Below, piece after piece: positions 1 to 20,107 of a stretch of 20,107 nucleotides of DNA. The position numbers and the translations under genes were made by a program. Source of the stretch: Candidatus Hermodarchaeota archaeon (GTDB lineage Archaea; Asgardarchaeota; Lokiarchaeia; Sigyniarchaeales; SOKP01); NCBI GenBank assembly GCA_048885925.1, contig JBHLLG010000051.1, forward strand, positions 1 through 20,107. Reading direction: 5' to 3'. Below the pieces are notes generated by a model. It searched no databases and was not told the origin of the DNA. It was given only the letters and a program-made list of their open reading frames with translations. The stretch's first letter is position 1. The number at the start of each line of letters is the position of its first letter.

Positions 1-142
1 AGAACAAAAAACGAATCTTAAAGGAGTTTATGCTGCTGGAGATTGTACTGGAGGAATTTTTCAAGTGGTTTTTGCTGGAGCAGAGGGTGCACGAGCAGGA
101 ATAAACGCATGCAGATATCTTCGTCAATTAAAGAAAGAATGA
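1..142 (+). CDS. Thioredoxin reductase-like FAD/NAD(P) oxidoreductase, C-terminal fragment (5' end outside window)
   Basis: Frame 2 translates as EQKTNLKGVYAAGDCTGGIFQVVFAGAEGARAGINACRYLRQLKKE* (TGA 140-142). TNxxGVYAAGD is the second FAD-binding motif of TrxR-family proteins. Not in the ORF track. Confidence 0.85.
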   Translation, partial: EQKTNLKGVYAAGDCTGGIFQVVFAGAEGARAGINACRYLRQLKKE

Positions 143-150
143 AAATATTG

Positions 151-173
151 AATTTAGTTTGTTAAACTAAATT
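151..173. promoter_or_regulatory. Perfect 10-3-10 inverted repeat (AATTTAGTTT gtt AAACTAAATT); possible operator or terminator hairpin
   Basis: Arms 151-160 and 164-173 are exact reverse complements, lying between the two TrxR genes. Confidence 0.4.
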
Positions 174-247
174 TGAAAAAAAATAAAGTATTATTAAGAT
201 TATTATGTTTAAATTAGGTTGAATTTACAAAATAAAGGAGAATTAAC

Positions 248-1192
248 TTGTCTAAAGATAATGAATTTGATCTAATAATTATAGGGGGTGGTCCCGCAGG
301 ATTAACAGCTGCAATTTATGGGGCTAGAATGGGTCTAAGGACTGCTCTCTATGAGTATAAGGGTTTTGGAGGGTTAGCTGGAACCGCTCCTAAGATTGAA
401 AATTATCCTGGATTTAGTAGTATTCATGGTCTTGAGCTAACTGAAAAAATGAGAAAACAAGCTGAGGATTGGGGAACCTCTTTTTTTTATAATGAAGTTT
501 TGGCAATCAATCCCAAGAAAATGACAATAACTATTTATGAGGGAGAAGTTAAAGCTAAAGCAATCATAATTGCTACTGGTTCAAAGCATATGACACTTGG
601 ATTGCCTAATGAGTTTGAATTAATAGGTAATGGGATATCTTATTGTGCTACTTGTGACGGTCCTTTATTTAGAAATCAAATTGTTGCAACAGTGGGGGGC
701 AGTAATGCTGCTGGTTTGGAAGTTATTTATCTTTCAGGTGTTGCAAAAAAGGTTTACCTTATTCACCGACGACACTGTATGCGAGCAGAAGCATGTATTG
801 TAGATGAGGTCGATTCATTGCCAAACGTTGTACCAATGTATAATTGTATTATTGAAGAAGCTATAAAGAAGGACGATAAATTAGATTCATTGAAAATCAA
901 GAATCTTGAAACGGGTGAAATTTCTAATATTGATGTAAAGGCTCTCTTCATTGCAATAGGAGTTGAACCTAAGAGTGAATTAGCGAAAAAAGCAGGGATA
1001 GAACTAGAAGAAGATAATTGTATTAAAATTAATAGAAATCAAGAAACCAATTTTCCTGGTATTTATGCGGCAGGAGATGTAACAGGAGGAATTCGACAGG
1101 TGACAACAGCAGTAGGGGAAGGAACAACAGCAGCTATAAATGCATACCTATATATTAAACAAGGATGGTATGGAGAGGTAGGACCAAAATAA
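248..1192 (+). CDS. trxB: Thioredoxin-disulfide reductase
   Basis: GGGPAG FAD motif, IENYPG, redox-active CATCD, HRR NADPH motif and GIYAAGD. TTG start preceded by SD-like AAAGGAG (234-240). Confidence 0.93.
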   Translation: MSKDNEFDLIIIGGGPAGLTAAIYGARMGLRTALYEYKGFGGLAGTAPKIENYPGFSSIHGLELTEKMRKQAEDWGTSFFYNEVLAINPKKMTITIYEGEVKAKAIIIATGSKHMTLGLPNEFELIGNGISYCATCDGPLFRNQIVATVGGSNAAGLEVIYLSGVAKKVYLIHRRHCMRAEACIVDEVDSLPNVVPMYNCIIEEAIKKDDKLDSLKIKNLETGEISNIDVKALFIAIGVEPKSELAKKAGIELEEDNCIKINRNQETNFPGIYAAGDVTGGIRQVTTAVGEGTTAAINAYLYIKQGWYGEVGPK

Positions 1193-1278
1193 TTTATTAA
1201 CTACCCCTCAAAATTCTATTTTAACTCTTGAATAAGAAATAGGGTTGATATTATATGGATATTACACCAAATTATGTA

Positions 1279-1308
1279 TTATCACGATAAGTTCCATATA
1301 ATATGGAA
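1279..1308. promoter_or_regulatory. Two adjacent palindromes at the xer start: TTATC-ac-GATAA (1279-1290) and TTCCATAT-a-ATATGGAA (1292-1308, overlapping the ATG)
   Basis: Read directly from the sequence. A regulatory role is inferred from position only. Confidence 0.3.
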
Positions 1309-2214
1309 ATAATTTCTGATTTATTAGAAGACTTTCTAATAGCAAAGGAAGTGGAGGAAGGTTGTTCTTCTTCAACCATTAAAGCGTATCGCTATGATCT
1401 TCAAAAATTTATTGAGCTTGTAGGAGATCTACAAGTGAATTCTCCACTAGTACGCCAAAAAATACGATTGTTTTTAAAGAAACTAAATGATATGAATTAT
1501 ACCAAAAAAGGGATTGGGAGAAAAATAGCTTCTTTGCGTTCTTTTTTTAAATTCTTGATACTTAATGAATTTATATCTAAAGATCCTATGAGTACCATCA
1601 AATCTCCAAAAATAAAATTGGAAGAAAGTTTACCAAAGTTTTTAAGAATTAATGATATTGAGAAAATTTTCAAGAAACTAAAAGATAGGCGGCTTTTCAA
1701 CTCACGAAAGAGTGAACGATATTATTTGATTGTTAGATTGTTATATTCAACCATGGCACGTGTGAGCGAGTTATGTAGTATTAAAATTCGGGATATTGAC
1801 TTCGAAAGAGGGTATATTCAATTGCGTGGAAAAGGAAATAAGCAACGAATTGTACCTGTGGATCAGAAAACCTTAGAAATATTTAAAGAGCATCTTAAAG
1901 ATCGGTTAAGCTATGATTCTGAAGATTATCTATTAGTGAATACACGAAACCAAAAATTAAGCCCTCGAGTAGTACAAGCAGATATTAAAACCATTAAAGA
2001 AAAATGTGGATTTAATGTTGGAATAACACCGCATACCTTAAGGCATTCTGGGGCGACTCATTTAAGAAGAGCAGGAATGGATATTTCTGAATTACAAGAT
2101 ATTCTAGGTCATAGTTCACCTAATACAACACGAATTTATGCCAAAAATGATATAAGTAGGCTAAAAGAATCTTATAGTACCATGCATCCTCTGAATAATC
2201 TAGATAAAATTTAG
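1303..2214 (+). CDS. xerA: XerA/XerC-D family tyrosine recombinase
   Basis: N-terminal SAM-like core-binding domain (STIKAYRYDL, RKIASLRSFFKFL) and a full catalytic set: R (ARVSEL), K (GKGNK), HxxR (HTLRHS), H (LGHS), Y (TRIY). Confidence 0.9.
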   Translation: MEIISDLLEDFLIAKEVEEGCSSSTIKAYRYDLQKFIELVGDLQVNSPLVRQKIRLFLKKLNDMNYTKKGIGRKIASLRSFFKFLILNEFISKDPMSTIKSPKIKLEESLPKFLRINDIEKIFKKLKDRRLFNSRKSERYYLIVRLLYSTMARVSELCSIKIRDIDFERGYIQLRGKGNKQRIVPVDQKTLEIFKEHLKDRLSYDSEDYLLVNTRNQKLSPRVVQADIKTIKEKCGFNVGITPHTLRHSGATHLRRAGMDISELQDILGHSSPNTTRIYAKNDISRLKESYSTMHPLNNLDKI

Positions 2215-2349
2215 ATGAAACTCCATTTTAGTGATTCATAAATTTTTTATAGATAAAACATAATTTAACAAGTATCAGAAAATTTATACTTCAATTGTTC
2301 TTTTATAAGATATACATTAAAATTAAATAGTAAGTCTTCTCGATTTACC

Positions 2350-3543
2350 ATGGATGAGGAAGAATTTAGAAAACAGTTTCAAAAAAAATCAGTATTTAGA
2401 CAAGCGAGTTCTCTTGATTTAAGTTATGTACCAGATAAATTATATTGTCGAGATGAAGCTCTGAAAACATTAATTTTCAACTATAGAAGGATTTTAGAGG
2501 AAGAAGAACAACCATCTATAAATTGCTTAATATTAGGAAAAGGTGGTGTGGGGAAGACTTGTACTGCTAGATTTTTTGGAAGAACTTTTAGAACAATAGC
2601 AATTGAAAAAGATGTTAATTTATTTATTGAATATTTTAATTGCATCAATTTCCGCTCAAAAAGCAAGATTATCAGAGAGCTCCTTGCCAAATACCAACAC
2701 GGAAGTGGACGTGGCTTTAGTGATGACGAAAGCTTAAAGCTTATTCTCTCACAATTGATTCGGAAAAATAGCTATATGTTATTAGTAATTGATGAAATTC
2801 ATCTTTTAAAATCAGATGATGTTTTAGCATTTCTAGATATTGCCGAAACATTTGGCCATCAGAATGCGAAATTGTCCTTACTCTTAGTATCACGGAGTAA
2901 AGATTGGATGAATATTGAGACTGAGAGAATATTAAGCAGATTAAATGAAAAAATCATGCTTAAACCGTATACTTTTGATGAAGCTATGCAGATTTTACAA
3001 TATCGTAGTGAGATTGCTTTAAAAGAAAATGTGATTGATGATGAACTTCTTACGATGATCTCACAAATTGTAGTAGATCACAAAAATATGAGACACGGCA
3101 TTGAAATTATTAGAAAAAGTGGTTCATATTGTGATAAGGAGGATCTAGGTCGCATTACAGCAGATATAGTAAGAGAAGCGTCCAATGACGTATATCCTAC
3201 TTTTAGAAATGATATTGTTGATCAATTAAATGATCAAGAGTTGTTAGCATTATACGGAATTGTACGTTCATTAATTAATAAAGATGAACCATTCACTTTA
3301 GTTGACGATGCATTTGAAGAGTATGAAGCAATATGTGAAGCTTATTCACAAGAGCCACATGTTAAAATGAGTTTTAGAAAATATGTACGACAGCTTACTA
3401 TATTAAAAATTGTTACTTCTAAAACAGTAAGAATCGAAGATGCTACACGAGGGAGACATCTTGAGATAACCTTGCTGGATATTCCGGCAAGAAAGTTGCT
3501 CGAATTATTAGAAGAAATTTTTGAAAGAAAGTTCCGTTCTTAA
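2350..3543 (+). CDS. cdc6: Orc1/Cdc6 family AAA+ replication initiator
   Basis: LDLSYVPDKLYCR N-terminal signature, Walker A GKGGVGKT, YFNC, Walker B LLVIDE, RILSRL arginine-finger region, PYT, and a C-terminal winged helix ending in ..TRGR... Confidence 0.92.
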   Translation: MDEEEFRKQFQKKSVFRQASSLDLSYVPDKLYCRDEALKTLIFNYRRILEEEEQPSINCLILGKGGVGKTCTARFFGRTFRTIAIEKDVNLFIEYFNCINFRSKSKIIRELLAKYQHGSGRGFSDDESLKLILSQLIRKNSYMLLVIDEIHLLKSDDVLAFLDIAETFGHQNAKLSLLLVSRSKDWMNIETERILSRLNEKIMLKPYTFDEAMQILQYRSEIALKENVIDDELLTMISQIVVDHKNMRHGIEIIRKSGSYCDKEDLGRITADIVREASNDVYPTFRNDIVDQLNDQELLALYGIVRSLINKDEPFTLVDDAFEEYEAICEAYSQEPHVKMSFRKYVRQLTILKIVTSKTVRIEDATRGRHLEITLLDIPARKLLELLEEIFERKFRS

Positions 3544-3638
3544 AAAAAAATGTTAATTTTGCTAACAATAAGACTCTGTTTTAAATTATAACTAAATAGA
3601 ATTCACTTATAAGACATAAATTCTTTAATTTTTTACTA

Positions 3639-3898
3639 TTAATAATTTTCTTTGTCAGATTTTGAGGAGGAAAACCATTCTAACCATTCTTTTCGACGAT
3701 TCTTCTGTTTTTGCACTTGATCCACATCTGATATATTCTCATTTCTTACTTTTTGCCAATACATATCTAATTCGTGTCTTGACAGCGACAATCCACAAGA
3801 TTGACATACTACTTGTTTTATGGCTGAATGGTATTTCATAAAGCCTCCGCATTTCAGGTATAGGCAACAAGCCGCTAACTTTCTGGGCATCGAGCCAT
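3639..3898 (-). CDS. Small Zn-ribbon protein, spliced: complement(join(3639..3851,3881..3898)), 76 aa MARCPECGGFMKYHSAIKQVVCQSCG...KEWLEWFSSSKSDKENY
   Basis: ATG at 3898, with SD-like AGGATGGT upstream, reads MARCPES*. Removing 3880-3852 joins CCA GAA to TGC GGA and gives a complete CPEC...CQSC zinc ribbon. The ORF-track start (3890) lacks the first CxxC. Confidence 0.8.
3852..3880 (-). other. Putative 29-nt bulge-helix-bulge (BHB) pre-mRNA intron
   Basis: mRNA fold: exon helix UGC/GCG, central helix CCAG/CUGA (one C.A mismatch), 3-nt bulges AAA (3882-3880) and AAU (3853-3851), intron stem GU/AC, UAG/CUA, GC/GC. Cutting after bulge nt 2 removes exactly 29 nt and restores the frame. Confidence 0.78.
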
Positions 3899-4048
3899 TA
3901 AAATACCATCCTATTTTTCTTTCTGAGTCATTATTGTATTTATATATTATATTAATAGAATTAATTAGTGTTAAAATATTTTTTGACTCAAATTATTAAC
4001 TTTAATTATTTGAATAAATTTAAAAGAATATATTTAATCTGAAAATAA

Positions 4049-5269
4049 ATGAAGTCGGATGTATTTTATTTTACAGCTCGAACTCACACCCATAAACAGA
4101 GTATGAGTAAATTCAAGGGTCCTTTAGCATTAGAAAAGCTAGGAATTCAGAAAAGAGTTAAAAAAGGGGATAACATAGTAATAAAAACACATTTTGGAGC
4201 TTTAGAAAACACTAGATACCTTCGTCCAAGTTATATACGATTTTTATGTGATTATGTAAAGGAGTTGGGAGGTAATCCTTTTGTGGCAGAATCTTGTGGA
4301 TGGGGTGTTCCAGAGAGTATATCAGGAAATCATACAGAATATTCAGGAAGAGCAACAGAAGAAGAATATCTATTAGATGCCCTTCTTCATGGTTTTTCTC
4401 CGGAAACTATGGGAGCTCCTATTTTAATGTTAGATGGAAAGGATGGAACTGATATTGAAGTACAAAAAATTAAAGGAAAGTTATTTACAGAAGTTTTAGT
4501 TGCTGGTCGTTTAAGAGAGTTTGAACATATGATTCTAGCAACTCATTTTAAGGGACATGCTGGTGCTGGTTTTGGAGGAGCAATAAAGAACCTTGGAATT
4601 GGATGTGTGAGTAAAGGAGGTAAGGTTGAAGCACACACAGGTAAGACTTTTGAATTTGATTTTGATAATTGCAATCCAGATTGTATGAATTGTATTAATA
4701 TCTGCCCTACAAATGCTTTAACTAAAGATAATAATGATAAGTTGAAATTTAATGAAGATCAATGTAAATTTTGTTATATGTGTGCGTCAGTATGTAAAGA
4801 TAAAGTAATTCATATTGGGAGTGTTTCACGTGATGAATTCATTACCCAATTGGTTGATAATGCCAAAGGTGTAGTTGATTACTTTGGTAAAGATAAAATC
4901 TTTTATATCAATTATGCTATAGATATAACCTATCAATGTGATTGTTGTGGTGGTACAGATATTCCGTTTGTTCCAGATATTGGGATTTTGGCATCTTTGG
5001 ATCCTGTGGCTGTTGATCAAGCAACTGTAGATCTTGTACATAAATCTTCAATTATACCTCATTCTGTTCTTTCTGAATTAGAGGGTGTTCCTACTAAAGG
5101 ACCTCATGATTGGTTTTCTCATACACCTCGTTTTGATCCCAAGAATGGAGAAATGGATTTCAGTGGGAAAGAATCAAAGCACTGGGAATTACAATTGAAA
5201 TTAGCCGAAGAAATTGGTTTAGGAACAAGAGATTACAATTTAGTTGAAATAAAAATTGAGTTAGATTAA
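4049..5269 (+). CDS. DUF362 family Fe-S protein with an inserted 2x[4Fe-4S] ferredoxin domain
   Basis: IKTHFG, THFKGHAGAGFGGAIKNLGIGC, CxxxCxxCxxxCP and CxxCxxCxxxC, CDC, and DIGILASLDPVAVDQA motifs. Confidence 0.88.
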   Translation: MKSDVFYFTARTHTHKQSMSKFKGPLALEKLGIQKRVKKGDNIVIKTHFGALENTRYLRPSYIRFLCDYVKELGGNPFVAESCGWGVPESISGNHTEYSGRATEEEYLLDALLHGFSPETMGAPILMLDGKDGTDIEVQKIKGKLFTEVLVAGRLREFEHMILATHFKGHAGAGFGGAIKNLGIGCVSKGGKVEAHTGKTFEFDFDNCNPDCMNCINICPTNALTKDNNDKLKFNEDQCKFCYMCASVCKDKVIHIGSVSRDEFITQLVDNAKGVVDYFGKDKIFYINYAIDITYQCDCCGGTDIPFVPDIGILASLDPVAVDQATVDLVHKSSIIPHSVLSELEGVPTKGPHDWFSHTPRFDPKNGEMDFSGKESKHWELQLKLAEEIGLGTRDYNLVEIKIELD

Positions 5270-5375
5270 TAGACTTTTATTTATTGTTTTTTACCTATAA
5301 TTTTTTTTCCTTAATATTAAAAAAAAATTAAAAAATTGAAAGAGCAGATAAAAATTAACTTTTCTCCAAACTAAA

Positions 5376-6821
5376 TTATTTAATATCCAAAATTTCTTTT
5401 ATAAGTTTTTTCTTTTCATCAAAATTCGCTTGTCTAGATATCACAATTCTCTGTGCCATAGGACTACCTGCCCCATGCATGGATTCGGTTCTATAACTTA
5501 CAGATGCTACGCCCATCGTTAAATTCTCTATAAATCTTAATACTTTATACCTATCTTCTGCACATATTCCTTCGCATGTAGTTAAATACTTTTCGATCAA
5601 TGGACCTATCTCTTTTGATTTAATATCTGCCTCAGAGGGCATAGTACATATTATTCCTCCGGCTAAATCTTCAGCTAATCTTCCTATTTCGTAAGGAAAT
5701 CTGGTAACATTTTGTTTGCATACATTAGCTAACAACATATCCATTTCATAATTACCTGCTTCTCTTTGGAAACCCAATGAGCTACAAGCAATACCACAGC
5801 TATATAAAGTCTCATTTAGATGAGTCATTTCAACAAGTTTATCTCTTACATGAGATGCATTTTCTGTGCCATTATATTCAGAAATTAGGGCTGTTGCCCC
5901 TATAAGCGCATCACCAACTCCCACTTTACATCCACCATAAGATTGTCTGTGATATCCAGCAAAACGATTTACCAATTCTCCTGAGAAGTCAATTTCACCT
6001 TTCATAAAAATATTTTCTTTAGGAATAAAAACATCATCAAATACTACAAATATCTCTTGACCACCATATTTAAAATTCCCAATATCCAAACTTCCTTCTT
6101 CCATCTTTCGAGTATCACAAGATTGTCTTCCATATATCAACGTTATTCCCTTTTCAGTGGTATTAATACCGAAACTTACAGCATATTGTTCTTCACCAGG
6201 TCTTAATGCTAGAGTTGGCATAACTATTGCTCTATGAGAGTTAAGGAATCCAGTTTGATGAACTTTAGCACCTCTAACTATGATACCATCATCATTTTCA
6301 TCAACAATATGTAAATACGCATCAGGGTCTGGTTGATCTTTTGGTCTTTTGCTTCTATCACCCTTAGTATCTGTCATTGCCCCATCAACCATAAGATCTT
6401 GTGTTTGAACTTCGATCCAATATTTTTTGAAGCGTTCATGATAATCTGAGTTATATTTTTTATCCATTTCATAAGTTATACTATATAAAGCATTGGCAGT
6501 ATCAAAACCTACACATCTTTGGAAACAACAAGCAGTCTTTTGTCCAAGTAATCGTTGCATTTTTACTTTTTTAATCAAATCATCTACAGATTGATGAATA
6601 TGTGTAAATCTGTTTATTGTTTGACCTGTTAAATGAGAAGTAGCTGTCATAATATCTTTATACTCATCCATAAGTGCTAATTCATAAATTTTCATTACTG
6701 TATTAATAGAGGGTTTTATAATAGGATGATTCCAAAAATCCTTGACTTTTTTTCCAAACAAATATAAATTTCTTGGATGTTTTATACTCTCTAAATACTC
6801 TTCAGGGGTTTTTAATGGCAT
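5376..6821 (-). CDS. abfD: 4-hydroxybutyryl-CoA dehydratase / vinylacetyl-CoA isomerase
   Basis: CFQRCVG and HRQSYGGCK carry the Cys/His [4Fe-4S] ligands; also AMTDTKGDRS and ESMHGAGSP. Confidence 0.92.
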   Translation of the reverse strand: MPLKTPEEYLESIKHPRNLYLFGKKVKDFWNHPIIKPSINTVMKIYELALMDEYKDIMTATSHLTGQTINRFTHIHQSVDDLIKKVKMQRLLGQKTACCFQRCVGFDTANALYSITYEMDKKYNSDYHERFKKYWIEVQTQDLMVDGAMTDTKGDRSKRPKDQPDPDAYLHIVDENDDGIIVRGAKVHQTGFLNSHRAIVMPTLALRPGEEQYAVSFGINTTEKGITLIYGRQSCDTRKMEEGSLDIGNFKYGGQEIFVVFDDVFIPKENIFMKGEIDFSGELVNRFAGYHRQSYGGCKVGVGDALIGATALISEYNGTENASHVRDKLVEMTHLNETLYSCGIACSSLGFQREAGNYEMDMLLANVCKQNVTRFPYEIGRLAEDLAGGIICTMPSEADIKSKEIGPLIEKYLTTCEGICAEDRYKVLRFIENLTMGVASVSYRTESMHGAGSPMAQRIVISRQANFDEKKKLIKEILDIK

Positions 6822-6929
6822 TTCTTTATAAATTGTGTAATTTTCTGTTATTTAATAAAAAATCTATTAATTATTAAAAATAACTCTAATATTTGTAAAC
6901 AATTTTTTTATTTCTAAATAATTTGCTTT

Positions 6930-7841
6930 TTAGAGAGTATCTTCTTGATCAGTAACTTGATCATAATTTTTGGAGTTTTTCTCGAGATAACTAATCCTTT
7001 TTTCTAAAATTGTCATCGTCTCTATAATATTATTTAGCACTTTATTAGTCTCTCTGATTTCATATTGAAGATCTCCGAGTTGATTAAGTAAAAATGTCAA
7101 AACTTTAGATTCTTTGACTGGTTCTGTTAACCAATTAATAATATTTTGTATTAACTTTCGATTATCCAAAGAATTTATACCTATCTGTGAATTTGAAGTA
7201 AATATGTCTATATCACCGAGTACAACAATTTTTCCTTGTCCAAATTCAGCATAAGCTCCAATAATATGTTGTTTTTCTTCTTCCTTTGTCCATTCTTGAG
7301 AAGTATTGTTATAAATTTCTGACCAAACAGAATGTTCATTTGTTTTTAATATTGGTTTTACCCCTTTACTTAAAAATAAGGAACAAGAGCCTCCGATTAC
7401 AACTTCTCTCAAATTTTTTGTAATCTGATGCTTTAAAAAATCTTGGAGATGTAGGATACTTGAACAATTTTGGTTGGTATGATTCGCTTCTTTAATAATA
7501 TTTTTCTCAAAAAAGATACCAAATTTTCCTGCAATATCATTCAAATTGGTTTTTTGAAGATAATCCGCACCATATTCGCTCAATAGTAATAATCCACCAC
7601 CACTTCTAACATAATCCACAATATTTTTAATTTCTAAGCTTGAAAAAAAATCATCAATTGGATTACCAATAATCAATAGATCTATATTTTCTAATAATTC
7701 TTTTGTAATTTGGCCATTTTCGTTCTTTTTAATCTTAACATCTAATCTTTTTAGAAGATTTGTAAACTCCTTAAATTCTTCATCATTTGGGTTTAACATT
7801 TCATTATGAGTGAGATCAATTAGAACCGTCTTCTTTAACAT
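6930..7841 (-). CDS. GIFT (GldG/IFT52)-like, class I glutamine-amidotransferase-fold domain with a C-terminal coiled coil
   Basis: VLIDLTHNE start, DLLIIGNP, YVRSGGGLLLL, TNLNDIAGKFGI, GKIVVLGDIDIF and DNRKLIQNIINWL match the GIFT/DUF4350 pattern. The C-terminal tail is heptad-rich. Confidence 0.7.
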   Translation of the reverse strand: MLKKTVLIDLTHNEMLNPNDEEFKEFTNLLKRLDVKIKKNENGQITKELLENIDLLIIGNPIDDFFSSLEIKNIVDYVRSGGGLLLLSEYGADYLQKTNLNDIAGKFGIFFEKNIIKEANHTNQNCSSILHLQDFLKHQITKNLREVVIGGSCSLFLSKGVKPILKTNEHSVWSEIYNNTSQEWTKEEEKQHIIGAYAEFGQGKIVVLGDIDIFTSNSQIGINSLDNRKLIQNIINWLTEPVKESKVLTFLLNQLGDLQYEIRETNKVLNNIIETMTILEKRISYLEKNSKNYDQVTDQEDTL

Positions 7842-7947
7842 TTTTTTTAAATCCCAAATGACAATTAGCTTAGTTTTCTTTTAGAAAGGGCTTTTTTATT
7901 ATGATAACGTAATAAAATAAAGTTAAGACTTACAAGAAAATTCAAAT

Positions 7948-7974
7948 ATAAAAATCATTACCTATGATTTTTAT
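7948..7974. promoter_or_regulatory. Perfect 11-5-11 inverted repeat (ATAAAAATCAT tacct ATGATTTTTAT) in the divergent promoter region
   Basis: Arms 7948-7958 and 7964-7974 are exact reverse complements, midway between the divergent GIFT-like gene and purA. Confidence 0.45.
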
Positions 7975-8077
7975 TTCCGTTCCAACCTACCAAAAATTTT
8001 TTAAACTGTATACAATACTCTTTTTTGGATTAAAATAAGAAATTGATTATACAAAAAAATCAAAAGGAATATGAGAC

Positions 8078-9410
8078 ATGAGTAATACTATTGCTGTTAT
8101 AGGCCTTTCGTGGGGAGAATAGTTGAGCAGTTCGCATACTATCCCTATACGAAGGCAAAGGCAAATTTGTTGATTTTTTAGCACAGAAAGTGGATATAGT
8201 TGTTAGATATAATGGAGGAAATAATGCAGGTCATACGATAAATGCTAATGGAATCAAATATAAATTTAAATTAATGCCTTCAGGAGCTCCCTTAGAAAAA
8301 GAAGGAGTAATAGCTAATGGCTGTGTCGTTGATCCAAAAGTTTTAATTGAAGAAATTGAAAATCTCAAGAAATTAAACAAATCGATAAACTTAAAATTAA
8401 GTTCTACAGCTCATGTAATTTTTCCCTTTCATCGCATTTTAGATGGATTAGAAGAAAAAACAAAAGGTGATTATGCTGCAGGTACCACTAAGAGAGGAAT
8501 CGGTCCTGCATATTCTGATAAAGCAGCTCGCTGGGGTTTAAGAATCTTTGACTTGGTAAATCCTGAAATATTAAAACCAAAGCTAGAAAAATTATTTAAA
8601 ATTAAAAAAGACCTTATACATGTTTATGATCCAAGTTGGGTTGGTAATTTTGAAACGATTTATGAAGAATATAAGTCTTATGGGGAAAAATTAAAACCTT
8701 ATGTTATTGATACGGCTTATTACTTGAATAAGGTTATTGATTCTGGTAAAAAAGTTCTTTTTGAAGCAGCTCAAGGGAATCTTTTAGCACTTGATTTTGG
8801 GATGTATCCATATGGGACTTCTTCTAATGCTAATGCTTTAGGTATTTGTGCTGGAACAGGTATACCCCCAAAAAAAATTGGAAAAATAATAGGAATAGTG
8901 AAAGCATATACCTCACGGGTTGGTGAGGGTAAATTTCCCACAGAATTATTCAATGATATAGCTGAAAAAATTCGGGAGCAAGGTAAAGAATACGGTACTG
9001 TAACTGGAAGACCTAGAAGAGTAGGATGGTTAGACCTTTTTAATATTAAATATGGAATGATTATTAATGGTGTTGATAAAATTGTTATTACTCTTTTAGA
9101 TGCTTTGCAAGGAGTTAATCCTATTAAAATATGTACTGGTTATAAATTAGATGGTGAAGTTCTCGAAAGTTGGCCAATTCAACATGAGATAATTGAAAAA
9201 TGTACTCCCATTTATAGAAGTTTTGAAGGTTGGAGTGAAATATCTAGAGAAAAATGGAGAGAAATCGCAAAGAAGGGGTATGATGCATTACCAAGTACTA
9301 TGAAAATATACCTTCAAGCAATTAAGGAAGAGCTTAAAACGGATATTGCAATGATTTCAATTGGTCCTGATCGAGAAGAAACTATAGTTTTAGATTCTAA
9401 TATTTGTTAA
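8078..9410 (+). CDS. purA: Adenylosuccinate synthetase, spliced: join(8078..8117,8149..9410), 433 aa
   Basis: ATG 8078 reads MSNTIAVIGLSWGE*. Removing 31 nt gives MSNTIAVIGLSWGDEGKGKFVDFL..., the PurA P-loop, continuous with GGNNAGHT, GTTKRGIGPAY and EYGTVTGRPRRVGW. The ORF-track start at 8190 lacks the P-loop. Confidence 0.93.
8118..8148 (+). other. Putative 31-nt relaxed BHB (BHL-type) pre-mRNA intron splitting the catalytic Asp codon (G|AC)
   Basis: Central helix GGGG(8112-8115)/CCCU(8143-8146), bulges AGA (8116-8118) and AUA (8147-8149), intron stem AUAGU/ACUAU, exon helix UUCG/CGAA plus GCC/GGC with U8111 unpaired. Cutting after bulge nt 2 removes 8118-8148 and regenerates GAC. Confidence 0.82.
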
Positions 9411-9490
9411 AAAGAGTAGGTTTAAAACTTTACGACTAAAACCAACATTTTTATTTACTTTTTTCAAAATAAGGAGAATACTAAAAATCA

Positions 9491-10003
9491 TTATAAAGTT
9501 CTTAATTTGAATTCTTTACCACAATAATAACAGTGTGCTATCCCTGTTGATATTAATAATTGTTCCATAGATTTAGTAGTTTTTTGTCCGCACTCTGTAC
9601 AATAACTAGGAATTTTTATATTGTTGTTAACAGTAAAATTTTTGTTGTATATGCTGGGAATTACTTGAATTTCAGTAATCTTTGGAGGTTCTTTCTTTTC
9701 TTTTCGAGGTTTACCAGTAATTGCGTAATATAATGCTTCGAATAATTTGTACATACCTAAAAAAAGAAATTTTAACAGATAATAAATTCCTTTAAAAAGA
9801 TAATATAATAAATAACCAACTCCCTTTAAAATGTAATAAACTAAAATAAGCACTAATATGGTGAGTGCTATAAGCCCAATAATTAATAATACTTGCCCAA
9901 ATAAAGGTAAATTTAAATACCATCCAATTGGATCATCCCATATTACATTCCAAGGACTTTGAAATATACTCCAATCGATCATATTCTTGAAATCAACATT
10001 CAT
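9491..10003 (-). CDS. Hypothetical membrane protein with a C-terminal Zn ribbon
   Basis: Hydrophobic segment at about aa 34-59, a Tyr/Leu-rich periodic helix, then CTEC...CYYC. Confidence 0.75.
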   Translation of the reverse strand: MNVDFKNMIDWSIFQSPWNVIWDDPIGWYLNLPLFGQVLLIIGLIALTILVLILVYYILKGVGYLLYYLFKGIYYLLKFLFLGMYKLFEALYYAITGKPRKEKKEPPKITEIQVIPSIYNKNFTVNNNIKIPSYCTECGQKTTKSMEQLLISTGIAHCYYCGKEFKLRTL

Positions 10004-10096
10004 TTTAATTCACATTTAAAAATAATTAAAAATATATTAAAAAAAAAATGGAGTCCAATTATTATCAAGAATAAATTTTTAGGACAGTCGCATATT

Positions 10097-10657
10097 TTAT
10101 TTAAAACAAATTAATCCGAACCGATAAACATAATTACTAGGTGGCCATTCAATTTTCAGATTTAATCTTTGAACGGTTTCTGTAACATCTATTCCTATGG
10201 CTTCCATTGAATATCTTTTTTTATTGGGATACCGACAAGGCTTACCTGAGTCATATGTACATCCCCTATCTACCTCATTAAAGCAAATTCGGCAAAATCC
10301 ATCCCATAAAATAAATTTTTCATTATAGGAATATTGATAAGTTTCAATAAATATATAAATTTCTTCTTCTAATTCATCCCGTAAGAAATTATTCATGAAA
10401 AGCTTATTCTTGATACGCTTTTTACTTTTTTTTGGGTGTTTTGATTTCTGTTTTTTAATATATTCATTTAAATCAAGAATAGAATAAATGAGATAAAATT
10501 TTGTATATTGAGAAATGTCTTTTTCTAAATATGGAGCTACTGGTGGACAAGCCCAAGAATGTCCATAACTAGGACATTTAAAATTAGGATTAACGCAATA
10601 AGTTTGCACTTTGGGATCAAAAACTATATCGCTTAAATTTATTTCTAGGAAAGGCAA
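10097..10657 (-). CDS. DUF2284 family predicted metal-binding protein
   Basis: IVFDPKVQTYC...CPSYGHSWACPP, GFCRIC, C...PCRYP, and RYSMEAIGIDV. The TTG start is uncertain. Confidence 0.8.
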   Translation of the reverse strand: MPFLEINLSDIVFDPKVQTYCVNPNFKCPSYGHSWACPPVAPYLEKDISQYTKFYLIYSILDLNEYIKKQKSKHPKKSKKRIKNKLFMNNFLRDELEEEIYIFIETYQYSYNEKFILWDGFCRICFNEVDRGCTYDSGKPCRYPNKKRYSMEAIGIDVTETVQRLNLKIEWPPSNYVYRFGLICFK

Positions 10658-10819
10658 GAGAAGTTCTAATATTTTTAATTACATTGTTAAAAATTCAATT
10701 ATTTAAATTCTTTTCTTCACATAGATTCTTGGATCAAGCTGAAAAAAATGATATTTTTTTTAAGAAATAAATAATAAAAGAGATTATTAGAAATATTCAT
10801 TTTATATTTAAATACTGAT

Positions 10820-11476
10820 GTGATTAGAATGAAATTATTAAAAGATAAAAGAAGTATTTTATTAGATGCTGCAAATCAATTTTATACTCAAGTTCTAAGA
10901 GGTTCAGATTTACTTAATGAATGTATTAACGATTTAATTGCAGATAAATTAGACAAGGATAAGTTAGACCAAGTAATACAATTTGAACATGAAGGTGATA
11001 TTGCAAAAGAAAATTATATTAATATTCTCTATAAGGATAAGCGAGCTCTTCCATTTTTGGTTGAAGATCGGTACAGACTTATAAAATATCTTGACATTAT
11101 TTCAGATAAATCTGAAGATCTTGCTCGCAGATTGAAAGTGTTTCCCTTTGAATTTTACGATGATATAAAGGAGGAGATGAAAAACCTTAACGATATATAT
11201 GAAGAAACGATTAAAATTTTAATTGAAATGATCCAGTTAATGGAAACGGATTTTAAAACAGCTTTTGAAAAATCATTCAATATAGAAACATTAAAGAGAA
11301 GTGCTCGTGATTCTAAATTTAAGATTCTTGGATTGATATATAAAAAATCAGAAGAACAGTCTCTTCGTGTATATTTGAATTCGAAAATATGTATAAAGTT
11401 GTATGATATGATTGAAAGAGCTGAAGAAATTAGCGATTTTCTAAGAAGCTTGATTGTGAAATATCCAAGTAAATAA
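10820..11476 (+). CDS. DUF47 / PhoU-like phosphate transport regulator
   Basis: All-helical, with EHEGD..K, LPFLVEDR and LDIISDKSED motifs; directly upstream of a PiT gene. The start may be ATG 10829. Confidence 0.85.
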   Translation: MIRMKLLKDKRSILLDAANQFYTQVLRGSDLLNECINDLIADKLDKDKLDQVIQFEHEGDIAKENYINILYKDKRALPFLVEDRYRLIKYLDIISDKSEDLARRLKVFPFEFYDDIKEEMKNLNDIYEETIKILIEMIQLMETDFKTAFEKSFNIETLKRSARDSKFKILGLIYKKSEEQSLRVYLNSKICIKLYDMIERAEEISDFLRSLIVKYPSK

Positions 11477-11491
11477 TTAGGGGCGATTTAA

Positions 11492-12469
11492 ATGGCTTTT
11501 TCTGTTATTCTGGTCACCTTTTTAGTATTAGCGATAATAATAGCATTTGGTATTGGTGCGAATGATGAAACTTTTGCCGGAATCTACGGTTCAAGAATTC
11601 TAAATATGAAATATATTCTAATCTTAGCTACAATTTTTACAATAACAGGTGCTTTTATACTGGGTGAAACAGTAAGTAAAACTGTGGGAAAAGGTATTTT
11701 GGGTCCTCCTCCACCACAGGAAGATCTTGATTATGCGACCGTTATAACAATTTTAATATCTACTGCCATTTGGTTGATATTATCTTCAGCATTAGGGTTA
11801 CCAATCTCAACTACTCATGCAACAATCGGAGCTGTTATAGGGCTTGGAATAATTATCCCAAATGCTAGTCTTAACTTGCTGAAAATTACTGAATTAAGCA
11901 TCTGGTGGATTCTATCTCCAATTATTGGATATATCGTCTCCTTCTTCGTTTTTAAGCTTATGCAAAAATATAAAGTTAAACATTTGAATGGATTTCAAAG
12001 CTTAGAAAAAAATGAAAAAATTTTCACTTATATAGTTTTAATAGTTATTTGCATAACAGCATTTTCAAGATCAGGAAATGATTGTTCGAATGCAGTAGGT
12101 ATTGTCGTGGGTGTAGGAGAGATCCAAATAAATATCCTTCTTATAATAACAGGTTTAAGTTTAGCAGGTGGTTTAATTGTCTTAGGGCGAGGAGTAATTA
12201 AAAGTGTAGGTAAAATTACAGAGTTGTATCCAAGTACTGCTTTTGCTGCCCAAATTCCTACAGCTGCGATATTATTTCTTGGTACCGCATTAGGAATTCC
12301 TTTATCGGGATCTCACATGTTAGTAGCATCTTTTGTAGGTTTATCAAAAGCGAGTTATACTCCTACAAAAAAAGGCTTATGGAAAATAGTTTTAATCTGG
12401 TTTTTAACATTTCCAATGGCTGCATTCTTTTCAATTCTACTATATTTCCCAGTTAATGCTATTATTTAA
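11492..12469 (+). CDS. pit: PiT family inorganic phosphate transporter
   Basis: GIGAND, GLPISTTHATIG, GNDCSNAVG and GIPLSGSH motifs; multiple TM helices. Confidence 0.9.
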   Translation: MAFSVILVTFLVLAIIIAFGIGANDETFAGIYGSRILNMKYILILATIFTITGAFILGETVSKTVGKGILGPPPPQEDLDYATVITILISTAIWLILSSALGLPISTTHATIGAVIGLGIIIPNASLNLLKITELSIWWILSPIIGYIVSFFVFKLMQKYKVKHLNGFQSLEKNEKIFTYIVLIVICITAFSRSGNDCSNAVGIVVGVGEIQINILLIITGLSLAGGLIVLGRGVIKSVGKITELYPSTAFAAQIPTAAILFLGTALGIPLSGSHMLVASFVGLSKASYTPTKKGLWKIVLIWFLTFPMAAFFSILLYFPVNAII

Positions 12470-12514
12470 TTGGCTTAACAAATTAAATAACAAATTCTTC
12501 TGCTTTTTTTAAAC

Positions 12515-13546
12515 CTAATTTTTCCAAACATTTTCAGTATAACATGGAACAGGTATATCTTTCATTGTTAATAATCCAGATTTAGCACTAATAACTTTAG
12601 GAATTAAATTTGCTACCATTGCGGCTGTACCTATATCTCCATGAACGCCACCTATAATTTTTTGATGGATATTTGGGATTCCTTTAATTTTTATACTATC
12701 ATATTCTTCATGCTCACCAGCAAAAGCATTAAAGTCTAATACAATAATTTCTTCGCCCTTCCTTTTAGCTACTGCTTTACTCTTTAAGCCACAAATATTA
12801 CCTTTTGAGACTTTTTCGCCATAAGAAGTTATGAATTCTTTTTCAGTAATTATTTCTTCAGGAGGAAACTCAATTATATCGTCATATTGAAGTCCAAGTG
12901 CTGCAACAATAATTTGAATAGATTCTTTCAATCCAACATGACCAGTAATTTCTCTTTTATTTATTTTATGATGAAATTCTTGAGAAGATAAGCCAGTTCC
13001 TATTTTACGTTGAAAAGATTCTCTTCTTTTTGCAGAATTCATCATTCTTGTTACTTTTATGGAATTGACTTTTTGACAAGGTGCCGTAACGACAATGGGT
13101 AATAAGTCCATTAGGTACCCAGGATTAATTCCGGTTCCAATTAGGCTAACATTATTAGATTTTGCTAATGCATCTAATTCTTCAGAAAGCAGAGGATGAA
13201 ATTGAAATGGATAAATAAGTTCTTCACATATCGAGATAACATTACTTCCAGACAAAATTGCTTTTTTAATCATTGGGGTAATATTTTCTAAAGAAGAAGA
13301 TGTAGCAATGAAAACTACATCAATTTTATTATTAGAAAGAATATCATCTAAATCAGAACTAACTATTAGATCACTACCTTCTTTAAGATCTAAAATTTGA
13401 TCCACTTTTTGTCCGATTAGCTTAGGATTGATATCAACTACTCCAATAAGATTAATATTTTTACGTTCAATAAGTAGTTTTGCAATTAATTTCCCCATTG
13501 GTCCGAAACCAACTTGTAGAACGTCAAATTGTTTACTCATAGACAT
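12515..13546 (-). CDS. NAD(P)-dependent amine dehydrogenase of the 2,4-diaminopentanoate dehydrogenase (Ord)/DapB-like family
   Basis: GFGPMG Rossmann motif, NVISICEEL, GTGINPGYLMD, GHVGLKES and GGVHGDIGTAA. Confidence 0.8.
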   Translation of the reverse strand: MSMSKQFDVLQVGFGPMGKLIAKLLIERKNINLIGVVDINPKLIGQKVDQILDLKEGSDLIVSSDLDDILSNNKIDVVFIATSSSLENITPMIKKAILSGSNVISICEELIYPFQFHPLLSEELDALAKSNNVSLIGTGINPGYLMDLLPIVVTAPCQKVNSIKVTRMMNSAKRRESFQRKIGTGLSSQEFHHKINKREITGHVGLKESIQIIVAALGLQYDDIIEFPPEEIITEKEFITSYGEKVSKGNICGLKSKAVAKRKGEEIIVLDFNAFAGEHEEYDSIKIKGIPNIHQKIIGGVHGDIGTAAMVANLIPKVISAKSGLLTMKDIPVPCYTENVWKN

Positions 13547-13615
13547 TACTTTAAATATTTAATTAATTCTAAAATTCTTTTTGATAAATAAATGAAATTA
13601 GTATTATTGAAAATT

Positions 13616-14956
13616 TTAATCTAATTTTGTTTGAGAAACAGGTTCCGCAATTTCTTCTATAACTTCTTGAATATGAATTATGTCTTCATGAGTGTGAGCC
13701 ATTGAAATAGATCCTAACCCATGTAATCCAGATACATTACGATTAAAGAGAGATAATTGGATTAGAGCTTCTCTTTTTTTATCCTTAAATTCATAAATTT
13801 GTTGTAATGACGGATTATCTATCCATTTTTTCATTGCATGGAGCATTATTATTGATTTATAACCCTTAGCAATAATTGGTAACTTTTTTTCATAAAATAA
13901 TCGATTTAAATTATTTAATAATTGCTCTCCTTCTTGATTTATTCGATTATAATCTGGTTGAGAATTTTTTAATATTTCCAATGTTTTCAATCCTGCTATC
14001 ATACTTAGTGGATATCCTGAAAAAGTTCCACCTCCAATTAGAACACGATTCTCTGCTTCAGGACTGGATTGATTAATTATTTCTTTTCGACCTCCTATAG
14101 CTCCTATTGGCATACCCCCTCCAATTATTTTTCCCATAGTAGTTAAATCAGGTATTAAATTTATTTCATTTTGAAATAAACTACTAGTAAATCGATAACC
14201 TGTAATTACTTCATCAAAAATAAGGATTATACCATATCGTTCTGTTTCTTCTCTTAACTTTTTCAAAAATTCAATATCAACAGAAAATCCTCCACCACCT
14301 CCCAAAACCGGCTCTAATATTACTGCAGCTAGGTTCTCAGAATTTTTTTTAATTAAATCAAAAGTATTTTCATTATTAATTTCAAAATTTAAAATACCTG
14401 ATTCAGTCATACTAGGAAGTCCTGCACAAGTTTCAAAATTGTACAAGCTTGGAACATAATAACATAATGAGTCGTTAGCTCCATGCCAACCAAAATTTGC
14501 TTTTGCTATAATCCTTTTTTTGGTATACGCCCGAGCTAAGCGAGTAGCATACATAGTTGCTTCTGTTCCTGAACAACAAAATCGAATTTTTTCAAGGCCT
14601 TTATTATCTTGAATTAAAGTATCAGCTAACATAACCTGATAATCTGTGTTTGTACCAAAATGCCATCCATTGGTTATATTGTCTTTTATTACTTCTTGAA
14701 CTTGAGGATGATTATGCCCTAGAATCATTGCAAAATGCCCATTCCAACAATCAATGTATTTATTATCATCAATATCAGTAAGATAAGGTCCGTTGCCTGA
14801 TTTTATGAAAACTGGGAAAGCTCCTATCAAAGGTAAGCCAAAATTTCTGATATTATGAGAAACTCCTCCTGCTAGAACTTCAGTCGCCTTTTGCCAGAGT
14901 TTCTTGGATTTGGGTCTATTTTTCTGGAAATATTTTAATTCTTCTTTAAGAAACAT
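13616..14956 (-). CDS. Class III PLP aminotransferase, glutamate-1-semialdehyde aminomutase-like
   Basis: GGVSHNIR, ILGHNHP, SGTEATM, LIFDEVITGYR, PDLTTMGKIIGGG (PLP lysine) and GGTFSG. Confidence 0.87.
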   Translation of the reverse strand: MFLKEELKYFQKNRPKSKKLWQKATEVLAGGVSHNIRNFGLPLIGAFPVFIKSGNGPYLTDIDDNKYIDCWNGHFAMILGHNHPQVQEVIKDNITNGWHFGTNTDYQVMLADTLIQDNKGLEKIRFCCSGTEATMYATRLARAYTKKRIIAKANFGWHGANDSLCYYVPSLYNFETCAGLPSMTESGILNFEINNENTFDLIKKNSENLAAVILEPVLGGGGGFSVDIEFLKKLREETERYGIILIFDEVITGYRFTSSLFQNEINLIPDLTTMGKIIGGGMPIGAIGGRKEIINQSSPEAENRVLIGGGTFSGYPLSMIAGLKTLEILKNSQPDYNRINQEGEQLLNNLNRLFYEKKLPIIAKGYKSIIMLHAMKKWIDNPSLQQIYEFKDKKREALIQLSLFNRNVSGLHGLGSISMAHTHEDIIHIQEVIEEIAEPVSQTKLD

Positions 14957-15104
14957 TTATTTCATCAAAATTTTTGTTATAATTTTGTTATTATATTTAA
15001 TCGTTTATAATTTAGAGTAATTTCTTTATTCTTTAATATTTTAAATCTCATAAAAATTATGATGAAAGTTTAAATGTGAAATTAATTAATGTAAGGTTAA
15101 GAAA

Positions 15105-15656
15105 ATGGAATCAGATAAAGTTGAAATTGTAGATTTTTCCGGAGAAAATTTTAAAAAAATTACAATTCCTTGTTCTTATCTTTTGGTTATTATTATTTTA
15201 ATATCATTCTTAAACATTTATTTGATGGTTGCATTTCCCGGAAGTTTTATAAGTATATTTGTAAGTTTGATATTATTTTTAATATTTATTTTATACTATT
15301 CTTATATTATCAAGAAAGATCCTGGTAAAATTAGAAGATTTTTTATTTCATTTGAAAAAATCGAGATAGAATTACCACATAATCCAATTTTTACAATATT
15401 TTGGAATGAATTCAAAAAAGTTGAAATTAGATTAAGAGAATTTAATTGTCAGCCATATAAAGGATATGAATTTCATTTTAGTAATCAAGAGGATAATAAA
15501 GTATGTACTATAAGCTTAATGGATTTCCATAAAGAGAAAATCGAACAAATTCTAACTCTATTAAAAGATTTTTCTAGACGTATGAAAAAAGAATTTACGG
15601 CTGTAAAAGAAACAAATGTTTCAGGAATATATCTTGTTGAAAATTTAAAGATTTAA
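15105..15656 (+). CDS. Hypothetical two-TM membrane protein with a soluble beta-rich C-terminal domain
   Basis: Two hydrophobic helices (about aa 20-68) followed by a bPH-like pattern (IFWNEFKKVEI). Confidence 0.7.
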   Translation: MESDKVEIVDFSGENFKKITIPCSYLLVIIILISFLNIYLMVAFPGSFISIFVSLILFLIFILYYSYIIKKDPGKIRRFFISFEKIEIELPHNPIFTIFWNEFKKVEIRLREFNCQPYKGYEFHFSNQEDNKVCTISLMDFHKEKIEQILTLLKDFSRRMKKEFTAVKETNVSGIYLVENLKI

Positions 15657-15659
15657 AAA

Positions 15660-16994
15660 TTAATCAAGTTTTGCACCACAAGTGGGGCAAGTTTCAATAT
15701 TAACTCCACATGTTTCTCCACAAATTTTACAGAATTTAATTGTACTAGAACTTTTTTTTCTTGGCGGTCTTAAATTGGTAATTGAAATCGGTTCTTTTAT
15801 TTGTTTTTGGGGTATTTGTTCTTCTATTTCTATTGATCTTTTTAAATACTTAGTTTCTATTGTTATTTCTTTTCCAAAAAATCCTCCAACCTTGATTTTT
15901 TTAGTACTTATAGGAGATGTGGAAGATTCAGGCACCTTTTTGATTGTTTCTTCTACTATTTCTACGATCTCTTCCTGTATTTCTGGTTCTTCCACGAGTT
16001 CTTCATCTTGACTCTCCTCGATGGTAAATTTTTCTGAAATAGTATCTTCTTCATTGATTATTGGTATCCCCTCTTCTAATTCTTCTTCATATATCATATT
16101 TACGAATTCCTCATCCAATTTTAAAAGAGTTTCGCACTGAAGACATCTAAATATATGCTTAAAACCTATATTTCTTGCAAGTGAGTATTTAGCAGCACAA
16201 CAATTATGAAATTTAGTATCACAGTTGAAGCATTTATGTATTTCATCAGAATGAGCTTCGCAGATTGGACATAACTCTTGTTCACAGATATCACATAGTT
16301 CTTGTTCTTCGGGAGAAAGGCTTATTAGATCCACTGCTAATTTTTCATAAAAAATTTTATCTTCTGTTAAAATTTGTTCTGATTCATCAGATTTAATAAT
16401 TTTAAATTCTTTTTTACTTTGGATTAAAGACCCCAAAATATTCTGGAGAAGTTTATCATCTGGACAATAAAATGTTCCACCATGGGTTTCACTTGAAATA
16501 ACTTTAAGTTTAACATCATCTTCATAAAATTTCTGATCTCCAACCCGAATAATATCAATAAATGCCGAAAATTTTTTTGCTTTAATTAGTAAATCATAAA
16601 GTGCATTATAATAATCTTCAGATAATTTACTAGGGGTATCTGAAATTATTATTACTCGATAATCCTTTCGCACCTCCCGACTCTTCCTAAATATGTATGC
16701 TAGAATTTCATACAATCCATTTTCCAAATAACTCTTCTCAGTTTCTCGTGTTTCCCAAGCATCATTTATGATATTTATAACTTCGTCAATATCTTTTATA
16801 TCATAGGTATTAACAGGATTTTCATCTTTTTGAAATAATACTACTCCATAAGAAGTTAAAGCATTAAATTTTTCTTTTTCCTTGATAAAACTACTAATAG
16901 CTTTGGTTAACTGTTTTTTCTTCAAAAAGTTAGAGATTAAATCGATGTAAAAAATAAATTCCTCAGAATTGATGGCATTTGTTCGCGGTAGCAT
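15660..16994 (-). CDS. vWA-like domain + Cys-rich RING/PHD-like finger + acidic linker + C-terminal Zn ribbon (paralogue 1)
   Basis: vWA-like elements FIFYID, VIIISDTP, FIDIIRVG, ISSETHGGTFY. Finger CDIC-CPIC-CFNC-x3-FHNCC-CLQC. C-terminal CKIC...CPTC. Confidence 0.75.
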   Translation of the reverse strand: MLPRTNAINSEEFIFYIDLISNFLKKKQLTKAISSFIKEKEKFNALTSYGVVLFQKDENPVNTYDIKDIDEVINIINDAWETRETEKSYLENGLYEILAYIFRKSREVRKDYRVIIISDTPSKLSEDYYNALYDLLIKAKKFSAFIDIIRVGDQKFYEDDVKLKVISSETHGGTFYCPDDKLLQNILGSLIQSKKEFKIIKSDESEQILTEDKIFYEKLAVDLISLSPEEQELCDICEQELCPICEAHSDEIHKCFNCDTKFHNCCAAKYSLARNIGFKHIFRCLQCETLLKLDEEFVNMIYEEELEEGIPIINEEDTISEKFTIEESQDEELVEEPEIQEEIVEIVEETIKKVPESSTSPISTKKIKVGGFFGKEITIETKYLKRSIEIEEQIPQKQIKEPISITNLRPPRKKSSSTIKFCKICGETCGVNIETCPTCGAKLD

Positions 16995-17157
16995 TTTATT
17001 TTCGATCGTAGAATTTTAAAAAAATAATATTAGAAGTATTATATATTTTTAAGCATAATGTTAAATACTGATTTTATTTATCATAATTTTCTTTAAACTT
17101 GTTTTTATTAAAAGATTATGTTATAAAAGTATTATAAAACAAATTTCTTTCCTTAAC

Positions 17158-18480
17158 CTAAATTTTATAACCACATTTAGAACATTTCATATGTTGTGAA
17201 TCTATACGCGTTCCGCATTGAGGACATATAATAAAACTTGGTTTCTCTTTAGATCTTCCCTTAGGAGTGAGCTTTATTTCTTGTAGTTTTGTTTTCTCTC
17301 TTATTGGAGTATTCTTGCTTGGTTTAAAAGTTGTTGATGTGCTTTTTTCATAGACTATTTTATCACCTTCTTTCTTTATCGTATAGATTTTTCCAAAAAA
17401 TCCACCAATTCTAATGGTCTTAATTTCTTCAAATTCTAAATCGCTTTTTTGATCTATTAAGGGACATTCTTCTTTTTTTAAGGTATCATCTAAAGTAAGC
17501 TCTTCTTTTTTAGAAATTACTTGTGTTCTATAGTCAAGAATTTCCTCTTTCATATATTCCTTAACACTTTCTACTTCAACCTCTCCACTTACCTTTATAA
17601 TTTCATCTTCCTCTATCTTAAGAAGTACGTCACATTCACTATTTGGACAACGGAAAATATTGGGTATACCTATATTGTTATTAATTACATAATTTGTAAT
17701 ACAGCAATTATGAAAACCTGTATTGCAATCTTCACATATTAAAGGAATATCGTAGATATCAGTACAAACTGGGCATATTTCTTCATTACAAAAATAGCAT
17801 TCAAAGCTCATCTCTTCTGATTTCATCAATGATTTTGCTAAATGATTGTAAAAAGCGTAATCTTCCTTACTGATCTTAATTCGATCGGGTTGATCAGCAA
17901 ATGTAACCACATATTGCTTGCTTTTAACTAATTTCTTAATTACTTCAGAAAATTCTTTTTTATTTTGAATGTAAAAAATTCCTCCCTTCGTATCACTAGC
18001 AAGCATATTTAGTTTTACATCATCACTGTAAAATCGTTTTTCTTTTTCCGATACTCTAATAATGTCTATAAATGTGGGGAAATTCTTTATTTTAGAAACT
18101 AAATTGAATAATGCTTCTTGATATTCTTCAGATAAATCTGATGGAGTATCGGTAATAACAATTATTCTATTAAATTTAGCTTTTTTCCTTACAGTTTCAG
18201 CAATGTAAGAAAAAATGTAAAATAATCCATTTTCGAAAAAGCTTTTTCCTTTAGGGCGGTTTCCCCAATTTTCTTCAATAGAGTTCGTGATTATTGTAGA
18301 ATCTTTTTTATCAGTCAAAAAGATAGGATTTCCTTCTTCTTGGAAAATTAGGAGAGCATAATGTCCTTTTATATTAACTTTGTTTTTCTCCTCAATATAA
18401 TATCTAATATTTTTTACAATTTCCTTTTTTCTCAATAAATCCTTAGTTAAGTCTAAGTAAATATAAACATCTTCATTCAT
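17158..18480 (-). CDS. vWA-like domain + Cys-rich RING/PHD-like finger + acidic linker + C-terminal Zn ribbon (paralogue 2)
   Basis: Collinear with paralogue 1: VYIYLD, IIVITDTP, FIDIIRV, LASDTKGGIFY, CYFC-CPVC-CEDC-x3-FHNCC-CPNSEC, and CPQC...CSKC. Confidence 0.75.
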   Translation of the reverse strand: MNEDVYIYLDLTKDLLRKKEIVKNIRYYIEEKNKVNIKGHYALLIFQEEGNPIFLTDKKDSTIITNSIEENWGNRPKGKSFFENGLFYIFSYIAETVRKKAKFNRIIVITDTPSDLSEEYQEALFNLVSKIKNFPTFIDIIRVSEKEKRFYSDDVKLNMLASDTKGGIFYIQNKKEFSEVIKKLVKSKQYVVTFADQPDRIKISKEDYAFYNHLAKSLMKSEEMSFECYFCNEEICPVCTDIYDIPLICEDCNTGFHNCCITNYVINNNIGIPNIFRCPNSECDVLLKIEEDEIIKVSGEVEVESVKEYMKEEILDYRTQVISKKEELTLDDTLKKEECPLIDQKSDLEFEEIKTIRIGGFFGKIYTIKKEGDKIVYEKSTSTTFKPSKNTPIREKTKLQEIKLTPKGRSKEKPSFIICPQCGTRIDSQHMKCSKCGYKI

Positions 18481-18675
18481 TCACGTCACATTACTCTACC
18501 TAATTTTGGAAAGAATCTCCAATATTTATAATGATAATAATGATAGAACTTCCTTAAATATTTTTTAGAAAAGTATTATATTTGATATACAAAATAATTA
18601 TAAATAAAAACATACATGGCTTATATTTTTATATAAAATAGTTAAAAACACGCGAGATATTATGGTGAACAATGA

Positions 18676-20107
18676 ATGGATGATTTCTTAAGAAAAATGC
18701 AACTCTCAGAACAAGCTATCGAGATATATCTTAAATCTTTAGGAAAATTCCCACTTTCATATTATGAATTATATACAATTACACCTAATGCAACTCCAGA
18801 GGAATTTAAAGAAAAATTAAATGAACTTATGAATGCAGGTCTGCTCTTGCTTCAATCCACTGAAAAACAACAAAACATAGAACAATACTTGCCCTTACCC
18901 CCAATCCTTCCTATTATAAATTATTATGAAAACATTAATGCAAGTTTAGCTGATATCAAAAACTCAATTCGAGAATTAATGATTAATTCTGTGAATAAAA
19001 TCTTTCAAGAAAGCTCAATCATTAATTTAGAGGATCTTATAAATTCATTTGAAGAAATTAAAAAAGATATTAATGAGGATGCCATCATCCAAAAACAAGA
19101 AGTAGAAGATATCGTTGGGGGAATGGAAGAATTACATACTGTGAAGGAAAAATTGTCTGATTTTCATCAAAAGATACTTAATGTCTTTCAAACAAAATTT
19201 GCTGATTTAAATAAGATATTAAATGCTTTAAAGAAAGATCTAATTGAAGGAATTAATTCATTGGACTTTAAAAAGCATAAAGAGGAGATTATTACACTTA
19301 TCGAACAAGTTTTTAAAGAGAAATTTGAGGACATTCTTGGGGATTTTACGAATAATTTATATGAATTAATCGAGAAAGAGTTTGAGGAGACAGGAAAACC
19401 ATTGGAAAATACAACAGATTTAATAATCCAATATCAAAATGATTTTAAAATGCTCTTATTAAATATGTTAAGTAATTTTGAAGCTAAAATGAATGGAATT
19501 TATGATATAATTAAAGAAAATCAAAATAATTATTCTGTTAATATTCAAAATTTTGAGATGAGCCTTGCAGATAATTTAAACTCAATTATCCAGAATTCTG
19601 TAGATGAAATTTCACATCTGAATAAACCCATTGAAATTGTTATGGCAAATTATCTTAAAAAATTAAACTTAATTAATAAAGACTTATTTAAGAATATCTG
19701 GATAATAGAGAGTGTAACTAAAATTAATGAAATTATTCAAAATTTTATTGTGAATTCTGAAGAAAGCTTAACAATTATAATTCCTCACATTGAGAATCAT
19801 TTGGCAGTAGAGCAGTTTGAAGAAATTTCGAGTAATTTAAAAGTTAAAATAGCCGCATCAGAAGCTCATACCAATAGTGTAGTTAAAAGATTTAAAAGTA
19901 TTTCAACTTTAATGTATAGAACTTTTCAAAATGAAGATTTGATTGTGTTAAAAAGTGATAATAACCAGTTAATTTTAGGAATAATACTAGATTCAAATGA
20001 TATTATGAATGATTTCATTGGATGTGCTGTTACTTTTGAACCTTTAATAAAAATATTAAATCCAATATTAAATAGTATATGGGAAAATGCCTATCCAGAT
20101 ACATATC
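18676..20107 (+). CDS. TrmB-like protein (N-terminal wHTH, long coiled coil, PLD-like effector domain); runs off the 3' end
   Basis: Open frame from ATG 18676 (SD-like GGTGA at 18664): MDDFLRKMQLSEQAIEIYLKSL...YLPLPP, about 250 aa of helical heptads, then IWIIESVTKINEIIQNFIVNSEESLTIIIP...SIWENA. Absent from the ORF track because it has no stop in the window. Confidence 0.7.
   Translation, partial: MDDFLRKMQLSEQAIEIYLKSLGKFPLSYYELYTITPNATPEEFKEKLNELMNAGLLLLQSTEKQQNIEQYLPLPPILPIINYYENINASLADIKNSIRELMINSVNKIFQESSIINLEDLINSFEEIKKDINEDAIIQKQEVEDIVGGMEELHTVKEKLSDFHQKILNVFQTKFADLNKILNALKKDLIEGINSLDFKKHKEEIITLIEQVFKEKFEDILGDFTNNLYELIEKEFEETGKPLENTTDLIIQYQNDFKMLLLNMLSNFEAKMNGIYDIIKENQNNYSVNIQNFEMSLADNLNSIIQNSVDEISHLNKPIEIVMANYLKKLNLINKDLFKNIWIIESVTKINEIIQNFIVNSEESLTIIIPHIENHLAVEQFEEISSNLKVKIAASEAHTNSVVKRFKSISTLMYRTFQNEDLIVLKSDNNQLILGIILDSNDIMNDFIGCAVTFEPLIKILNPILNSIWENAYPDTY

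What the first reader, a model, noticed from the sequence alone, without database searches (positions are those of the whole stretch)
3852..8148. Candidate system: tRNA-type (BHB) introns in ordinary protein-coding genes, two within 4.3 kb
Seen: two unrelated genes (purA and a Zn-ribbon gene) each carry a 29-31 nt insert within the first 14 codons. Each insert shifts the frame and places TAG within two codons of the 5' junction. Each folds with its exons into a BHB-like motif, and the canonical cut sites (after nt 2 of each 3-nt bulge) independently predict the exact deletion that restores a conserved motif. Established: archaeal EndA cuts BHB/BHL motifs and RtcB ligates; archaeal mRNA introns are known from very few genes, chiefly crenarchaeal cbf5. 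Inference: two cases among about 19 genes suggest that pre-mRNA splicing is widespread in this probably Asgard genome and hidden as truncated ORFs or pseudogenes. That would bear on the origin of eukaryotic introns and of IRE1/RtcB-type non-canonical mRNA splicing. No endA or rtcB gene is in this window.
Basis: partly seen in the sequence, partly recalled or inferred. Interest (0 to 1): 0.95.

Follow-up and report, generated by a model that had tools for sequence, protein, structure and literature searches.

The report
Tiny tRNA-type introns in Asgard genes
An Asgard archaeon carries roughly 30-base inserts, shaped like tRNA introns, inside at least nine ordinary and mostly essential protein genes, which suggests that its tRNA-splicing enzymes also splice messenger RNAs.

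Summary
Both inserts are real. A 31-nt insert (8118-8148, +) splits the P-loop codons of purA. A 29-nt insert (3880-3852, -) follows codon 6 of a 76-aa Zn-ribbon gene. DNA contigs from two other studies bridge them. Each sits at the identical site in about half of same-genus genomes (purA 9 of 21 loci, Zn-ribbon 11 of 22). The remaining loci, including all from other families examined, read straight through. Both sites have bulge-helix-bulge geometry: two 3-nt bulges around a 4-bp helix. Cutting after the second bulge base gives exactly the required deletion. The pairing is kept across species (89% and 83% of cells, against 28-48% in slid controls), with compensatory changes.

The genome is a Promethearchaeota (Asgard) MAG with one crenarchaeal-type EndA gene and one RtcB gene. 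Comparison with one whole relative genome found seven more such introns (28-32 nt): L11, aIF5A, RpoN, mevalonate kinase, a Ras-like GTPase, a JAB protease and a CO-dehydrogenase-family gene. That makes at least nine, about 0.3% of compared genes rather than 10%. Each intron has its own distribution in the genus.

No RNA data exist, so splicing is inferred. The searched literature reports only cbf5 and one Haloferax 5'-UTR intron.

The parts
8078..8117 (+). purA exon 1: ATG plus 12 codons plus the first base (G) of the split Asp codon
   Evidence: The same 13 codons precede the P-loop directly in intron-less relatives.
8118..8148 (+). purA intron, 31 nt, bulge-helix-bulge type. An in-frame TAG begins at its 3rd base.
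   Evidence: same site in 14 distinct sequences, absent in the others examined; structure; independent DNA contigs.
8149..9410 (+). purA exon 2: AC completes the Asp codon, followed by the rest of adenylosuccinate synthetase
   Evidence: PF00709, E 8.9e-152, profile positions 10-416 of 416; 78-88% identity to same-genus orthologues, no stops.
8105..8155 (+). purA splicing motif. Outer helix 8105-8110 with 8150-8155 (U8111 unpaired). Central 4-bp helix 8112-8115 with 8143-8146. 5' bulge 8116-8118, cut after 8117. Inner helix 8119-8123 with 8138-8142. 3' bulge 8147-8149, cut after 8148.
   Evidence: MFE fold; 89.2% of cells paired against 33-48% when slid; 4 pairs changed on both sides (3 of 500 shuffles reach this); p = 0.00015.
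3881..3898 (-). Zn-ribbon gene exon 1: ATG plus 5 codons (M-A-R-C-P-E), carrying the first Cys of a C-P-x-C knuckle
   Evidence: Nineteen intron-less loci read these six codons directly followed by the Cys-Gly-Gly codons.
3852..3880 (-). Zn-ribbon gene intron, 29 nt. An in-frame TAG begins at its 4th base.
   Evidence: (11 of 22 same-genus loci carry an insert here, 28-31 nt, in two unrelated sequence types), (X4 record 17 spans it).
3639..3851 (-). Zn-ribbon gene exon 2 (70 codons plus stop)
   Evidence: 64-89% identity in 21 other same-genus genomes; the intron-less 76-aa homologue gives only a weak Zn_ribbon_PriA hit, E 5.6e-4, below Pfam's cut-off.
3848..3889 (-). Zn-ribbon splicing motif. 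Outer helix 3889-3887 with 3850-3848. Central helix 3886-3883 with 3857-3854 (3 of 4 pairs). 5' bulge 3882-3880, cut after 3881. Inner helix 3879-3878 with 3859-3858. 3' bulge 3853-3851, cut after 3852.
   Evidence: 83.0% of cells paired against 28-38% when slid; outer helix 97.7% paired; p = 0.11 for this site alone.

Best explanation
The two inserts are archaeal bulge-helix-bulge (BHB) introns inside protein-coding genes.

Proposed mechanism, in order:
1. The gene is transcribed with the insert.
2. In the pre-mRNA, the last bases of the 5' exon pair with the 3' end of the intron to form a 4-bp helix. This helix is flanked by two 3-nt bulges and, in most cases, by an exon-exon helix and an intron-intron helix.
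3. The tRNA-splicing endonuclease EndA cuts after the second base of each bulge.
4. RtcB joins the exons, restoring the reading frame and a conserved motif. The roughly 30-nt intron is released, probably as a circle.
5. Unspliced mRNA meets a stop within 3-33 nt of the 5' junction and gives a useless peptide.

The same applies to at least seven other genes of this genome. The introns are gained and lost within the genus.

Shown: the DNA inserts, their exact sites, the conserved pairing geometry, intact genes on both sides, and the presence of EndA and RtcB genes.

Inferred: that cutting and joining take place, and that these two enzymes do it.
For: 1. Exact-site presence or absence.
- purA: 9 of 21 same-genus loci carry the insert and 12 do not. 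All 9 loci from other families lack it. Five more carriers appear among 15 further distinct records, including a 32-nt version in Loki_b32.
- Zn-ribbon: 11 of 22 same-genus loci carry it, 11 do not, and 8 of 8 from other families lack it.

2. Geometry.
- In 8 of the 10 introns studied, all 4 central pairs form in the canonical register.
- In 9 of 10, the protein-compatible register scored above all 12 flanking shifted registers. The tenth, JAB, also fits once its compatible registers are listed correctly.
- Fisher combination of the ten null p-values gives 6.6e-12.

3. Pairing is kept across species, with changes on both sides. Two unrelated Zn-ribbon intron sequences keep the same layout.

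4. A successful prediction. For RpoN the structure placed the cuts 2 nt from my homology guess. In six genomes that register gives Ser or Gly, both seen in intron-less relatives. My guess would give Cys in L238.

5. The genes stay intact. purA exon 2 is 78-88% identical over 415-419 aa with no stop in the carriers. purA gives a single match in this genome. aIF5A, L11 and RpoN match only as the two exon pieces of one split gene.

6. Enzymes. There is one EndA gene of 198 aa, nearest over its full length to PDB chains 3p1z_B and 3ajv_B, then 2cv8 and 2zyz_B. There is one RtcB gene. PMC5829648 (passages read) states that Asgard archaea have the heterotetrameric EndA with the L1 loop, which it links to broad substrate range.

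7. Seven more introns of 28-32 nt lie in conserved motifs of L11, aIF5A, RpoN, a GHMP (mevalonate) kinase, a Ras-family GTPase, a JAB/MPN protease and a Prismane/CO-dehydrogenase-family gene.

8. Independent DNA contigs span both window inserts.
Against: - No RNA evidence of any kind. No listed run holding this sequence is RNA, so no junction reads or circular introns could be looked for.
- Only one EndA-like gene was found. Pfam models PF01974 and PF02778 gave no second hit even at E <= 10. The beta subunit expected for the broad-specificity enzyme is therefore not identified.
- The Zn-ribbon site is not significant on its own (p = 0.11). Its MFE fold does not show the motif. An 83-aa ORF reads through the insert from another ATG.
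- Several motifs are relaxed. purA and aIF5A have one extra unpaired base next to the 3' bulge. JAB has no outer helix and the kinase has a 1-bp one. Zn-ribbon, RpoN and the kinase have 3 of 4 central pairs.
- A blind structural scan of the genome found no more BHB-like sites than a mirror-image decoy (1,389,919 against 1,387,339). It missed both window introns. The motif alone therefore has no predictive power here.
- For aIF5A, a 6-7-nt direct repeat flanks the insert, so ribosomal hopping would give the same protein.
Confidence: 0.85

Rival explanations
1. Translational bypassing (ribosome hopping, as in phage T4 gene 60). The ribosome takes off before the stop at the start of the insert and lands about 30 nt downstream, so no RNA splicing is needed.
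For: A stop lies 3-4 nt into both window inserts, and the inserts form hairpins. For aIF5A, a repeat of 6-7 nt flanks the insert, so a hop from one Ala codon to its copy would give the correct protein. The features of gene 60 are recalled, not taken from a call.
Against: In purA and the Ras-like GTPase the restored Asp codon is split by the insert (G|AC) and exists nowhere as a contiguous codon in frame, so hopping cannot encode it. In the Zn-ribbon gene, landing on the repeated Glu codon would put the ribosome one base out of frame. The intron in the small G021 gene has a unique register with no matching take-off and landing codons. Hopping does not explain why pairing between the exon and the intron's 3' end is conserved in BHB geometry.
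Confidence: 0.03
2. The inserts are removed from the RNA, but by something other than EndA and RtcB. Candidates are another endonuclease-ligase pair or a small self-cleaving structure. On this view the BHB-like look is partly coincidence.
For: Several sites are relaxed or lack the outer helix. No beta subunit was found. There are no biochemical data.
Against: The cut positions demanded by the proteins coincide with the canonical EndA positions in all ten introns. Intron lengths of 28-32 nt are too short for group I or II introns. Rfam finds nothing in the window. EndA and RtcB are both encoded, and the same route is established for crenarchaeal cbf5 (PMC2738675, passages read).
Confidence: 0.07
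3. The interrupted genes are pseudogenes or disabled alleles. The inserts are small insertions with no removal, and the function is lost or supplied otherwise.
For: Ordinary gene callers would report truncated or split ORFs. The Zn-ribbon gene keeps an open 83-aa frame through the insert.
Against: The carriers are many diverged species, yet both exons stay open and conserved. The affected genes include single-copy essentials: L11, aIF5A, RpoN and purA. Random insertions would not share a 28-32-nt length, BHB geometry at the exact junction and compensatory changes.
Confidence: 0.03
4. Assembly or binning artefact. The inserts are chimeric joins or errors of one metagenome assembly.
For: The genome is a 181-contig MAG with 4.4% estimated contamination.
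Against: Contigs from runs of other studies span both inserts without gaps. The same inserts, with sequence divergence, occur in many independently assembled MAGs.
Confidence: 0.01

Closest known systems
cbf5 pre-mRNA intron of Crenarchaeota (Desulfurococcales, Sulfolobales)
   Same: A BHB-like intron inside a protein-coding region, often with a relaxed motif. It is cut by a hetero-oligomeric EndA and shows lineage-specific loss (PMC2738675, passages read). The EndA here is most similar to the crenarchaeal catalytic chains in the PDB.
   Different: cbf5 is one gene. Here at least nine genes in one genome are affected, none of them cbf5 among those found. The lineage is an Asgard one, the introns are a uniform 28-32 nt, and they are strongly polymorphic between species of one genus. 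Splicing of cbf5 was shown experimentally, whereas here it is inferred.
[quoted passage not shown]
   Same: Same motif, same predicted cut rule (after base 2 of each 3-nt bulge), similar size, and repeated gains without evidence of a mobile element. The source is bioRxiv 10.64898/2026.10.13.758758 (abstract, outline and one passage read). ARAGORN predicts introns, often at unusual positions, in 19 of the 28 tRNA genes listed in the part of the output that I printed.
   Different: The host is an mRNA, so the exon side of the helices must also encode protein, and the result must keep the reading frame. That preprint does not contain the word 'mRNA'.
BHB intron in the 5' UTR of Haloferax volcanii HVO_1309
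   Same: A non-tRNA, non-rRNA substrate of EndA in an mRNA, confirmed there in vivo and in vitro (PMC7714728, passages read).
   Different: It lies in the untranslated leader, so it does not interrupt codons. It is a single case in a euryarchaeon.
Non-conventional cytoplasmic splicing of HAC1/XBP1 mRNA in eukaryotes (recalled, not from a call)
   Same: A short intron within a coding region is removed by a protein endonuclease at stem-loop sites and joined by a tRNA ligase (RtcB in animals), changing the reading frame.
   Different: The endonuclease there is IRE1, not the tRNA-splicing endonuclease. It affects one regulated target. No homology of the introns is implied.

Membership tests
Archaeal BHB (EndA-dependent) intron | Two 3-nt bulges on opposite strands separated by a 4-bp helix at the exon-intron boundaries | tested here: met
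   purA has 4 of 4 central pairs and the Zn-ribbon site 3 of 4. Of all ten introns, 8 have 4 of 4 and 2 have 3 of 4, or 3 if Zn-ribbon is counted with RpoN and the kinase.
Archaeal BHB (EndA-dependent) intron | Cutting after the second base of each bulge yields the functional mature RNA | tested here: met
   The canonical cuts equal the deletion that restores the frame and the conserved motif in all ten introns. For RpoN, the structure-derived register fits six genomes better than my homology guess.
Archaeal BHB (EndA-dependent) intron | Flanking helices (strict hBHBh' form) | tested here: inconclusive
   Strict in the CO-dehydrogenase-family gene, the Ras-like GTPase, RpoN, the small G021 gene and the Zn-ribbon gene. 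In purA and aIF5A the outer helix is offset by one unpaired base. In L11 the inner helix starts after a mismatch. The outer helix is absent or 1 bp in JAB and the kinase. These count as relaxed forms.
Archaeal BHB (EndA-dependent) intron | Pairing conserved in evolution | tested here: met
   (purA): 89.2% of cells paired against 33-48% when slid; 4 pairs with double changes. (Zn-ribbon): 83.0% against 28-38%.
Archaeal BHB (EndA-dependent) intron | Splicing endonuclease and RtcB ligase encoded by the organism | tested here: met
   EndA at C22:7684-8169. RtcB at C12:26362-27669. A beta subunit was not found with the Pfam models.
Archaeal BHB (EndA-dependent) intron | Excision seen in RNA (junction reads, free or circular intron) or in vitro cleavage | not testable with these tools
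   No RNA run holds the sequence.
Programmed translational bypass (gene 60 type) | Matching take-off and landing codons that give the right protein without RNA change | tested here: not met
   Impossible for purA and the Ras-like GTPase, where the Asp codon is split. It would be out of frame for the Zn-ribbon gene. There are no matching codons in the small G021 gene. It is possible only for aIF5A.
Self-splicing group I / group II intron | Ribozyme core of hundreds of bases | tested here: not met
   The inserts are 28-32 nt. Rfam finds no match in the window at gathering thresholds.

The most novel reading that the evidence does not exclude
In this Asgard genus the tRNA-splicing pair EndA-RtcB works as a true, essential mRNA-splicing system. 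Dozens of approximately 30-nt introns across the genus interrupt core genes of translation, transcription, nucleotide and lipid synthesis. They are being gained now: the aIF5A and CO-dehydrogenase-family introns were found in this species only. They are also lost precisely and repeatedly. The closest prokaryotic relatives of eukaryotes would then already have split protein genes whose expression depends on, and could be tuned by, protein-catalysed splicing. That route survives in eukaryotes as TSEN/RtcB-type non-conventional mRNA splicing.
Probability: 0.35. Interest if true: 0.95.

Novelty: new variant of a known kind. Interest (0 to 1): 0.86.

Why it matters
**State of the literature.** In the papers I could search, EndA-type introns in archaeal mRNAs are a curiosity. 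One coding-region case is described (crenarchaeal cbf5) and one 5'-UTR case (Haloferax). PMC7714728 states that only these are known.

**What is different here.** One Asgard genome carries at least nine, in genes such as ribosomal protein L11, aIF5A, RNA polymerase subunit N and purA. Different sets occur in sister species.

**Consequences if the splicing is confirmed:**
1. Asgard MAG annotation systematically mis-calls such genes as truncated, frameshifted or missing. This affects completeness estimates, metabolic reconstructions and phylogenomic marker sets.
2. The tRNA-splicing machinery is essential for mRNA expression in relatives of the eukaryotic ancestor. That makes questions about the early history of split genes and of protein-catalysed mRNA splicing directly testable.
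3. The within-genus polymorphism offers a natural series for studying how such introns arise and are lost. They are single-copy and unrelated in sequence, which argues against a simple mobile element.

Tried and rejected
**Blind structural scan.** I scanned both strands of the genome for relaxed BHB geometry with intron lengths of 12-110 nt. It gave 1,389,919 hits against 1,387,339 for a mirror-image decoy. There was no excess at any score, and it found neither window intron. I rejected it as a detector.

**RNA evidence.** No RNA holder is listed among 20 runs from 7 studies. I laid only DNA contigs.

**Outgroup comparison.** Only 400 kb of G031 could be fetched, and only 60 of its ORFs had a hit in G000. 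No new intron was found (the one strong row, 27 nt in frame, is an indel). The sample is uninformative.

**Screen for introns shared by G000 and G021.** I looked for conserved short upstream frames. Of 1874 raw candidates (nearly all C-termini of upstream genes), 26 passed the filters. Only purA looked like a real exon. The rest were AT-rich, low-complexity translations. Introns with a first exon under about 6 codons, or in poorly conserved genes, would be missed.

**Rows of the G021/G000 scan that I dropped.**
- In G000: C40 L19, C147 L14, C2 L17, C5 L13, C152 L129, C73 L28, C13 L98 and C154 L12. They showed poor DNA match, in-frame repeats or apparently non-coding sequence.
- In G021: every row except the 28-nt intron. 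The others were frameshift-like (L10, L20), in-frame repeats (L36, L24, L18, L12), runs of N, or noise.
- The L43 row in G021 is a 1-nt frameshift in a rubrerythrin-like gene.

**Mobile-element idea.** By blastn-short, each intron is single-copy in G000, and the introns are not alike. The best cross-match is 11 nt.

**'TAG near the junction' as a rule.** It is not general.

**Beta subunit of EndA.** Not found with PF01974 or PF02778 at E <= 10. I tried no other query.

**Papers.** Searches found no report of BHB introns in Asgard protein genes. Subscription journals and supplementary files were not visible.

Full report
**1. What is in the window.**

purA lies on the + strand and starts with ATG at 8078. 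After 13 codons and one base the frame is broken by 31 nt (8118-8148). Read straight on, it meets TAG 3 nt into the insert. From 8151 onward the sequence is a complete adenylosuccinate synthetase that lacks only the first 9 profile positions (PF00709, E 8.9e-152). Removing 8118-8148 joins G (8117) to AC (8149-8150). This rebuilds the Asp codon of the P-loop G-D-E-G-K-G-K. That this Asp is catalytic in the E. coli enzyme is recalled, not from a call.

A small gene on the - strand starts with ATG at 3898. It reads M-A-R-C-P-E, then 29 nt (3880-3852) with TAG beginning at the 4th base, then Cys-Gly-Gly and 67 more codons. An alternative ATG at 3890 opens an 83-aa frame through the insert. That product would lack the first Cys-Pro-x-Cys knuckle.

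**2. Are the inserts real DNA?**

Twenty public runs from 7 studies hold the stretch 3500-9500, none of them RNA. I laid contigs from four runs of four studies. X2 record 15 (7986-8434, no differences) and X4 record 23 (7927-8617) span the purA insert. X4 record 17 (3502-3968) spans the Zn-ribbon insert. None has a gap. A loose end at 8115 in X4 continues with an intron-less purA of different sequence, which I read as a relative in the same sample.

**3. Relatives.**

For purA I read 30 loci.
- Of 21 same-genus loci, 9 carry an insert at exactly this site: own, L004, L006, L007, L010, L011, L013, L014 and L020.
- The other 12 read the Trp-Gly-Asp-Glu codons without interruption.
- So do all 9 loci from other families.
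- Seven further matches had no locus and were not read.

Named records show the organism is a Promethearchaeota (Asgard) MAG lineage. Those 25 records comprised 10 duplicates and 15 distinct records. Five of the distinct records are further carriers: L064, L076, L078, L083 and L087. The last two have a 32-nt version.

In carriers whose insert begins with C or T, only one register restores Asp. This fixes the cuts as 8117|8118 and 8148|8149.

For the Zn-ribbon gene:
- 11 of 22 same-genus loci carry an insert of 28-31 nt after the Glu codon.
- 11 do not.
- 8 of 8 loci from other families do not.

L037 and L038 hold an unrelated insert sequence at the same site. L037 allows only one register, which I transferred to the window.

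On a FastTree tree of 34 purA sequences, intron presence needs at least 8 changes, at least 5 of them forced by well-supported branches. This is a gene tree, and I left out the more distant rows. The same site has therefore been emptied or filled repeatedly.

**4. Structure.**

The canonical archaeal motif reads, from 5' to 3':
- outer helix
- 4-bp central helix (5'-exon strand)
- 3-nt bulge
- inner helix and loop
- central helix (intron strand)
- 3-nt bulge
- outer helix

EndA cuts after the second base of each bulge. This layout is established knowledge, recalled here.

purA fits it:
- central helix 8112-8115 with 8143-8146, 4 of 4 pairs
- bulges 8116-8118 and 8147-8149
- a 5-bp inner helix
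- a 6-bp outer helix with one extra unpaired U (8111)

Over 12 carriers, 89.2% of cells pair, against 33-48% when the partner is slid by 1-3 columns. Four pairs change on both sides, and 3 of 500 shuffles reach that number.

The Zn-ribbon site has 3 of 4 central pairs, a 3-bp outer helix and a 2-bp inner helix. Over 11 carriers, 83.0% of cells pair, against 28-38% when slid. The outer helix is 97.7% paired. The L037 type pairs a different three of the four central positions. Taken alone, the window's Zn-ribbon site is not significant (p = 0.11). purA is (p = 0.00015).

**5. Is it a system?**

A blind scan for the motif was useless. I therefore compared the genome with one whole same-genus genome, G021 (2,265,924 bp). 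The method was a protein-anchored 'deletion scan': for each tblastn match, it looks for the missing neighbouring residues displaced by 10-150 nt in any frame. It recovered both window introns from intron-less relatives, including distant ones, with scores of 27-66.

Of 2651 G021 ORFs with a match, seven G000 loci showed strong, frame-breaking inserts absent from G021. Host genes were identified by Pfam.

| Host gene | Contig and strand | Coordinates | Length |
|---|---|---|---|
| Prismane/CO-dehydrogenase family | C4 (+) | 38336-38367 | 32 nt |
| Ras-family GTPase | C12 (-) | 62467-62497 | 31 nt |
| aIF5A (in the hypusine loop) | C13 (-) | 10203-10231 | 29 nt |
| Ribosomal protein L11 | C20 (-) | 5250-5277 | 28 nt |
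| RNA polymerase subunit N | C96 (-) | about 9379-9409 | 31 nt |
| GHMP (mevalonate) kinase | C37 (-) | 17154-17184 | 31 nt |
| JAB/MPN protease (just after its His-x-His motif) | C15 (-) | about 18539-18569 | 31 nt |

In the reverse direction, 2853 G000 ORFs gave one clear G021-only intron. It is 28 nt long, lies in a 67-aa protein, and has a unique register and a strict motif.

All ten introns place the protein-required cuts at the canonical bulge positions. Eight have 4 of 4 central pairs. Individual null p-values range from 0.00015 to 0.18, and their Fisher combination is 6.6e-12. I treat that figure as approximate for two reasons. The RpoN register set was widened after I had seen its structure.

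**6. A prediction that held.**

For RpoN the best structure has a 7-bp outer helix, 3 of 4 central pairs and a 4-bp inner helix. It put the cuts 2 nt downstream of the register I had inferred from G021. Six genomes carry this intron: G000, G001, G008, G016, G022 and G023, out of 21 same-genus genomes with a match. Fifteen same-genus genomes and 15 from other families read through it. In those six, the structural register gives Ser in five and Gly in this genome. Both residues occur in intron-less relatives. My first register would give Cys in L238.

**7. Distribution of the others.**

These counts come from split matches in 30 genomes of the genus. I read no loci for them.
- **aIF5A:** split only in this genome, of 24.
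- **CO-dehydrogenase-family gene:** split only here, of 20 with a match. G013 is unclear.
- **Ras-like GTPase:** split here and in G012, of 29.
- **JAB protease:** split in G000, G001, G004, G041 and G044. G005 has a 33-nt in-frame insert with stops.
- **Kinase:** the match starts at residue 14-16 in 12 genomes. Two more have a 30-nt insert with stops. Eight are uninterrupted.
- **L11:** split near residue 33-34 in at least seven genomes. A second site near residue 24-28 occurs in at least three. G009 and G015 have a 33-nt insert with two stops.

Intron content therefore differs from species to species, and some genes have more than one site.

**8. Enzymes.**

The genome has one EndA gene (198 aa, N- and C-terminal domains). 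Its best PDB matches over the whole length are 3p1z_B and 3ajv_B, then 2cv8, 5x89 and 2zyz_B. That these are crenarchaeal and Methanopyrus enzymes is recalled. There is one RtcB gene. PMC5829648 (passages read) reports that Asgard archaea have the (alpha-beta)2 enzyme with the L1 loop, which it links to recognition of relaxed motifs. I found no beta subunit with the Pfam models.

**9. Rivals.**

- **Ribosomal hopping** cannot make the split Asp codons of purA and the GTPase. It would be out of frame in the Zn-ribbon gene. It is compatible only with aIF5A.
- **Pseudogenes** are contradicted by intact, conserved exons in many species and by the essential, single-copy nature of several hosts.
- **Assembly error** is contradicted by the independent contigs and MAGs.
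- **Removal by another RNA enzyme** cannot be excluded without biochemistry.

**10. What is known.**

In passages I read, PMC2738675 describes cbf5 as the only confirmed case of archaeal pre-mRNA splicing and notes predictions in other genes. PMC7714728 adds one 5'-UTR intron in Haloferax and states that cbf5 was the only other example. A 2026 preprint (10.64898/2026.10.13.758758; abstract, outline and one passage read) documents heavy, repeatedly gained tRNA introns in Asgard archaea but does not mention mRNA. Six searches found no report of such introns in Asgard protein genes. Journals outside the library and supplementary files were not visible, so prior description elsewhere cannot be ruled out.

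**11. Verdict.**

The mechanism is a known one (BHB, EndA, RtcB) used at a scale and in a lineage not described in the literature I could search. The decisive gap is RNA or biochemical proof. Nine is a lower bound, because only one relative genome could be compared. Introns shared with it, introns with very short first exons, and introns in poorly conserved genes escape the scan.

Noticed in passing
G021 (loci L089-L090), genome position 39633-39660, + strand: A 28-nt strict BHB intron near the 3' end of a 67-aa protein gene, absent from the G000 orthologue (C1:227326-227526) and its paralogue. It is the only G021-specific intron found, so G021 looks intron-poor compared with G000.
   Followed up: yes
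Ribosomal protein L11 gene across the genus (G000 C20:4858-5374): At least two distinct split points (about residue 33-34 and about residue 24-28), plus a 33-nt in-frame insert with two stops in G009 and G015. This suggests several independent intron sites in one small gene.
   Followed up: partly
window 3639-3890, - strand: An 83-aa frame from a second ATG reads through the Zn-ribbon intron in the frame of exon 2. An unspliced transcript could therefore yield a variant protein without the first Cys-Pro-x-Cys knuckle. The frame is closed or differs in relatives with other intron sequences; I did not check this systematically.
   Followed up: no
window 6930-7841, - strand: A 303-aa protein with a Pfam match to the GIFT domain of intraflagellar-transport protein IFT52 (PF23355, E 1.3e-13) and weaker matches to ABC_transp_aux and DUF4350.
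   Followed up: no
window 8115 in run X4 (table 7): A contig leaves the window sequence just before the purA intron and continues with an intron-less purA of different sequence. A related intron-less organism appears to share the sample.
   Followed up: no
G000 whole genome: ARAGORN predicts introns in 19 of the 28 tRNA genes listed in the first 100 output lines. Many are at unusual positions and some have implausible lengths (146 and 1335 nt). I did not curate these calls.
   Followed up: no
G000 and the genus: A 180-aa Ras-domain query gives 58 matches in G000 and 35-70 in each genome of the genus, a large small-GTPase family.
   Followed up: no
G021 about position 60210 on the + strand (reverse-strand index 2205714): The rubrerythrin-like gene of G021 has a single extra G that shifts the frame. 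This is a sequencing error or a true frameshift, not an intron.
   Followed up: partly
JAB gene in G005, kinase gene in G020 and G042: Inserts of 33 or 30 nt that keep the frame but contain stop codons, at or near the sites split in other genomes. Intron length is thus not constrained to break the frame.
   Followed up: no

Follow-up and report, generated by a model that had tools for sequence, protein, structure and literature searches.

A short bulge-helix-bulge intron probably interrupting a small zinc-ribbon gene in Lokiarchaeia

A small gene on the minus strand of a contig from Candidatus Hermodarchaeota archaeon (3898-3639) very probably carries a 29-nt intron of the archaeal bulge-helix-bulge (BHB) type directly behind codon 6, as judged from the comparison of orthologous loci. 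The window, that is, the whole stretch of DNA analysed, comprised 20,107 nt of contig JBHLLG010000051.1. Reading of the minus strand from the ATG (3898-3896) through GCT CGA TGC CCA GAA (3883-3881) led into AGT TAG, so that the unspliced frame gives MARCPES and ends at the TAG lying within the insert (3877-3875), whereas deletion of the 29 nt between 3880 and 3852 brought TGC GGA GGC TTT ATG AAA (3851 onward) into frame. An earlier note on this DNA, made from the sequence alone, had claimed that this deletion restores a CPEC zinc knuckle, and both frames were confirmed; the 18-nt first exon provides the first half of the knuckle, and the second exon encodes CGGFMKY...CQSCGLS...KNRRKEWLEWF.... 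The insert was also richer in G+C than its surroundings, as had been noticed (44.8% vs. 29.4% in the window). The positions of all features are collected in Table 1.

Table 1. Features of the interrupted gene, its predicted splice motif and its neighbours (↓ marks a predicted cut).
Feature	Positions	Strand	Basis or remark
Exon 1 (18-nt micro-exon), ATG GCT CGA TGC CCA GAA = M A R C P E	3881..3898	(-)	Sequence and homology to uninterrupted gene starts
Intron, 29 nt, phase 0, between codons 6 and 7 (probable)	3852..3880	(-)	Same-site inserts in orthologous loci
Exon 2, TGC GGA GGC TTT ATG AAA..., 70 codons plus stop (3641-3639)	3639..3851	(-)	Sequence and homologues
Conserved A+T-rich upstream block (…TTAATTCTATTAATATAATATATAAA…)	3939..3978	(-)	Sequence comparison of loci
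Central BHB helix, 5' strand CCAG (end of exon 1)	3883..3886	(-)	
Central BHB helix, 3' strand CUGA (near intron 3' end)	3854..3857	(-)	
5' bulge AA↓A, predicted cut between 3881 and 3880	3880..3882	(-)	
3' bulge AA↓U, predicted cut between 3852 and 3851	3851..3853	(-)	
Outer helix, exon-1 strand UGC	3887..3889	(-)	Pairs with GCG 3850-3848
Outer helix, exon-2 strand GCG	3848..3850	(-)	
Intron interior: inner helix GU/AC (3879-3878 with 3859-3858) closing hairpin	3858..3879	(-)	
Interior hairpin GGC (3873-3871)/GCC (3865-3863)	inside intron	(-)	
Neighbouring Orc1/Cdc6 gene	2350-3543	(+)	
Neighbouring DUF362/ferredoxin gene	4049-5269	(+)	

The mechanical list of open reading frames contained an 83-aa frame (3890..3639, starting MPRKLAACCLYLKCGG...) whose start codon is an ATG within exon 1 and which continues across the insert. 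It is present in databases as a called protein (P0001), in agreement with the earlier remark that gene callers would hide the intron by choosing this start. The A+T-rich block upstream of the gene was common to insert-bearing and uninterrupted loci and lay at an equal distance from ATG 3898 in both; it is a putative promoter/TATA region. Rfam at gathering thresholds gave no matches over the window, and ARAGORN found no tRNA in it.

The exact junction was decided by homologues alone. Three adjacent cut positions yield an identical spliced mRNA, and a CxxC would also be restored, as CLKC or CPKC, by deleting 29 nt slightly further upstream. These alternatives were discarded since all 38 aligned members of the family have CPEC; it is this invariance that singled out the junction proposed earlier. 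The predicted junction GAA↓TGC produces the codons for C-P-E-C-G-G found in uninterrupted orthologues.

A protein search using exon 2 only as query (3642-3851, minus strand) retrieved 30 proteins, in which identity over residues 1-70 of exon 2 ranged from 70 to 100%. Nine of them carried M(A/S)RCPECGG at the start or a few residues in, with the exon-2 sequence directly after it, as expected if homologues align without gaps to MARCPECGG. Seventeen had been called from the internal ATG (MKY), one from a later position, and three read through the insert (the 83-aa call, P0015, and P0025). The N-termini of these three were mutually unrelated, and the MPRKLAACCLYLKC N-terminus, whose conservation in homologues would have spoken against an intron, was found in none of the 29 other proteins. 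The extensions of P0015 and P0025 (…WPAAQKV… and …WPVAQKV…) correspond to the +1 frame of ATGGCCCG(C/T)TGCCCAGAAAGT…, so that both genes share exon 1 with the gene studied here and differ from it in the length of the insert. Two homologues bear source names that assign them to Promethearchaeota and Lokiarchaeota MAGs. A systematic annotation error would be exposed here, with wrong N-termini of three kinds in the public calls of one gene. The family invoked in the earlier note, beginning MxxCPECGG and ending in a Trp-rich basic helix, does exist: C4, P5, E6, C7, C22, C25, and W65 were invariant in the 38 aligned sequences.

At the DNA level, direct inspection covered 122 orthologous loci, taken from genomes as well as from metagenomes. 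An insert at the identical site was present in 23, the gene was uninterrupted in 97 (96 of which were recovered by an automated ORF filter), and two were left unjudged. Inserts occurred in 12 of the 30 same-genus loci (L001-L030; 28-31 nt; 18 uninterrupted, none unjudged), in two of 20 further loci (L031-L050; 31 nt; 18 uninterrupted, none unjudged), and in nine of 72 metagenome loci (L053-L124; 61 uninterrupted), where one of the two unjudged loci was truncated and the other had no second knuckle. Counting L031 and L032, 12 of 32 gene-bearing genomes of the genus carried the insert. One metagenome locus (L087) was identical to L028 and was dropped, leaving 22 distinct insert-bearing sequences, with lengths of 28 (three sequences), 29 (nine), 31 (nine), and 32 nt (one), none of them a multiple of three. 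Inserts of the genus lay exactly between CCAGAA and TG(C/T)GG, and the 18 uninterrupted loci of the genus read ATG GCN CGN TGY CCN GAR TGY GGN GGN. The two further cases, L034 and L036, belong to another family of the same class (f6) and read GTG CCY AGG TGC CCA GAA, 31 nt of insert, and TGC GCY GGT. The gene was found in 53 of 60 related genomes and was single-copy in its own genome, which is 95% complete. Searches of this genome for other copies of the intron with blastn-short, with and without flanks, returned only chance matches of 10-15 nt; a multi-copy mobile element was rejected on the grounds that the intron is single there.

Conservation of the short first exon was strict. Within the genus, the insert-bearing genes encoded M-A-R-C-P-E with variation restricted to third (synonymous) positions, and in the other family the exon read M-P-R-C-P-E. 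This pattern of substitution across the 22 insert-bearing sequences indicated that exon 1 is under purifying selection. Frame 0 ran into a stop in all 22; an upstream start for the exon-2 frame was absent in two, and elsewhere the upstream extensions were unrelated. The internal ATG (MKY), from which a 66-residue product could be made, was kept in all 22. Usage of the proline codon, which contributes its bases to the central helix of the motif described below, differed with the presence of the insert, CCA being found in 21 of 22 insert-bearing genes (CCG in the remaining one) vs. 43 of 89 uninterrupted genes (Fisher P = 2.4e-5, a value overstated by kinship among the sequences).

The sequence around the insert was laid out as a BHB motif in which the end of exon 1 that precedes the 5' bulge pairs, as the central helix, with the stretch of intron preceding the 3' bulge. 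CCAG (3886-3883) and CUGA (3857-3854) gave three pairs and one C.A mismatch between two 3-nt bulges, so that the geometry claimed in the earlier note held. Both flanking helices were present, namely the exon-exon helix h, with three outer pairs, and the intronic helix h', with two inner pairs plus a hairpin. The motif is a relaxed BHB, departing from the canonical form through the central mismatch. The cuts were placed between the second and third nucleotides of each bulge, as described for cbf5 introns (PMC2738675). At the same fixed site and length, an equally good motif was found at 768 of 400,000 random genome positions (0.19%), a chance rate at which the single sequence is suggestive by itself; it is the comparative data that are compelling. 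At this rate per site and length, a genome-wide scan without homology filtering would return chance hits of the order of a million.

A single relaxed BHB layout accommodated all 22 distinct inserts: the exons pair with each other in an outer helix, the central helix has four positions, each of the two bulges has 3 nt, and a hairpin lies inside. The central helix had three or four of its four pairs in every sequence and was complete in L034. When the 14 genome-derived cases were folded under the BHB constraint, all displayed three to four central pairs and three to eight outer pairs, the outer helix being longer in the relatives (four to eight pairs) than in the window; the inner helix comprised two to three contiguous pairs in 13 cases and one pair in L036. 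With positions anchored on the splice sites of the 22 sequences, 196 of 220 core cells were paired; displacing the 3' partner by one to three positions reduced this to 52-88 of 220. The corresponding values for alignment A3 were 90.2% vs. 26.5-41.3%, and in it helix 1 formed in 97.0% and helix 3 in 97.7% of cells. The covariation score of this alignment was matched by none of 500 shuffles. Two-sided changes occurred in three of the 12 anchored pairs, a number equalled by two of 500 shuffles, and clear two-sided covariation was limited to these three pairs and the hairpin. Most of the conserved pairs fall in coding sequence, where conservation at the protein level is a further cause.

The 5' strand of the central helix was CCAG in 21 sequences and CCGG in one, which still pairs through G.U. 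Two forms of the helix complemented each other, CUGA leaving a mismatch at the outer end and AUGG one at the inner end, and CUGG (L034) paired fully; a central mismatch was present in 21 of the 22 sequences. The inner pair i1 was G-C in 19, C-G in two, and A-U in one. Interiors folded into a hairpin in 21 of 21 cases (-0.6 to -9.1 kcal/mol) using at least eight unrelated stem sequences, among them GGC/GCC, GGCU/AGCC, GCAUU/AAUGU, UUGCA/UGCAA, UUUGU/ACAAA, CUAGAAA/UUUCUAG, and CUAGAAG/CUUCUAG. The motif did not stand out in free-energy minimisation. RNAalifold on the 22 sequences of alignment A3 recovered a 3-pair hairpin in exon 1 (-2.5 kcal/mol) and not the BHB; the BHB fold was the unconstrained minimum in five of the 14 genome-derived sequences, and the 76-nt region of the window had a z of +0.54, with 140 of 200 shuffles folding equally well or better. 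BHB motifs are short and bulged, and such an outcome is not unusual for them. The structural case rests on comparison, not on thermodynamics.

The history of the insert was followed on a tree of the adjacent Cdc6 gene (29 rows; L017 was left out, this gene being absent from its contig). Presence and absence of the insert required at least seven changes on this tree within one genus, and this patchy distribution implies repeated precise loss, repeated gain, or both. Inserts of the genus share their ends (AGU… …ACCUGAAN) and not their interiors, a pattern that fits one old intron lost precisely on several occasions, gains also being possible. The two introns of the other family (L034 and L036) have ends different from those of the genus inserts and may either be very old or represent independent gains at a place where the codons already supply the exon half of the motif.

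The predicted spliced product is a 76-residue TFIIB/TFS-like zinc-ribbon protein in the sense of a generic four-Cys fold; the scores did not reach membership of the TFIIB or TFS4 families. No model of Pfam or NCBIfam was matched above its curated cut-off, the best score for PF08271 (TFIIB-type zinc ribbon) being 22.2 bits against a cut-off of 29 and that for NF047723 (TransFacS4, TFS4) 20.6 against 120. Intact homologues gave 21-28 weak zinc-ribbon matches beginning at the first knuckle, whereas the 83-aa frame had no Pfam family at E ≤ 1. A profile search of the PDB gave generic zinc-finger and zinc-ribbon matches alone (E ≥ 9e-4). The AlphaFold model (pLDDT 75.8) displayed a zinc ribbon at residues 2-29 followed by two helices. 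Foldseek returned no match at E ≤ 0.001, its best one being the N-terminal ribbon of TFS4 on archaeal RNA polymerase (7oqy_Y; 29 columns, rmsd 1.0, E 0.11). The nearest Atlas clusters, which serve as leads only, are automatically named "putative TFIIB-type domain-containing protein", have about 70 residues, and come from several archaeal phyla.

The enzymes that splicing would need are encoded in the same genome. A single ORF on contig C22 (7684-8169) carries both the N and C domains of the tRNA-splicing endonuclease EndA (PF01974, 101.7 bits; PF02778, 33.8 bits), and RtcB was found on contig C12 (26362-27669) with 569.6 bits. No second EndA-type gene was detected even at E ≤ 10 in this 95%-complete genome, beta subunits being possibly divergent; Asgard archaea have been assigned an (alpha-beta)2 EndA with an L1 loop and broad specificity (PMC5829648). 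ARAGORN predicted introns in 19 of the 31 tRNA genes of the genome, its intron calls being unreliable in detail, and several tRNA introns at the canonical position also had a 3-of-4 central helix after optimisation over small shifts. The cbf5 gene of this genome is uninterrupted, TruB_N lying in a 342-codon open frame without stops. A search for sequencing runs turned up no RNA run with this stretch, and four metatranscriptome runs compared with it at 80% likeness yielded no contigs, a result that is uninformative either way.

From the comparison of these loci we infer that cleavage and ligation take place in vivo. In the pre-mRNA, codons 2-6 in exon 1 would take part in two helices, the outer one with the start of exon 2 and the central one with the 3'-terminal part of the intron, and the interior of the intron would fold into a hairpin. 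EndA would then cut between the second and third nucleotides of each bulge (after 3881 and after 3852), and RtcB would ligate the exons into ...TGC CCA GAA↓TGC GGA GGC..., with the CPEC knuckle restored. Unspliced RNA would yield only the heptapeptide MARCPES or products with an aberrant or truncated N-terminus. The first codons of the gene make up the motif, so that splicing would have to precede translation initiation or compete with it. Lokiarchaeia are tRNA-intron-rich relatives of eukaryotes, and a bolder reading, which we consider rather unlikely, is that a wider unannotated layer of coding introns spliced by EndA and RtcB is present in them, with splicing, in competition with translation initiation, gating a small zinc-ribbon factor of the RNA-polymerase type post-transcriptionally.

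Several facts would also be expected if the N-terminus of the protein had simply decayed, the insert being tolerated, the first knuckle lost, and translation starting from the internal ATG (66 aa) or from ATG 3890 (83 aa), with exon 1 persisting as a relic or as a 7-codon upstream ORF. The internal ATG is kept in all 22 insert-bearing genes and was picked by gene callers in 17 of 30 database entries. However, a relic would hardly retain M-A-R-C-P-E with synonymous changes only, nor would C-G/A-G-F/L be expected to persist in the four codons that separate the insert from the internal ATG, and all four cysteines are invariant in the family. The BHB pairing (90% vs. 26-41% when slid), together with its compensatory changes, has been maintained although the interior has diverged beyond recognition, and in insert-bearing genes, unlike the others, the proline codon is restricted to CCA/CCG. 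As for the 83-aa form, its extension is unconserved, two of 22 sequences have no start there, and it has none of the profile matches of the intact homologues. We consider decay of the N-terminus improbable. An error or recent inactivating lesion in one assembly, that is, a pseudogene or an artefact, would account for the premature stop and for nothing further; it is scarcely credible given that 23 loci assembled independently, in genomes as well as in metagenomes, have an insert at the same codon boundary and that the one here affects the sole copy of a gene found in 53 of 60 related genomes.

The full-length protein could also arise without RNA splicing if the ribosome bypassed the 29 nt or shifted frame. 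In the ribosome bypassing of phage T4 gene 60, matched take-off and landing codons flank the gap. The window does have a stop shortly after the putative take-off codon and a hairpin inside the gap, and the product would equal the spliced one. The codon before exon 2, however, is the take-off codon GAA in three of 22 sequences and AAA, GAU, GAC, AAU, AAG, or AAC in the others, and landing on the GAA inside the gap of the window would lead into the wrong frame. With gaps of 28, 29, 31, and 32 nt, the direction of the shift would have to differ between sequences, the peptides encoded by the gaps are unrelated, and the feature that is conserved, two-bulge geometry with exon-intron pairing, is needed neither for bypassing nor for frameshifting. 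Recoding by the ribosome is for these reasons very improbable, and a BHB intron is the reading we retain.

No report of a BHB intron in a coding gene of Asgard archaea was found in full-text searches of the main texts of open-access literature. Within this literature, the zinc-ribbon gene would be the second archaeal protein-gene family with a BHB intron and the first in Asgard archaea. If true, tRNA-type splicing of mRNA is no crenarchaeal oddity. The 22 distinct variants and at least seven presence/absence changes in one genus would provide a natural series for the study of intron gain and precise loss, and it would become apparent that a splice motif can take its exon half from the coding sequence itself. 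The finding would also bear on discussions of intron origin in the lineage closest to eukaryotes, having by itself no link to spliceosomal introns.

Among known systems, the closest is the cbf5 intron of Crenarchaeota (Desulfurococcales and Sulfolobales), for which gain and loss have been described (Yokobori et al., 2009; PMC2738675); according to a 2020 paper, it is, besides the 5'-UTR case reported there, the only intron known in archaeal mRNAs (PMC7714728). Like the cbf5 intron, the predicted intron of the zinc-ribbon gene is short, lies inside protein-coding sequence, and has a relaxed BHB-like motif with cuts between the second and third bulge nucleotides. Both interrupt a functionally essential motif, so that splicing would be required for function, both are patchily distributed, with lineage-specific loss, and both mislead gene prediction. 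They differ in the host gene, which here encodes a small zinc-ribbon protein and not a pseudouridine synthase, in the lineage (Lokiarchaeia/Promethearchaeota, Asgard), in the length of exon 1, of only 18 nt here, with the motif built from the start of the ORF, and in the at least seven presence/absence changes within one genus. Splicing of cbf5 has been established by cDNA and EndA assays, whereas the zinc-ribbon intron is predicted here from DNA comparison.

The 5'-UTR case is the HVO_1309 mRNA of Haloferax volcanii, which carries a BHB intron (Schwarz et al., 2020; PMC7714728). Like the intron proposed here, it would make an mRNA an EndA substrate outside tRNA and rRNA, and efficient expression seems to depend on its excision; unlike the zinc-ribbon intron, that of HVO_1309 lies in an untranslated leader of a euryarchaeon and leaves the reading frame unaltered. 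Unconventional cytoplasmic splicing of HAC1/XBP1 in eukaryotes likewise removes a short non-spliceosomal intron from an mRNA by means of a dedicated endonuclease (IRE1, acting on a motif of twin stem-loops) and a tRNA-type ligase (RtcB in animals), altering the reading frame and gating the functional protein. In the zinc-ribbon gene the endonuclease would be of the EndA/TSEN type and not IRE1, and the motif is a BHB and not twin stem-loops; a regulatory role like that of HAC1/XBP1 splicing is speculation by analogy. The BHB introns of Asgard tRNAs share with the zinc-ribbon intron the presumed use of EndA and a ligase, the size range, relaxed motifs, an exon that supplies half the motif, and recurring gains and losses (bioRxiv 10.64898/2026.10.13.758758). 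The term "mRNA" occurs 0 times in the text of that 2026 preprint (bioRxiv 10.64898/2026.10.13.758758). Unlike the tRNA introns, the intron proposed here has an mRNA as its host, and the exon half of its motif consists of codons.

Inserts of 31 nt interrupt the zinc-ribbon genes of two genomes (L034 and L036) belonging to the same class as the window's organism and to a different family, at the same codon boundary as the window's intron. Both genes start with GTG and continue as M-P-R-C-P-E, and each insert contains a 7-bp hairpin that covaries between the two (CUAGAAA/UUUCUAG vs. CUAGAAG/CUUCUAG). The central helix of L034, the pairing between exon 1 and intron, comprises four perfect base pairs. 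Because the ends of these inserts are unlike those of the genus-type introns, either common descent or parallel gain may account for them.

Positions of the features described
Feature	Location	Strand	Remarks
31-nt insert, zinc-ribbon gene	within L034:375-444	-	same codon boundary as the window's
31-nt insert, zinc-ribbon gene	within L036:249-318	+	same codon boundary as the window's
L029 intron	within L029:1687-1754	-	ACCUGAAA twice
A+T-rich block, ~40 nt, upstream of zinc-ribbon gene	window 3939-3978	-	…TTAATTCTATTAATATAATATATAAA…; also L002-L030
EndA-type ORF, N and C domains	contig C22:7684-8169 of the window's organism (L051/L125)		205-codon open frame; Pfam models

In the intron of the same-genus locus L029 the 3' end is duplicated internally, and the copy could serve as a candidate alternative 3' splice site. 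In some distant homologues (L048 in G055, L047 and L049 in G040 and G038), the first Cys codon is not preceded by ATG, GTG or TTG back to an in-frame stop (e.g., ...TGA TTT AGA ATA CCA GTT TGT CCA GAA...), which hints that translation begins at a rare start codon or that a further interruption has gone unrecognised.

The upstream block was near-identical in most genus loci and far better conserved than the intergenic DNA around it; probably it is a promoter, common to or facing the divergent DUF362 gene.

Only 31 tRNA genes were found by ARAGORN in the whole genome of the window's organism with introns allowed. Introns of 9-146 nt were called in 19 of these genes, a call of 1335 nt being doubtful; the set looks heavily interrupted, and its detection is probably incomplete. 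Beyond the EndA-type ORF tabulated, no second one was detected in this 95%-complete assembly with Pfam models, even at E ≤ 10. The second subunit would be either divergent or absent from the assembly; a two-subunit splicing endonuclease has been reported for Asgard archaea (PMC5829648).

What the first reader, a model, noticed from the sequence alone, without database searches (positions are those of the whole stretch)
8102..8156. 31-nt intron-like insert splits the catalytic Asp codon of purA
Seen: TGG GGA G|AATAGTTGAGCAGTTCGCATACTATCCCTAT|AC GAA GGC AAA GGC AAA. Unspliced, this gives a 14-aa peptide ending WGE*; spliced, WGDEGKGK. The structure is GGGG/CCCU flanked by AGA and AUA bulges, an AUAGU/ACUAU intron stem and a UUCG/CGAA exon stem; one unpaired U makes it a relaxed BHL form. 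By sequence alone the boundary is ambiguous by 1 nt, and the BHB geometry selects 8118-8148. Established: this Asp corresponds to the catalytic Asp13 of E. coli PurA. The rest of the gene is intact, which argues against pseudogene decay. Inference: AMP synthesis depends on splicing, which could act as a regulatory switch.
Basis: partly seen in the sequence, partly recalled or inferred. Interest (0 to 1): 0.9.

Follow-up and report, generated by a model that had tools for sequence, protein, structure and literature searches.

The report
Mini-intron splits purA in Asgard archaeon
A 31-base insert with the shape that the archaeal tRNA-splicing enzyme cuts interrupts an essential purine-synthesis gene in an archaeon related to the ancestors of eukaryotes, one of at least five such interrupted protein genes in its genome.

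Summary
purA (8078..9410, +) is interrupted at 8118..8148 by 31 nt placed after the first base of the P-loop Asp codon. Unspliced it encodes MSNTIAVIGLSWGE*; with the insert removed it reads WGDEGKGK.

[quoted passage not shown] The standard cut rule gives exactly the junction found in intronless orthologues.

It is not an artefact or a pseudogene. Inserts of 30-32 nt sit at the same site in 29 of 116 purA sequences from the same family, in four genera, and in 0 of 9 from a sister family. The helices covary. dN/dS is 0.086 with the insert and 0.087 without. G000 has one purA, one EndA gene and one RtcB gene.

Four more protein genes in the same genome carry 28-32 nt BHB inserts: cooS-like, a ferredoxin-domain gene, uL11 and a JAB/MPN gene. 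Each is contiguous in relatives.

No RNA data could be obtained, so splicing is inferred. The "regulatory switch" idea has no support, because the insert is dispensable in sister species.

This is a new member of a known but very rare kind, previously reported for crenarchaeal cbf5.

The parts
8078..8117 (+). purA exon 1: ATG plus 13 codons (MSNTIAVIGLSWG) plus the first base (G) of the split Asp codon
   Evidence: The exon 1 peptide ..IAVIGLSWG is conserved in all 29 insert-bearing orthologues, with synonymous differences.
8118..8148 (+). 31-nt BHB-type intron in phase 1 (after base 1 of the Asp codon); carries the in-frame stop TAG at 8120-8122
   Evidence: The boundary is ambiguous by 1 nt (8118/8149 are both A).
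8149..9410 (+). purA exon 2: AC completes GAC (Asp), then EGKGK... to the stop at 9408-9410
   Evidence: Pfam PF00709, E 8.9e-152, profile positions 10-416 of 416. PDB match to adenylosuccinate synthetases, with query residue 1 aligned to residue 14 of 1ade_A.
8105..8110 (+). Outer (exon-exon) helix h, 5' strand CUUUCG; pairs with 8150-8155. U8111 is unpaired.
   Evidence: This helix (at least 6 consecutive pairs, with the 1-nt bulge) is present in 11 of 29 orthologues and absent in this register from most others (64.8% of cells paired).
8112..8115 (+). Central 4-bp helix H, 5' (exon) strand GGGG
   Evidence: Pairs with 8143-8146. 4 of 4 pairs in 27 of 29 orthologues, 3 of 4 in two. 98.1% of cells paired.
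8116..8118 (+). 5' bulge AGA; predicted cut between 8117 and 8118
   Evidence: BHB geometry. The exonic A (third base of the Gly codon) is GGA in 29 of 29 insert-bearing genes against 33 of 87 intronless ones.
8119..8123 (+). Inner (intron-intron) helix h', 5' strand AUAGU
   Evidence: Pairs with 8138-8142. All 5 pairs show changes on both sides across the 29 sequences.
8127..8135 (+). Apical hairpin GC(8127-8128)/GC(8134-8135) with a 5-nt loop
   Evidence: 92.6% of cells paired.
8138..8142 (+). Inner helix h', 3' strand ACUAU
8143..8146 (+). Central helix H, 3' (intron) strand CCCU
   Evidence: Variants CCCC, CUUU and CUCU in relatives keep pairing with GGGG. ACCU (2 genomes) breaks one pair.
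8147..8149 (+). 3' bulge AUA; predicted cut between 8148 and 8149
   Evidence: BHB geometry. The resulting junction G|AC restores GAC.
8150..8155 (+). Outer helix h, 3' strand CGAAGG

Best explanation
The 31 nt at 8118-8148 are an archaeal bulge-helix-bulge (BHB) intron inside the coding region of the single-copy purA gene of an Asgard-type archaeon.

Inferred mechanism: in the pre-mRNA, the exonic GGGG (codons Trp-Gly) pairs with the intronic CCCU to form the 4-bp central helix. Two 3-nt bulges flank it on opposite strands. An intron hairpin lies inside it and, in this genome, an exon-exon helix lies outside it. The tRNA-splicing endonuclease EndA cuts after the second base of each bulge, that is after 8117 and after 8148. 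RtcB joins the exons, recreating the codon GAC for the P-loop Asp of GDEGKGK.

Only the spliced mRNA can give active adenylosuccinate synthetase. The unspliced mRNA terminates after 14 codons.

Shown here: the sequence, the structure, covariation, site conservation, purifying selection, and the presence of the enzyme genes. Inferred: that cutting and ligation actually occur, and which enzymes do it.
For: (1) Anatomy at the stated coordinates.

(2) The junction derived from geometry alone equals the contiguous TGGGGnGAY GAR of intronless orthologues. These are 12 of 21 same-genus loci and 9 of 9 sister-family loci, and 87 intronless family sequences.

(3) The same site carries a 30-32 nt insert in 29 of 116 family purA sequences: g1 17, g22 9, g15 2, g21 1. 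It was found in no other family of a 399-genome phylum sample; the single other pattern hit there was an ordinary in-frame purA.

(4) Covariation on 29 sequences. H is 98.1% paired. All 5 inner-helix pairs change on both sides. Overall 80.7% of cells are paired, against 33.7-51.2% with the partner slid. 0 of 500 shuffles reach the observed covariation score. The 9-sequence alignment gives 92.2% against 34.6-48.4%.

(5) Intron-side variants of H (CCCC, CUUU, CUCU) keep pairing with the coding-constrained GGGG.

(6) The exonic bulge base is fixed: GGA in 29 of 29 insert-bearing genes against 33 of 87 intronless ones.

(7) Selection: median dN/dS is 0.086 (135 insert-bearing pairs) and 0.087 (76 intronless pairs). 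The exon 1 peptide is conserved through synonymous changes.

(8) There is one purA only in G000, which is 95% complete.

(9) Machinery is present: EndA (PF01974, E 7e-29; PF02778, E 8e-8) and RtcB (E 5e-171). ARAGORN calls introns in 19 of 31 tRNA genes.

(10) The same cut rule restores four other genes of G000 exactly.

(11) Literature: Asgard archaea are reported to have the broad-specificity (alpha-beta)2 EndA with the L1 loop (PMC5829648, passages read).
Against: No transcript evidence exists: no RNA run was listed as holding the stretch, and nothing could be laid.

The exact BHB is not the predicted minimum-energy fold. It scores -14.0 against -19.8 kcal/mol, and the MFE absorbs parts of both bulges, although the H pairs have probabilities of 0.63-0.77. 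RNAalifold likewise extends H by two pairs into the 3' bulge.

The outer helix is present (at least 6 pairs) in only 11 of 29 orthologues, so most copies are relaxed (HBh'-like) motifs. Two orthologues have a G.A mismatch in H. In G040 and G004 the inner helix does not start right after the bulge.

Only one EndA-type gene was found, with no second subunit by tblastn at E<1. The enzyme architecture, and hence its tolerance of relaxed motifs in this genome, is therefore not established.
Confidence: 0.88

Rival explanations
1. The insert is removed from the RNA, but not by EndA/RtcB. It could be removed by another endonuclease/ligase pair, or be a self-processing element that merely resembles a BHB.
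For: No enzyme assay or RNA data are available. The exact BHB is 5.8 kcal/mol above the MFE. Many orthologues have only a relaxed motif. A second EndA subunit was not found.
Against: 31 nt is too small for any known self-splicing intron, and Rfam gives 0 matches at E<=1 in 7800-8500. What is conserved across divergent inserts is precisely the BHB core: a 4-bp H, two 3-nt bulges at fixed distance, and an inner helix. Four other genes obey the same cut rule. EndA and RtcB are encoded.
Confidence: 0.06
2. purA is a pseudogene, or a gene in early decay, disrupted by a small insertion. AMP would then come from salvage or from an unassembled second copy.
For: The frame is broken and a stop follows at once. 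The assembly is 95% complete in 181 contigs, so a second copy cannot be excluded absolutely.
Against: dN/dS is 0.086, equal to that of intronless genes (0.087). There are no other stops or frameshifts in 28 insert-bearing genes; the exception, G224, has a second BHB-like insert. The insert is retained through speciation in clades of 9, 9, 3 and 2 genomes. Exon 1 is conserved at the protein level through synonymous changes. One purA match per genome is the rule in the family.
Confidence: 0.02
3. The insert is handled during translation, by ribosomal bypassing (T4 gene 60 type), or by stop read-through plus frameshifting.
For: In G000 a GAA codon (8117-8119), directly followed by TAG, is matched by GAA at 8151-8153, and a hairpin lies between them, which superficially resembles gene 60.
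Against: A GAA-to-GAA hop would give WGEGKGK, which lacks the Asp. In the other 28 orthologues the codon before the stop (GCU, GUU, GAU, CCC...) has no matching landing codon that would restore DEGKGK. Read-through would insert about 10 residues into the P-loop, and the insert evolves by RNA-pair covariation, not as a peptide.
Confidence: 0.02
4. The insert is an assembly or sequencing artefact, or contaminant DNA.
For: The source is a draft metagenome-type assembly with 4.4% estimated contamination.
Against: There are 29 separate genome assemblies with diverged inserts at the same site. The G000 purA groups inside its own genus clade next to G010.
Confidence: 0.01

Closest known systems
cbf5 pre-mRNA intron of Crenarchaeota (Watanabe et al. 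2002, seen only as a citation; Yokobori et al. 2009, PMC2738675, listing abstract and passages read)
   Same: A short BHB-type intron inside a protein-coding region. It often has a relaxed motif, is found in archaea with many non-canonical tRNA introns and a hetero-oligomeric EndA, and is patchily distributed with inferred gain and loss.
   Different: The host gene is different (purA), as is the phylum (Asgard-type rather than Crenarchaeota). The cbf5-like gene of G000 is uninterrupted, sitting in a 342-aa open frame. Here at least five genes in one genome are affected, and all inserts are 28-32 nt.
BHB intron in the 5' UTR of Haloferax volcanii HVO_1309 (PMC7714728, passages read)
   Same: An mRNA substrate of the archaeal splicing endonuclease, shown there in vivo and in vitro.
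   Different: That intron lies in an untranslated leader. The present one splits a codon, so splicing is needed to make the protein at all. PMC7714728 (2020) states that cbf5 was until then the only other non-tRNA/rRNA example.
Archaeal tRNA and rRNA BHB introns, abundant in Asgard tRNA genes (bioRxiv 10.64898/2026.10.13.758758, passages read)
   Same: Same motif definition (two 3-nt bulges on opposite strands of a 4-bp helix) and the same presumed enzymes. The host genome is itself rich in tRNA introns.
   Different: The substrate is an mRNA. There is no tRNA body to help recognition, and the exon half of the motif is constrained by coding.
Unconventional cytoplasmic splicing of HAC1/XBP1 mRNA in eukaryotes (IRE1 cut, RtcB or Trl1 ligation) - recalled; XBP1 is mentioned in the abstracts listed
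   Same: A spliceosome-independent, protein-enzyme removal of a very short intron (26 nt in XBP1, recalled) from a coding region. Removal changes the reading frame, and ligation is by the tRNA ligase.
   Different: The endonuclease is IRE1, not the tRNA-splicing endonuclease. It is a proven regulatory switch, whereas no regulation is shown here.
Translational bypassing element of phage T4 gene 60 (recalled)
   Same: A short untranslated gap in a coding region, beginning with a stop codon and a hairpin.
   Different: It needs matched take-off and landing codons. These are absent in 28 of 29 orthologues here, and the one possible hop would delete the Asp.

Membership tests
Archaeal BHB intron (EndA substrate) | [quoted passage not shown] | tested here: met
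   GGGG 8112-8115 pairs with CCCU 8143-8146, with bulges AGA and AUA. H has 4 of 4 pairs in 27 of 29 orthologues and 3 of 4 in two. 98.1% of cells are paired.
Archaeal BHB intron (EndA substrate) | Flanking helices h (exon) and h' (intron); the strict form is hBHBh', relaxed forms lack one | tested here: met
   In G000 both are present, with one unpaired U in h. h' covaries at all 5 pairs. h of at least 6 bp occurs in only 11 of 29 orthologues, so most copies are the relaxed form.
Archaeal BHB intron (EndA substrate) | Cuts inside the bulges give a functional exon junction | tested here: met
   Cutting after the second base of each bulge gives TGGGGAG|AC = WGD, identical to intronless orthologues. 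The same rule restores the cooS-like, ferredoxin, uL11 and JAB genes. The exact cut position within the bulge is recalled knowledge, cross-checked only by these junctions.
Archaeal BHB intron (EndA substrate) | Splicing endonuclease and RNA ligase encoded by the host | tested here: met
   EndA at G000:C22:7621-8214 (PF02778 plus PF01974) and RtcB at C12:26362-27669. The subunit architecture is not resolved.
Archaeal BHB intron (EndA substrate) | Spliced RNA (and usually a circular intron) detectable; cleavage by EndA in vitro | not testable with these tools
   No RNA holder was listed and 0 contigs were laid from 4 metatranscriptome runs.
cbf5 pre-mRNA intron family of Crenarchaeota | Located in the cbf5 (pseudouridine synthase) gene | tested here: not met
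   The host gene is purA (PF00709). The TruB_N-containing gene of G000 lies in an uninterrupted 342-aa frame.
Adenylosuccinate synthetase (PurA) | Full-length match to the family, including the N-terminal GDEGKGK P-loop | tested here: met
   Exon 2 matches PF00709 positions 10-416 of 416. The P-loop exists only after removal of 8118-8148. Exon 2 aligns to residues 14-425 of 1ade_A.
Translational bypass element (T4 gene 60 type) | Identical take-off and landing codons flanking the gap, giving a functional product | tested here: not met
   Only G000 has a matching pair (GAA/GAA), and the product would lack Asp. The other 28 orthologues have none.
Self-splicing group I/II intron or other curated RNA family | Match to a curated RNA model; size of hundreds of nt | tested here: not met
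   The insert is 31 nt. Rfam gives 0 matches at E<=1 in 7800-8500.

The most novel reading that the evidence does not exclude
This Asgard family carries a turning-over population of 28-32 nt BHB mini-introns in protein-coding genes, which are being gained as well as lost. G000 alone has at least five: purA, a cooS-like CODH gene, a ferredoxin-domain gene, ribosomal protein uL11 and a JAB/MPN gene. The ferredoxin insert was seen in 1 of 30 congeners and the cooS insert in 2 of 30. The purA site holds clearly different insert types in different clades, and one genome has a second purA insert. This is compatible with site-directed re-insertion into exonic half-BHB sites, for example by reversal of the EndA/ligase reaction followed by reverse transcription. 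If so, the closest prokaryotic relatives of eukaryotes would have an active, spliceosome-independent system that creates and removes introns in mRNAs.
Probability: 0.35. Interest if true: 0.92.

Novelty: new member of a known kind. Interest (0 to 1): 0.8.

Why it matters
Introns in archaeal protein-coding genes are extremely rare in the literature. A 2020 study states that cbf5 of Crenarchaeota was the only reported case besides the 5'-UTR intron it described (PMC7714728, passages read). My six library searches found no report of one in purA or in any Asgard mRNA.

In this case an essential metabolic enzyme cannot be made without removal of a 31-nt insert from its mRNA, in a lineage with eukaryote-like actins. 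The same genome has at least four further cases, including a ribosomal protein gene.

The finding matters in three ways:
- Gene callers will mis-annotate such genes. Here the longest ORF starts at a GTG downstream of the P-loop.
- It gives a natural set of present/absent alleles for studying how BHB introns are gained and lost.
- It extends protein-enzyme mRNA splicing, the logic of HAC1/XBP1 splicing, to Asgard archaea, which makes the question directly testable with EndA assays and metatranscriptomes.

Tried and rejected
RNA evidence. The look-up of sequencing runs listed no RNA holder. Read laying on four metatranscriptome runs from the studies of the DNA holders (X2, X5, X6, X1; likeness 80) laid 0 contigs. 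Expression and splicing therefore remain untested.

Repeated element. A search of G000 for the conserved intron core found only the purA copy with the strict motif. The loose motif (up to 4 substitutions) gave 6 hits, 5 of them unrelated. The insert is therefore not a multi-copy repeat.

Genome-wide BHB scan.
- Loose BHB-like hits are no more likely than random positions to join two ORFs: 190 of 53,745 (0.35%) against 2,182 of 537,450 (0.41%). The scan is only a candidate finder.
- The reversed-sequence control (273,896 against 273,808 hits) is invalid, because reversing a sequence keeps its hairpins.
- False positives on inspection: C22:17210-17264 joins two neighbouring ATPase genes, C21:20878-20908 joins MoeA and MoaB neighbours, and C19:7038-7064 lies in non-coding-looking frames.
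- Left undecided: C61:3108-3150, C18:15411-15470, C19:29858-29898 and C91:3097-3128.
- The scan missed purA itself under the ORF-gain filter, because exon 1 is short. It also missed uL11, which has a mismatch next to H.

Cut-rule calibration. I tried to calibrate the rule on this genome's tRNA introns with ARAGORN. Its single-intron calls did not match the BHB hits and are unreliable for multiply interrupted tRNAs, so this was abandoned.

Second EndA subunit. tblastn of the EndA ORF against G000 found nothing at E<1.

Hypotheses rejected: pseudogene, translational bypass or frameshift, artefact, and self-splicing intron (see the rival explanations).

Gain versus loss. The purA tree needs at least 8 changes of state, 6 of them forced by well-supported branches. 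An unpolarised count cannot tell gains from losses, and a gene tree is only a proxy for the species tree. Four short or partial sequences (G004, G237, G216, G229) were left out of the tree.

Supplementary files of papers were closed. The supplements of the 2026 Asgard tRNA-intron preprint and of PMC5829648 might list non-tRNA BHB motifs that I could not see.
Full report
THE OBSERVATION

The window is a whole 20,107-bp contig (C51) of a 3.9-Mb, 29% G+C draft genome, G000 (181 contigs, 95% complete). One search shows an ATG at 8078 followed by MSNTIAVIGLSWG. Next come G8117, 31 nt (8118-8148, AATAGTTGAGCAGTTCGCATACTATCCCTAT), and then AC GAA GGC AAA GGC AAA.

Read straight through, the frame stops at TAG 8120-8122 after 14 residues. 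The longest ORF that a gene caller would see starts at GTG 8190 and lacks the P-loop. With the 31 nt removed in a script, a 433-aa ORF contains WGDEGKGK.

Exon 2 matches Pfam PF00709 (adenylosuccinate synthetase) at E 8.9e-152 over profile positions 10-416 of 416. This leaves the first nine positions for exon 1. Against solved structures, residue 1 of exon 2 (the Glu after the split codon) aligns to residue 14 of E. coli PurA (1ade_A), so the split codon is Asp13. That Asp13 is catalytic is my recollection and was not tested.

IS IT MORE THAN CHANCE?

On its own the fold is only moderately unusual: MFE -19.8 kcal/mol, z -2.31, with 5 of 200 shuffles folding as well. The exact BHB structure scores -14.0 kcal/mol, 5.8 above the MFE, which swallows part of both bulges. 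The four H pairs have probabilities of 0.63-0.77 and most inner pairs 0.7-0.95. The argument therefore rests on comparison with relatives.

COMPARISON WITH RELATIVES

A protein search in 40 related genomes gave purA in 36. Of 21 same-genus loci, 9 have a 30-31 nt insert at exactly this place and 12 read TGGGGnGAY GAR without interruption. All 9 sister-family loci are also uninterrupted.

A pattern requiring TGGGGNG, 12-42 nt, then AYGARGGNAARGGNAA hit 30 of 399 genomes sampled across the phylum. Of these, 29 are in the window's own family: genus g1 17 of 53, g22 9 of 42, g15 2 of 6, g21 1 of 10. The only hit outside the family (G301) is an ordinary in-frame purA (HFGDEGKGK) and so a false positive.

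I then located purA in 120 of 134 family genomes and fetched those I did not yet have. Among 116 family sequences, 29 carry the insert and 87 do not. None of the 9 outgroup sequences does. This excludes an assembly artefact.

STRUCTURE ACROSS THE 29 INSERTS

The inserts are 30, 31 or 32 nt and fall into clearly different sequence types. In every one, the four bases before the last two intron bases face the exonic GGGG. H is fully paired in 27 of 29 and has one G.A mismatch in two (G041, G051). The intron-side variants CCCC, CUUU and CUCU all keep pairing.

On the 29-sequence alignment A2:
- H is 98.1% paired.
- All five inner-helix pairs show changes on both sides.
- Overall 80.7% of cells pair, against 33.7-51.2% when the 3' partners are slid by 1-3 columns.
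- 0 of 500 column shuffles reach the observed covariation score.

The 9-sequence alignment A1 gave 92.2% against 34.6-48.4%.

The outer exon-exon helix is less general. It has at least 6 consecutive pairs (with the 1-nt bulge) in 11 of 29 sequences, G000 among them. It is missing in that register where Leu-Ser is encoded as UUA/CUA AGU (64.8% paired). Most copies are thus relaxed BHB motifs. In G040 and G004 the inner helix starts a few bases further in. RNAalifold prefers to extend H into the 3' bulge.

The exonic bulge base is constrained. The Gly codon before the split Asp is GGA in 29 of 29 insert-bearing genes but in only 33 of 87 intronless family genes. Relatedness inflates this contrast, although the inserts fall in at least six separately supported groups.

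THE GENE IS ALIVE

Median pairwise dN/dS (NG86) is 0.086 for 135 insert-bearing pairs and 0.087 for 76 intronless pairs. For G000 against 26 other insert-bearing genes it is 0.091. The short exon 1 keeps ..IAVIGLSWG through synonymous changes, for example CUU UCG against UUA AGU.

All 29 genes meet a stop if unspliced, 28 of them inside the insert. G000 has a single purA by tblastn and by the genome search.

MACHINERY AND HOST

G000 encodes one EndA-type protein (C22:7621-8214; PF02778 E 8e-8 and PF01974 E 7e-29) and RtcB (E 5e-171). No second EndA subunit was detected.

ARAGORN calls introns in 19 of 31 tRNA genes, but its calls are unreliable for multiply interrupted genes.

The genome has four actin-family genes, the best at E 3.5e-132 over positions 4-408 of 410. 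An IFT52-GIFT-like gene lies next to purA. Together with the size of the phylum sample, this is why I call it an Asgard-type archaeon. I did not establish a named taxon.

Published work reports that Asgard archaea have the (alpha-beta)2 EndA with the L1 loop that confers broad specificity (PMC5829648, passages). It also reports that their tRNA genes are heavily interrupted (bioRxiv 10.64898/2026.10.13.758758, passages).

DISTRIBUTION AND HISTORY

I built a purA tree from 121 rows with IQ-TREE (quick search, LG+G4), leaving out four partial sequences. On it the insert state needs at least 8 changes, 6 of them forced by well-supported branches, against 25.3 for shuffled labels.

The insert is inherited within clades: nine g1 genomes including G000, nine g22, three g1, and two g15. 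It is absent from close sisters. The main g1 type and the g22 type share UUA.., GCA...GC. and UAACCCUAU, which suggests common descent with several precise losses. The G040/G004, g15 and g21 types are too different to judge. Gains and losses cannot be separated with these data.

THE PHENOMENON IS NOT CONFINED TO purA

A BHB-geometry scan of G000 and a tblastn comparison with 1.6 Mb of the congener G021 gave four more cases. Each was confirmed independently of the scan.

1. C4:38336-38367 (+), 32 nt, in a CODH/prismane gene. Exon 1 matches PF03063 profile positions 3-457 and exon 2 positions 458-512. 28 of 30 congeners are contiguous at ..PEY|MEQK... G042 has a different 32-nt insert at the same site, with a compensated inner helix.

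2. C31:18957-18988 (-), 32 nt, in a ferredoxin-domain gene. The join restores CNGCAFCIRAC. 29 of 30 loci are contiguous, and only G000 has the insert.

3. C20:5250-5277 (-), 28 nt, in uL11. The join gives GINIK as in G021.

4. C15:18539-18569 (-), 31 nt, in a JAB/MPN gene. The join gives PGFKVMM, against PGFKIMM in G021.

In all four, cutting after the second base of each bulge gives the orthologue's contiguous sequence. This is an independent check of the rule used for purA.

The G021 comparison found 3 G000-specific inserts among 1,477 G021 ORFs with hits, and 0 G021-specific ones. Such inserts are therefore few per genome. Separately, G224 has a second 31-nt insert in purA right after the His codon of NAGH|T.

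MECHANISM

The best-supported explanation is excision by the tRNA-splicing endonuclease at the two bulges, followed by ligation by RtcB to give GAC-GAA. Confidence is 0.88. The rivals are listed separately.

A regulatory role is not supported. The insert is dispensable in most relatives, and similar inserts sit in unrelated genes.

KNOWN OR NEW?

BHB introns in mRNAs are a known kind:
- cbf5 in Crenarchaeota (PMC2738675, passages).
- A 5'-UTR intron in Haloferax. That paper states that cbf5 was the only other case up to 2020 (PMC7714728, passages).

The cbf5-like gene of G000 is uninterrupted. Six library searches found no report of a purA intron or of any BHB intron in an Asgard mRNA. Supplements could not be read.

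I rate it a new member of a known kind, with added interest from its multiplicity, its uniform small size and its presence/absence polymorphism.

Noticed in passing
G000:C4:38336-38367 (+); locus L069:2337-2368: A 32-nt canonical hBHBh' insert in a CODH/prismane (cooS-like) gene. Exon 1 matches PF03063 positions 3-457 and exon 2 positions 458-512. 28 of 30 congeners are contiguous, and G042 has a different 32-nt insert at the same site.
   Followed up: yes
G000:C31:18957-18988 (-); locus L063: A 32-nt canonical BHB insert in a 4Fe-4S ferredoxin-domain gene. The join restores CxxCxxCxxxC. It is contiguous in 29 of 30 congener loci, so it may be a recent gain. The flanking exons of G000 form an 8-bp outer helix.
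   Followed up: yes
G000:C20:5250-5277 (-): A 28-nt BHB insert in the ribosomal protein uL11 gene (H GCAU/AUGU, bulges AAA/AGA). It is absent from G021, where the ORF is contiguous (Pfam Ribosomal_L11_N plus L11).
   Followed up: yes
G000:C15:18539-18569 (-): A 31-nt BHB insert in a JAB/MPN (WWHSHPGF) gene. It is absent from G021.
   Followed up: yes
L052 (G224:C126), about 1625-1655 (+): A second 31-nt insert in the purA of G224, directly after the His codon of NAGH|T, in addition to the Asp-codon insert. H GGUC/GGCU fits by eye, but the inner helix is irregular.
   Followed up: partly
G000:C61:3108-3150, C18:15411-15470, C19:29858-29898, C91:3097-3128: Further BHB-like candidates that would join two open frames. 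They lie in membrane proteins without Pfam matches, an FmdE-like gene, and a possible N-terminal exon. They were not verified against relatives.
   Followed up: partly
window 6930-7841 (-): The gene next to purA matches the IFT52 GIFT domain (E 1.3e-13), a domain otherwise typical of eukaryotic intraflagellar transport proteins. The genome also has four actin-family genes, the best at E 3.5e-132.
   Followed up: partly
G048:C26:145985-147238 and G048:C55:3444-4697: One congener assembly holds two full-length intronless purA copies that fall in different parts of the tree. This may be a duplication or a mixture of two strains.
   Followed up: no
G016:C24, G023:C29, G042:C14 (ferredoxin-gene orthologues): In three congeners the open frame around the ferredoxin-domain orthologue is only 117-135 aa instead of about 185. 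These may be further interruptions at other sites, but were not examined.
   Followed up: no
G000, whole genome: ARAGORN calls introns in 19 of 31 detected tRNA genes, and only 31 tRNAs are found at all. This suggests many multiply interrupted tRNA genes that the program cannot resolve.
   Followed up: partly
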